A DNA stretch of 64,000 nucleotides, from positions 76,880,001 to 76,944,000 of the forward strand of contig NC_042998.1 in NCBI RefSeq assembly GCF_006345805.1. Reading direction: 5' to 3'. Position numbers and translations under genes: made by a program. Shown one piece after another: positions 1 through 64,000 of this stretch. The notes beneath the pieces were generated by a model. It saw only the letters and a program-made list of their open reading frames with translations. It made no database searches and was not told where the DNA came from. Each line of letters opens with the position of its first letter. Within the stretch, counting starts at the first letter, position 1. This DNA comes from Octopus sinensis (taxonomy: Eukaryota).

Positions 1-735
1 GCTCCCCACTACTCCTTGTGATTAGAGATACACATACTGTCAGCCACTAAGAGGCATGCTCAACTGGTTATCTGTGATATTGAGCAGAATATTTGCTGTA
101 GCCCATCTTTTGTATCAAGAAAAAAACATGTACATGATAACACTTTTAATAAATTAAGATGAGAAGCCATGAGAGCCAGTGCCTCATCAGGGCATTTATT
201 ATTATTATTATTGAGTGAGAGAGCAGCGCATGCCATTAAAGTGTCACTGGGGCAAATATACGAAGCCGTGTATACCCATCATGACTACCCCTCTGATAAG
301 GGTACATCAGGCACACGCATCTCAACCGTATGTGCGCGACATGGTGATCTCATACCAATATAAACAGCGCATGACCTTACAGAAGGGGTCCAGTTACAAT
401 TTCCTTCAAGGCGAGTAGCTCATCCCGCTCAAAAGGTCCCTGAATAACGGTCGTTTAAGGATGTTGAACGAAACACCGTTGTTTCCAAAGCTGAATTATC
501 CAAACCCCACGGAATTCCTCTCAACCCATGGCTATGATGCTCCCCAAGTACTTCTACTGGTGATCAAATATGCACATATCTGTGGTATTGAGCAAATCTG
601 TGGTATTGAGCAGAATATTTGCTGTAGCCCATCTTTTATACCAAGATAAAAACAATGTACATGATAACACTTCCAATCATTCAATAGGAGAAGCCATGAA
701 ACCCAAAGCCTGGTACTGCATCAGGGAATTTATGA
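1..735. repeat. Dispersed repeat remnants; two related segments (1-190 and ~520-725) separated by an (ATT)n-bounded unit
   Basis: 'tattgagcagaatatttgctgtagcccatctttt...tgtacatgataacactt...gagaagccatga' occurs twice; (ATT)n runs near 200 and 735. Family not identified. Confidence 0.5.
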
Positions 736-2499
736 TTATAATTATCATTATTAATTTGACTCAAGATAGGTTTTATTCCTGGTAAGATTTATGTGAATAG
801 CAGGTTACTACCTGTAATCTTAATTATCCACAAGTTTTCAGCAGTCTTTCAAGTGCTTAGAACCATCCTGAATTAAAATTATAATTTTTATTGTCGGTGG
901 CAGAATCAATAAAGTGTCGTTGTTGATTTTGAATTACATTTCGCAGAGCCAGCCTATCATCCTACTACATATATTTATATCAGATATAAATTTGTATTCC
1001 ACTCCTGTGGCTGTTGGCCTTACTTTTCATCATTTTGTGATCGATTTAGCTATATCTGAATGTTCTAGCTCCCACGAAATCTGTTTGTGCCTGTGTCAGA
1101 AATCTCTTTTATAATTACCCCAAGCTGATGTTTGTTCTTGATGTTTAACCTTAAATAATTTATGATCAAAGCCATTGTAGCTACGAACATTTGAATATCT
1201 CATCTGTTGTCGGAGCATTTATCACTACATTGTCTCATACATCACTTCCATTTATTTATGTCTATAGACTTTTGCGTGGGATTTGAAGGGCATTTGACTG
1301 CATTTTCTAGCATATCGAAAAACCATGAAGCAAATCCCTCGTTGGCTTGGGGGTTGGGTGGTACTGGAGCTTTAACACCTCCCGGCATGTCGATATTGTA
1401 AAGAATCATAATCTAACCTTTTTCCTTTCCTTAGAATTTAAGGTTTTTTTTGTGTGCCTAGCAAGATGTGGAGAAATAATACGATAAAAAAATCATAAAA
1501 TGAACACTATCCTAACATGTGTAGATGACGTAAAGAGAGATAAAGATAAGGTTTGTCGCTTTCTATCCCAACCCCCGGCTGAATATATTTACAAAGCAAG
1601 TAGATTTCAGAAGAACATGAATGAAATATTTTCCAATAATTCATGCCATGCTTAAATATATGGCGTTTGAGTCGAGTCTAACGGAGAAGATAAAGAAAAG
1701 AGAGAAGAAACAATAAAAAGCAAGTACAAAAAGAAATTTTCCCTTCACGTTCTGAACTGAAACTCTATAAGGTCCAATATCTGGGCCTTGCAAACTATGC
1801 TTATAAAATATGCTGCACAACGCACGAGAAGCTTGCGCAAGTTCTCATGGTCACTTTTGGTTCAGCACACTAATCTATCTCAACGCAGAACCGTACTGTC
1901 ATATATAGTAGAAAGACGACACATTAACTAATTCAGTAGTCCAAATTATAATATTTCTGAATAAAAGATTGGTTGGGTGGCACCATTTTGAATGTCTTTA
2001 GATCCGTTCGACAGTTCTGGGCCAAATGATATTCACAGCAGCTCTTTTTAAATAATAATGATTTTTGACACGAAATCAGTACTTTTTTTTTATATACTGA
2101 ATAACAACGATTCTATTTTGGAAAGCATGAGCATCACAACATTATTGAACTGGAAATCAGAAGATTTAAAAAAAGAAAATACAGAAAATTAAAATATAAA
2201 ACCAGATGCATCATGAAGATACGACAATATATACTGACGCTATCTACCGAGGGGACATCACTGCTTGAGAAGTTATTTCCCTTCTATCTGTTAGCAATAT
2301 CTTTTGCATTCTCTATATTTTATTACTGATGGTTTCATTCAAGGTTTCCCATTGTTATTCATTTATTCATTCATTCCTCTTTTAATTAATGCACTTAATT
2401 AATTAGAGTCATTCTTTCATACACGCTGTAATTCACACATTTTTTCAATCTTTAGTGAGTTCATTTATCACTTATTTAATACTTGTTTAGGCATATGTG

Positions 2500-3520
<1,021 letters not shown>

Positions 3521-3840
3521 GTATATTTTGTAAATAACAGCGTCGTCCCCTGTATGGTTCCGACAGGTGAATCACTCTGCTCCCTGCATTTCAGACGGTA
3601 AAGTTGATGAAGGAATTTTTTTGCAGCTTGTGCTCACTACAGAAGCCAGAAATGCGTGTTACAATGCACCAGGGTATTGACCTTTCCCACCAATGTATAA
3701 ATTTATGTATGTAGGGTGTGTGTCTGCATGTGTATATGTGTCTACGTATGTAAATATATATGCATCTACATCTTTATGTATCTAAGTTTGTATGAATGCA
3801 TGTTAACACGTCAAGATATATGAATATATTATATATATAT

Positions 3841-3890
<50 letters not shown>

Positions 3891-4176
3891 ATATATATGT
3901 GTGTGTGTGTGTGTATGTATATCTATATGTATATATATGCATGGCATTAGTATACGTTTGCGTTGCTCGCGGTTTGAATCTTTTTATGTGTTTATGTCTG
4001 TGCATGCTTCCACGTACCTATGTTAACTGCATTTTTTTTTTTTACAATTCCTCGCAAATACATCAACCGGACTCTAAAGCTGTTTTGGTAAACAATCTAT
4101 ACAGCAACTACAGCTAGGTGGTTATATATGTATATTAATACTTGTAAGTATGCAAGAAGGTAGGTATGTATATATA

Positions 4177-4214
<38 letters not shown>

Positions 4215-4460
4215 GTGTGTTTGTGTGTGTGTGTGTGTGAGTGCGTCTCTGCTTGAGTTAATGTTAATGCGTATTAGGGCCATTATACCTGGTTGTATGC
4301 CTGAATACCTGCTCCTGTCATCTCATTTACTTAACGTCACGAATCATTTATCTTTTCATATATACATATGTATATATACATATATCTATCTATAAGTAAG
4401 CATTCGTATATTACTTACTCTCTCTCTAACTTTCTCTCTTTCTCTGCCTTTCTCTCTCCG

Positions 4461-4491
<31 letters not shown>

Positions 4492-4539
4492 ATATATATA
4501 TAGTATGTGGCAAAGTAATTTATTTTACTAAGCCCTAAT

Positions 4540-4605
<66 letters not shown>

Positions 4606-4607
<2 letters not shown>

Positions 4608-4860
4608 AGGCGTGTGGCTTAGTGGTTAGGGTGTCAAGCATCATGATCGTAAGATTGTGGTTTCGATTCCTGGACCGGGCGACGCGTTGTGTTCTTGAGC
4701 AAAACACTTCATTTCACGTTGCTCCAGTCCACTCAGCTGGCAAAAATGAGTAACGCTACGATGAAGAGGCGTCCCGTCCAGCTGGGGAACACATACGCCA
4801 TGGCAACCGGGAAACCGGGCCCATGAGCCTGGCTAGGCTTTAAAAAGGGCGCAGTTATTT
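4606..4860 (+). mobile_element. tRNA-derived SINE with a Meta-domain-like core
   Basis: A box 'tggcttagtggttagg' and B box 'ggtttcgattcc', followed by 'cgtcccgtccagctgggg...ggaaaccggg'. Degenerate relatives at ~42670-42815, ~43135-43200 and ~28800-28880 (-). Confidence 0.7.
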
Positions 4861-5584
4861 TATTATTTTTTATATATATATATATTATATATATATATAT
4901 ATATGTATGTGTGTATACTTATCAATATTCTCACGCACACACACACACATATATGCTAGTACATATGTGTGTGTGTGTTTATATGAAAACTATATATATA
5001 TATGTGTGCACGTTTTACTGGTTAAACCTTCGGAATGGGTTACATATATTAACCGTTCCGTGTTAATGTAAGATCTTAAACTATTTTCTTTGCTGATGAT
5101 TAAGAAATTCAGCCTCTCATTCGTGGTGAAGAAACAGATGCTATCATTATGAAGGTTTCAACGTAGACATTCAAAGTTATAATCAGGGTGCAGAACCTTC
5201 TGATTTTTCATTTCTTGAATATAAATATTTCATTTTTGTTTTATATGCTTAAAAAAATGGTTATAGAAATAAATTAATATACTGTAAAATATGCGAAATG
5301 TATATTCTGTAAACTGGGACGTAGTTACGAAATAGAAGCATGTTTCCAGCAAAGAACGCATGCCCATTCGCGAAGGCAAAGGAATCGAATATTTCATACA
5401 AATAAACAGATGAAAGTTCGCATATTCGAGGGGTGACAATAATTTCCCATTTAGACAATATTGCGAATCTAGTTTACGTTGTTCTGTCATTTAACTTACC
5501 TAACGTCACGAATAACTTTTCTATCTATCTGTCTGGCTGTCTGTTTGTCTGTCTATCTGTCGTCTGGCTGTCTATCTATCTATC

Positions 5585-5685
<101 letters not shown>

Positions 5686-5697
5686 TTATCTATCTAT

Positions 5698-8600
5698 ACC
5701 CACCACTATAGAACTGCCAGGAGGCTACAAACTTCATATAGTGGTAGAGGGCAGGCGACCACGTTGCTATTTGTGTGGAAGCAAAACACACTTGATAAAG
5801 ACGTGCCCAACTACTCCACACCAAGAGTAACAACAACAACAACCACTACCGCAACCAAAACACTCCGAAAAGAAAACTCTACTACCCACACCACCATCAA
5901 CACAGAAGACGACAAGAGAAGCACACCAAGCTAAGCCGTCAACAACCAAAAATTACTCAACACCTGAGAAAATACCAACACCACCAACAACAGCAAGAAC
6001 CAAAGGAACAGAAAAACAAAGACAATATACAAAAACTGATTCCCCATCCCTTATACCGCACTCACCACACACAAACACTCAACAACCAACAGCAACGAAA
6101 ACAACAGCACAACCACCTACACAGACATACATAGAAGCCTACAACATACCCCTACCCCCTACTGATTCCTCAGAAAATTCGTCGGAAGACGAAACCAGTG
6201 AGGAATGGCAAATAACTAGAAAAAGAAGGAAAATAAAGAGCAGAAACACAACCAAACCAAATGCAAACACAAACAAAGCAGGGAGAAATACATCTCCCGA
6301 AGACATTTCAAAACCCAACACAAACAACAGCCACACCAACACCACAAAAATATTACAGCAAACATGCTCACAGCTATAGACAAACCAAAAACACAAATTT
6401 GATGGAATACATCAAATCAAAAACAAACATAACAGAGAATGACATAAAAACAAACAGTCACCCATACACAACACCACCAGATCACATCAAAATATTACAC
6501 ATCTCCAAAAGTCTGCACCACACACTCAAAGGCATTTTCCCCAGTGCGGTTGGTAAATGCCAAAAATATCTAACAAAGAAAGTTTACTGGGATCTCCTCG
6601 AGGACAAACCAAAGGAGGAGAAAGCAAAAACTTTCGAGCAGTAAGTAACCCTCTGTTCCTTTCACTTGTTTTCTAATTCATTAGGAGTATGATCAAGATT
6701 GGTTGTGTAAATGCGCGTAGCTTGGGGTCCCCTTGGAAACAAGGGTACCTCTTAAATGACATAAAGTCACATAAGTTAGAAATCATAGCTATAAGTGAGA
6801 CCAAACTCCACAATCCGCGGGCCCTAAAGACCATGTTTGGCGGACAGTTCAACATTTATTTTCCCCCCTGTCTGCCAAGAATGGGCGGTAGTGGCACCGC
6901 GGTACTTTTTCGCAAGATTCTGGATCTCAAAGAAAAGAGAATATTCGTAGACCCGGAGGGTAAACTGGTCGTCTTGGATGTCGACGGCAGTAATGGGTGC
7001 GCTTTTCGACTCGTATCAGTCTACGCACCGCCCTTAACAGGTCGGGCGGATTTCTTTCAACGTCTAGAAGTATTCTTGGGAACGTCTCGTCCTTTACTCT
7101 TAGTGGGGGATTGGAATGCTACCTTGGACACGCATGTAGACTACGTGGGTAGAGATACGAATAGACGGGGATGCAAATGCCTCAGATACCTGCTCAGACG
7201 CTTTCAACTGTCTGACAGGTTCCGACTACACCACCCGAATGCGCCAACGTGGACATGGAGCAACCGCATCGGGTCGTCGAGATCGTATCTAGATAGGATA
7301 CTATGTAGGACAGTAGATAGAGATAGCATAGGATGTCCACAATTCCACATAGTCAGCTACACGGATCACAAACTTGTGACATGTACGCTAGACTTAGGTA
7401 AAACACTTAGGCAGGGTCCCGGATACTGGAAACTAAACCCGTCTTTCCCATCGAGACAGGTTTTCAGAGACCGGATTAGCACACTAGTAAAGAGGGTTTT
7501 GACGGGAGCCATCATCAGCAACAAATGGTGGTTTGCCCTCAAGAGAGCAGTAAAAGTAGAAGCGATTAGGTACAGCAAAACACTAGCCATGGATAGAAAT
7601 AGAGTAGAGGGTGAGCTAGTTAAGAAGCTAGAAGAGGTAATTAGAAGCGGCATCGCATCCGACGTTTTGGCGGCTAGGTCGGCCCCTCAACCAACACTTC
7701 AACGCCAAACACGAAGGGTGTGCTGTCAGAGCTAGGATGCGTGCTCTAAGGAACGAAGGTGTTGGAGCCGCGAGAGAGGCCCGGGAGGCAGAGGCGCAAC
7801 AGGGCAACAAAGCCACCATTCGTTCTCAGGGGCGCGAATTGATCGAGCCAAGTAAAATGTGTGAGGCCTTTCAACAGCATTTTGCCCGACTGTTCGGGAC
7901 GAGTGGCGGGCAAGAACGTAGGGTGGATTCAGTGCCTACCTACACAGCCTACCACGACAAGAAAGGCAGGGTGCTGCGAAGGTGCCATCACGGCGGCGGA
8001 AGTGCAGGACGCGATGGCAGAATGCTCGAGGGACAAATCGCCGGGTTTGGATGATCTACCCTACGAGCTTTACAGTTGTATACCAGACTTGTTTGGAGAC
8101 GTCTTGGCAGCGGTGTACTGCAACTGGCAGCAAAACGGGAGCATTCCTGGTTTTGTGAGCCGAGGAGCCGTAACACTGCTGAAGAAAGATCTAAACAAGG
8201 GAAATATAATAGATAACTTTAGGCCCATCACTCTGCTTAATGCAGACTCGAAAATTTTGGCCAAGGTGTTAGCCAAGAGGTTGGCGCTTGTCATCGAGAA
8301 ACTGGTCGACAAGGCGCAAACGTGCGCCGTGCCAGGCCAGACCATCCATGACAACCTCCACCTGATGCGCTACATCATAGACAGGGTAGTTAACGAACCT
8401 GGCATGGGTGGGGCGCTGATCAATTTGGATCAATCGAAAGCTTTCGATAGGGTAGACCATCGATACTTGGGGGCTGTCCTCAGAGCGGCTGGCTTCGGTC
8501 CCGTCTTCCGCGGCTGGATATCTGCTTTGTACAGAGGCATCCGTTCGGTAATTCGCGTAAATGGACATCTATCAAGATCTTTCGACATCGCACGTTCGGT

Positions 8601-10063
8601 CCGTCAGGGATAACCCCTCTCGTCGCTTCTATACGTATTGACTCTCGAGCCATTATTGCGGAAGCTGGCAACTCTGAGGGGCATCCCGCGAGAACTGGGA
8701 TGCGGGACGAGCGTGTCTGCATACGCGGACGACGTCACCGTCATAGTGTCTAGCCACGAGCACATCGAGCAGTCGGCGAGACACTGAAAAACTACTAAGC
8801 GGTGACAGGAGCAAAAGTCAACCGGGAAAAGTCAGTGGGCTTGCGACTAGGCACCTGGAGAAGCAAGCCCATGCCGTCCACCAGCGCCTCCGTTGTGGGA
8901 CGCTGGACCGACGGTCCGGTCGAGTTGCTCGGGGTCTGGTTCGGTCCGGACCTCCAAATGGAGAAGAACTGGAACGAGATAACGAGTAGGGTGGTCACTC
9001 TCGCCCGGCAATGGGCCGAGAGGAAACTGTCCCTAAAAGGTCGGGCGGAGGTGGCGAACACGTACATCGCGTCCGTCATCTACTACCGCCTGACCCGCCT
9101 GCTCGGGACGACTTTCGGGCCAGGGCTCATGGACAACGTCCAGAGATCCCTGGCCTGGCAGTGCTACCAAGAAGCGCTACCCGTTCGGGATAAGCTCTAC
9201 AGGCACGGCTCGGGAAACACGGGGCCGACCTGCCCGAGATGCGGTCAGAGCGACGAAACCGTTCTGCACGCACTCGTGCAGTGTCCAGCAATTTCCGACC
9301 TGTGGGCTTATGTCGAACAACTGCCGTCACGTGTGGGACGAGTCGGTTTATCAGCTGAGTCTATCGTCAATATTGTCACGCCTCCTTCCTTCAAACGGGA
9401 AGGAAGAGCTATTTTCATCATCCTTGTGGCTATAGCGCAAGAATGTATCTGGTGGACGCGTCTGAAAGGATTGGAGCCAAACACTTTCCTCTCTGGTCAA
9501 CCCCTCATCAACTTCTTCAAGTACCACTTGAAAAGGAAAGTGAGAGTAGAGAGGCAAGTTTTGTCTAGCGAATGTTTTAAAAAAAGATGGCACGTATGAA
9601 TGACGAAGCCACCTTGAGCATAACCCTATGAACCCAGAAATTGAAAACAGAGGGTTACCCACTTGCAAACAAATGTGGTAACATATAACAATATTGACCA
9701 AGGTTACCGTGGTCTTTTTCGTAGGCTTTTCTTCCCACGGATAAACCTTACTTGCTTTCCCTTTTACACCATACATCATGACACTGTGATACACGATCCC
9801 TATTGATCGTTTTTTTTCCTCTTCCCCTTTTTTTCCTCTGTTTTCTTCTTTTTCCATTTTTCTTTTCTTTTGTTCCTTTTTCTCTTTTCTCTTTTCTTTT
9901 CTTTTTTTTGTTCTTTTTTTCCTTTTGCGATCCCTTTTGATCGAAAACCCACGCCACCTCTTTTTTGTTTCTTTCGTTTTTTGTTTTTTCATGCCCCAAA
10001 GGAAAAGCTCTACCTTGTAACTTGTCCCATCTGTGTGCAGCCCTGTGTGGCCAATAAAGAAAC

Positions 10064-10064
<1 letters not shown>
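5698..10064 (+). mobile_element. Tx1/L1-clade non-LTR retrotransposon, decayed, embedded in (TATC)n
   Basis: Putative ORF1 remnant ~5710-6644, ORF2 from 6689, pyrimidine-rich 3' UTR, AATAAA at 10053, and (TATC)n immediately on both sides. Confidence 0.9.
6689..9599 (+). pseudogene. LINE ORF2 (AP endonuclease, reverse transcriptase, C-terminal Cys/His knuckle), frameshifted
   Basis: APE motifs CVNARSL, SETK, VYAPP, GDWNA, YLDRIL, TDHKLV, GPGYWKLN; RT motifs KSPGLD, FRPITLLNADSKILAK, DQSKAFDRVDH, SVRQG*PLS, AYADDVT; CPRC..ETVLHALVQC. Split over several frames, with an apparent internal deletion near 9100. Confidence 0.92.
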
Positions 10065-10144
<80 letters not shown>

Positions 10145-10479
10145 CACGTATGCATGATATAAATATATATATAGATACACTTGTATGTATGTATGTATGT
10201 ATGTATGTATGTATGCATGCATGTATGTATGTATGTATGTATGTATGTATATATGTATGTGTATGGGTGTCGGACTTCCACACTGTTTCTGTCTATCATA
10301 TACACCCACAAAGCTGCAGCCAACTTAGACTGCAGTAGAAGAAATGTTCGCAAGGTTCCATGCAATAGAAACTCGAAAGCAAGTGTCTGTGAATCGAAAT
10401 TCTTAACCACTTAGCCATGTGTATACCGAAGGCGAAATTCAGAAAGGACAGAATTTTAGACTTTTGATAAATAATACAG

Positions 10480-11590
10480 TATAAGTTCATAGCGTTTTTC
10501 AACAGGTGATGCTTAATCACGCGACGGCAACCTTTTTCTATTTTAATTTTGTGTGGATTATTTACTTCTACTCTTCTTGCGATAAAATTACAAATGTAAG
10601 AAATGGAATACATTTTCATCAGTTAATGCCCTTTTATTTCCAGAAAGGCAAAACGCTTCACAAACAACAAAGAAGATGTATGCTGATTAAGGAGATGTGT
10701 TTGTAAGTTATTCACTAGGTTTAGAACCGAAAATTTTGGCCTGGAATATTTTAAACGTTCCAGCAGACCTATAGTCGTTGATAATGAACAAATCGAGACT
10801 CAATAAAAAGTAATCAATGTCACAGAACGCGAAACATTGCAGAGATTCTTCACATATCTCATGCGAGCGTTATAAAGAATTTAAAAACAATTGGTTACGC
10901 GAATTGTTATGATTGGTGCCTCACAACTTAACGGAAAGAAAATTTAATAGAGTGCATTTCCATCTCTGATTCTCCGCTCAGAAGAAACAAAAATGATCTA
11001 TTTCTGACAAAAATGATCATGTGTTCTGAGATGGATAATTTACAACAACATAAAACGAAAAAGATCCTGGAGAAAATGAGATGAACCGCCTTCAATCTCT
11101 GCAAAAGCTGGTTTGCATCTGAAGTAGGTGATGCTCTGTATCTGGTTGGGTCGGAAGGGCATTGTGTATTATAATGTACTTCCCCAAAATCAGACGTTAA
11201 ATTCAGACTATTATTGTTGTTCCCGATTAGACCGATTAAAGGAGGCAATGAATGAAAAACGTCCAGAATTGGCCAACCGAAAGGGTGTCGTCATACATCA
11301 GAACAACACTAGATCGCACTTTTCTTTGCAGACCAGGCAAAAATTGATGCGACTTGGGTGGGATGTGCTACCTCACCCACTGTACCCACCTGACCTTGAA
11401 CTTTCGGATTATCATTTATTCTGATCCCGGCAAAATTCTCTTAATGGGAAAAACTTCGATTCTTAAAAGAGTGTAAAAACTACTTGGATCTACTCATGAT
11501 CCAGAAAGATGCCAAGTTGTGGGAGGATAGGATCAGGAATATGCCTCAAAGGTTGTGGAACAAAATAGGAAATATGTGGTTGAGTAAAGG
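10480..11590 (+). mobile_element. Mariner transposon relic (3' end displaced to 15195-15247)
   Basis: ORF 11128-11424 reads GIVYY..L..NQT.NSDYY...HQNN.R.H...WDVLPHPLYPPDLELSDYHLF (the YSPDLAP-D motif region). Left TIR remnant 'aagttcatagcgtttt' is inverse to 'aaaacgctacaaacc' at ~15226-15240. Confidence 0.85.
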
Positions 11591-14500
11591 TATGCACGAT
11601 TATCTGAATATTGCAGAAGAATGTTAAAGAATGGCGAATCTGAAACATGACGTAAGAATAATTCAAGCAAAGGATTTCGCAAAAATAAAGATATGTCAAC
11701 CTAGAAAGTATAACCACAAAAGATTGCTAGATCCTAATCCATGTTACGGATGTGGAGGCCTACATTTCAGAAAAGAATGTGCTTTTAAAAACAAAATATT
11801 ACAGTTGTCAAAAGTTTCAACACAAAAGTTTACACTGCAGAACAAATGTACGAAAGTCAAATGTAAAAAAATTCTAAATTGCTCTCAGCAGAAAGTAAAA
11901 TTGACTCCCAAATAAGGTATTTTATGCACGTAAAAGTAAACGGAGTAAATATTAAACTACAACTGGATACTGGTAGAGACATTTCAATCAACACCAACAC
12001 GTGAAAGAAAATAGGGAAACCTATGTTATGAAAAGCAGGGAGAACTGCATGTAGCAAGACGGGTGACAAACTGAACTTTGTAGGCGAAATATGGAATGAT
12101 GTCACATTTCGAGGTAAATCTTGCAAGGCGAAAGTTTTCGTTGTAAAGAACGCAATCAATCTGTTTGGTGCCGACTGGTCGGAGTTATTTGATTTGTGGG
12201 ATTTCCCCATAAGTTTTTACTGCAAAAACATAATTGGTTGTCCATCTAAAAATGAGACGTCTGACGAATTGAAGAGAAAATTAGAAAAGATGGCACCTCA
12301 AGTTCTGTCGGGTTTGTTAGATCTAAGTAAAAAGGCTGAAACCTGTTTTCAATTAAAGGAAAACGCTGGGCTAGTATACAAATCCAATAGAAAGGTATCG
12401 TTCGCTGCGATAAAAAAACGTAGATGAAGAGTTAGACAGACCGGAAAAGGTGGAATTATTAAAACAATGGATTATTCTAAACGGGCAGCACCTGTGCCGA
12501 TTTTTCTACGGGTTTGAATGACGGTTTAAAATCAAGGCACTATTCACTTCCTACTCCAGAGGATATTTTTGCAAAATGAAATGGAGGCAAAATATTCTCG
12601 AAATTGGATTTGTCTGAGGCGTTTCTGCAAATAACGGTTGACGAGGAAAGCTCAAAGCTTCTAACAGTAAATACACACAAAGGATTTTACAAATATTATA
12701 GATTGCCTTTGGTCTGATGGTCACACCTGCACTATTTTAACAAGTTATAGATGCGACGTTGGCGGACTGCCATTTGACAATTCCACACCTACATAGCATA
12801 TTGATTTAAAATAATTCGTGTGATGAGTATATTGAGCATATAAAAGCTGTGTTTGAAAAAAATAAGAGACTACGGGCTCACTCTGAGAGATGGGAAATGT
12901 GAGTTTGCAAAAAATCAAATACTTAGTGCAAATTATTGATAAAATGGAAGAAGTCCTGACCCGTCGAGGGCAGACGCAATTAAAGATAAGCTTCCCACCA
13001 CATAACACTGTGACATTACAAACTTTTTTGGGGGCTGGTAAATTACTATCGAAATTATATCACTAACATGTACAAATTTAGAGCACCATTAAATGATTTA
13101 CTGAAAATGTATTTGTTGGTAAGTGTCAAAACACCTTCGAAGAGATAAAAAAAAGTACTAAATTCTGATTTGTAACAAGCGAATTTTGATCCTGAAATGG
13201 ACATTGTCGTAGCTTTAGATGCTTCGGATTATGGAATAGGAGCAGTCTTGCTACACAAGTATAAAAATAGAAATATGAAGCCAGTAGTTCATGTTTCAGG
13301 TTCGCTGATAGTAGCGAAAATGAAAGTATAGTCAGATAGAGGAGGAGGCTCTATCAATTATGTATGCGTTAAAAAAAAATTTCACAAATTTCTGCATGGT
13401 AGATTTTTTTTGCTACAAACTGACTGTCGACCATCACTATTAATTTTTGAATTAAAACATGGATTGCCTGCCCATTCAGTGAACCAACTAAAACGCTGGT
13501 GTACGATATTGATAAACTACAATTTTAAGATGCAGTATATTCCGTCGAAAGAAATTGGTCATGCGGACCGTTTATTGAGACTGATTCCAAAGAATGCGGA
13601 ACCGATAGAAGATACAGTGATAACCTCATTGTAATCAGAAAATGAAGTTAAAGATATGTGTAATGTTATTCACAATCTGCCAGTGACAGCATACGATATA
13701 AAAGTGAAATGCGCAGAGGATAATTACATTAAAAGAAAGAAATGTTGAAAAATAAGCAAAATAAAAATGCAAATTCAGATTATTTTTCACTATGAGACGA
13801 TATTTTAATGTACGCAAAAATAGTGGTACTACCAACTGCACTACAGTATCAAGTATCTCAGTAATTCCATAGTGGACACTCGAGAATGTTCAGAATGAAG
13901 GCCTCAATGAGGAGCTATGAATATTGGCCGATAATGGACCGGAACATTAAAAATTGTGTAAAATCATGTAGAGGTTGTGTGTTAGCTGCCAAAGCACCAC
14001 CGGTAAAATACCAGTCGTGGCCTCAGACGGATAGTCTGTGGTCCAGGGTATATATCGACTACGTTGGACTGGTGAACTGCGCATACAATCTGATCGTTAT
14101 TGATAGCAGTACAAAGTAGCCAGAAGTATGTAGGTACAATAAACCAACAATCAAATTCCTGTATGAATTATTAGCCTGATACGGTGTTCCAGACACGCTG
14201 GTATCATATAATGGAACACAATTTACGTGTAGTGAAGTTTAGAATTTCTCCAAAATACATATGATAAAGCATATTTTTTCTGCCCTACTACTCGAGGTCA
14301 AACGGGCTGGTAGAAAGATTCGTTGATACTTTCAAGCAAGCGTTAAAAAAAGCAAGGAGTCGCGTAGGAAATGACGAAGCGCTAACAAAATTCTTGAGGA
14401 TATATATAGTGTAACGCCCAATATGAATACCAGGAACATTTCCGGCAGAGTTAATGTTCGCGCAAAAAATAAATTTGATCTTCGATAAATTACTGCCAGA

Positions 14501-15194
14501 AAAAATATACTTAAAGGAAATACAGAAAAGCAACAAAGCATTTCGAAGGCTTGGAGGATAGTTTTGTAACTAAACAATTAGGGAAAATGATGTATGTAAT
14601 TAAAGGACAACTTTGGGGAACATAAGAGACATCTAAACCAATGAAAGACGAGGCATACTGAAAAACGAAAGAAAATACCAATGGAAGTCTGCTATGACAT
14701 ATTTGAAATGACAGCACTGATTGAGGTTGAACCTCGTAGAAGCATCAATAGAAAAAGGAAACAAACTGTACACTTAGAAATAATGCGAAAACGAAACAGA
14801 TATTAATTCTTAAAAAAGAGCGAGAAGAGTGTTGGAAAAAAAAACGAAATTTCACTTCTTACGGAAGTCGAAATCTCAAAAGTAGACGTGTTGGGATGAG
14901 AGTCACGACGCCCCCTTATGAGAAATAGACTGGACCGAGCGATTATAAATAGAAGTGTTCGGAGTGAAGTTTGTGCGTCTGTTCAAGTAGATGTCACAGT
15001 GAAGTAGTTAGGTGCCTGTTGTTTAGTTCGTTTGGAATATTGGTTGTTGGCTCGTGAAGAGTTTGTTGGATCGTTACGTTGTTATAACGGTTGTATCGTT
15101 ATCTTGTTTACTGTTATTATACTTGTAAGTGTATCTAAACCATCCGTCACAATATCGTGGCGGTACTACGGCATTGGAGACGGAGGATACAACA
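11590..15194 (+). mobile_element. Ty3/Gypsy LTR retrotransposon relic, 5'-truncated
   Basis: Gag knuckle CYGCGGLHFRKEC, protease LQLDTG, RT KLDLSEAF, RNase H VALDASDYGIGAVL, then integrase (YWP.MD..I..CVKSCRGC, WSRVYID, NGLVERFVDTFK), i.e. Gypsy domain order. Many stop codons. Confidence 0.9.
14830..15194 (+). repeat. 3' LTR of the Gypsy element
   Basis: Purine tract 'aaaaaagagcgagaagag' directly precedes TGTTG, and the segment ends in CAACA (5-bp inverted termini). No 5' LTR is present in the window. Confidence 0.75.
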
Positions 15195-15384
15195 GTTGTT
15201 TATGATTTTACTTTGAAAACGCTACAAACCTTTTACCAGCCTAATATAATATAATTTGACATAATATGATAAAATATAAAATAATATATTGTTTGTATAC
15301 CTACATGTGCATACGTGCACACACATATATACATGGACATACATGCATATATATGTATATGCACAAATATTATACATATATACA

Positions 15385-16152
15385 CCGCGTCATCCCATAT
15401 TTTTTTATAATTTTATTTCTTCAAAACGAAGATAAAGTTCTTTTTTAATCTAAAATATACTCTCCCCCATGTTCTAGAATGCTCTTCCATCTACCTGGTA
15501 GGGTTGCCAGGCCCCTCTTGCAAAGTTCACTGGTCTATGAAGAAAAATACTCCTCCAGTAGTGTCCTGACCTCGTCTAGAGAATTCGTATTTTTTTCGTC
15601 CAAATGAAGAATGCGGAATAAATGATAATCGGATGGGGCAATGTCCGGTGAATATAGTGGGTGAGGCAACACTTCCCATTCAAACTGCTCCAGCCTTTGG
15701 AATGTCATCTTCGCTGAATGTGGCCGAGCATTAGCCTAGTTCCTCAACAGTTACGATGGGATTTTGTTCCACCAGTGTTTGCAGGACGACCTCGTCGAGC
15801 TCTACCGAGCTTCCAGGATGAGGCTCGTCTTCTAGGCTGTAGTTAGTTTGCGGCTCGAAATTTCTGGAACCACCGTTGACACTACATTAATATTCCTTCC
15901 ACTTTCAGTTGCATCGTTGCTTTTATTGAACTCAAAAAGCAAAATATGCCGAATATCCTTCTTTGTCACTTCCGATATATAACTTTGAAAAATAACTGTT
16001 AAAATCGAACTACACTCTTCAAAACTTGCACTAAGAATAAGTACAAGGTAAAATTACTACTTGCTTTTATAGCAAGTTGACGTAGATAGTTTATCTCCAG
16101 CTTTTAGTTCATGCAATAGAAAAAACCGCATTATTTATGGGATGACACAATA
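15385..16152 (-). mobile_element. Internally deleted mariner element with TIRs
   Basis: TIR cores 'gtcatcccata' and 'tatgggatgac'. The minus strand encodes IRHILLFEF, WFQKFR..YSLEDEP and NARPH...WEVLPHPLYSPDIAPSDYHLF, with the central catalytic region missing. Confidence 0.85.
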
Positions 16153-16167
16153 CACACCAACAGACAG

Positions 16168-16212
<45 letters not shown>

Positions 16213-16216
<4 letters not shown>

Positions 16217-16514
16217 CGTGATCACTGTGACCGACCAGGTTAACAGATGTTGCTACACATCGCTGGTCACAATTCCCTTCGCATTGTTTTAGTCTTCAAA
16301 TGACGCCACCTAAGCAAGCAAGCCAACAGAAGAAAGAGTGAAAGAAAGTTGTAGCGAAAGAGTACAGCAGGGATCGCCCCCCCCCCCTGCCGAAGCCTCG
16401 GGGAGCTTTAGGTGTTTTCGCTCAATAAACACTTACAACGCCTGGACTGGGAATCGAAACCACGATCCTACAACCGCGAGTCCGCTGTCCTAACCACTGG
16501 GCTATTGCGCCTCC
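16213..16514 (-). mobile_element. tRNA-derived SINE (same head as 27562-27931, different 3' body)
   Basis: Minus-strand head 'ggaggcgcaatagcccagtggttagg...ggtttcgattcccag'. Confidence 0.8.
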
Positions 16515-16570
16515 ACACGCACACTCATATATATGTATGTATATACGCATATACATATGCATATATATAC

Positions 16571-16646
<76 letters not shown>

Positions 16647-17038
16647 GACACACATATATGTATGTGTGTGCGTGCGCAAGCGTGTGAACGAGTGCGTATG
16701 TATAAATTTACTTATGTATTCATATATACTTATGAATACATATACTTTTGTATTCATATATTTGTTTCTCTTCAAGCGGGTGAGTTATCACTGTTGAAGG
16801 TTAACAAAAGGAGATGAGACTGTTTCTGTACTGTATAGCAGGGAGGTTAAGATGCAATCGTGAGAGATCCAAGGAATTGAAGAGACTATCTACAGGCCTT
16901 TTCGGACTGCAGCTATTTCGTTGGACGTCTAATAAGTGTTTCTTAAAAACGTTCGTTACACTATGGCAAGCTTCGCCAAAGTGAAATAAGGTGTAAAGCT
17001 GGCGTTTCTGTTACTCTGTCTATCTCGACTACTTCTCA

Positions 17039-17070
<32 letters not shown>

Positions 17071-18479
17071 TTCACATACACGTGAACATATAATGTTAAT
17101 TCTGGGTTGTTCTTTTAAATAAACTGTAAGAATAGAAGCAGTAAATTTACTCATGGGGTTGGGTTGGAATCAAGTCTAATTGTAAAGTCAATTTTATAAT
17201 TGAATTAATTATGGCTGGAACTTTAAGTTTCGCCTGAGGACTTGTTCAGTTAGTCTGGTTAAATAAGCTGCCAGTCCTTGTGAAAACTAATTGCCTTATG
17301 TATAGGAATATGTGTTGTGTTAGTGTGTTTATGTGTGTATGTGTGTCCGTCCATAACATTTTATTAGTAGTTTGTTGCAGCGGTGAAAACTACAATATAC
17401 AAGGGTTATTCATTGATAGATGACTGTGTTTTTGTCATTTGTTGTTTTACTAGTTTAGTGGTTTTGCAAAAAAAAAAAAAAAAAAAAATAAATAAATAAA
17501 ATAAAATAAAATAGAAATAAAAAATAAATGAATAAAACAACAAAATAGAATAAATCTTAAAGGTGCTACATATCACTTCGAGAGCATGAATACCAAATAG
17601 TAACGAATTAAGATATTTAGCAGGTCAAAGTATGAACGAAAGAAAATTCTCACAAAAAAACAGAAATTAGAAAATGCAGGAAAAGAGGAAGGGTTAAGAA
17701 TAGTAATAACATTAATGCAAATAAAAGCAACAACAAGAATAATGATAAATTTCGGAGAAAAATATGCGTAGGAATCAATATGTAAATAGTACCAGCACTA
17801 TTTATAACAATGATTTCTTTATCTTTGTTATTTCTTGAATATTAATAATGGTAAGAAGAAGAAGAAGAAGAATACAATGAATAGAAAGAAGATATAACAA
17901 TAATGACCCGAAGCGAAAATAGTGTGAACAGAAAGCTCAAATTTGATAAATGCAGAAAGCAATGGTAAATTCTGTCATCAAAAACGCTTTATTAGCAAAT
18001 AGAAATAGCAGTTTTGGAAAGAATGCAAGACATTTAATAATTTTGTGAATTAGATGAAAAAATACTAGTAAAAATAACTTTATTAAAAGATAACTAATTC
18101 AATATTCAATATAAAAGAAAGATTAAAAAAATTAAATAGTGAGAGAATGAATGTAAAAAGTGGACAAAAACATAGATGAAAGAGATGAAGAAGAAACAAA
18201 GAAAGAACCAACAATAACAAAGCAAATATTCTATATAAAGAATGAAATTTGAATGCGAAAACAATGATAGAAAGAATGAAATTCAACAGGAAGACATGAA
18301 ATTGTCATAATTAAACAATTTCAAGCGTGGTCCGACGGAACCATGACATAAGGCAAAGAGCCGCGGTTGCCTAAATACGCGAGGGCTTCATTGATCGATT
18401 CGCTAAGCAAGAATGATATCAATGTTCGTGGCACTGACTTTAAATGTTTCCAGCACATCAGTACATAAAATGCTTAACC

Positions 18480-19040
18480 GTATTTCGTCTGCCGTTACGT
18501 TCTGAGTTCCAATTCCACCGAGGTCAGCTTTGCCTTTCATCCTTTCAGGGTCGATAAATTAATTACCAGTTACGCACTGGTGTCGATATAATCGACTTAA
18601 TCCGTTTGTCTGTCCTTGTTTGTCCTCTCTGTGTTTAGCCTCTTGTGGGTAGTAAAGAAATAGGTATTTCATCTGCCGTTACGTTCTGAGTTCAAATTCC
18701 ACTGAGGTCGACTATGACTTTCATCCTTCCTGGGTCGCTTAAATAAATACCAGTTACGCACTGGGGTCGATATAATCGACTTAATCTGTTTGTCGGTCCT
18801 TGTTTGTCCCCTCTGTGTTTAGCCGCTTGTGGGTAGTAAACAAATAGAAATAGGTATTTCGTCTGCCGTTACGTTCTGAGTTCAAATTCCGCCGAGGTCG
18901 ACTTTGCCTTTCATCATTTCGGGGTCGATAAATTAAGTACCAGTTACGTACTGGAGTCGATGTAATCGACTTAGTCCCTTTGTCTGTCCTTGTTTGTCCC
19001 CTTTATATTTAGCTCCTTGTGGGCAATAAAGAAATAAGAA
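18480..19040 (+). repeat. Three tandem ~185-bp units of a SINE body (Deu/Nin-core-like)
   Basis: Units start with 'gtatttc' at 18480, 18664 and 18854 and carry a B-box-like 'gagttcaaattcc' plus 'gcctttcatcctttcggggtcgataaattaagtacc'. Confidence 0.85.
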
Positions 19041-20925
19041 AAGGAATGAGATCGTCTTGTTGTATGGTTTGACAATAGTGATCAATTCTCCATGCATTGA
19101 ACCACACACCTTTAGAATATTCCTGCTTTCTAGCTATGTGAGTCATTATAATGTGATATTGTAAATCTAGTAACGTGATTTTCCACCAAGTATTTTATGA
19201 TAAATTAACAGACACTGGAAATAGGTCGCGTGATGGGGACCATCATTTCTCCATTCTCCTTCGTGGTGGCTGTGGAATGGTCATTACCGCAATACTAGAA
19301 ATAGGAAAAGAAACAAAATAGCTTTTTAGCGTGGATTTCACCGATTATTTCGGTAAAATAAAGTATCCCTACTTACTGGAGCAGATGGTATCGACTAAGC
19401 TCCCACCCACTCAAAATTGCTCTTATTTAGACTAAGTCAAATGCCAACATTATTCTTACTAGTGCACTAGTGATGTAAAAAAAAAAAAATGACGGTGTTA
19501 TGAAAGAAATTAGCTGAATCGGGTGCTTAATGAATATATGAAAATGACACGTATTCCATATATTTGATATCGACTTGTTACAGCACATCTTATATTGCAA
19601 GGATAGGTTCATTTACCAAAAGTAGTATCTTTTGTCAGTAGTCAATGTTATATGCAATACAGCATAAACATAAACATCATTTCCCATTTACAATGCTGTT
19701 ACAGAGAAAAAGACATACCTCACAATATACAAATTTTATTCAATATTTGTTCACTTCATATACAGAAAATTAGATATATGTGCGTATATATGCATATACT
19801 CATATACACCAACTTACGATAAAGTTTATAATAGAATACTTTTATTATTAGTGTTGAAAAAATCGACTAGTCTGGCTCCGACTGTCAGGTATTATGGCAA
19901 TGCTACAAAATATTATTTTAAGAGATTGTGTTCGCCGAATCGTTGTAGTATCGGGAAAACTGATTCCCGTTCTTGTATTTGCCCCTATTTCTACATTCTA
20001 ATTTCACTTTTATCCTTTATCATGTATTGATCTGTGAGAAAATGTAACGGTCACGTACAGAAACTGAGTTTCATGTAGTCGACTAAGCGCGCCTGTCAAA
20101 AATTACTGACCATGTTCCTCAATTAGAACCAATTATAAAGACTGTTAACTGGTCGAATCGTTTGAGTGTCGGAAAAAATGCTATGCAGTAAGTATTCCAG
20201 GTCTTTTACAGTTTGAAAAACTTTGCCATTCATACTTTCGGGACCGATAGAATAAAATACCAGTGAAGAACTTGTGTCGATGATATCAACTTGTTTCCTC
20301 CCCTCAGAACCACTGGCTTATTGCTAAATTAGAAATCATTGAAAGTGGTGAGCCAACAGACTCGATCGAGTATCGGAAAATGTGTTGCGGTCTGTTTATC
20401 AGCTCTTTATGTTCTGAGTTCAAATTCTGTCGAGACTATCTGTTATTCATTTTTTCGAGGCCGAGAGCGCCTAAGTAAACGCATTGCATAATTTGTCATG
20501 GGCCCTTATTTTTTAATTGAAAACCGACGTTTCAGGCTAAAATAATCATTTAAGAATCCCTCCTTTATCCCTCCTACTAAATTCTGGCCTATATTTGAAA
20601 TTATAATATGCTAGATTAGTAGAAATCGTTAGAGTTTCAGAAAAACGTCTTGTAGTATTTGTTCCAGTCTTTTCCAGCCTTGCATTTTATCCACCAAGAG
20701 TTGATAAAATGAAGTTTCAGTCGATGATGTCGACTGGTTTTGTTCCTTCAAATTTTCTTGTCTTGTTTCTACATTTGAAAGGATTACTATTATTTTCTGT
20801 CGCAATGGAGGTTCTTGAATTGGCTTAATGTTTTAAATATGTGGTATAGCAAATTAATACACTTTACTCAATACTCCATGTTACGCTGGCAAATAAGTCA
20901 GAAAAACAATTCAAGACTACGATTT

Positions 20926-21160
20926 TGCGGCGAGCTGGCAGAAAGGTTAGCACACCGGGCAAAATGCTTAGCGGTATTTCGTCTGCCGTTACGTTCTGAG
21001 GTCAAATTCCCCCGAGGTCCACTTTGTCTTTCATCCTTTCGTGGTAGATAAATTAAGTACCAGTTATGCACTGAGGTCGATATAATCGACTTAATCCGTT
21101 TGTCTGTTCTTGTTTGTCTCCTCTGTGTGTAGCCCCTTGTGGGCAATAAAGAAATAAGAC
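20926..21160 (+). mobile_element. Head-bearing monomer of the same SINE family
   Basis: Head 'gcggcgagctggcagaaaggttagcacaccgggc' followed by the 185-bp body. Degenerate copies at ~20340-20460, 22470-22610 (-), 24660-24860, 36250-36450 and 63900-64000 (-). Confidence 0.8.
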
Positions 21161-24100
21161 TATGATTTTGCTGTCTTTTTAAAATATTACTGAGTTTAAC
21201 GCTTGTTTCGTCTTTCGGGATCGGTAAAATGATTACCAGTTTCATATTAGAAATGATTTAATTGACTAATTACAATTTACAAATGTTACGCAAATATAAA
21301 AATCGAATATTATTATTTACTGAAAGAAGGCAGCGAACCTTATACCTTTAGTAGAAAGGATTATTATTTACTAGAAGAATTGTCGTGAGTTGGTAGACAC
21401 AGTAGAGTAACTTGATAACTTGATTATATGTTTTATTGATTTTATTTACACTATCTGAGTTCCAATGCCAGATGCCTTGAGTCTGCCTTTCATACCTCGA
21501 AGTTCAATAAAAAAAATTAGAGGTTAGTATGTTAGTATCAAATCAGTTCCGTTACGCCTGTCCCACAAAACTTCGCTTTCGGATTGCTCAAAATAGCCAC
21601 CGAAAAAGGAAAACAAAAGAAACGACAAAAATCATTCAATCTTTTACAGCGCTGTATGGTAATATTATTTTCTTGATTTACTTGTGACTTTAATTTACTT
21701 TCTATCTTCCTTTCCGCCATCAAATTCCCCGAAGTAAAGCAGAAAAGAAGTCCAACAATCTCTTTCTCTACTCTTATGACCATGAGGCCTTTTGTTTTAA
21801 TTAAGAAATCGATATTGCTAATCATTCTGCTTGTCCTTTTCACACAATACGAGTCTATTGCACAATTTCTGTTCTCAGCTAATTTGCCTATCAAATTCTA
21901 TTTTATTTACTTATTTATTTATTTTGCCTTCTACAATGAAATGCTTTCTTTCTATTTCGATTTACTATCACAATTTTTGTTTTTGTTATTTTATCTTATC
22001 CCACCATACATTATCAAATTGCAAATGGTTATCATTGCACACCCTGTTTACTGTTAATCACTTTCACAACGTCATTTATCGTTAATAGTAATTTCATCAA
22101 GTTTATTCCATCTGTCACTTTAGATTGTTGGACTGCAATCTAATATGGTCGCCCAACAAAGCAGCAATGTGGAGGTGTTTCTTTTCGTGTCATTTCTTTG
22201 CTAATATATTCGCTTCTTTTCCTTAGCATGGCCAGCATAGCGTAGCAAATAAGCTTGCGATTTCAATTCCCGGTGCAGTTGGCAAGGCTATCGGCTAATT
22301 CTGTTTCGTTACATTGTGTTCTACTCTTAGAATTGAATAGAAATAGATGATCTCATTTTTAAGGTAGTTTTTCGAGATCAGTTTTACTGCCATATTCAGT
22401 GTATATAAGCTGAATTACTGCAAATAATGTTGTTCTTTTAGCTGTAGTCATAATAATAATTTCAAATTTTTGCCACAAGGGCAGCTTGGGAAAAGTGGGG
22501 ATGAGTCGATTACATCGACCCCAGTGTTCAACTCGGCGAAATTTGAACTCAGAAAGTAACGACGGGCGAAATACCGCTAAGCATGCTAACGATTCTGCCA
22601 GTTCGCCGTCTTAGCTGTAGTCATAATAATAAACATAGCAATGACAGAAGTAGTAATTGGGAAAATATTTATAATCACCTCTACTATGATATAATTTTAA
22701 TTGCAGTCAACTCAAATGTTTTAATACTTAAGATCTAATTAAAATGTCTGTTCCTTTTACGAAAATCACTAGCGAATCTGCTGAGTTGCTAAATCTTGAG
22801 CCTTTAAAAGCAGTAGCCTATTGAAAAATGTTCTTCTTAGACTTTTCTTTTTACAAAGAAGCGCTGTGGCAGAGAAAATATATGGAATCGTTACTTCATA
22901 TCATGTTTGTCATAGATGCTATTTTCTGAATATGGTCACGATATTTACTTTCAACAAGTATTGAACAGCAGTATATTGCATTTCAGCAACCAGACGTCGT
23001 ATGAATAAATGACGAACAATTCGCTGATTTCGCATTGTTCCTACGAAATGAAATATGTGCCACAACCTGTTGTCTGTTAAGGGGTGAGAGTTATTTATGA
23101 TTCGATTAACATTATTGAATATGCCTTTGTCTTAGGTTGTAACCTATTTTGAATATTGATCAGAAGGTCACTTAGTAAATTTTATTTTATAATAACTATA
23201 TAGACTAAATATTAACTGCTTGCTATTTATGCCTTTCTTTTATGAATATTTGTTGTATATCCAATCTATTCTATTTAACATTTTACTTTTTCCAGGCCTG
23301 AAAATAATAGCCAAATTCTGCTTTATATTATTTATTTTATTTTATATCTCTCTTTTGATTTCTCGATCACCTTCGTTGAACCTTCATCGTTTGTTTATAA
23401 AAGCAGCTACCGGAAACAATATGATATGTGGCCGATCTTGATAAGTTGCTTGGTGGCTGAAAATATTTGGTAGCCATCATGCTGTCTAAAAGTTGAAAAA
23501 TAAATATATTATATAAATAAATTATATTCAATCGAGGATATATAAAAACAAGAAAGAATTAGAAACAAGTGAAAAAAAAAACAGAAGATAGACATCTGAA
23601 AATGAGACAAATGTTACAATTTGTCAGGTGAACAGAAAACATTGCTGGAGAATAGCTTTGAGTCTAAAGTGGGTACTTTCCTTATCATAGATGATTCTCC
23701 AGAAGAAGCGAATAGACAAATATTATTTAACAAAAATAGAAGAAATTCAGTGAGATTCAAGGAAACTGGGGTATAGCAACCAAATCTCATTCAAATGACT
23801 CACTAGTGTCTTTCATACGGGTAACAGGTGTTTTGAGTCGTAAGTGGCGAATGAGTTCTACAAAACCTTCAACCATACTGTGAGGTAAATAAAGAAAGGT
23901 GCCACACAAATGATAGAATGGGTTAAATATTACATTGTTTGATAAGTTGGAGACTGGAATTAAACAGCGATTACAAGTAGAACCAACATCAACCACTTGC
24001 TGTTATAAACAATGACGGTCGTAGCTTTATATTTCTTGCTGCAAAGTTTCCGCGTAATACAGACATATAGCTGAGACACAAAAATAATGAAGAAACCAAA

Positions 24101-24985
24101 AGTAATCTTGTGTAAGATCTTAGAAATATAGATATTGCTTTTCCATACGTTATACAGACGATTCAAGGCAATAGAAACATAAGAATCTTGATCTAGAACT
24201 GACATAACTTGAAAATCATGAGTAAGAAATAGTCATTATAGCCGTGGAAATACTGAATAATAGCAGAATATGTCTTCAAAGACAGAGAGTTTCAGATTGC
24301 AGAACTGCAGAAAATAAAACACAACAAAACAATTATTTCTGTATTCTATATAAATCCATCAAAATCTTTCAGATTTGAAGAAACATCGAGACATTAAAAC
24401 ACAAGACATGAATCTTTTCGTATGATGAGCCCAAAAATTTAACGATGATGATTACTATAACGATTATTATTACTAATTACAGGATTATTTCGGACTTCTA
24501 CACAAGACTGAACATGTTATTGAAACAAGAAGTCTAGGAACGAAGTTACAAGTGAAAAGAAATAAAAATATATAAAGCAACGACGAACAATCGTAGACTT
24601 TACATTAACATATGATGACAATTTTATTTAGCATACTTTTGCTTCCAACACGGCAAACGGAGAGAGCCGTTGGCCCGCTAGCCAAAAGGCTTAGCGGCAT
24701 TTCATTCACCTTCATGTTCTAGGTTCAAATTCCTCTGAGGTCGACTTTGTCATTCATCCTCCCGGGTTCGATAAAATAAGTACCAGTTGAACACTGGAAT
24801 CGATGTAATCGACTAAACTTCACATCTAAAATTTCAGTCCTTGTGTATATAATAAAATGAGTTATTATTACTTACAATAATAGCAGAAGACCAGAAATTT
24901 TGAGGGAATCAGAATAGTCGATACCCTAGACAGCATTGATTAATTGATACTTTAATTCAAGTACAAATATGCGTATATAAAAGAA

Positions 24986-25044
<59 letters not shown>

Positions 25045-25089
25045 TGTGTGTGTAAGTGTGTGTGCTATATATTTGTATTTATAGTCGAA

Positions 25090-25290
25090 GGCGTGGCTGC
25101 GTAGTAAGAAGCTTGGATCCCAAAAACATGGTTCTGGATTCAGTCCCACCACGTGGTGCCTTGTGCAGACCAAAGCCTTGTGAGTGGGTTTGGTAGAGAG
25201 AAACTGAAAGAATCCCGTCGTATACATCTTATATCAATTTGTGTGTGTCTATGTTCATCCCCTACCACCGTCCGACAACCGGTATTGTAT
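25090..25290 (+). mobile_element. tRNA-derived SINE, partial (family of 54885-55257)
   Basis: 'ggcgtggctgcgtagtaagaagcttg...ggattcagtcccac...gaccaaagccttgtgagtgg...gaaactgaaagaa'. Confidence 0.75.
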
Positions 25291-25516
25291 ACACACCAGC
25301 GTAGGCATATATATACACGTTACACACACACATGTATATATAATAAAAGACATATGGAATTCAAAAATTGACAACAGCAGTTTCAGCAGATTTTTTTTTA
25401 TTGATGAACATTTCGCTTACAAAAGATTACAGCATGAAAAAATCATGGTATCATGGTTTTAAACATATTTAAAATTAACTAAGCCTTAAGATATATATAT
25501 ATATACGTATATAAAA

Positions 25517-25557
<41 letters not shown>

Positions 25558-25671
25558 TGTGTGTTTGTGTGTGTGTGTGTAAGTGTGTGTGCTATATATT
25601 TGTATTTATAGGCAGGCGTGGCTGCGTAGTAAGAAGCTTGGATCTCTAATTTAATATAATATATATATTTA

Positions 25672-26184
25672 CTAGCAGTATCGCCCGGCGTTGCTCGGGT
25701 TTGTAAGGGAAATAACTATATAAGCATTTGTAGAGAGTTATTTCCCTTATAGATGCCAATTCGGGCTTTCTTAGCCATTTCTGTTTTGGTGTCTTCAAGC
25801 CATGAAGTCGTTGTTCTAAAAGAACGCTGGTCTCCTTGACAACGCTTTACGACGTTGATTTCCTTACACTCCCTTCCCCACAGCTTCACGAGGGAGGGAA
25901 GAAGGGGGAGAAGCAAACAGGTGCAGGTGTGACCATGGACGCCAACTCCGCCGCCATCGACACACGAAAAATTATGCATTAAAATGGAATAAAAAATTAT
26001 GTTAAATTATTTTTAAAATCGTAGACTCATCGTAGACGCGCGCTAATACTCAGACGGGCTCGATATGAATCACGACTATAAGATACCCGAATTTGGTTAA
26101 ACTGCACCGCAAAATGTGGGAGTAGTTAGGAATCTAAATCGAAGGGGACAGACACTCACACAACTACAGTTTTATATATATAGA
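25672..26184 (-). mobile_element. Non-autonomous Helitron
   Basis: The minus strand begins TC(TATATATATAAAA) and ends with a CCCG-agcaacgc-CGGG hairpin followed by CTAG, inserted between A and T. Confidence 0.8.
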
Positions 26185-26418
26185 TATATATATATATAGG
26201 GTATGAAAGGTACTGGTGTCAGGAAGACCCAAAAGGTATCGGGTAAACGCTAAGTAAATGCTATGGATAGACCATAGTTAAGCTCTAGGTTCGATAATGA
26301 TACGGGTGAGGCATCCAACATGGGTCATGTATTATCATGCATATATATAAAGTGGCAGAATGAGATAAAAAAAACAACCAAGGCAGTACATAGATTTCAT
26401 GACATTTATCAAGAAAAG

Positions 26419-26466
26419 GTCTTACAGCTGTTCCCGGGATATTTTATGTTTCCCTTCATCAGAGAC
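26419..26466 (-). ncRNA. Type I hammerhead ribozyme motif (GAAA mutated) in a ~360-bp (TA)n-flanked unit
   Basis: Minus strand: gtct-CTGATGA-a-ggga..tccc-g-GGAA-cagctg-TA-agac. Stem I gtct/agac; palindromic stem III. Confidence 0.7.
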
Positions 26467-26562
26467 GGTGTGAGGAAATGTTTGAGTATTAATCATTGTA
26501 TAATTTCAGATTTAAACCAATCTTAACGAGTGAATAGGTGTCTATTTACTTCCGTATATATA

Positions 26563-26601
<39 letters not shown>

Positions 26602-26780
26602 GTGTGAGTGTGTTTTATGCACGAGAGTAAACATCCACAAACACACGTTTCAAGTAGTTATATATGTATAATGTACATATATACAAATAAATGTCTGAAG
26701 TTGCAACATGTTCCGTCATTTTACTGCTTTGTTCTACCAGTAATACCAATGAATATCTATTATTTTACATCCACACGTGT

Positions 26781-26840
<60 letters not shown>

Positions 26841-27315
26841 GTTTCTGTTGTCTGTCTATATACTTATAAAGACGGAGACACACACATAAATATACATACA
26901 TATACACATATACACATACACACAAACACATTAACACACACATGCGCGCGCACACACACTCATACACACACGTACACACACACTCACTCACACATGCACA
27001 AGCACATATATACATATGAACTTAGATAAATGACAAAGGAGCTGGAAATCATGCAATGAAATTCAGTATCTTACGGCTCTATCTTTTCTAAGATGCCTTG
27101 AACTCTCAGCTGAACCGTTTAATTTTAAGCTCATTGGAAGGTATAGCGTGATACTCCAGCAACCAGGTCTGGTAGCAGAATAAGTTCCTGTTCCTTTGAC
27201 ATTTATTTTATTTCATATTACGCTGTATACTCGATTAACGTTTTATTTTGAAGCACTTATACATTGAGGTTTAAGAATAGTTTATTAGTGTCGTTATGCG
27301 TAAGTAAAATAATAA

Positions 27316-27362
<47 letters not shown>

Positions 27363-27496
27363 TATATATATATATATATTACACTCACGCATCCTCTGAC
27401 CCCTCTGTCCGGCACTAGTCACCATTATAGATCGTTAGCCACTACACACATTTTTTTCTCTCTTTATTTCTCTCCTTGTTTTTTTTTCTGTGTACC

Positions 27497-27531
27497 ATTC
27501 TGTAGAAGAGCGTAGGCTCGAAACGTAAAAT
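27497..27531 (+). ncRNA. Hammerhead-like motif with variant core CUGUAGA in a pLTR-like unit (~27380-28005)
   Basis: att-CTGTAGA-a-GAGC-gtag-GCTC-GAAA-cg-TA-aaat. The unit ends in (TA)n and is homologous to ~43250-43435. Confidence 0.55.
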
Positions 27532-27561
27532 ACTTTTTCTATTCCTGAGCGTTATACTAAT

Positions 27562-27931
27562 GGAAGCACTCCGTCGGTTACGACGACGAGGGTTCTGGTT
27601 GATCCGAATCAACGGAACAGCCTGCTCGTGAAATTAGCGTGTAAGTGGCTGAGCACTCCACAGACACGTGTACACTTAACGTAGTTCTCGGGGATATTCA
27701 GCGTGACACAGAGAGTGACAAGGCCGGCCCTTTGAAATACAGGTACAACAGAAACAGGAAGTAAGAGTGAGAGAAAGAGTACAGCAGGGATCACCACCAT
27801 CCCCTCCGGAGCCTCGTGGAGCTTTAGGTGTTTTCGCTCAATAAACACTCACAACGCCCGGTCTGGGAATCGAAACGGCGATCCTATGACCGCGAGTCCG
27901 CTGCCCTAACCACTGGGCCATTGCGCCTCCA
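27562..27931 (-). mobile_element. Full-length tRNA-derived SINE with a 12-bp target-site duplication
   Basis: TSD 'cgttatactaat' at 27550-27561 and 27932-27943; A/B boxes in the head. Inserted into the pLTR-like unit just downstream of its hammerhead motif. Confidence 0.9.
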
Positions 27932-28001
27932 CGTTATACTAATACATCTGTTTGCTTTGTACACCACCTGTCTTCGTCTTTTGTTTCTTTTCGTAAACTT
28001 T

Positions 28002-28035
<34 letters not shown>

Positions 28036-28300
28036 TAGTGCATATGTTAATACATATACACACACACACACGTAAAGGCAAAAGCACTCACACACACGTA
28101 CGGGAGGTCAATTTGTTGAGTTGTTGAGTTAGGGTATATATATAAATATGCATACATAGAAAAGTAATCCATACATATACACGCACACAGACACAAGACC
28201 ACATACTTGCAAAGAAGCACGAGGATACACTCATAGAAATATACGCATATGTATATATATTTATCTACATCTCTCTCTCTCTCTCTCTCTCTGTATATAT

Positions 28301-28349
<49 letters not shown>

Positions 28350-28570
28350 ATTTGTATGTATTTGAATGTGGCTCATACTCTCACGCTCACACACAGAAGA
28401 AAAAGTAGTAGTAATGGTTGGTAATGACAATCGTCTAGTGGAAGACAACTATTTACTTATTGAAAGATTGTATACTTTCTGTAAATAGCTTTGATCATCT
28501 TGAGTTGCGTAATATGCATCGGTACATTGACATGCTTTGATACATATTATGTAAATCAAGATATACACTT

Positions 28571-28618
<48 letters not shown>

Positions 28619-29180
28619 CACATCGTTAAACGATGTATGCGGGTTTCGGAGACTTCTTGCCGAACAACCACACAAGTGAGTTATTTATAGAGATCAGATG
28701 TTTCTGTACACCTAAGCTGACTCCTATCAAATCGGCATTACCTGTACAGGTGTACGACGTGCCACATATCAGATGATGAAATGAACATAGAGCAACGTGA
28801 ATGAAGTGCTTTGCTCAAGAACACAACGCAACGCCCGGTCTGGGAATAGAATCCACGATTTCGCAATCGTGAGTGCAACATCACCTACTATTAAGCAACA
28901 GTTTGCATGTTTCCCCAAAAGGGAGAATTACAAATGTCGCTAATAGTGACTAGGCTGTTAGGAAACACCGACATTCCTAAAAATAAGACATAAACCGTTA
29001 TAATTCTGTGGCTAAAGCACATGAATGAAAGCATATACACTAACAGGGACCATAATCATCCGAAATGTGAAGATCATCGGACTATTGTGATCTCTGTTAA
29101 TGAATATGTTTTCATTCATGTGTGTAACCACAGCATTACAGAGGTTTAGCTATTATTTATAGCAATGTAGGTGTTTCCTA

Positions 29181-30220
29181 ATGCATTTTTTAAATCTAGT
29201 TTCAGCTCACGAGCTGTGGCCATGCTGGGGAACCGCCATTTGGTGTTGCTACATGATTTTACTTCATGAATGCTTTTTAGCAACTGCCATTTGGTGCAGG
29301 AGAGAGTTCGATGCAGCTGCCCTCATCTGCACCTCCTGCCGTGAAATTGGTTCATCTGGGACACCTGACAGGAAGAGATCCAGTCCTACTTTAAAGACAT
29401 CTGCATCCACCCCATGCAGGTCCCTCAGGTTCTTCGGGAGGATATTGAAGAGCTGTGGACCTCTGAAGCCCAGACTATCACAGTATCTTATCCTACATCT
29501 TGATGGCAAATTTGGAGTCCTTGGCACCACGCAGTGCCGCCCAGTTCTAGCATTTGTGTAACTCTTGATGCCAAAGTTTGGGACAAGTCCTTCTAGGATC
29601 TTCCCGATGTATATTATGGCATATCTTTCTCGCCTACGCTCTAAGGAATAGAGTCTTAATCTCTTGAGTCTTTCCCAGTAGCTTATATGCTGCACAGAGG
29701 CTATCTTCTTCGTGTAGCTTCATTGGATCGCCTCAAGTTCTGTGATCAACTTGATACTGGATGGTGACCATAGGTGAGAGCAATAGTCAAAGTGGCTTAG
29801 GACAAGTGTCCTCCAGAGGACCATCATGGTTTCTTGGTCTCTTGTTCTAAAGGTTCTAAGAATCCATCCGGCCAGACGCCTACGTTTCATTGCCAATTTA
29901 GCAACATGTACATGAAAGGTTGCATCATCACTCATGTAAATACCCAGGTCACGCACTGATTGTGCCTCTGGGATTGCAGCCCCTCCAGGTCCAGTGTATT
30001 CATTGGGTATTGCATTTAGTTTTGCATGCTGATAGCATAAAGCTTGAAACTTTTCAGCATTGAACTGCATGCTATTCTTCTCAGACCACTTGTATATTTT
30101 GTCCAGCTCACATTGCAGGTGCTGAGCGTCTTCAGGGTTCTGTATTGCCTGTGAAACTTTTGTATCATCTGCATAACTTCTGATCGTGGCTCTCTGCGTG
30201 GCTGCGGGCATGCCTGAGAG
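29181..30220 (-). mobile_element. 5'-truncated CR1-group LINE (RT C-terminus and 3' tail)
   Basis: RSYADDTK...MQFNAEKF...VRDLGI...SHFDYCSHLWSP...SYWERLKRLRLYSLERRRERY, followed by an A-rich tail. Confidence 0.88.
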
Positions 30221-30855
30221 GACACTTATCCTAAGCCACTTGACTATTGCTCTCACCTATGGTCACCATCCAGTGTCAAGTTGATCACAGAACTTGAGGC
30301 GATCCAACGAAGCTACATGAAGAAGATAGCCTCTGTGCAGCATATAAGCTACTGGGAAAAACTCAAGAGATTAAGACTCTATTCCTTAGAGCGTAGGCGA
30401 GAAAGATATGCCATAATATACATCTGGAAGATCCTGGAAGGACTTATCTCAAATTTTGGCATCGAGAGTTACACAAATGCTAGAACTGGGCGGCACTGCG
30501 TGGTGCCGAGGACTCCAAATTTGCCATCAAGATGTAGGACAAGATACTATGATAGCCTGGGCTTCAGAGGCCCACAGCTCTTCAATATCCTCCCGAAGAA
30601 CCTGAGGGACCTGCATGGGGTGGATGCAGATGTCTTTAAAGTAGGACTGGATCTCTTCCTGTCAGGTGTCCCAGATGAACCAACTTCACGGCAGGAGGTG
30701 CAGATGAGGGCAGCTGCATCGAACTCTCTCCTGCACCAAATGGCAGTTGCTAAAAAGCATTCATGAAGTAAAATCATGTAGCAACAACAAATGGCAGTGC
30801 CCCAACATGGCCACAGATCGTGAGCTGAAACTAGATAAAATAAAAAAAAATGCAT
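30218..30855 (+). mobile_element. Second, shorter copy of the same LINE 3' end in inverted (head-to-head) orientation
   Basis: ORF 30281-30766 matches the minus-strand copy with 8 amino-acid differences over the last 143 codons and has the same 3' tail. Confidence 0.88.
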
Positions 30856-31279
30856 ATAGATACTATATATGTACATAGATATATATACATACATATACAT
30901 ATAAATATATACATACATATACATACATACATATACAGAGATATATATATACATATATATACATATACATATATATATATACATATACATACTCACATAT
31001 ACACTTATATATATACATAATACATAAACATATATACATACATGCATATATATATATACATAAACGTACATACATATGCATATATACATATACATACTTA
31101 CATTTGTACATACATGTATATACATATTTATATTTACATACATATATATATTTACATACATACATATACATATATACATATATATATATATATACATTCA
31201 TATGTATATTTTTATATACATACATGCATCCATATATATATATACATTCATCCATACTTATACATATATATATACATCC

Positions 31280-31310
<31 letters not shown>

Positions 31311-31395
31311 AATGTATATATATATATATATGCATATATACATATATGTTTATATACATACATATATATACATAGATATGCATACAGATATATAG

Positions 31396-31432
<37 letters not shown>

Positions 31433-31535
31433 CATATATACATACATATATACATACACACATACATGTATATCTATACATATACATATGTATATATTTC
31501 CTTACATACATACATTCATGCATGCATATATGTAG
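30856..31535. repeat. Degenerate (TA)/(CATA) microsatellite field
   Basis: Directly visible. Confidence 0.95.
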
Positions 31536-31539
31536 GACA

Positions 31540-31687
31540 GGAGTCTTTCAGTTTCCGTCTACTAAATCCACTCACAAGGCTTTAGTTGTCCCCAGGCTAC
31601 AGTAAAACACACCTGCCACGCAGCGGAACTGAAGCCGGAAATATGTGTTTGGAAAGCAAACATCTCACCACACAACCCTGACTGCGC

Positions 31688-31690
<3 letters not shown>
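31540..31690 (-). mobile_element. Degenerate tRNA-SINE head (family of 54885-55257)
   Basis: 'tttcagtttccgtctactaaatccactcacaaggcttt...ccacgcagcggaactgaagcc'. Confidence 0.7.
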
Positions 31691-31725
<35 letters not shown>

Positions 31726-31823
31726 GTGAATATATACTTCTTATATATAATATATATGTATATATATTCATGTGTAAATGTGTTTACATATATCCATACA
31801 CATTTACTATACACATTTACCAC

Positions 31824-31892
<69 letters not shown>

Positions 31893-31902
31893 CCTATCTC
31901 TC

Positions 31903-31972
<70 letters not shown>

Positions 31973-33700
31973 ATCTATCTGTCTGACTATCTGTCTGTCT
32001 GTCTGTCTGTCTGTCTGTATGTATGTATGTCTGTCTTATGTGTGATTGCTGTTATATAATGAAGAAATTGGAAATGAAGGAAAATAATACTCGTAATTCT
32101 TTTCCTTGCTTTTTTTCTATCTTTTTTTTTGTTCCATTTCCCCTCATATCCCTTCATTCACGAAACTTAACTCTTTTCCATTCTCATTGTTTTCACTCCT
32201 ATTCCAACACTTCACATTCCAGAGACAACCTCAGTGAATAACGCTCTCAGTGTAAAGTGGCAATACCAATAATTGCCCTAAAATTTTACTTCTATTTCAT
32301 TTAGTATCCGATTACCTCTTGAATTTCACTGCATCCTGCTGTAACATATTAATAAACAAATGCATATATACATAAGACAATACTAAATTATAATAATACT
32401 TGAAGCCGAATTAATATACGGTAACATAATATGCGATTTCGTAGCATTTTTTTTCACTTGTTTCTCTGTTGTAGATCGTTGTAATTCTCTCATTCTTTCA
32501 TTTATAATCTCTGGTCATTGTGACATAAGGAAAGTTATACTGTTCTTGATTGCTCGCCTGAAAATTGTTGGGTGATTACGCATTATTAAATACCTTGTGG
32601 TACTAATTTGGCTTGCTTAGTTTCTGATTTCAAATACAGTTACAGTCAGTGATCCTATTCCATTTTAATCTTTTGAGTTTCTTACTGTTTCTTTCTGCTT
32701 TTGATCAAATCGAGATGAGTTCTAAGCAAGTCTGCTGTGTTTAACAGCGATCCAGATATAGGCGTCCTATGTTTTATTAAAGGTAATAATTGCGAAAAGA
32801 TCAACGTTGCCAAATGTATTCTCCGTTTTAGAAATGTTAAGATGCAAGGTGAAGGAGATACAGTTGCTATTTTTAACGGTTTGAGCAATTACGCGGAGAA
32901 TAGGTTATCCAAGTACTATAAGTACTCTTCAAGTCATGCATAGGCCGATCAGCATCTACACAACAAATTGTCGCAAGGATATAATTGACTCACTTATAAA
33001 ATTTCAATTTGTGATTGTCTATGTAAGAAAATTAATTTCAGCGCTTTAATTACAATGATTTTACTATCCTGTCTACGATCGATATAAACTAAGAACTACT
33101 AACATACTTATATTAAAATGTTGTTTTCAAAAAAATACAAGGAGACAAATTACTGACGTTTTCCTGGGAAAATCTCAGTAAAAGATTCTATATTTCATGG
33201 CAAGCGTGATTTTCATTTTGTGAATTAGATCTAAACCTTATAACCGGTCTGAAAATTGAAGAGACTTGTGACGCAACAAAAGTGCATCAATAGTGCAATT
33301 ATTCATTAACTTGCCGCCCATAACTTGAGATTTCGTAAAATAATTTTCACAAGAAAACCAAATATGTTTATATGAACAAATTGTATTACATCATATACTA
33401 CGGATTGGAAATTATAAATAATTGTCAACATAGTGGAAAAAAAATATTTTAATTATTTCACTGATATAAGTTACTTCGTCCTGCTAAAATTAATGGTGCT
33501 TTTCGGGCAAATGAATATAATAGGCTACTATATGCTGACTTCTGCTAACTTTATGTTAAAGAACATTGATCTAGGTCAGCACAACTTTCGAAAAAGGCCT
33601 GTATCGTAGATGGCTGACAAAAAACACTCAACTGATTGACAATGATTTACTTACCAATACTGTGTAGTACTGGTATTGCAATATTTCTTTTAATCTGTTG

Positions 33701-33732
<32 letters not shown>

Positions 33733-34791
33733 TGTATGTATGTATGTATGTATGTATGTATTATGTATGTATGTATGTATGTATGTATGTATGTATGTAT
33801 GTCTGTATGTATGTGAGTATGTTTGCATATATATATACATGGATGTTTGTCTATATGTATACGTATATCCATAAGTGTGATTGTGTGTGTATTCATATTG
33901 GCCTGTGTCAAAGTAGTATCATTTGGTAGATAGCAATTTAATCCGAATCTTTTTGTCTTTAAATTAGTAACCACAATATAAATTTCCTGTCAACATGAAC
34001 AACAAGAAATATCAGAAATGACAACACAACAAATACACCAACAAAAATGCAGTAAGTGCTGCAATAACATTTTAAACATCATCCGTAAAACCAATACTGC
34101 TTATATCACATAAATGATATATATTATGAACAAATGTTCGCTCGCAATATAGTGTTAAATATTAATCGATATTTCGATATATAAATTAACTACCTTAAAA
34201 TGGCGGATTTCCATTGATAAGCAATGAAGCTTTGCTAAAATATTCAAAGTGCACGGGTTTTATTGGATTCGGTTGATAATATACTTCAAATTTTAAAAAT
34301 AAAACCAGCCCAATTTATTTTAAATACGGGTAATAAAATTCAAAAACAAAACATAGCAAAAAATTCTTGTTCGAATATCAGGCATAAAGTATGACATAAA
34401 ATAGCATTTAACTAATGATTTTCTATTTTACGAAGTCAGAATATAAACAACATTATATAAAATATGACTGTAAGACAGTAAATAATGTTTTCTAATATTA
34501 AAATATATTTGTTCCCCATGGTTTAACTCGAATGAGTTAATTTTATGGTGAAATAAATATAAATTATTTTTCTTCCATATTTATTTCCGTCCATTACATT
34601 CTAGTATAGTCTTACTTACGTTTATTTACTCCTTTCTGAATATTGAAATTATGTTAATATTTCAGTGAAGGCAAATATTAGCATAATTCGAGTGAAATCC
34701 ATTATGGAAGTTATGCAAAGTAATAACAATAATAAGCATAATAAACATAACAAACGCAACAACAGTAACAACAAAAATATCAACAATAATG

Positions 34792-34841
<50 letters not shown>

Positions 34842-34857
34842 TAATAATAATAATAAT

Positions 34858-35200
34858 GAAGCTTCAAAATAAAAAATGGCATGAACACGAGCCAGAGGTT
34901 ATGATGGAAAATAATGAATACAGGTTTTATGTCGTTCCAAATAAAGACTGACCATACTATTGACGCTAGAAAACAGATATGATTGTAGGGTACAAATAAA
35001 TGTATGATCATTGCATTTGCAATACCCATGATACCAGAGTGGATACCCTAAATATGTGAGAAATATCCAGTCTGACCAGAAAGATGAAGTAATTATGAAA
35101 CAATGGTTCCCGTGGTAATTGATGCAGTTGGTTCAACACCAAGACAGGTATCTAAGACGATGGAAGAAACTAATATTGAGACTTTTAGGGAAGGAAGCAA
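34858..35200 (+). mobile_element. R4/Dong-like non-LTR element fragment (restriction-like endonuclease end) abutting (TAA)n
   Basis: Frameshifted reading KWHEHEPE..ENNE...QIKTDHTIDARK.DMIV...CMIIAFAIP...EKY...VPVVIDAVGST resembles the RLE-clade C-terminus; (TAA)n at 34793-34857. Confidence 0.65.
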
Positions 35201-35747
35201 TTCAGTTATATCACCACAGTACATAAATGGCACTATATGTTACTGTGCTGAAAAAGAAAAAAATAGTCAAAATTGTTTTCAGTGAGATTTGAACTCGGAA
35301 CTTAAAGAATCGAATCGAAAGAAATGCCTCTAATCAATTTGTCCGACATGCTAACGCTTCTGTAAGTTCATCGTCTTAGTTTCAAATTAATTTCAATTTT
35401 AGGAATTAGTCGATTACATCGGGCTCAGAACTTGACTGGTACTTTATTTTAACGAGAGAAAAGTATGAGAAGCAAAAGTGAAATCGGGAAAAGTTCCTCG
35501 ATCCTATCGACCCAAATACTTGACCGGCATTTTCATTTTATCGGCTCCGATACGATGCGAAGCAAAATTGACCTCTCTTGGATTTGTACCAGTGAACATG
35601 AAGAAGTGACAGAAATACTGTGAGACATTCTCTCTGATGGACTAACAATTCTGTATGTTCGGGGCAGCAGCAGTAGCAGCAACAGCAACAACAACGACAA
35701 AAACAAGTCTCACTTTTATTTAATATTCTCTTGCGCAAGTCAGCTTT

Positions 35748-36125
35748 AGCACACCGGGCGAGATGCTTACCGGTATTTCGTTTGCTGTTACGTTCTGAGT
35801 TCAAATTCCGCCGAGGTCGACTTTGCCTTTCATCCTTTCGGGGTCGATGAATTAAGTACCAGTTACGCACTGAGGTCGATATAATCGACTTAATCCGTCT
35901 GTCTGTCCTTGTTTGTCTCCTCTGTGTTTAGCCCCTTGTGGGTAGTAAAGAAATAGATATTTCGCCTGCCTTTACGTTCTGAGTTCAAATTCCGCCGAGG
36001 TCGACTTCGTCTTTCATCCTTTCGGGGTCGATAAATTAAGTACCAGTTGCGTTTTGTGGTCGATATAATCGACTGCCACCCCTCCCAAAAAATTTCATGC
36101 CTCGTGCCCAGAGGAGAAAAGAATA
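35748..36125 (+). mobile_element. SINE with two tandem body units (family of 18480-19040)
   Basis: The second unit restarts after 'gggtagtaaagaaatag'. Confidence 0.8.
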
Positions 36126-36492
36126 TTCTCTTTTGCTACAATCTTATTAAACCTTATCGATTCTACTGTATTGTATATTTTTTCAGTTTAATGTTAAATT
36201 GTTTCTGTTATAAATTGACATAAAACAAACAATATTTACAGATATATAAGGCAGCGAACTGGTAGGAACATTACCGGGCGATATGCTTAACTGCATTTCG
36301 TCCGTCGTTACCTTCTGAGTTCAAATTCCATCGAGGTCGACTTTGGCTTTTATTTTTTCGTGGGTAATAGAATAAGAACTACATGGGTACTGGGTTCCAT
36401 GGGATCGACTTCCATCTGCCTTGAAATTGTTGGCTTTGTTTCAAAATTTGATATCAATATATACACACTTACATGTCTGCATGTGTGAGTGC

Positions 36493-36532
<40 letters not shown>

Positions 36533-36639
36533 AATGCCACATTAGAAGAGGCACTCTATAACAACACTTTTTGCAAAACGGCGGTGCCTCAGCATGGCCG
36601 CAGCTCTGACCTGAAACAAAAAAAAAATATATGTATGTG

Positions 36640-36689
<50 letters not shown>

Positions 36690-39504
36690 CGTGCGTGTGT
36701 GTGTATGCGTGTGATTGTATTTGTATGTTTATATCTATATATGCATATGTCCACACATATTCACACACATACTACGTCACATACACAAATAACCTAACAC
36801 ACAAACATACATATATCTTTAATTGTTACCCAAGTGCCATTGTAACCAACCAGGTACAGACGATTGTTACATCAAATCTTCGTTTATTTCTTATTACATT
36901 AATAATACCTTCGTTTCAGTTTCCTTGACACATTCGTGCCCACAGTATATCATAACCAGTTTGTAATTACAGAGAGGTAACATTTATTCCCACTTGAACG
37001 TGAACGTTCAAATTATATTGCAGTAGTTACCATGAGTGAAACTCATATTCCGGATTTCTTTCTTTCTGTTTGTTCACTTTTTGAAATTTGATTATATTCA
37101 TCTTCAAGTAAGGGAATATTAGTTTTGTTTATTGAGTTATATTTTTATCCCTGGGTCAGCTGTCCCTATTGTGTGATGAGTGATCTTGCTTTCGTGTAAT
37201 GTGTCTATAGCACATTTGCTTTTAGAACTGTGGATATAAATAAGATTTTTTCTTTACTCCTACTAATAACTATTATTGATACTAAAAATATAAATTAAAA
37301 TAATGACTATTATTGATACCAATAATAGTAAAAAAATTAACAATAATTAAACAAAATTAATATAGATAGCAAATACTAATAGCTTCATATAAATTCCATG
37401 TAAATGAAAATAACTCACACATCTTTGCTCAATAGGAGAATTAAGGTACCAGGTAGTAGACCAAGGTCGTTAACCATGTAGTTTCAAAGCGAATTTCTTA
37501 ACAACACTGTTATGTCTTTTATTAGGAATCGTGTCAACAGCTTTGCAAGAAATCATTATCGCTGTTTCCATACTAAAAGGTCTCCATCTCACTGAATTGT
37601 ATTTAAGGTTTTCATGCATGTAGAAAGACGTAGCTGTGTAATTTACATCATGTTATTTTACATCTGAAAGTTTATTTTGTTTAGTTCCTAAAACGATTGA
37701 AGTGTTCTATAGCATTGTGAACAGAAATCACGGTTGCGATTTACATAGTGTTAAATATATACATACACACACACACATTTGTGCGCACTCACATACGCAT
37801 ACGCAGATACACTCACTCTCTGACACACACACAGACACACACATATATACATATGTATAAAGGCAATGTACATAACGACGTGTATATGTATGTATGTATC
37901 TGTCCATCTACACATAAGCATGTATATTCTTATATACATATGTACATATAAATACATGTCTACACATACACAGACACACACACACTCATATATATTATGT
38001 GTGTCTAGTGGTTATGTAAACAGACATACAAACGCACGCAGCATTAATCTTTCTTTGCATCTACTCCTGCTTCCTCTATCTCATCGTACATGCACATAGT
38101 TATAGACGTTGATGCAGAAGCATGCACACACCTACACACATTACCCTCTGCAACGTTCATAGGGGAATGTTTGTGTGTATTTGTAGCACAAGGTGAAACT
38201 TTAAAGCGAATTACAGATGCGATGTATGTGAATATAAATTACAGATGCTTCAATACACGATCTTAACAAAATAATCAATGATGATTTGAAAGACTTCGTC
38301 TGCGACATGGAATGTCTGAATTACTATATATCTCAACTCTTCTTGCTGATACTCTCATTTCTGTTCTTGCTTTTTTTTTCTTACATTTTCATTTGTACAT
38401 TCATCGTTCACACTAAAAACTGAATATCATTCAACTAAACCATTCATCGTTTCTTCAAATTATAGGCTTCACTATTAGTAAAGGTTTTTCCTGTTACCTA
38501 AAATAATAACAAATCCGAAATTTTATTAGAAAGATTGCCTGTCTTCTGCTTACCAGTAAATCCTTCAATCCCAGAAAGTTTCAAACGACAACAAAGTTCA
38601 CATCAGATCCAAAATGAAGTATCATGCCCATATATATAACGGATTTACTTTTTCAACCCGTTCTCCTACGTGTATTACAGTTCACATCCCACGAAAACTA
38701 TCCAACCAGTCACGAAATCTCTCGGTAACTCATTTTAATCTCTAGAACACAAACTTGATGTTTGAACGCTTTATCTTCCTTTCTAGAGCTGCAAAAGAGC
38801 CTTCTCATCTTTGCCGTCTGCTGGTCTGGTTCTGCCTTCTCATTCGTTCTTCCTAATCTCCTTATCCGTATCCAAGAGCTTTTATTTTCCCTGCATTTGT
38901 CGAGCTGCAAGCATATTGTTCGATCATACTGGGTGATGTTCTGGGTAAGTGCATTTTGCTGCAGCTACGAGCTGTCAAGTATCTTGTGAAAATACCTGCA
39001 GGTAAATCATCTAGAAGCCCACCATATGCGTTCTCTTCTATGTTTAAGTCTTTGCAGGCTTCTTGTAAAGAAGAAGCTGGCTTCTGGCGAATTTAAAAAT
39101 CCCTATCATTGAAACGTAGGAGAAAAAACAAGGTAACATATTGAATTTGAAAGAAGTCTTGCATATTTTATTGTATGAGCGTGTTAGCTGATTGATTGCT
39201 TTTTCTGAAAACCCAAGTTTTCCAAATTATCACTTAGGCATTTACTATAAATTAATTATTATTTATATAAATGTGAATTCATAATCTTGGTATTGAATCT
39301 GAATGTTTTGGAGTGTTTGTCAGTTGTTACACTCTCTCCCTTTGGATTTCGAAGAGGTATTCACATCAACGGAGCAGCTGACATCTAGGATCATACATAC
39401 ATTTTCTCATCTGTCTCAAACAGACGTTTTATATTTGTACTTGGTAGACGTTTTGATGGGAATGTTCCGCCAATATTCCTTGTGATGATGTTTATTTTTT
39501 ATAT

Positions 39505-39920
39505 CTTTCAATTGTTTCAGTCACTAGACTGTGGTCATACTGGGGTACCGGCTTGAAGAAATCTTAGTCGAATGTATCGACCCCAATACTTATATTTTAA
39601 AGCCTGGTACATATTTTATCGGCCGATTTTACCGAACCGCTAGGTTACAAGGATGTAAACGCACTAACACCGGTTGTGAAGCGGGGGTGGCGGAGCAGAC
39701 AACAATACACACCTACACAGACACACACGCACCTACACTCATACATAAATATATACGACGGGCTTCTTTCAGTTTCCACCAACCAAATCCAGCCACAATG
39801 CTTTGGCTGGACCGAGGCTATAGTAGAAGACACTTGACAAGATGCCACGCAGTGGGATTGAATGCGGAGCCATGTGGTTAGGAAGCAAATTTCTTACTAC
39901 GCAGCTACGCCTGCACCTAT
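39505..39920 (-). mobile_element. tRNA-derived SINE with a CR1-like tail
   Basis: Homologous along its length to 54885-55257 and 47865-48345. Confidence 0.8.
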
Positions 39921-40436
39921 TTATGTCTTAAGTAATAGAGGAATTCTCTAAATGTATCTAAGACTGTATTTTTTCAGATAGCATTGCATACTATTTTGCG
40001 ACATCATGCGCATTGGGAGGTAATACGTTGATGATATTTTGGGGCGACTGCTGATCACATATAAAATATCTTCCACAAAAATGCATCATTGTCGGTTTCA
40101 CCAAGGGCTGCACTAGGATTGCAAACGTATAACCTTGGAGACGTAATATGATATATCTCTTATGTATACTCATACCTAACAGTATCATAATACATATTTC
40201 ATAATATTGCGAATATGACTTAGAGGTTAGAGATTAAACTATAGCATCAACTTCACTAATTGAGTTTAGTCTAATTTTATCTACGCCAGCAGGATGAAAG
40301 GTTATGACGACATACGTGGGGCAGATTTCAGTAAGGAACGCGCCAGAACATACTGCAAACTACGTTTTTACAACCCCTTAGCAATTCTGCGAATGCACAA
40401 CCCTCAAGTTCCATTATATAAGGTTATACATTATAT

Positions 40437-40560
40437 AATATACGCAACGTATCATACACAGATCTCAAAATATACGCAACGCATCATACACAGATCTCAA
40501 AATATACGCAACGTATCATACACAGATCTCAAAATATACGCAACGTATCAAACACAGATC
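40437..40560 (+). repeat. Minisatellite, about 4 copies of a ~32-bp unit
   Basis: 'atacgcaacgtatcatacacagatctcaaaat' repeated contiguously. Confidence 0.9.
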
Positions 40561-40904
40561 CCAACAAGATGTAGATACAACATGCGTTTACTTGTTAACA
40601 AGTATTTAAAATCCGGTAAATGAGCTAGATCACAACAATATCACAAAACAAACAGCTCAAACTACTTGAATGATAAAAGAAAATGAAGCAGAACTATACT
40701 AAACAACAAAAAGAGAAAAAAGCATAAAGAATAGCGATGAGGAATTGACATTTTTATCCCTCTTTATAATTGAATAAATTATCTTCATTTCGATCTTGTG
40801 GCATTAACAGGTCTTCTTTTTAACTTCCACTATTTCTGTATCTCTTTCCTCTGTCATCCTTACCCCTCTCTTATCATCCCTCTCTATGTATGTGCATATA
40901 TACA

Positions 40905-41051
40905 TACAAATATATATATATATATTTATATATATATATATATATTTGTGTGTGCGCATATATATAAATATATATATATTTATATGCATCTATTATATAT
41001 TCATATATAATGTTTACACAAGCGTGTATGTATATATGTGTGTAAATATGC

Positions 41052-41091
<40 letters not shown>

Positions 41092-41198
41092 ATATTTGTG
41101 TGTGCGCATATATATAAATATATATATATTTATATGCATCTATTATATATTCATATATAATGTTTACACAAGCGTGTATGTATATATGTGTGTAAATA

Positions 41199-41235
<37 letters not shown>
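40905..41235 (+). repeat. Tandem duplication of ~157 bp bounded by (TA)n
   Basis: 'ttgtgtgtgcgcatatatataaat...aatgtttacacaagcgtgtatg...gtaaatatgcat' occurs twice. Confidence 0.85.
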
Positions 41236-41245
<10 letters not shown>

Positions 41246-41955
41246 GCACATATATATACATACATATATATATATACGTCTGTTATGTATATATGTAAAC
41301 ATGTGTATATATATATATATACAAACAAAGACACGCGAGCATACACACATGTATCTCTACCTACACACATAAATACTAACATAGACATACATACGTCCGT
41401 ACATACATGCATACGCACGCACGCATAATGTGCACGTATATGCATACACAAAAATATGTGTTTCAGACGACTTGACAAAGTGAGTGAAGGCAGTTAACAA
41501 AATTAAAGCTCACCTACAATTAAATGACAACCGAAGTTACGAACCACAAGTAGAAGTGAATGCAATTAAAACAGGATGGCTAATGTGGAAGAGGAGTCTT
41601 ACTAACAAACAGAAGCTGAAGCAAAGCGGTACAAGCAACATGAAAATAATATAAAAATAACAATGATATATTATAAATAACAACAACAACAACAATAACC
41701 AACAAGCAATAAAATCAGAAGGATGCAAAATTGCTATAAAAAAAAATTATTAAGTTATTGTCATTCCGAAGATTTCGAAATTGTCTAAGGTAGCATCTTC
41801 CCAAAAGTTTTAGAAACGTTTTTGAATGATAGACAAAAAAAAAAAAAAGAAGCAGCTTCGAAGGAACGCGGTTGATATTCTGTAGATATTCACAGACTAA
41901 AATAATCTATCAAAAAACTGATACATTCTCAAAAATATACAATCATACACACACA

Positions 41956-42017
<62 letters not shown>

Positions 42018-42019
42018 AC

Positions 42020-42057
<38 letters not shown>

Positions 42058-42364
42058 GTATATGATAAGGATATACTGAAGCTACCAGTCGTACATATAG
42101 ATTATGTATACATATGTATACTCACACGTAATTTTGGTATGTATATATATATATCTATATATATACACACACATGTATCTACATACATATATATATGCAT
42201 GTGTGTATGTGTGTGTGTGTGACTGTGCATGTAGGTATGCCTGTACATATCCTTATATATAGTTGTGCGTTTATACGCATCCATATTTTATTTCCGTTAT
42301 TAATCTGCCTATCAAAGTGTTACGTCTTTCTTTCTCTCTTGTTCTTTCTTTCGCTCTGCCTTTG

Positions 42365-42400
<36 letters not shown>

Positions 42401-42549
42401 ATTATCTTTTATTGTTAGAAGGCATCTACGACATTAACTGTCAGTTTTAGCAAATTCGTATCCACTGATACACATACACACGCGGGCACACACAAACTGT
42501 ATACATGTGCATACAATATATATTTATACGCGTGTTTATATATATACAT

Positions 42550-42585
<36 letters not shown>

Positions 42586-43301
42586 TATATATGCACTCAT
42601 ATATATATATATATATACATTTATATGCGCTCACGTACACGAACAGAAAAATATATATGTATAGGGTATGTACGTGACTAGTGGTTAAGGTGCTGCACAA
42701 ATGACCGTAAGATTATAGTTCCAATTCATGAATCAGGCGATACGTCGCGTTCTTAAGCAAAACACTTCAATTTTACATTGCTCCAGTCTACACAACTGGC
42801 AAAAATGAGTGTCCTTGTAAGGACTATTTTTAATATTGGGATCAGCTCCATCAATCTATCCATCAATCAATCTGTCTATCTGTCTAAATAAACAATATGC
42901 TCTAGAAAATTTTAAATTAACAAAGACTATATAAAGATGAACTTAAAGCTATCACAGTCCTATGATGGCTTAACTTCGAAGTCACTGTTAATACTATTCT
43001 TGTTAAAGAATAACACATGCATAAACGCACACACTCGCATGTATAGGTGTGTGTGTGTGTGCGTGCTATACATGCGCATAGAAATATGTGAATATTGTAC
43101 AAGACTTAAACGTTAACAATTAGTAAACTTCATTTTGTGTTCTTGAGCAAAAACACTTCTTTTTACGTTGCCTCAGTCTACGTAGCTAGCAAAAATGCGT
43201 GGTCTTGTAAGGACTATTTTTAGTATTGGGATCAGCTCTCTCTCGACCGCTAACTCCAAAACTTTTTGATTTTTATTCTCTCTGTTTATTTCCTCGTGTT
43301 C

Positions 43302-43337
43302 CTTTCTGTTGAAGAGCGTAGGCTCGAAATTTAAAAG
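43302..43337 (+). ncRNA. Hammerhead-like motif with variant core CUGUUGA
   Basis: cttt-CTGTTGA-a-GAGC-gtag-GCTC-GAAA-tt-TA-aaag; stem I cttt/aaag. Confidence 0.55.
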
Positions 43338-43458
43338 ACTTTCTCGCCCTCCCGAGTGCCAAACTAATACACTTGCTTGTTGTTTAAACATCTCTCTTCG
43401 TCTTTTGTTTATTTTCGTAAACTTTCACTTTATATATAGTTAATCCAAACATGTACAA

Positions 43459-43504
<46 letters not shown>

Positions 43505-43642
43505 GTAGGTATAGAGTTCGAATAGTGTATTCACATTCGGCCTTGTAAATTTTGGAAGTGTTGGTTGGATATCTGTTGCATGATGACGCTTGAGTGTGTG
43601 CATATTTAGCCCTAGAACTTTCACATTTTATAAATTGGAAAT

Positions 43643-43705
43643 ATTATACTGAAGAGAGAAGTAAGTAAAATTTAAATCACTTTAATCTCGAAACGCGTAT
43701 ATAAT
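43643..43705 (+). ncRNA. Type I hammerhead ribozyme with intact core, in a pLTR-like unit (~43505-43990)
   Basis: attata-CTGAAGA-GAGA..TCTC-GAAA-cgcg-TA-tataat; 6-bp stem I, GUA triplet. The downstream tail 'ctatttctaaattcggtatgtggtgaagcaat' matches ~53884-53916. Confidence 0.85.
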
Positions 43706-43989
43706 TAATCCTGATCGTTTTGATACATTGTTTTTCTCTTTGCCTTCGTAAAAAAGTATGTTTACCATCATGGAGATTCTTGTAGTAGCAGAAAAAGAAA
43801 TTTGACTCCTATTTCTAAATTCGGTATGTGGTGAAGCAATTAGCTGGCCCCTAATTATAATTATGTTTATAATTACAGAATATTTGTATAATTTTATCTA
43901 TAAAGGTTATTTTAACGTGCTGATCTACTTGGTAACATTATTAATTAATTAATTTGATTAATAAATCTTACCCGTCTATTATTAATTTG

Positions 43990-44047
<58 letters not shown>

Positions 44048-44511
44048 ATACATACATACATGCGTGTGCGTGTGCGTGCGCGCGTGTATGTGCGTGTGTC
44101 TGCGTGTGTGTGTATATATAATAGATATCTAAGTGAACGATCATGTATGTGTATGTATGGGCTGATTCTTAAGGGTCAGTTAAGGTTAATCGCATGTGTA
44201 ACCAACAATGATGAACAAATCAACAGTACACAGAAATCAAATGCCAATCCCTTTAAAACGGTAACCACTTTAACAGTAGCAGAATCACCATACAACCATA
44301 TCTACACGTTCAAAGCAGCTTGCCAACGATCCTTCAGCAACACATTTTTGATAAACTCAGTGACTACTACTAACTCCAGGCCACGACAGACAGAGAGGAT
44401 ATTCTTGATGCCGAGAATTTGAATTTACGGAGACAATATTTATATATCGCCTGAGGAAACACAACCAGATCTCATAAAGAAGGGAAACGGTTGCATAATG
44501 AAGTACCTGCG

Positions 44512-44549
44512 CACCTGGAGGACTACGTTGCGTAGAAACAATTGTTGTG
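44512..44549 (+). ncRNA. Hammerhead-like motif with one extra core base
   Basis: cac-CTG(G)AGGA-c-tacg-ttg-cgta-GAAA-caattg-TT-gtg; same stem I/III design as 61485-61527. Confidence 0.6.
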
Positions 44550-44769
44550 ATTGAAAATAAATGTTCAGCCGTACTCCTTCTTGTTGACTCCAATTTTTTT
44601 CAATTACCTATTCACACACGACAGAAGCCCAAACGTAAACCTAGAAGCACGTATAATACTACTACTGGATAGTACAGGGTGAAATCTGAAGGTGGACGAG
44701 CTTTATACTGTACTCTTCCACGTTCTTAACAGAATATAACTTAGCTCTCTGGATCTTTCCTTCTCCTAT

Positions 44770-44804
44770 GTCTCCGACGAAGAGCTACGCTCGAAACGTT
44801 AAAC
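44770..44804 (+). ncRNA. Hammerhead-like motif (U4C) in a pLTR-like unit ending in (TA)n at ~44905
   Basis: gtct-CCGACGA-a-GAGC-tac-GCTC-GAAA-cg-TT-aaac. Confidence 0.6.
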
Positions 44805-47032
44805 CCTCCTTCTTTCCTTCTTTCCTGAGCGTCCAATAATACTATATCTGTTCCACGTCCTCGCGTTGTTGTGTTTTTTGTGCTTTCTTGTTTGGATTAA
44901 CTTTATATATATATAAATCACTACGTAATTAGTAATACCTGCTTCCTGTTCGAATGTAGATGAAATTGCAAATTATCTATACAAGACCATACTAATAAAT
45001 GTATGATACAAGACCATACTAATAAATGGAGTGATATATAATATAACCAGTAGACTGACAATCATAGTAAAGAAATTATTATATAAAATAGAATAATAGC
45101 ATTATCCTCCAAGATATTAGTCGGAATAAGAGACAGGTGAATCTGACATAGCGGTGGTAGGAGAATTTCAATAGTGACAGAAAAACCTAAGAGCGAGGAC
45201 ATGTGTCAGTCTGAAGTTAGTGAATGAGTTAGAGAATGACAGCATGCTAATCAGACAGGTTTTGTTAATTTGGATATTATGTAAGATGCTTGTGATTTTA
45301 GTAGCAGCATTGATTGGTGCTACTTTCTATAACACACTCGGAATATTTGAAGAAACAAAATTAGGTAGCAATAGTGTGTTCCATTCTTCCTGCATAATTC
45401 CTTATACAAATGTAATTTACTATGGCCTCCGTCGACCTATACCATGCTTAATGAATGAGTCATGTAGATTTAAAGCGCCGGGTGGATTGTATTTGTAAAT
45501 TAAAAGAGTTACAATTTTACCACACACTTTGTGACACTGATTCTGCTTGCGAATTACATTAGTAGCACAGGGCTCAACCATTTATATACATTAATTCAAG
45601 GGCAAGTAGTTCCGTTGATCGAACAACTGTATACTCATTGTCGAACAAGAGAAGTACAGCACCAACACCACTCTAATTCATTCATTAATTTCATTCATTC
45701 ATTCTTTCATTCATTCATTCATTCACTTATTCATGTGTTCATACTTACAAACATGCATACACACATATATAGGTACACGTAAGAACAGATTTGCATAGAA
45801 GACGACAACAACTAGATTTCCAACATATGTATTTATTTTTGCATTGAAGATTGAAATAGAAGAAGGCAGATGCTGGTTGTAAGGCTTACAGTCATGCTGT
45901 GTGAACATTATCGCCTTAGTCAGTTCCCCGAGATAATTTCATAAATAAGCGAGAGGTTATAGGGGGTCAAAGAAGACTTTTCCGTCGCACTGATTTACAT
46001 TCACTACAGTAGGAATATCGATTTAGATGAAGATCTAGACGCATTTCCTTTTTCTTTTCTCATTTCTGCATTCCAGGCGAACGACGCTTATGGATTTAAG
46101 TAAATGATATAACATGTAGAAAACTTGTACTGAAGATGCTGGCTACTGAGTAGAGCAGCACCCTCAGAAGACAAATGTTTGACCTGAATACTCTCATACA
46201 TACATACATACATACATACATACATACATACATACATACATACATACATACATACATACATACATGCATGCATACATACATACAAACACACACACACTCA
46301 CAGACATATGTTCAATTAGCCATGCAAATATGATTATTTAACACCTATTTGAACGTAGTGTTAGATTTAAATAGACTGCTTATATTGGATCAGTTGTTAT
46401 TGTTAAGAACCCCTTCAGTTGAGACCCTGTCTATGCCCATAAATTAGTCTATACTTATGTTTATAAATATTGTAATCGTAAGTCATATTTCCTTCGAAGC
46501 AGTAACTAAAATTTCTTGTTTCAGTTAAACTTGTATCCGATACTGGTATCTCTCACCGGTTGAAGCGTAAACAATTACTTCGTTGTATATAGAAGTATAG
46601 GCCGATTTAAAATTCATTGTTATATTCCCAGTCGAGAGTTGGTCAAAATGCTTATTCGTTTCATGGCGTACTAAGATGTACTACAACCTGAATTCTCCAT
46701 GTGACGACACATATGTACCTGTAAAAATATTGGTTGCATTATAAACGATTGTTGCATTTTCTAAAATTTTCGGCCTTTCATTGTCACATTTTTTGCTATA
46801 TATTATTGAGAATCGTCTTCCACATCAAATTACGTTCTCGTCTTTGACAGGATGCGTAGAATGCATAAATACTATTTAGAGAAAATATACGTTTACAAAA
46901 CAACAGCAGTGAAAGAATATAACCACTATAAAATTAAACTTACAACAAGCATACACCTTAGCTTCCTTGACATGTATCTCATAATTACTTCTCTATCTAC
47001 TCTTCCCCACTTACATCTTTATATATATATAT

Positions 47033-47082
<50 letters not shown>

Positions 47083-47083
47083 A

Positions 47084-47132
<49 letters not shown>

Positions 47133-47488
47133 CATGTATGTACCCATATTCTCGTATATATTCTATCGATTTTGCTTGTTCAGTAGTCGTGAAAGGTCAA
47201 AATCTAACCTTCACAAATTTATTTGGAAGCAGTGTCATCTGTTTACAAAGAAGTTGATTTCCCACCCAGCCCCGATGTGCCGCTGTTTCTGTCATCAATT
47301 TTTGATAACTGACGTTAATATAGTATATATATGACAATGATACGCACATGCATATAGGTACACATATGAGACATGGGTGATATAACTCTAACACACGCAC
47401 ATACAGGTACGTAAATACGAATACACAAACACTGATATAGTGTGTGTGTGTGTGTGTACACTAATATAAAATTCCCACGCGCACGCAT

Positions 47489-47532
<44 letters not shown>

Positions 47533-47864
47533 ACATACATACACTCATTTAATAGTTTCTGCGTGTTTCTGTGTTTGTGTCAACGTTTATCGGGGTAACA
47601 AAATTAGATGTGTTTTGTGCTTGATGTGTGCTTCAATGTGCGTTTATATACGTGTGTGTATATGTGTGTGTGTTTGTTTATATATGTATATTTATGTGTG
47701 TGTGTGTGTGTGAATATATATATTATGAATTGGTGTTATATACATATGTATGTATGCATATACACACACAGACAGACGCGCGTGCACACATATACATACG
47801 TACATACATACATATATACATACATACATACATACATACATACATACATACATTCTTCATTCTT

Positions 47865-48117
47865 TTCTTTTATTTGTTTCAGTCATTTGACTGCGGCCAT
47901 GCTGGAGCACCACCTTGAAGGGTTTTAGTCGTACAAATCGATCCCAAGACTTATTTTTGAAAGCGTAGTACTTATTCTATCGGGTTATTTTGTGGAATCG
48001 GTATGTTACAGGAACGTAAACTCACCAACGGCAGTTGTCAAGTAGTGATGGGGAAGCGGACCTCAAACATAGACACAAAAGCACACGCACGGATGCACGC
48101 ACGCACGCACGCACGCA

Positions 48118-48190
<73 letters not shown>

Positions 48191-48345
48191 GACAAGGTTC
48201 CTCAGTTTCCGACTTCGAAATCGACTCAAAAAGTATTGGTCGGCCCCAGGCTATAATAGAAGACACGTGCCCAAGTTGCCACACAGTGAGGCTGAACCCG
48301 GAACCATGTGGTTGGGATGCAAACTTCTTACCTCATAGCCGTGAC
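47865..48345 (-). mobile_element. tRNA-derived SINE with internal (TG)n and a CR1-like tail
   Basis: Tail reads 'tttcagtcatttgactgcggccatgctggagcacc' on the + strand; head 'ctgaacccggaaccatgtggttggg'. Confidence 0.8.
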
Positions 48346-48561
48346 TTACGAACAAGTATGATTTGGCAACATATATCACAATTTCATTGCTTTAGGTACC
48401 AACATAATAATTTCAACAATCTGTTTCCCACCCCTCTCCAGAAGTTTTGGCCTTGTGTCAAAATTTGAAACCAATATTAATAATCGCACATCAATGTTTT
48501 ATTCACAGCATAAGTAACTTGTGGAGTAACACGTGGCTACACCCAAAACAGCATAAAATAG

Positions 48562-48600
<39 letters not shown>

Positions 48601-49075
48601 TAAACGCGATTTAGCTTTTCAACGTGACACAAATTTAATGTGCGTTAGTAAGCATTCAATATGCAATGATTCCAGAAAACCGCAGTATTTCTATATATTT
48701 TACTACTATTGTATTATTGTATATTTTATGATATTCATCATTATCAAAATCCGTAAAGTAAGGGGTCTGTAGGTACACTGGCCGAAATGCATGTCTACTG
48801 CGCAACCATTTCTCCACCTATCATAGAATAAAGAAAAGCAAAGAGCAATAATTCTAAAGCCGCTGCTGATGCTATTTGAACATCAGACCTTGAACTAAGT
48901 GTAATATTATGCTTTTTACTGTTTCTAACTCCTTAATCATATTATTCAATAAAACCTGGTAGTATTTAGAATGAAGCTAAATGTCAAGGTTCAGTAAAGG
49001 ACGTTTTAAACAGGTGCTCCCGTACATATACGCATATCCATCCATCCATCCATCCATCCATCCATCCATCCTTAC

Positions 49076-49106
<31 letters not shown>

Positions 49107-49174
49107 CATACATACATACATACATACATACATACATACGTGCTTGCGTGCGTGCATGCATACGTGTATTTGTC

Positions 49175-49211
<37 letters not shown>

Positions 49212-52200
49212 ATATATATATATATATATACGTATACATATACATATATATACATACACACGGAACAAATACACACATATATGCACAATTGTATACACAT
49301 GTCATTGACAGTTCTTATAAAGTTATTTTTCGGGGCGTGGCAAAGGAAGCAAAACCCGCCCTTATTTTAGGGACACTCCTTAATATTGGCTATCTGTCAT
49401 TTGCATCCACAAGGCATTCAATTCTATGGCCTCTGTTCACCTTCATTGTGGTCACAGTAAATAGTTTTGCCGTGGAAGCAGAAGTATGAGAATATCAATA
49501 CGTATAAAGAGGAGCAATGGCAAAATTGAGGAAGTAGCTTATATTGATGATTTGGCGCAGGTAGCTTTCAAAGAGTTGGTGGAGGGGGGGGGGTAAATCT
49601 CTTAATATTTAGCAATTTCTTTTTATCCATAGCAATTTTTTTCATATAATCAATACACGTTGTTTTGTTTAGTCTTAGATCAATGTTGGTCTTGAGGCAT
49701 GTGAGATTACATAGTTCATAAGGTTATTTTCTTGCTTCGAATGGTTGTATGAATTTTGAAGTATTTGACTGCGATTTCAAGCGTGTCTAGTGACTACTAT
49801 CTCGTGTTTCATTATTTCTTAGCTCTTCGTTGAGCTTTTCATGTACATTAGTGTATTATTGGTCAGTAGAATAATTGGAATATTACACAAGCTTTCTTGT
49901 CCCTGTATATTTGCTTCGTTCTGTTTTGGAGTCAACTATGTGTGTTATCTTAAATCTACCATGAGCCCCAAGATTCATAAGGCCTTAGCTTAATCCGCCT
50001 CTATATAAATGGGATTGTATAAGTGACAGATTACAACACTCCTTACTAAAAGTACACGTTGTTGCAGAATTAATTTCCCAGCAACACACAACCCAAGTAC
50101 CAAAACCAGGTACGTTCGTGAGTACAACATCCTGATATCTAGGCAACGTTCCTTCACTATGTGTATCGTCTATCAATCAGGAAAAGGAGAAGATTTAATT
50201 TAAGTGTTTTTCGTTTCCTCTGGTCTGGTGATTATTTAGCAAAACTTAACAAATGAATTGATTTTAACGAATAAACCAGAGCATATGTAAACAGAGTATA
50301 CATAACTATAAAGACACCGCAAATTCATATACACACAACTCGCCTTAACTCGCTCTTACTTTTTGATAAATATTAATAGTGATGTATTGCGTAAAAATAT
50401 TTTATGTTGGTGACTAGATTGCGACAGCTGTATAGGTTAAAGAACGATAGTTGAGTAATAGCTAAAGGTTGAAAGAAACGGGTTGTTTGTGCAAAGTTTA
50501 AATATGCTACAGCGTTTACATAGGTTTGTTCAAGGCGTGTGAATGAAAGATATTACTGTCCTATGTATGCTAATCTTGCCTTGCAATTCGGAAGTTCACT
50601 TCCCCCCTTCTAGTACCCTAATAATAACTGTTAAACATGTATATAAAAGGGACGTACTCACTCACGTCTGAAAACGAAGAGAACTTAATGCATTAATATT
50701 TCTGTAACGTACATTCTTTACGGAAGACCAACATCACCAAAAATCCCAGCATAGTGGAACTCCTTTTTGCCCTCAATTGATTCTGTTCCTTCATAGATAC
50801 CTTTTAGTAAACCATAGCCTATTGTTTGGTTCATGACGTAACATGAACCTATATTTTGCCATGCATGCTAATCTTACCCTTTGACAATCATCTGATCTTA
50901 AAAGATATCCAAGGAAATAAAGTCTTTCGTTATTGACATATCGGCATGTGTCGGGATGTGCTTATGTGCTTGTGCATGCGTGTATACATGCATGAATATA
51001 CATGTTTATACAGCTATTCATTACCATTGCATACATTTCAATGCCTGCCCACATGTATTGTCTTTATTATAAATATGCTGTTCTGTGCAACTAGAATTAT
51101 TTATGGGAAGAGTGCAAACATTTTTTACAATTCTGAGTAGTGAAATACGATATATTTTGAATTTTATACAAAATATGTAACAATCAACACTACTGGGATT
51201 TGGGGATAGAGCTTTTGTTCCACTATTTTAAAGTATAATAGATGAACCAGAAAGGAAACATCATCGCGCAGATGATGTACTGAAGGACAAAGAAACACAA
51301 GCAAACTGGCCTTCACGAAGCCTTGAATGAAAAGAATTACTGCTAGAGACAATTCCAATAAAGATTACTTTATGCCGATGCAATACATCCATAGTTTTGC
51401 TTGATTCTGCCGCTTTAGTAATTTGTTAATATTTTTTTTATTAATTATAAATTTATATTTTTAATCTGAGGTCCTATTTGTCTTAGTTAAACAATTACCC
51501 CTCTCTCAGAAAAATGCTTTCATCGTTTAAAATAACACATTCAATGAACAGATAATGGCAGTGTAATGTAATCGATAATATAATATTATATAATGAGCAA
51601 AAGTATGCTAAATTACCTTTTCTAGAGTAACTTGTATGATTTAGATATAAAGCTGTGCAATTTGACTTATCACAAATCTGAATTACACAAGGTTCTGCAC
51701 AACATATCTGCAATAATCATTAAACATATCGTTCTGCTCAAGAATGAGGTGAAGAGAGAATATATCAGTCTGTGTGCCTCAGTTACACGAATAAAAACAC
51801 CGGACTATCATGTAGTTCTCTATTTTAAACTCACTCGAGCAGATGGTGCTTAAGTGTTCATATGCAATAACAATCATCTAAATGGTTAACATTTTTAATT
51901 TCTTCGATTAATATAATTAAAATTATAAATAACCACCAACAAAATGTCTTCTTTTCTTTCAAAAAGCAGTATTAACAAGTTTCATACTAAAGTTTTTCAG
52001 TCAATTGAAATGGTTCCACTCTATTGGCCATTGAAACAAATCCGTATGCATAATTGAAACTAGAATCTGATATTTATAATAATGATATTTCTGTTCGTAA
52101 TTTCGGCATCCTTGACGCATCACCAGAACAACAAGCATAAAAATCTATTCCCAGGCTTGCTACTGTTATTCAACTAAATCAACCGGTATATCTTATTTTC

Positions 52201-53284
52201 CTCTGCGGAATATTTGTGAAACATATGCATTCTTTCGATTCATTTTAGCTAATTTATTTGGATTTCATTCATTACGACTGCACGTATTGTTCTAAGGAGT
52301 ATTAAAGGGGTAAATGCATGAATTCTAACAGAAGGATTTAATACATGGAAGAAACCTCTTCAGTGTTTTGAGTTATCCCTCAATTATTCAGCTGCAATTG
52401 CAACCATTGTTGGATGAACCTGCGACAAATGTGCAAACAAATCGTAAATGCGTAAGTTTCTTTTAGATCATTTTGTTTTCCAAATGCAGGCAAAAATGTG
52501 TGCATTTAGAATTGAATAGTGAAGTTCTGCATCAAATGTACAAGTTTGATTTATTATCAGGATTAACTCTTGCTCAGCTCTTGAGATCGCATTGAAAAAG
52601 ATTTTCCATGTGAATGTAGGAAGCTAAAATATAGTCAATACATGAATAACAGAAATTACTAAAATTGTTCTTAATTATATTAAAAATGAAGAATAAGTTG
52701 CTATCTTTAATACGATATTGCCCAGAAGCCAGGAAAAGATTATTTCAACTAAGAACCTGTATTAAGACGGAAGTGAATGGGAAAACGAAATCGCATGAAA
52801 GGATGGTACATTTCTTTCAAAAAACGATACCATGACACATTTATATACATATATCACTAGAAACAGTGATATATATATATATATATAAAGCTAAATTATT
52901 CTCTTCAATAAACACTTTCATCAGGTGAGTTATTTGTAGTCATGGCAGGAAATATTACTTCTGTCATTGGTTGATTAGCATTCTATTACACATAGGTTTC
53001 AAATTTTATTCAACGCCATCTAAGCATCCCAGTCTTTAAATATTACGATGACAAAGAAATGTATCATTTTCGTGCCTTTGTTTATGGCCAATTTATTTTC
53101 AATTACGATGTGAATATTATATGTATACAGGTAAATCTAAAAGCATGGAGTTTAGCAAATATTTGCACTATACTTACTGCGTGCTTCAACTAATGTTTAT
53201 TAGATTTTTCGCTCATAAAAGCATATACATAACTTACGCACGCACACGTATGTATAATACATATGTATTATGTATATATGTATG

Positions 53285-53403
<119 letters not shown>

Positions 53404-53422
53404 CACACCACACACACACACA

Positions 53423-53499
<77 letters not shown>

Positions 53500-53504
<5 letters not shown>

Positions 53505-54046
53505 CTTAATAAATAGGTTCAGCAAAGATTTGCTTTACCACATACCGAAGTTTAGAAATAGCAGCCAAAGACCATTAGCTATTTCCTCTACTGTTTGATA
53601 CCGTTAGGTGGAGATATATGTTCAATTATTCCAGTACCTTCGAATTTAATATTTCAATGTTTAATTATTGATGGGGTCCTATGCTGATGAGGAAAACGGT
53701 TGGTAAAGTATAATTCTATATTCTTTATTCCAATCTCATTCTGAAACGCGCGTCCATAGGTGACCAGATATTGGTTGATTTTCGTTACCTTTCCTCTCTG
53801 CCTGTGTGGATTGTTTTCAAGTATTTTGATTTTTCTGGGAGTCCCTTTTTAAAGTAGAAGAAATAGCTAACAGTTTTTAGCTGCTATTTCTAAACTTCGG
53901 TATGTGGTAAAGCAAATCTTTGCTGAACCCTATTTATTAAGTATTACTTAAGTTTACCATGAAATGGTCCTTTTTTTCATGCCGAATTCTACTTGGTGAA
54001 ATTATTGATTACTTCTTAATTAATTAATTTTACCCTTTGTTATTAT

Positions 54047-54050
<4 letters not shown>
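53500..54050 (+). mobile_element. Non-autonomous Penelope-like pLTR unit with an inverted partial tail, flanked by (TA)n
   Basis: ~93-bp inverted repeats at 53500-53592 and 53853-53946 enclose a hammerhead; (TA)n on both sides. Confidence 0.75.
53678..53760 (+). ncRNA. Type I hammerhead ribozyme with canonical core and GUC site
   Basis: cctatg-CTGATGA-(52-nt stem II region)-GAAA-cgcgcg-TC-catagg; perfect 6-bp stem I. Confidence 0.88.
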
Positions 54051-54106
<56 letters not shown>

Positions 54107-54119
54107 TATATATATGAAC

Positions 54120-54700
54120 AGTAATATTCGACAGCATTAGTCTTTGTACATATCTATATGTTTCTTCAGGGGGATTTTTTATGGGGATTATTCTCTTCTA
54201 TGGCTTTGGAAGTTGTTGCGGTCTTAGTGTTCCCTCTTCTAGAGAGTGTCAACCCAGTTTGGCAAAAATAAGGTTCTTGGCAGCATTTATATGTTAGGAT
54301 ATATTCTAAATATGCCTTGCAATACGAAAAAATAATTCTTATATAGAAAATAAGAATTTTTTTGAAGTGAAGTTACAAATAACAACAGCATACTCCGCAG
54401 TTCAGTAGGTTAAATGTATTGATAATATATCTGTAGGTTTTGAATATAGCTTTGTACTTGCCACTATATTTTTCAGGATTTTGCTTCTCTTTTTCTGCTG
54501 ATAGTTCGATATTTTTCTTTAATTTCTTTTCACCTTTTAGACTGGTTTGCCGAGTGTTTGCAAAGGTTTTCGCGTAATAAAACATATTTGACTGTTTTTG
54601 TTGTAGAATGTCTTTTGCCAATTACAGTATGACATTTAGTGATAGAGTTTTTAGTGAACTAAAAACATTTTGTGCATTTTCGAATTTTAATTTACCTATA
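54120..54700 (-). pseudogene. Highly decayed Penelope-like GIY-YIG region
   Basis: The minus frame at ~54235-54305 reads YILTYKCCQEPYFCQTGLTLSRR, resembling IY.I.C..C...YIGQTG.TL..R. Confidence 0.45.
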
Positions 54701-54884
54701 TGCTGTAAGCTGTGTGAATATTTTACTTTCAGCATTAAATACGTTCATACATACACATATACGTGCTCTTACAATGGCAATCACGCACGCACGCAGGCGC
54801 CCACACGCACACACATGCACGTGTGTATAACGTATATATGTATGTTATGTCATTATGCATATATATAACTAGCAATATTTTCTT

Positions 54885-55257
54885 TTATTATTTTATTTGT
54901 TCCAGTCATTTGACTGCGGCCATGCTGGAGCACCGCCTTTAGTCGAGCAAATCGACCCCAGGACTTATTCTTTGTAAGCCTAGTATTTATTCTATCGGTC
55001 TCTCTGACGAACCGCTAAGTGACGGGGACGTAAACACATCAGAATCGGTTGTCAAGCGATGTTAGTGGGGGGGGGGACACAAATACAGACATAGAAACAT
55101 ATATATATATATATATATATATGCGATGGGCTTATTTCAGTCTCCACTCACAAGGCTTTGGTCGGCCCGAGGCTATAGTAGAAGACACTTGCCCAAGGTG
55201 TCACGCTGTGGGACTGAACCCAGAACCATGTAGTTGATAAACAAGCTACTTACCACA
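54885..55257 (-). mobile_element. tRNA-derived SINE with a CR1-like tail
   Basis: Head 'tgtggtaagtagcttg...gggttcagtcccac' and tail 'ggcggtgctccagcatggccgcagtcaaatgactggaac'. Confidence 0.85.
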
Positions 55258-55267
55258 GAAGGATACG

Positions 55268-55304
<37 letters not shown>

Positions 55305-55899
55305 ATTGGAAAATGTGTTAAATCCTTAGTAGAGTTAGGTATATTTGAAAAATGAAAGGATTGACTTCACTGATAGTTCTAATGAATATAATTTTTTAGT
55401 AATATAATTTTGCAGTTGGGTTTGTTAATCTTGTATGTTCTTTGCTAACATTGGTGGGGAGATTTTTTTAAAGATTACTTGTTTACTTTTCTGGAGAAAT
55501 GTCTTACAATTGTCGGTGGGGATTGTCAAACTGATCTCAGATTGTGTTGTGCTGTATGATTCTATGTATAAGAGATATAGGTGTATCTGGGGTACATATA
55601 CTTGTATATACACAAGCAAAGACATAAAATACATTCATGCGCAAACACAAAACCATACAATTATACACATACATACATACCCAGATGCGAATATATATAT
55701 ACATATGTGCATATATAAGCATACATATACATATACATAAAATACCCATATATATATATATATATATATATACATATGTATATTTATACACATACAGATA
55801 CATACATATATATATATATAGACACATACATATAAAAAACACATGAGCACAAGTGCATAAGCATGTCCACAAAGGCATACATACATACATGCACACGCA

Positions 55900-56687
55900 G
55901 AAAATTTAAGATAGAACGGTTCATTTTCATAATTATATAAGACCCATCAAAGCATAAAAGGCACGTTCTATTTCTAATCCTATAAGAAACAACGTTCCAA
56001 GGAATTGAGAAATTTATGTTGTCTCTTTTAATTTGCCATTCCTTTTTGGATAAGCCAGTACTACTTTCTTTCCGAGGATCATTAAAAGATGATTTATGAT
56101 TATTCAAATGTAATTTAAGAGGGGTCTGCGTGCAACCTATATAATGAAGTCTAGAGAGATCATGTAATGTAATAGTAGCTTAATATACAACATTTTTCAT
56201 TTTACAATTACCTTTAACCTCACAGGTGTTAGGTTTTCTACAGTTACAATTGTTACTAATATTAGACGTACTATTGTTATGTGTATGTGCGTTGATAGAG
56301 GAAAAGTTTGTGTGAGTATGGGAATTGTTGGTAGAAGTTACAGAGCTATTTGAATAATTGGGGTTAGTATAAGTAGTAAAGGAGGTTAAATTCTTGTAGT
56401 AAAGATTTGTTTTTCTATTGTTAAAGGAAGAAATAATCCTAAATAAGTTAGGAGAAACAGAAAAGCCAAATCTAATCATTCTGTTATTGAATATCCCAGC
56501 ATACCTAGATTTACTAAAATTTGATTTAATAATATAACAGATGGACTTTATAAAATTAGACTTCAAATGTTTAGCAAAAGGAAATATAATCCAAATTATG
56601 TTATTATTGTGTTTCTTATTGGTATCGTGGTTTTTATTAGACGAGTCACCCATTCGAATAAAAGGTATAGGTTTCTTCTAACATAGA

Positions 56688-56734
<47 letters not shown>

Positions 56735-57490
56735 GGAAAATATGGGACATCATTAAAGTTGGTTATGTGGTTGTGTGGGGAAGTAAGTGTATATGAAAAA
56801 ATAAGAGATTTTTTTGTGAAAAGACATAGCTTTGTGTTACTATTTCCGGCTATCCTTAAATCCTTAAAAATGTTTTAGCCCGAAGGCCGCGGCCATGCTG
56901 GGGCACCACCGCTATGTTAATGTTTTTCTCGTAATGGCTGCCTGTGACATTACAATTATCTATCATATTAGAAATATAGGTATTAGTAGAAATGTGGTTA
57001 GTAAAAGTCTTGTTATTTGGTTCATAGTTGTTAAATCTTTTTTTATGGTGGAGTTATATTTACAAATATACTTCATAGAGTTAAGTTGTATGCCAGGATG
57101 TTCCAATTCATGATGGTGTGTAGAGCTTGTGGTGTGTTTATTGAAATGCATATTCATATACCTGTTGTTATGATTGGAAAATTCATTGTTAATTCATACT
57201 TAATTTGATATTTATAACCAGCGTTCCTAAGAGCCAGATTGTAATAGTCTTATGCTTATTAAAAATTTCTTCATTTGAGAATAATGAGTTAATTCTATTT
57301 TCAATGTTATAAGGTATGTTATCAAGAATATTAGAAATCTGATTGCTCTGCGCATGTATATAAGTAATATTGCTATTAGGTTTATGGCATGGTTGGTAAG
57401 CGGGAGTAGTGAGGTTAAAGTTTGCATCCAAAAAGTTAACAGAAGTGTGATCCTGCTCGATGGTGATGGTAAGTCGATGACTTTTGAAAA
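55900..57490 (-). mobile_element. Penelope-like element relic: RT thumb, linker and GIY-YIG endonuclease
   Basis: VNFLDANF...KPNSNITYIHAQSN...IPYNIENRI; CNCR...C...GNC...NVVY; YIG at 56135-56143; NNHKSSF...TGLSK..W.IK...W...CLLC. Confidence 0.85.
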
Positions 57491-57721
57491 ATTTATGTTA
57501 TAGTTTACTGCACATATAGACGTGCATACACATTGATATGTCTGTCTTTTTTCTCTTTCGTCTCTCTCACTATTATTATTACAGTTATTTTTCCCCCTTT
57601 TACAACTTGCTTGTAAATATCCGATTTTTCCCTTTTACCCCTTCTGTATTCTTCCTTATTGTATCTTATTTTATTTACTTTATTTTATTAAACCTTTTTT
57701 GATGGCCTTCCAATAATTCTT

Positions 57722-57820
57722 CACACTGATGAGAATGACAATGCATAAATTTAATTATAATTACTATGATAATATTTTTTTCTTACGTATTTATATTGTC
57801 CTTTGAAACGCGCGTATGTA
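57722..57820 (+). ncRNA. Type I hammerhead ribozyme with a long stem II, in the inverted pLTR at the 5' end of the adjacent PLE
   Basis: caca-CTGATGA-gaat-gacaat..ataaat...atttat-attgtc-cttt-GAAA-cgcgcg-TA-tgta. Confidence 0.78.
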
Positions 57821-58149
57821 TTGAATCCTAATTTGTATTAAATCTAATTTTGGTACAACATCTTTTTTCCTCCATTTTCTATAATTGTTTATGGTATATT
57901 TATACCTATAACGATATTTTTCAACTACACATATATGTATATTTTGATATACCTACTTTCACATACATACGTACACACACGTATGTATACGTATCTACAC
58001 TACTCAAGTTTTTAAGTTCACATATTATATTGGGGGAGGGGGATTAGCGAAATGGTAGAGTACGTCCGGGGGTTGTTCATCACTTCAACGATCTAATTAT
58101 TGAAAGTGTGGGTGCCATCCTCTTCTATTTGGATCTATGCATTTTTTTA

Positions 58150-58990
58150 AGCAAAGAGAGAATCCTGTTATTGGTGGGTGAAATATCCATTTTTGGGTCC
58201 AGTAGTGGTTTGTACGTACTAATGAAGAATTCTGCTTTTTATTTCCGGAAATGTTCGTTGTCCGACCGTAACTTATCGAAGGGCAAGATTGTGAATTTTC
58301 CATTTCCACATGATGCTACGTGTTCACTGCAAGTAGTGTTTCTGGCTGAAAGGTCTCTAATTTTTGTTTCTGTACACTAACTCTGTCATGTCTCGTTCCG
58401 GTTTCACCAATGTAGTATTTTGCACATTGTGGATAATTTACACAGTAAATCTTTTTGTTTGGCAATTCATGCTTGCATTAACTTTGAAAATATCATTGTT
58501 TTTAAAGGAGGTTTGTCCACCCGCTTCAATGTATTCATAAGTTCGGCATCGAGGACCCCCGCATTTCTTAACTTGCATAGTTTCAATGTTAGACATAAAT
58601 TTCGCCTTGGTGAGCATAATTTTTAGTTTGGATACTTGACGTCTGCTATATATTATTTGTGAGTCTTATATGAGTGCATTAATTTTGTGGGATTGCTGAA
58701 AAAATGGGAGATAGTGTTCGGCGGCTTCCACAATGTCGAATTTCCTTGGTTGTAAGTGACAAAAGGGATAACTCCTTTTTCCATCTTATTTTGTTGGTTT
58801 GTTTTTATCAGTGTTGTTACAGAAATGCTCAGGGCCCTGGAGATGCTCGATTTAATGAAGTTTATTCCAGAAAATGAAGCAATATTTTAGGTAACGTTTC
58901 CGGTTATTATTAATGTATGTGGCGAAGTCGTAACTGAACGTTTCCTGCAGCTGGGAATATAGCTTTGTTTCTTGGTTCGTTGTGGGTTAC
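58150..58990 (-). mobile_element. Second Penelope-like relic: RT motif C fragment joined to linker and GIY-YIG
   Basis: KLYSQ...NNNRKRYLKYCFIFWNK (decayed RYLDDCF); GVIPFVT; KKCGGPRC; IYCVNYPQCAKYYIGETG; CSEH...C...FTILPF. Confidence 0.85.
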
Positions 58991-59029
58991 CTAGGATAGA
59001 AGATAAGATGACCTACAAAGATTCCATTC

Positions 59030-59233
59030 TATCATAAACAGGCTTCACGAAGCAATACAATTTACTATGGAATGTAATAGAAAGGAACAACCATTTCTGG
59101 ATATCCTTATCATTAAAAAGGCGAAAATATCGAAACAGACATATCTTACAAATTAATGGACACATACCAATACTTAAATTTCCGGTCAGTACACTCCTCA
59201 CATACTAAAAAAACCCATTCAACATGGTAAGAC

Positions 59234-59240
<7 letters not shown>
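59030..59240 (+). pseudogene. Penelope-like RT thumb fragment, inverted relative to 58150-58990
   Basis: LHEAIQFTME...PFLDILII...IETDISYK..DTYQYLNFRS.H..HTKK..PFNMVRRI. Confidence 0.8.
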
Positions 59241-59278
<38 letters not shown>

Positions 59279-59294
59279 ATATATATATATATAG

Positions 59295-59348
<54 letters not shown>

Positions 59349-60347
59349 ATATATATATAATATATATATATATATGAGATCCAAGGATCGAGGTGTAGGA
59401 AGAACGTTAGCTTCAAGATATTCGTGGTAAATATTAAAACAACTGTCAAGGAAAATAGTGGTTTATTGAGATGGAAAGTTGTACGATAAATTGAAAAAAA
59501 TATTTTTATATTGAATCTTCCATGCGGTAACAAGTACCTCCTTGCGATAATGTAAACTCTCATTTAATCACGATATCGTTGACCTGAAGAGTACATCTCG
59601 CTCGGATATTTACCACTTACTTCCGAGGTTTCTCCCCGTATGAAACATATGTAGGCCGGATCTTATCTACGCCATTTCTTAACTCTTGTATATATATATA
59701 AGACCCACTTCTTCCCATATAAATATCAAATCGCATATTAGTAGGTGGACGGTCACCACACAATCTTACGGCTTCGCAAATAAAGCTGTTACGAATGCCA
59801 ATGAAAAATCCAAAAGGCAAAGAATGGAACAGGTAACGCACGGACTGCAATTGTCTCATAACAAAATGACGATTGTTTCAAAGTAGTAACACACTAAACC
59901 AGATGTTAATCTGCAAGTTTTGTTATCGCAACGTTCAACAAATGTCTCATTTGATCATCATCTCCGAGCGGCAATGTAAAAAGAGACGTTGAGTTAATAA
60001 AGACCTGAAGATTTGCTACGTAGGTTTTGCGTCTGGTACAACTTAAGTAACAAGATTCAATTTCATATGAAATTAAGTGTGTGGGTGTGTGTGAGTGTGT
60101 GCTTGTATGTGTGTGTATGTGTGCGTGTGCGAGTGTATATATGTATATATGTATGCTTTTATACACATTTATGTACTTGTGCGTCACAAATATACACGCA
60201 GCCCCATATACCACTGAACCCTTGAAATAGATGAGATCGTCGGAAGTCTCTTGTCGAAGTAGTAATGTATATGTATATACACATATATAGATATGTACGA
60301 ATACACACATATATATACGCATATGTATACATATATATATAATATAT

Positions 60348-60392
<45 letters not shown>

Positions 60393-60564
60393 AATATTAG
60401 GGAATAAATCCAAATTTACAGGGAAAAAATCAGATTTAGGATTAAATCCAATTTTATAGTAAAATATTATAAAATATTATTAGAGACAAAACCACTATTT
60501 TGCAAAACAAACAAGGAAAGACTTAATCAATACATAAAATTTTAATAAATAGTCAAAAAAACTG

Positions 60565-60607
60565 CCACTACAATTGTTTCTTGTCTTGATCGACAATCTT
60601 CAGGTGG
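60565..60607 (-). ncRNA. Type I hammerhead ribozyme (left arm)
   Basis: Exact reverse complement of 61485-61527. Confidence 0.85.
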
Positions 60608-60990
60608 ACTTCCAATAATGGTACAAGAATTGGGGGATTCTTGTTGAATTCTTCAATTATAGATTGTATCACAAGACCCAGGTTACTATGCATGGTAAAT
60701 TCATTTAATGAAGAACATCCCACAACTTTTGATTGGGAATCCACCCAAGGGTGTTTGGCAGGAGGTTGTATAGTAACAACTGGTTTCTCCTGTGGAAACT
60801 GGGGTGGCAGAGATACTCGGAGGCAAACATTGGTACTGCCACTAACAAATGACACGTGATATTCTACATCTCGAAAAACTTCTTGGATTTTGGGGTTGAC
60901 TTTTTTCAAAGACTCTATTTGCTTGTTTTTCTGAGCTTGAAGATTGGTGGTAGAAACGGCTTTAGTTTTACCCCCCAGTAACCAGTTCAT
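60568..60990 (-). pseudogene. VPS37A: Intronless, 3'-truncated VPS37A (ESCRT-I) retrocopy: N-terminal UEV-like domain, open 140-aa frame
   Basis: MNWL...LQAQK.KQIESL...DVEY...LPPQFPQEKPVV...HPWVD...FTMHSNLG..IQSIIEEF.KNPPILVP matches my recollection of the metazoan VPS37A N-terminus. The C-terminal Mod(r) region is absent. Confidence 0.85.
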
Positions 60991-61119
60991 GTTTGTAATA
61001 TTAAAGCCAGCAGCAGTGATAACAAAACTGTTGACAGGATCGCTTTTACAAGGTTCCAATGTAAAAGCGATCCTGTCAACAGTTTTGTTATCACTGCTGC
61101 TGGCTTTAATATTACAAAC

Positions 61120-61524
61120 ATGAACTGGTTACTGGGGGGTAAAACTAAAGCCGTTTCTACCACCAATCTTCAAGCTCAGAAAAACAAGCAAATAGAGTCT
61201 TTGAAAAAAGTCAACCCCAAAATCCAAGAAGTTTTTCGAGATGTAGTTAGTGGCAGTACCAATGTTTGCCTCCGAGTATCTCTGCCACCCCAGTTTCCAC
61301 AGGAGAAACCAGTTGTTACTATACAACCTCCTGCCAAACACCCTTGGGTGGATTCCCAATCAAAAGTTGTGGGATGTCCTTCATTAAATGAATTTACCAT
61401 GCATAGTAACCTGGGTCTTGTGATACAATCTATAATTGAAGAATTCAACAAGAATCCCCCAATTCTTGTACCATTATTGGAAGTCCACCTGAAGATTGTC
61501 GATCAAGACAAGAAACAATTGTAG
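61120..61524 (+). pseudogene. VPS37A: Second VPS37A retrocopy arm, open 134-aa frame (EYHVSF deleted, one S>P change)
   Basis: Same sequence as the left arm, with ~60 nt of presumed 5' UTR upstream of the ATG. Confidence 0.85.
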
Positions 61525-61527
61525 TGG
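61485..61527 (+). ncRNA. Type I hammerhead ribozyme (right arm)
   Basis: ccac-CTGAAGA-ttgtc-gatcaa-gacaa-GAAA-caattg-TA-gtgg; stem I 4 bp, stem II 5 bp, palindromic stem III, GUA triplet. Confidence 0.85.
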
Positions 61528-61697
61528 CAGTTTTTTTGACTATTTATTAAAATTTTATGTATTGATTAAGTCTTTCCTTGTTTGTTTTGCAAAATAGTGG
61601 TTTTGTCTCTAATAATATTTTATATATATATATATATATATATCACACACGCACACACACGCGCGCACAGACAGACAGACAGACAGACAGACAGATA

Positions 61698-61777
<80 letters not shown>

Positions 61778-61779
<2 letters not shown>

Positions 61780-62486
61780 GTATAGACTCATGTAAAAATC
61801 GAAACTTTTTAGACTATTTTTAGGTCAAAGTTATGGGGCTGACTATTACATGGAAACTACTTTTGAGGGGCTGAAATTTAAGCTAGAATTCAAAGTACGG
61901 TATCAGCAACAGAGCGCCAACTAATCTCTCAGCTAATAAAAACAAAGACAAAATTAATTACAGTAATATTACCAATTCTATTGAATGATTTTAGGCTTAC
62001 CAAAATCGTCTTTGTACGAATTCAGACAATGGCTTTTGCCAGTGTTCGCCAATAGTGTTGTCTGTGAAGCACGTTTCTCACTATTTAAACAACGGGTGTG
62101 TGATGCATGTATTTATTGTGCTTGAAGATGCATGTATTTATTGTGCTTGAAGATCTATGTAGACTTGCAAAATATTCTGTGGATATATTTTAGAAATGGT
62201 GAGGTAGCACCCATCAACAGATGTGTAGTGCTCTCTATTACATGATGTTTTACTATAAGCAATGAGCATTCCATTATAAGTACTAACTATTGAAACTATA
62301 GAACAGGTTACACTAAGGTAGCTATACATTTTTTGTAACAATTGTGTTTCTACGTACAAGATTATACGGTACTTTCACCCACAAATATTGCTCTGTTCGT
62401 GAAATACTATGGCAAATTCACAATTTTGGGGCCCAAAACAGTGGTCGACTTTTACCTAAGGTTGACTATTATTCGAGTATATACGG
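61778..62486. mobile_element. Tc1/mariner-superfamily (pogo/Tc2-like) MITE
   Basis: Imperfect TIRs 'ccgtatagactcatgtaaaaatcga' and 'ttgactattattcgagtatatacgg', with TA on both sides; no transposase ORF. Confidence 0.7.
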
Positions 62487-62671
62487 TATTATATATATAT
62501 ATTGTGAGAGTAAGTGACTCTGCGGAGAATTCGTCCGTGTTTACGGGTCTGCGTCCAGTATGTATGTAAACTAAATTCCGATGCGTTGACGGTTACGATG
62601 CGCTGGATAGTTGTGTGCTTCTCCGTCTCACACATGTCTTGTTTGCTTGTGTGTGTGTGTGGTGTGTGTGT

Positions 62672-62729
<58 letters not shown>

Positions 62730-64000
62730 TGTGTGTGTACGTGCGAGCGTGTGAATGTTTCATGTTTGTGTGATGTCATATTTTCCCAGTGATTAACTCT
62801 TGTCTACCACTGGTGGAATGTATATACTTGAATGTGACTATATTTATATATCTGCGTATGATTTTGTGAGCGTGCGTTTGCGAGTTAGTCGTCGTATGTA
62901 GACACCTGTGCCTGTGTCTACGGGAGTGTGTATACAAGCGAATGTGTATGCAGTCCATTGTTTATGCGCACGAGTATTTACGCGCGCATGTGTTAGCGTG
63001 CCTGAAGCGTGCCTGTAGTGGTGTAAGAGGTAAGAATAGAAGAGGAACAAAGAGAGAACCAGGTAAGCGAGAGACTATTTAAAAGAATCGATTTGCCGTC
63101 ACTGGCAATATTATTATTCGATGCGAATTCGTTCGATTTCGTGCTTGTGTGTTTGCGTATGAGCGTCTGTGTGAGCGTGTGAATGAGAGTTTGCCGGCAT
63201 ATGTTTCTTATGGGGGTCTGGATTTGATTGTGCGTTGCTGTGTGTACGTTCGTGTATGTGTGTGTTGTGCTTATGTGTCTGTGTACGCACGCGTGTATTT
63301 ATGTGTATGTTTGTAATTTGAAGCAAATATGTTTGTTATATTCGTTTATATTAGCGTAACATGTCTATGATATCTGCATAATCAGTGTGACTCGTTCGCA
63401 CGTGAGGCATAAAATTTATAACTATCTAGGGTATGCTAACTTACCCATGACCTCAAAGCGTGATTCTTCATTATCTGAGTCTGGCTGATATATCAACTAC
63501 TTTCGTGAAATACATGAGCTCTCCTTGAGGCTTTTCACTATCTCAATAAAGAATACATTATACATATTTGTATATTGAGTCTTCATTTGAATTATAATTT
63601 TCTCAAATCTAAACAGGGTATGCCACACATACATGCACATACACATACAGAATATGGTTTAGGCTACTGTTGATCCAAACTAATAGACTGTGTAAGTGCT
63701 GCAATTCATAAGCTGCTAGGATTCATATACACAATGAAGGACTGAGTTGGGGTTTCGCGCCATGCTTCCGAGTCAACGGGTATAAATTAAAGGAAGAGGA
63801 AATCAGAACAAAGACAAGACAAACTTATCAGTCTATTTAAATTATTTTAATGATTATAATGGTGAATCGTATCAAGCAAAAGTAAATAATCCTTTCTACT
63901 ACAGGCACAATACCTAAAATTTGGTGGGACGGAACGAGTCGATTACACCGACCTCAGTGTTTCACTGGTACTTAATTTATCGATCACAAAAGGATGAAAG

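Follow-up and report, generated by a model that had tools for sequence, protein, structure and literature searches.

A hairpin retrocopy of VPS37A in Octopus sinensis, likely formed by exon trapping through a Hydra-type Penelope-like element

SVA elements trap host exons and retrotranspose the chimeric transcripts, e.g. SVA_F1/MAST2 (PMC4859970). In Adineta vaga, a host gene lying between two direct pLTRs was mobilized by Penelope with all of its introns kept, and an antisense template was proposed for it (PMC3846280). Host genes caught between Terminons are described as well (PMC6431247). Canonical insertions of Penelope-like elements (PLEs) have an inverted 5' copy, a tail of 30–40 nt on one end, AT-rich targets and a 5'-UTR intron (PMC8557442, PMC11167929). 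In vitro, a PLE protein cuts and extends both strands, with starts at two sites bounding the tail (PMC11167929). PLEs carry minimal hammerheads with a type I core, a short helix I and a palindromic helix III, and the intron of the D. virilis element ends at the 5' side of helix I (PMC4209133). The Hydra clade (PMC8557442, section 11) is characterized by DKT, an RWK-type motif, a CxCX5C linker and CxxC plus CxH around E and N, by (TA)n targets and a hammerhead, and by an element length below 3 kb.

The VPS37A hairpin of Octopus sinensis likely works in the manner of SVA exon trapping, with a PLE of likely Hydra type as the trap, and is one of dozens. In both systems, upstream host exons are spliced to an element acceptor and the chimeric RNA is retroposed (PMC4859970). 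In contrast to SVA, the element is a PLE, the acceptor stems from its own regular intron and no poly(A) is present. Insertion is into (TA)n and often results in a full inverted pair.

The window comprises 64,000 nt of contig NC_042998.1 (positions 76,880,001–76,944,000). At 60393–61629 of the window, spliced VPS37A exons 1–4 and a hammerhead-bearing PLE end form a near-perfect inverted pair between (TA)n tracts. The hairpin is ~1.2 kb long with ~570 bp in each arm (60468–61050 and 61060–61624), and 9 nt lie between the arms. The left (TA)n tract (60340–60392) resembles the flanks of other family copies, and no target-site duplication is resolvable inside it. The right tract (61622–61643) overlaps the AT-rich element end. 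Elsewhere in the window, an AT-rich stretch up to a (TA)n tract (59000–59235) may be another Penelope-type RT fragment.

The left arm runs on the minus strand. It begins with the long form of the PLE end (60393–60616; 224 nt with hammerhead, pLTR and a ~70-nt tail), the end point of which is that of most long arms in the element family. The complete spliced exons 1–4 follow (60617–61050), so that the host/PLE junction is 60617|60616. The reading frame of this arm opens at the VPS37A ATG and takes in 16 ribozyme-encoded codons before it reaches a stop. The right arm, on the plus strand, contains exons 1–4 at 61060–61475 as judged by the match to the parent exons: exon 1 extends to 61220 (ATG at 61120), exon 2 comprises 61221–61277, exon 3 61278–61392 and exon 4 61393–61475. 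The PLE end of this arm is the short form of about 154 nt, which has no tail (61476–61629). In the alignment of the arms, 18 nt are deleted in frame from exon 2 of the right arm, after 61245, and one substitution is found at 60714 of the left arm, where the right arm (61378) agrees with the parent.

The splice junction, at which the VPS37A exon-4 donor meets the first base past the PLE intron acceptor, is located at 61475|61476 of the plus strand, inside the range of ~61473–61480 given in a preliminary description of this DNA. The (TA)n-flanked inverted order of tail, hammerhead and VPS37A given there is borne out by the arm alignment, and the lack of poly(A) is confirmed in the window sequence; the 18-nt deletion and the substitution are additional to that description. 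The left tail had been described as ~75 nt longer than the right; it is longer, but the difference is about 70 nt (224 versus about 154 nt). The 9 nt between the arms (61051–61059, plus strand) are not a spacer as such. They correspond to sequence lying upstream in the parent, have the sense orientation of the right arm, and represent the 5'-most bases of the captured RNA, present in the right arm only. In the parent they are preceded by TC, as is the element's own first exon, and their beginning is a possible start site.

The captured host sequence encodes a VPS37A-like protein with 96% identity to VPS37A of Argonauta hians. Its parent lies on a contig other than that of the window (G000:C15), where the host part of the arm matches four separate exons over 27 kb with 99–100% identity. 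The piece had been recognized as intronless, and the introns have indeed been lost. Each of the four matched exons has a GT directly at its 3' side. According to tblastn the parent has 10 coding exons, of which exons 5–10 are absent from the retrocopy; the copy extends exactly to the end of exon 4, and the parent reads on from there as gtaagt. Since the host introns are exactly removed, the template was a spliced sense RNA, and the window hairpin is a retrocopy of this VPS37A RNA.

A second VPS37A retrocopy at C2:4.87 Mb is non-palindromic and has the identical junction but another first exon, located within intron 1 of VPS37A and with a GT donor at its end. Because of the different first exon, this copy derives from an independent event. 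The alternative first exon (G000:C15:14102485-14102552) does not contain the start codon of the main first exon.

LINE-1 processed pseudogenes are likewise intronless copies of host mRNA, and a second priming explains their inversions (PMC4859970). They keep the mRNA 3' end with poly(A) and invert without duplicating, whereas the VPS37A hairpin has neither feature of that 3' end, keeps the 5' end and has its cargo doubled. The Adineta vaga case resembles the present one in that PLE terminal repeats suffice in cis, here with PLE enzymes probably supplied in trans, and in the inverted ends with the tail on one side (PMC3846280). In contrast to that case, the introns are exactly removed, the template was spliced and sense, and host sequence is present in both arms.

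The hammerhead end is a repeated, PLE-linked sequence, as had been suspected: a 25-mer of junction and ribozyme occurs 3,132 times without mismatch in the genome, versus 0 times for the reversed control. In 55 matches read from the beginning of contig 1, the junction is preceded by the element intron, by a short spliced exon of the element itself or by a truncation; only L053 has host exons there. Full-length copies as well as L015, L146 and L148 have a GT-AG intron, the acceptor of which coincides with the base where VPS37A joins. The exon 3' of this acceptor contains the whole ~224-nt end common to all copies. The acceptor is retained in 1,219 matches, and spliced copies are likewise common. 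Thus, a spliceosomal intron kept in many copies lies upstream of the ORF of the likely driver element. In full-length copies the same hammerhead-bearing end both precedes the ORF and closes the element; the pLTRs of the family are direct or inverted, with the tail on one end. The insertions share the inverted 5' copy, the one-end tail, the AT-rich targets and the 5'-UTR intron with canonical PLEs (PMC8557442) and, most likely, the two RT start sites (PMC11167929). They differ from these in the tail, which is about 70 nt instead of 30–40 nt, and in the host mRNA cargo (PMC8557442, PMC11167929).

A self-spliced form of the element (L148, L215 and L071) consists of a 23-nt first exon, which starts after TC, followed by ribozyme and tail. 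Tiny palindromes of this ~250-nt RNA make up many copies and represent a non-autonomous unit. At least three variants of the element's first exon exist. At G000:C2:66.80 Mb (L101/L102) a 408-nt unit of ribozyme, tail and start of the element ORF forms tandem repeats; the joint falls on the acceptor base and lacks a GT donor, as would be expected from a circular or jumped template.

The hammerhead core CTGAAGA is present in both arms (at 61489 in the right arm). The right copy (61485–61527, plus strand) is read from the sequence as helix I CCAC/GTGG, a 5-bp helix II, GAAA and a palindromic CAATTG, with a predicted cut after 61523; the left copy (60565–60607, minus strand) is its mirror. This predicted ribozyme fits the minimal type I form of PMC4209133. 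It differs from the hammerheads described there in the position of the intron acceptor, which is 9 nt ahead of helix I. In the fold of the dimer, helix II forms in both copies together with a CCAC/GTGG helix; the full active shape was not obtained in the monomer fold. An Rfam scan of the window gave no hammerhead match; its hits were weak ones, to miRNA and scaRNA models, and fell on repeats and the hairpin centre.

The ORF of the likely driver was identified by its motifs, which are of RT type, followed by C-terminal motifs of GIY-YIG type. YRDD and DKT are present in all 26 aligned driver proteins, CxCX5C in 19 and the nuclease motif Y[IV]G in 18 of them. DKT, CxCX5C and CxxC are found in L146, which also contains the nuclease region, and CxH in L144. 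The driver has KWK at the position where homologs have RWK. Pfam recognized RVT_1 in one and GIY-YIG in one of the 26 homologs, and neither the RT nor the nuclease of the driver itself; a PDB profile search with the driver gave no match. None of the 10 stretches read has an unbroken ORF, the longest being 560 aa. The motifs, the (TA)n targets and the hammerhead fit the Hydra clade, but the driver is longer than the <3 kb given for it (PMC8557442). By its motifs, the driver is likely an EN+ PLE of Hydra type. Between RT and nuclease, the ORF has an asparagine-rich stretch (L144:2700-2950 and L146), which resembles the N-rich inserts of rotifer Penelopes (PMC3846280).

About thirty other insertions appear to share the route of the VPS37A hairpin. 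The scan for exon-like ends (VAG) ahead of the junction gave 34 matches, 30 of which were read and correspond to 21 insertions; foreign sequence is present in 19 of these, and in both arms in 9 of the 19. A second scan for BG ends gave 22 matches. Eighteen were read, one per insertion, and are foreign in nine cases and native with errors in the other nine. Together with the window, the second VPS37A copy, L053, L169 and a copy on C12, foreign-junction insertions amount to 33, so that the suspected fusion of the same end to other host RNAs in palindromes is real. In a part of the 33, the cargo is repeat-derived and not gene sequence. Among the captured sequences are a DUF4674 gene and a piece that is rhodanese-like. 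Of 10 hosts searched for a parent, 7 yielded the junction exon. All nine traced junctions, in 7 host genes, are on GT donors with introns removed. As in exon trapping, host exons ending at a donor are joined to the element acceptor, introns are lost and the product is at a new locus. Retrocopies per host number three at most, and no large subfamily was seen to be founded by a captured exon.

Some insertions gave a less complete picture. The rhodanese-like L103 (G000:C2:103191296-103191599) has no second match in the assembly, and its parent is either missing or undetected. For the L122 host, one parent exon was found but not the junction exon; the L123 parent was not found with a query aimed at the wrong side. 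L125 (G000:C22:28.40 Mb) is an uneven pair. One arm is an intron-retaining element; the other, which looks like a fragment of a Gypsy-type pol, adjoins the acceptor. This single insertion may have drawn on two templates. L116 and L119 both run out in one and the same other repeat directly ahead of the junction, and this repeat may contain a cryptic donor.

How the host exons met the element is best explained by splicing in cis. A sense-oriented PLE copy, once located downstream inside VPS37A, would have trapped the transcript by offering its intron acceptor to the exon-4 donor. This single source copy, now absent from the assembled allele, may be polymorphic, reside on the other haplotype or have been purged because it harmed the gene it trapped. 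The chimeric RNA would have been acted upon in trans by the RT/GIY-YIG protein that an autonomous copy encodes. Such a cis trap by an intronic PLE copy, followed by two-site reverse transcription into (TA)n to give the head-to-head pair, is the probable origin of the hairpin. A rare A variant after the ribozyme (61529, plus strand; 60563 in the left arm) is found in 7 of 985 matches, and three of the seven are VPS37A chimera arms, including that of the second retrocopy. Because two independent retrocopies share this variant, a single source element inside VPS37A is indicated. The other four carriers (4 of 982 matches; two intron-retaining, one self-spliced and one single arm) would fit a small lineage descended from one master. 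Three retrocopies, with three different end points, come from a host on C14. Two of their tails read identical over the compared stretch, except for a one-base gap in one C12 arm; the shared tail variant accounts for 172 of 3,373 matches, and the third copy is absent from the exact matches to it.

The preliminary description had considered a VPS37A transcript running into an intronic pLTR, with the junction at an exon boundary. The transcript reading is favored, but with splicing as the link, and the boundary is present as the exon-4 end with its GT donor. No source copy was found in 88 kb of the assembled allele downstream of this donor, however. Neither was one found downstream of the donors of the L112 (70 kb), L124 (120 kb) and L108 (43 kb) hosts; 40 kb downstream in the L105 host contain only an 82% tail fragment without ribozyme. 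For the C14 host, no source is present in 1 kb downstream or among 74 exact matches to the tail. As one assembled allele cannot reveal a polymorphic or purged insertion, splicing in cis is still rated probable. Three further observations count against it: tails of two subfamilies are attached to one and the same host donor (L124 and L169), L227 and L238 have the same junction with different ribozyme sequences, and the third C14-host copy is missing from the exact matches to the shared variant. Copies of two subfamilies are adjacent in one (TA)n tract at G000:C16:19.53 Mb (L031), and therefore composite sources could explain one donor with two tail types.

Alternatively, the acceptor of abundant PLE transcripts might be used in trans by splice donors of host pre-mRNAs from unrelated genes, so that an intronic copy would not be needed; the ribozyme end added in this way would turn the host RNAs into RT substrates. 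The lack of a source copy at every parent checked agrees with this, as do the two subfamily tails on one donor, the host parts of which differ from the parent by 0–1 mismatch. Missing sources are nonetheless expected if young insertions are polymorphic. Furthermore, independent captures of one gene share rare tail variants, which random partners seldom would; with partners drawn by copy number, the chance of the shared VPS37A variant is about 0.4%. A single tail type is also found behind several different donors of one gene, the pattern expected of a downstream trap. Trans-splicing is thus rather unlikely. The wider proposal that PLE RNA grafts its 224-nt ribozyme tag as a trans-splicing acceptor onto host 5' exons, producing hairpin genes capable of forming double-stranded RNA, is quite unlikely.

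The palindrome is the ordinary insertion form of the element. With or without host cargo, one arm of the family ends at ~154 nt (sometimes ~166 nt) and the other at 224 nt. For the cis-trapped RNA, both target strands may have been nicked, with separate cDNAs starting from the long and from the short end. Joining of the two cDNAs near the RNA 5' end would result in the head-to-head pair in (TA)n. Two primings of this kind are the simplest reading of the arm polarity. The short-tail arm holds the 5'-most bases in the window and in the host palindromes L104 and L111, for which polarity was taken from BLAST lines against the parents. The same applies to 16 of 31 small family palindromes, with 9 showing the opposite and 6 equal ends; three pairs with ends outside the rule were skipped in this measure, which is coarse for older subfamilies. 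The run search, with at least half of the sampled words in 17 of 24 runs, is not counted as evidence. An apparent bias for A in long and G in short arms was an artefact of ranking by the A-bearing window query and is gone in unselected loci.

A single fold-back at the mRNA 5' end, as the preliminary description proposed, would have made the palindrome from one cDNA folded on itself and leave the rest of the model unchanged. It would account for the same host RNA and the same rare variant in both arms, self-priming has been proposed in PMC3846280, and the 9 of 31 small palindromes with the 5' extension on the long-tail arm fit a start from the long-tail strand and speak against two primings. 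Such a start, on the other hand, would leave the 5'-most bases on the long-tail arm, opposite to what is found here and in the 16 of 31, and a cDNA begun at the short end cannot gain a longer tail by self-copying. Two primings fit better because the short-tail arm usually reaches further 5', and a fold-back is considered improbable.

A template switch, in which the RT started on PLE RNA and jumped to VPS37A mRNA, had also been suggested. The ORF-start junction without GT donor at L101/L102 does look like a microhomology jump, but 9 of 9 traced host junctions coincide to the base with both donor and acceptor, and the identical VPS37A junction arose twice, which makes a switch very improbable. 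An assembly or amplification artefact or plain DNA duplication is hardly credible: long inverted repeats can be library artefacts and this hairpin is known from the assembly alone, yet three introns are exactly removed, the arms stop at the two fixed points of the family and are distinguished by the substitution and the 18-nt deletion, and insertions of this design are found at other loci with other host sequences.

The preliminary description had regarded this as an undescribed route to gene duplication. Mobilization of host genes by PLEs and exon trapping by SVA are in print, and the parts (exon trapping, inverted PLE ends) are thus known; their combination, the capture of spliced host exons by a PLE acceptor, was not found in the searched literature, which consisted mostly of non-subscription articles without supplements and may leave room for an earlier report.

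Hairpin retrocopies provide a natural record of PLE replication. They indicate that spliced sense RNA can serve as PLE template, which bears on the choice between sense and antisense templates in PMC3846280, and that the ~224-nt end 3' of the acceptor is enough in cis. Their arm polarity favors two primings. Additionally, the retrocopies mark gene-trap alleles that are gone from the assembly, and cis and trans origins can be distinguished with population DNA and RNA. For the genome, the captures repeatedly give rise to retrocopies in which mRNA 5' ends are preserved and poly(A) is lacking, and which ordinary retrogene screens overlook. Many are long inverted repeats of coding exons, which would yield double-stranded RNA if transcribed. 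Should the trans-splicing reading be true, these hairpin genes would be able to yield double-stranded RNA against their parents.
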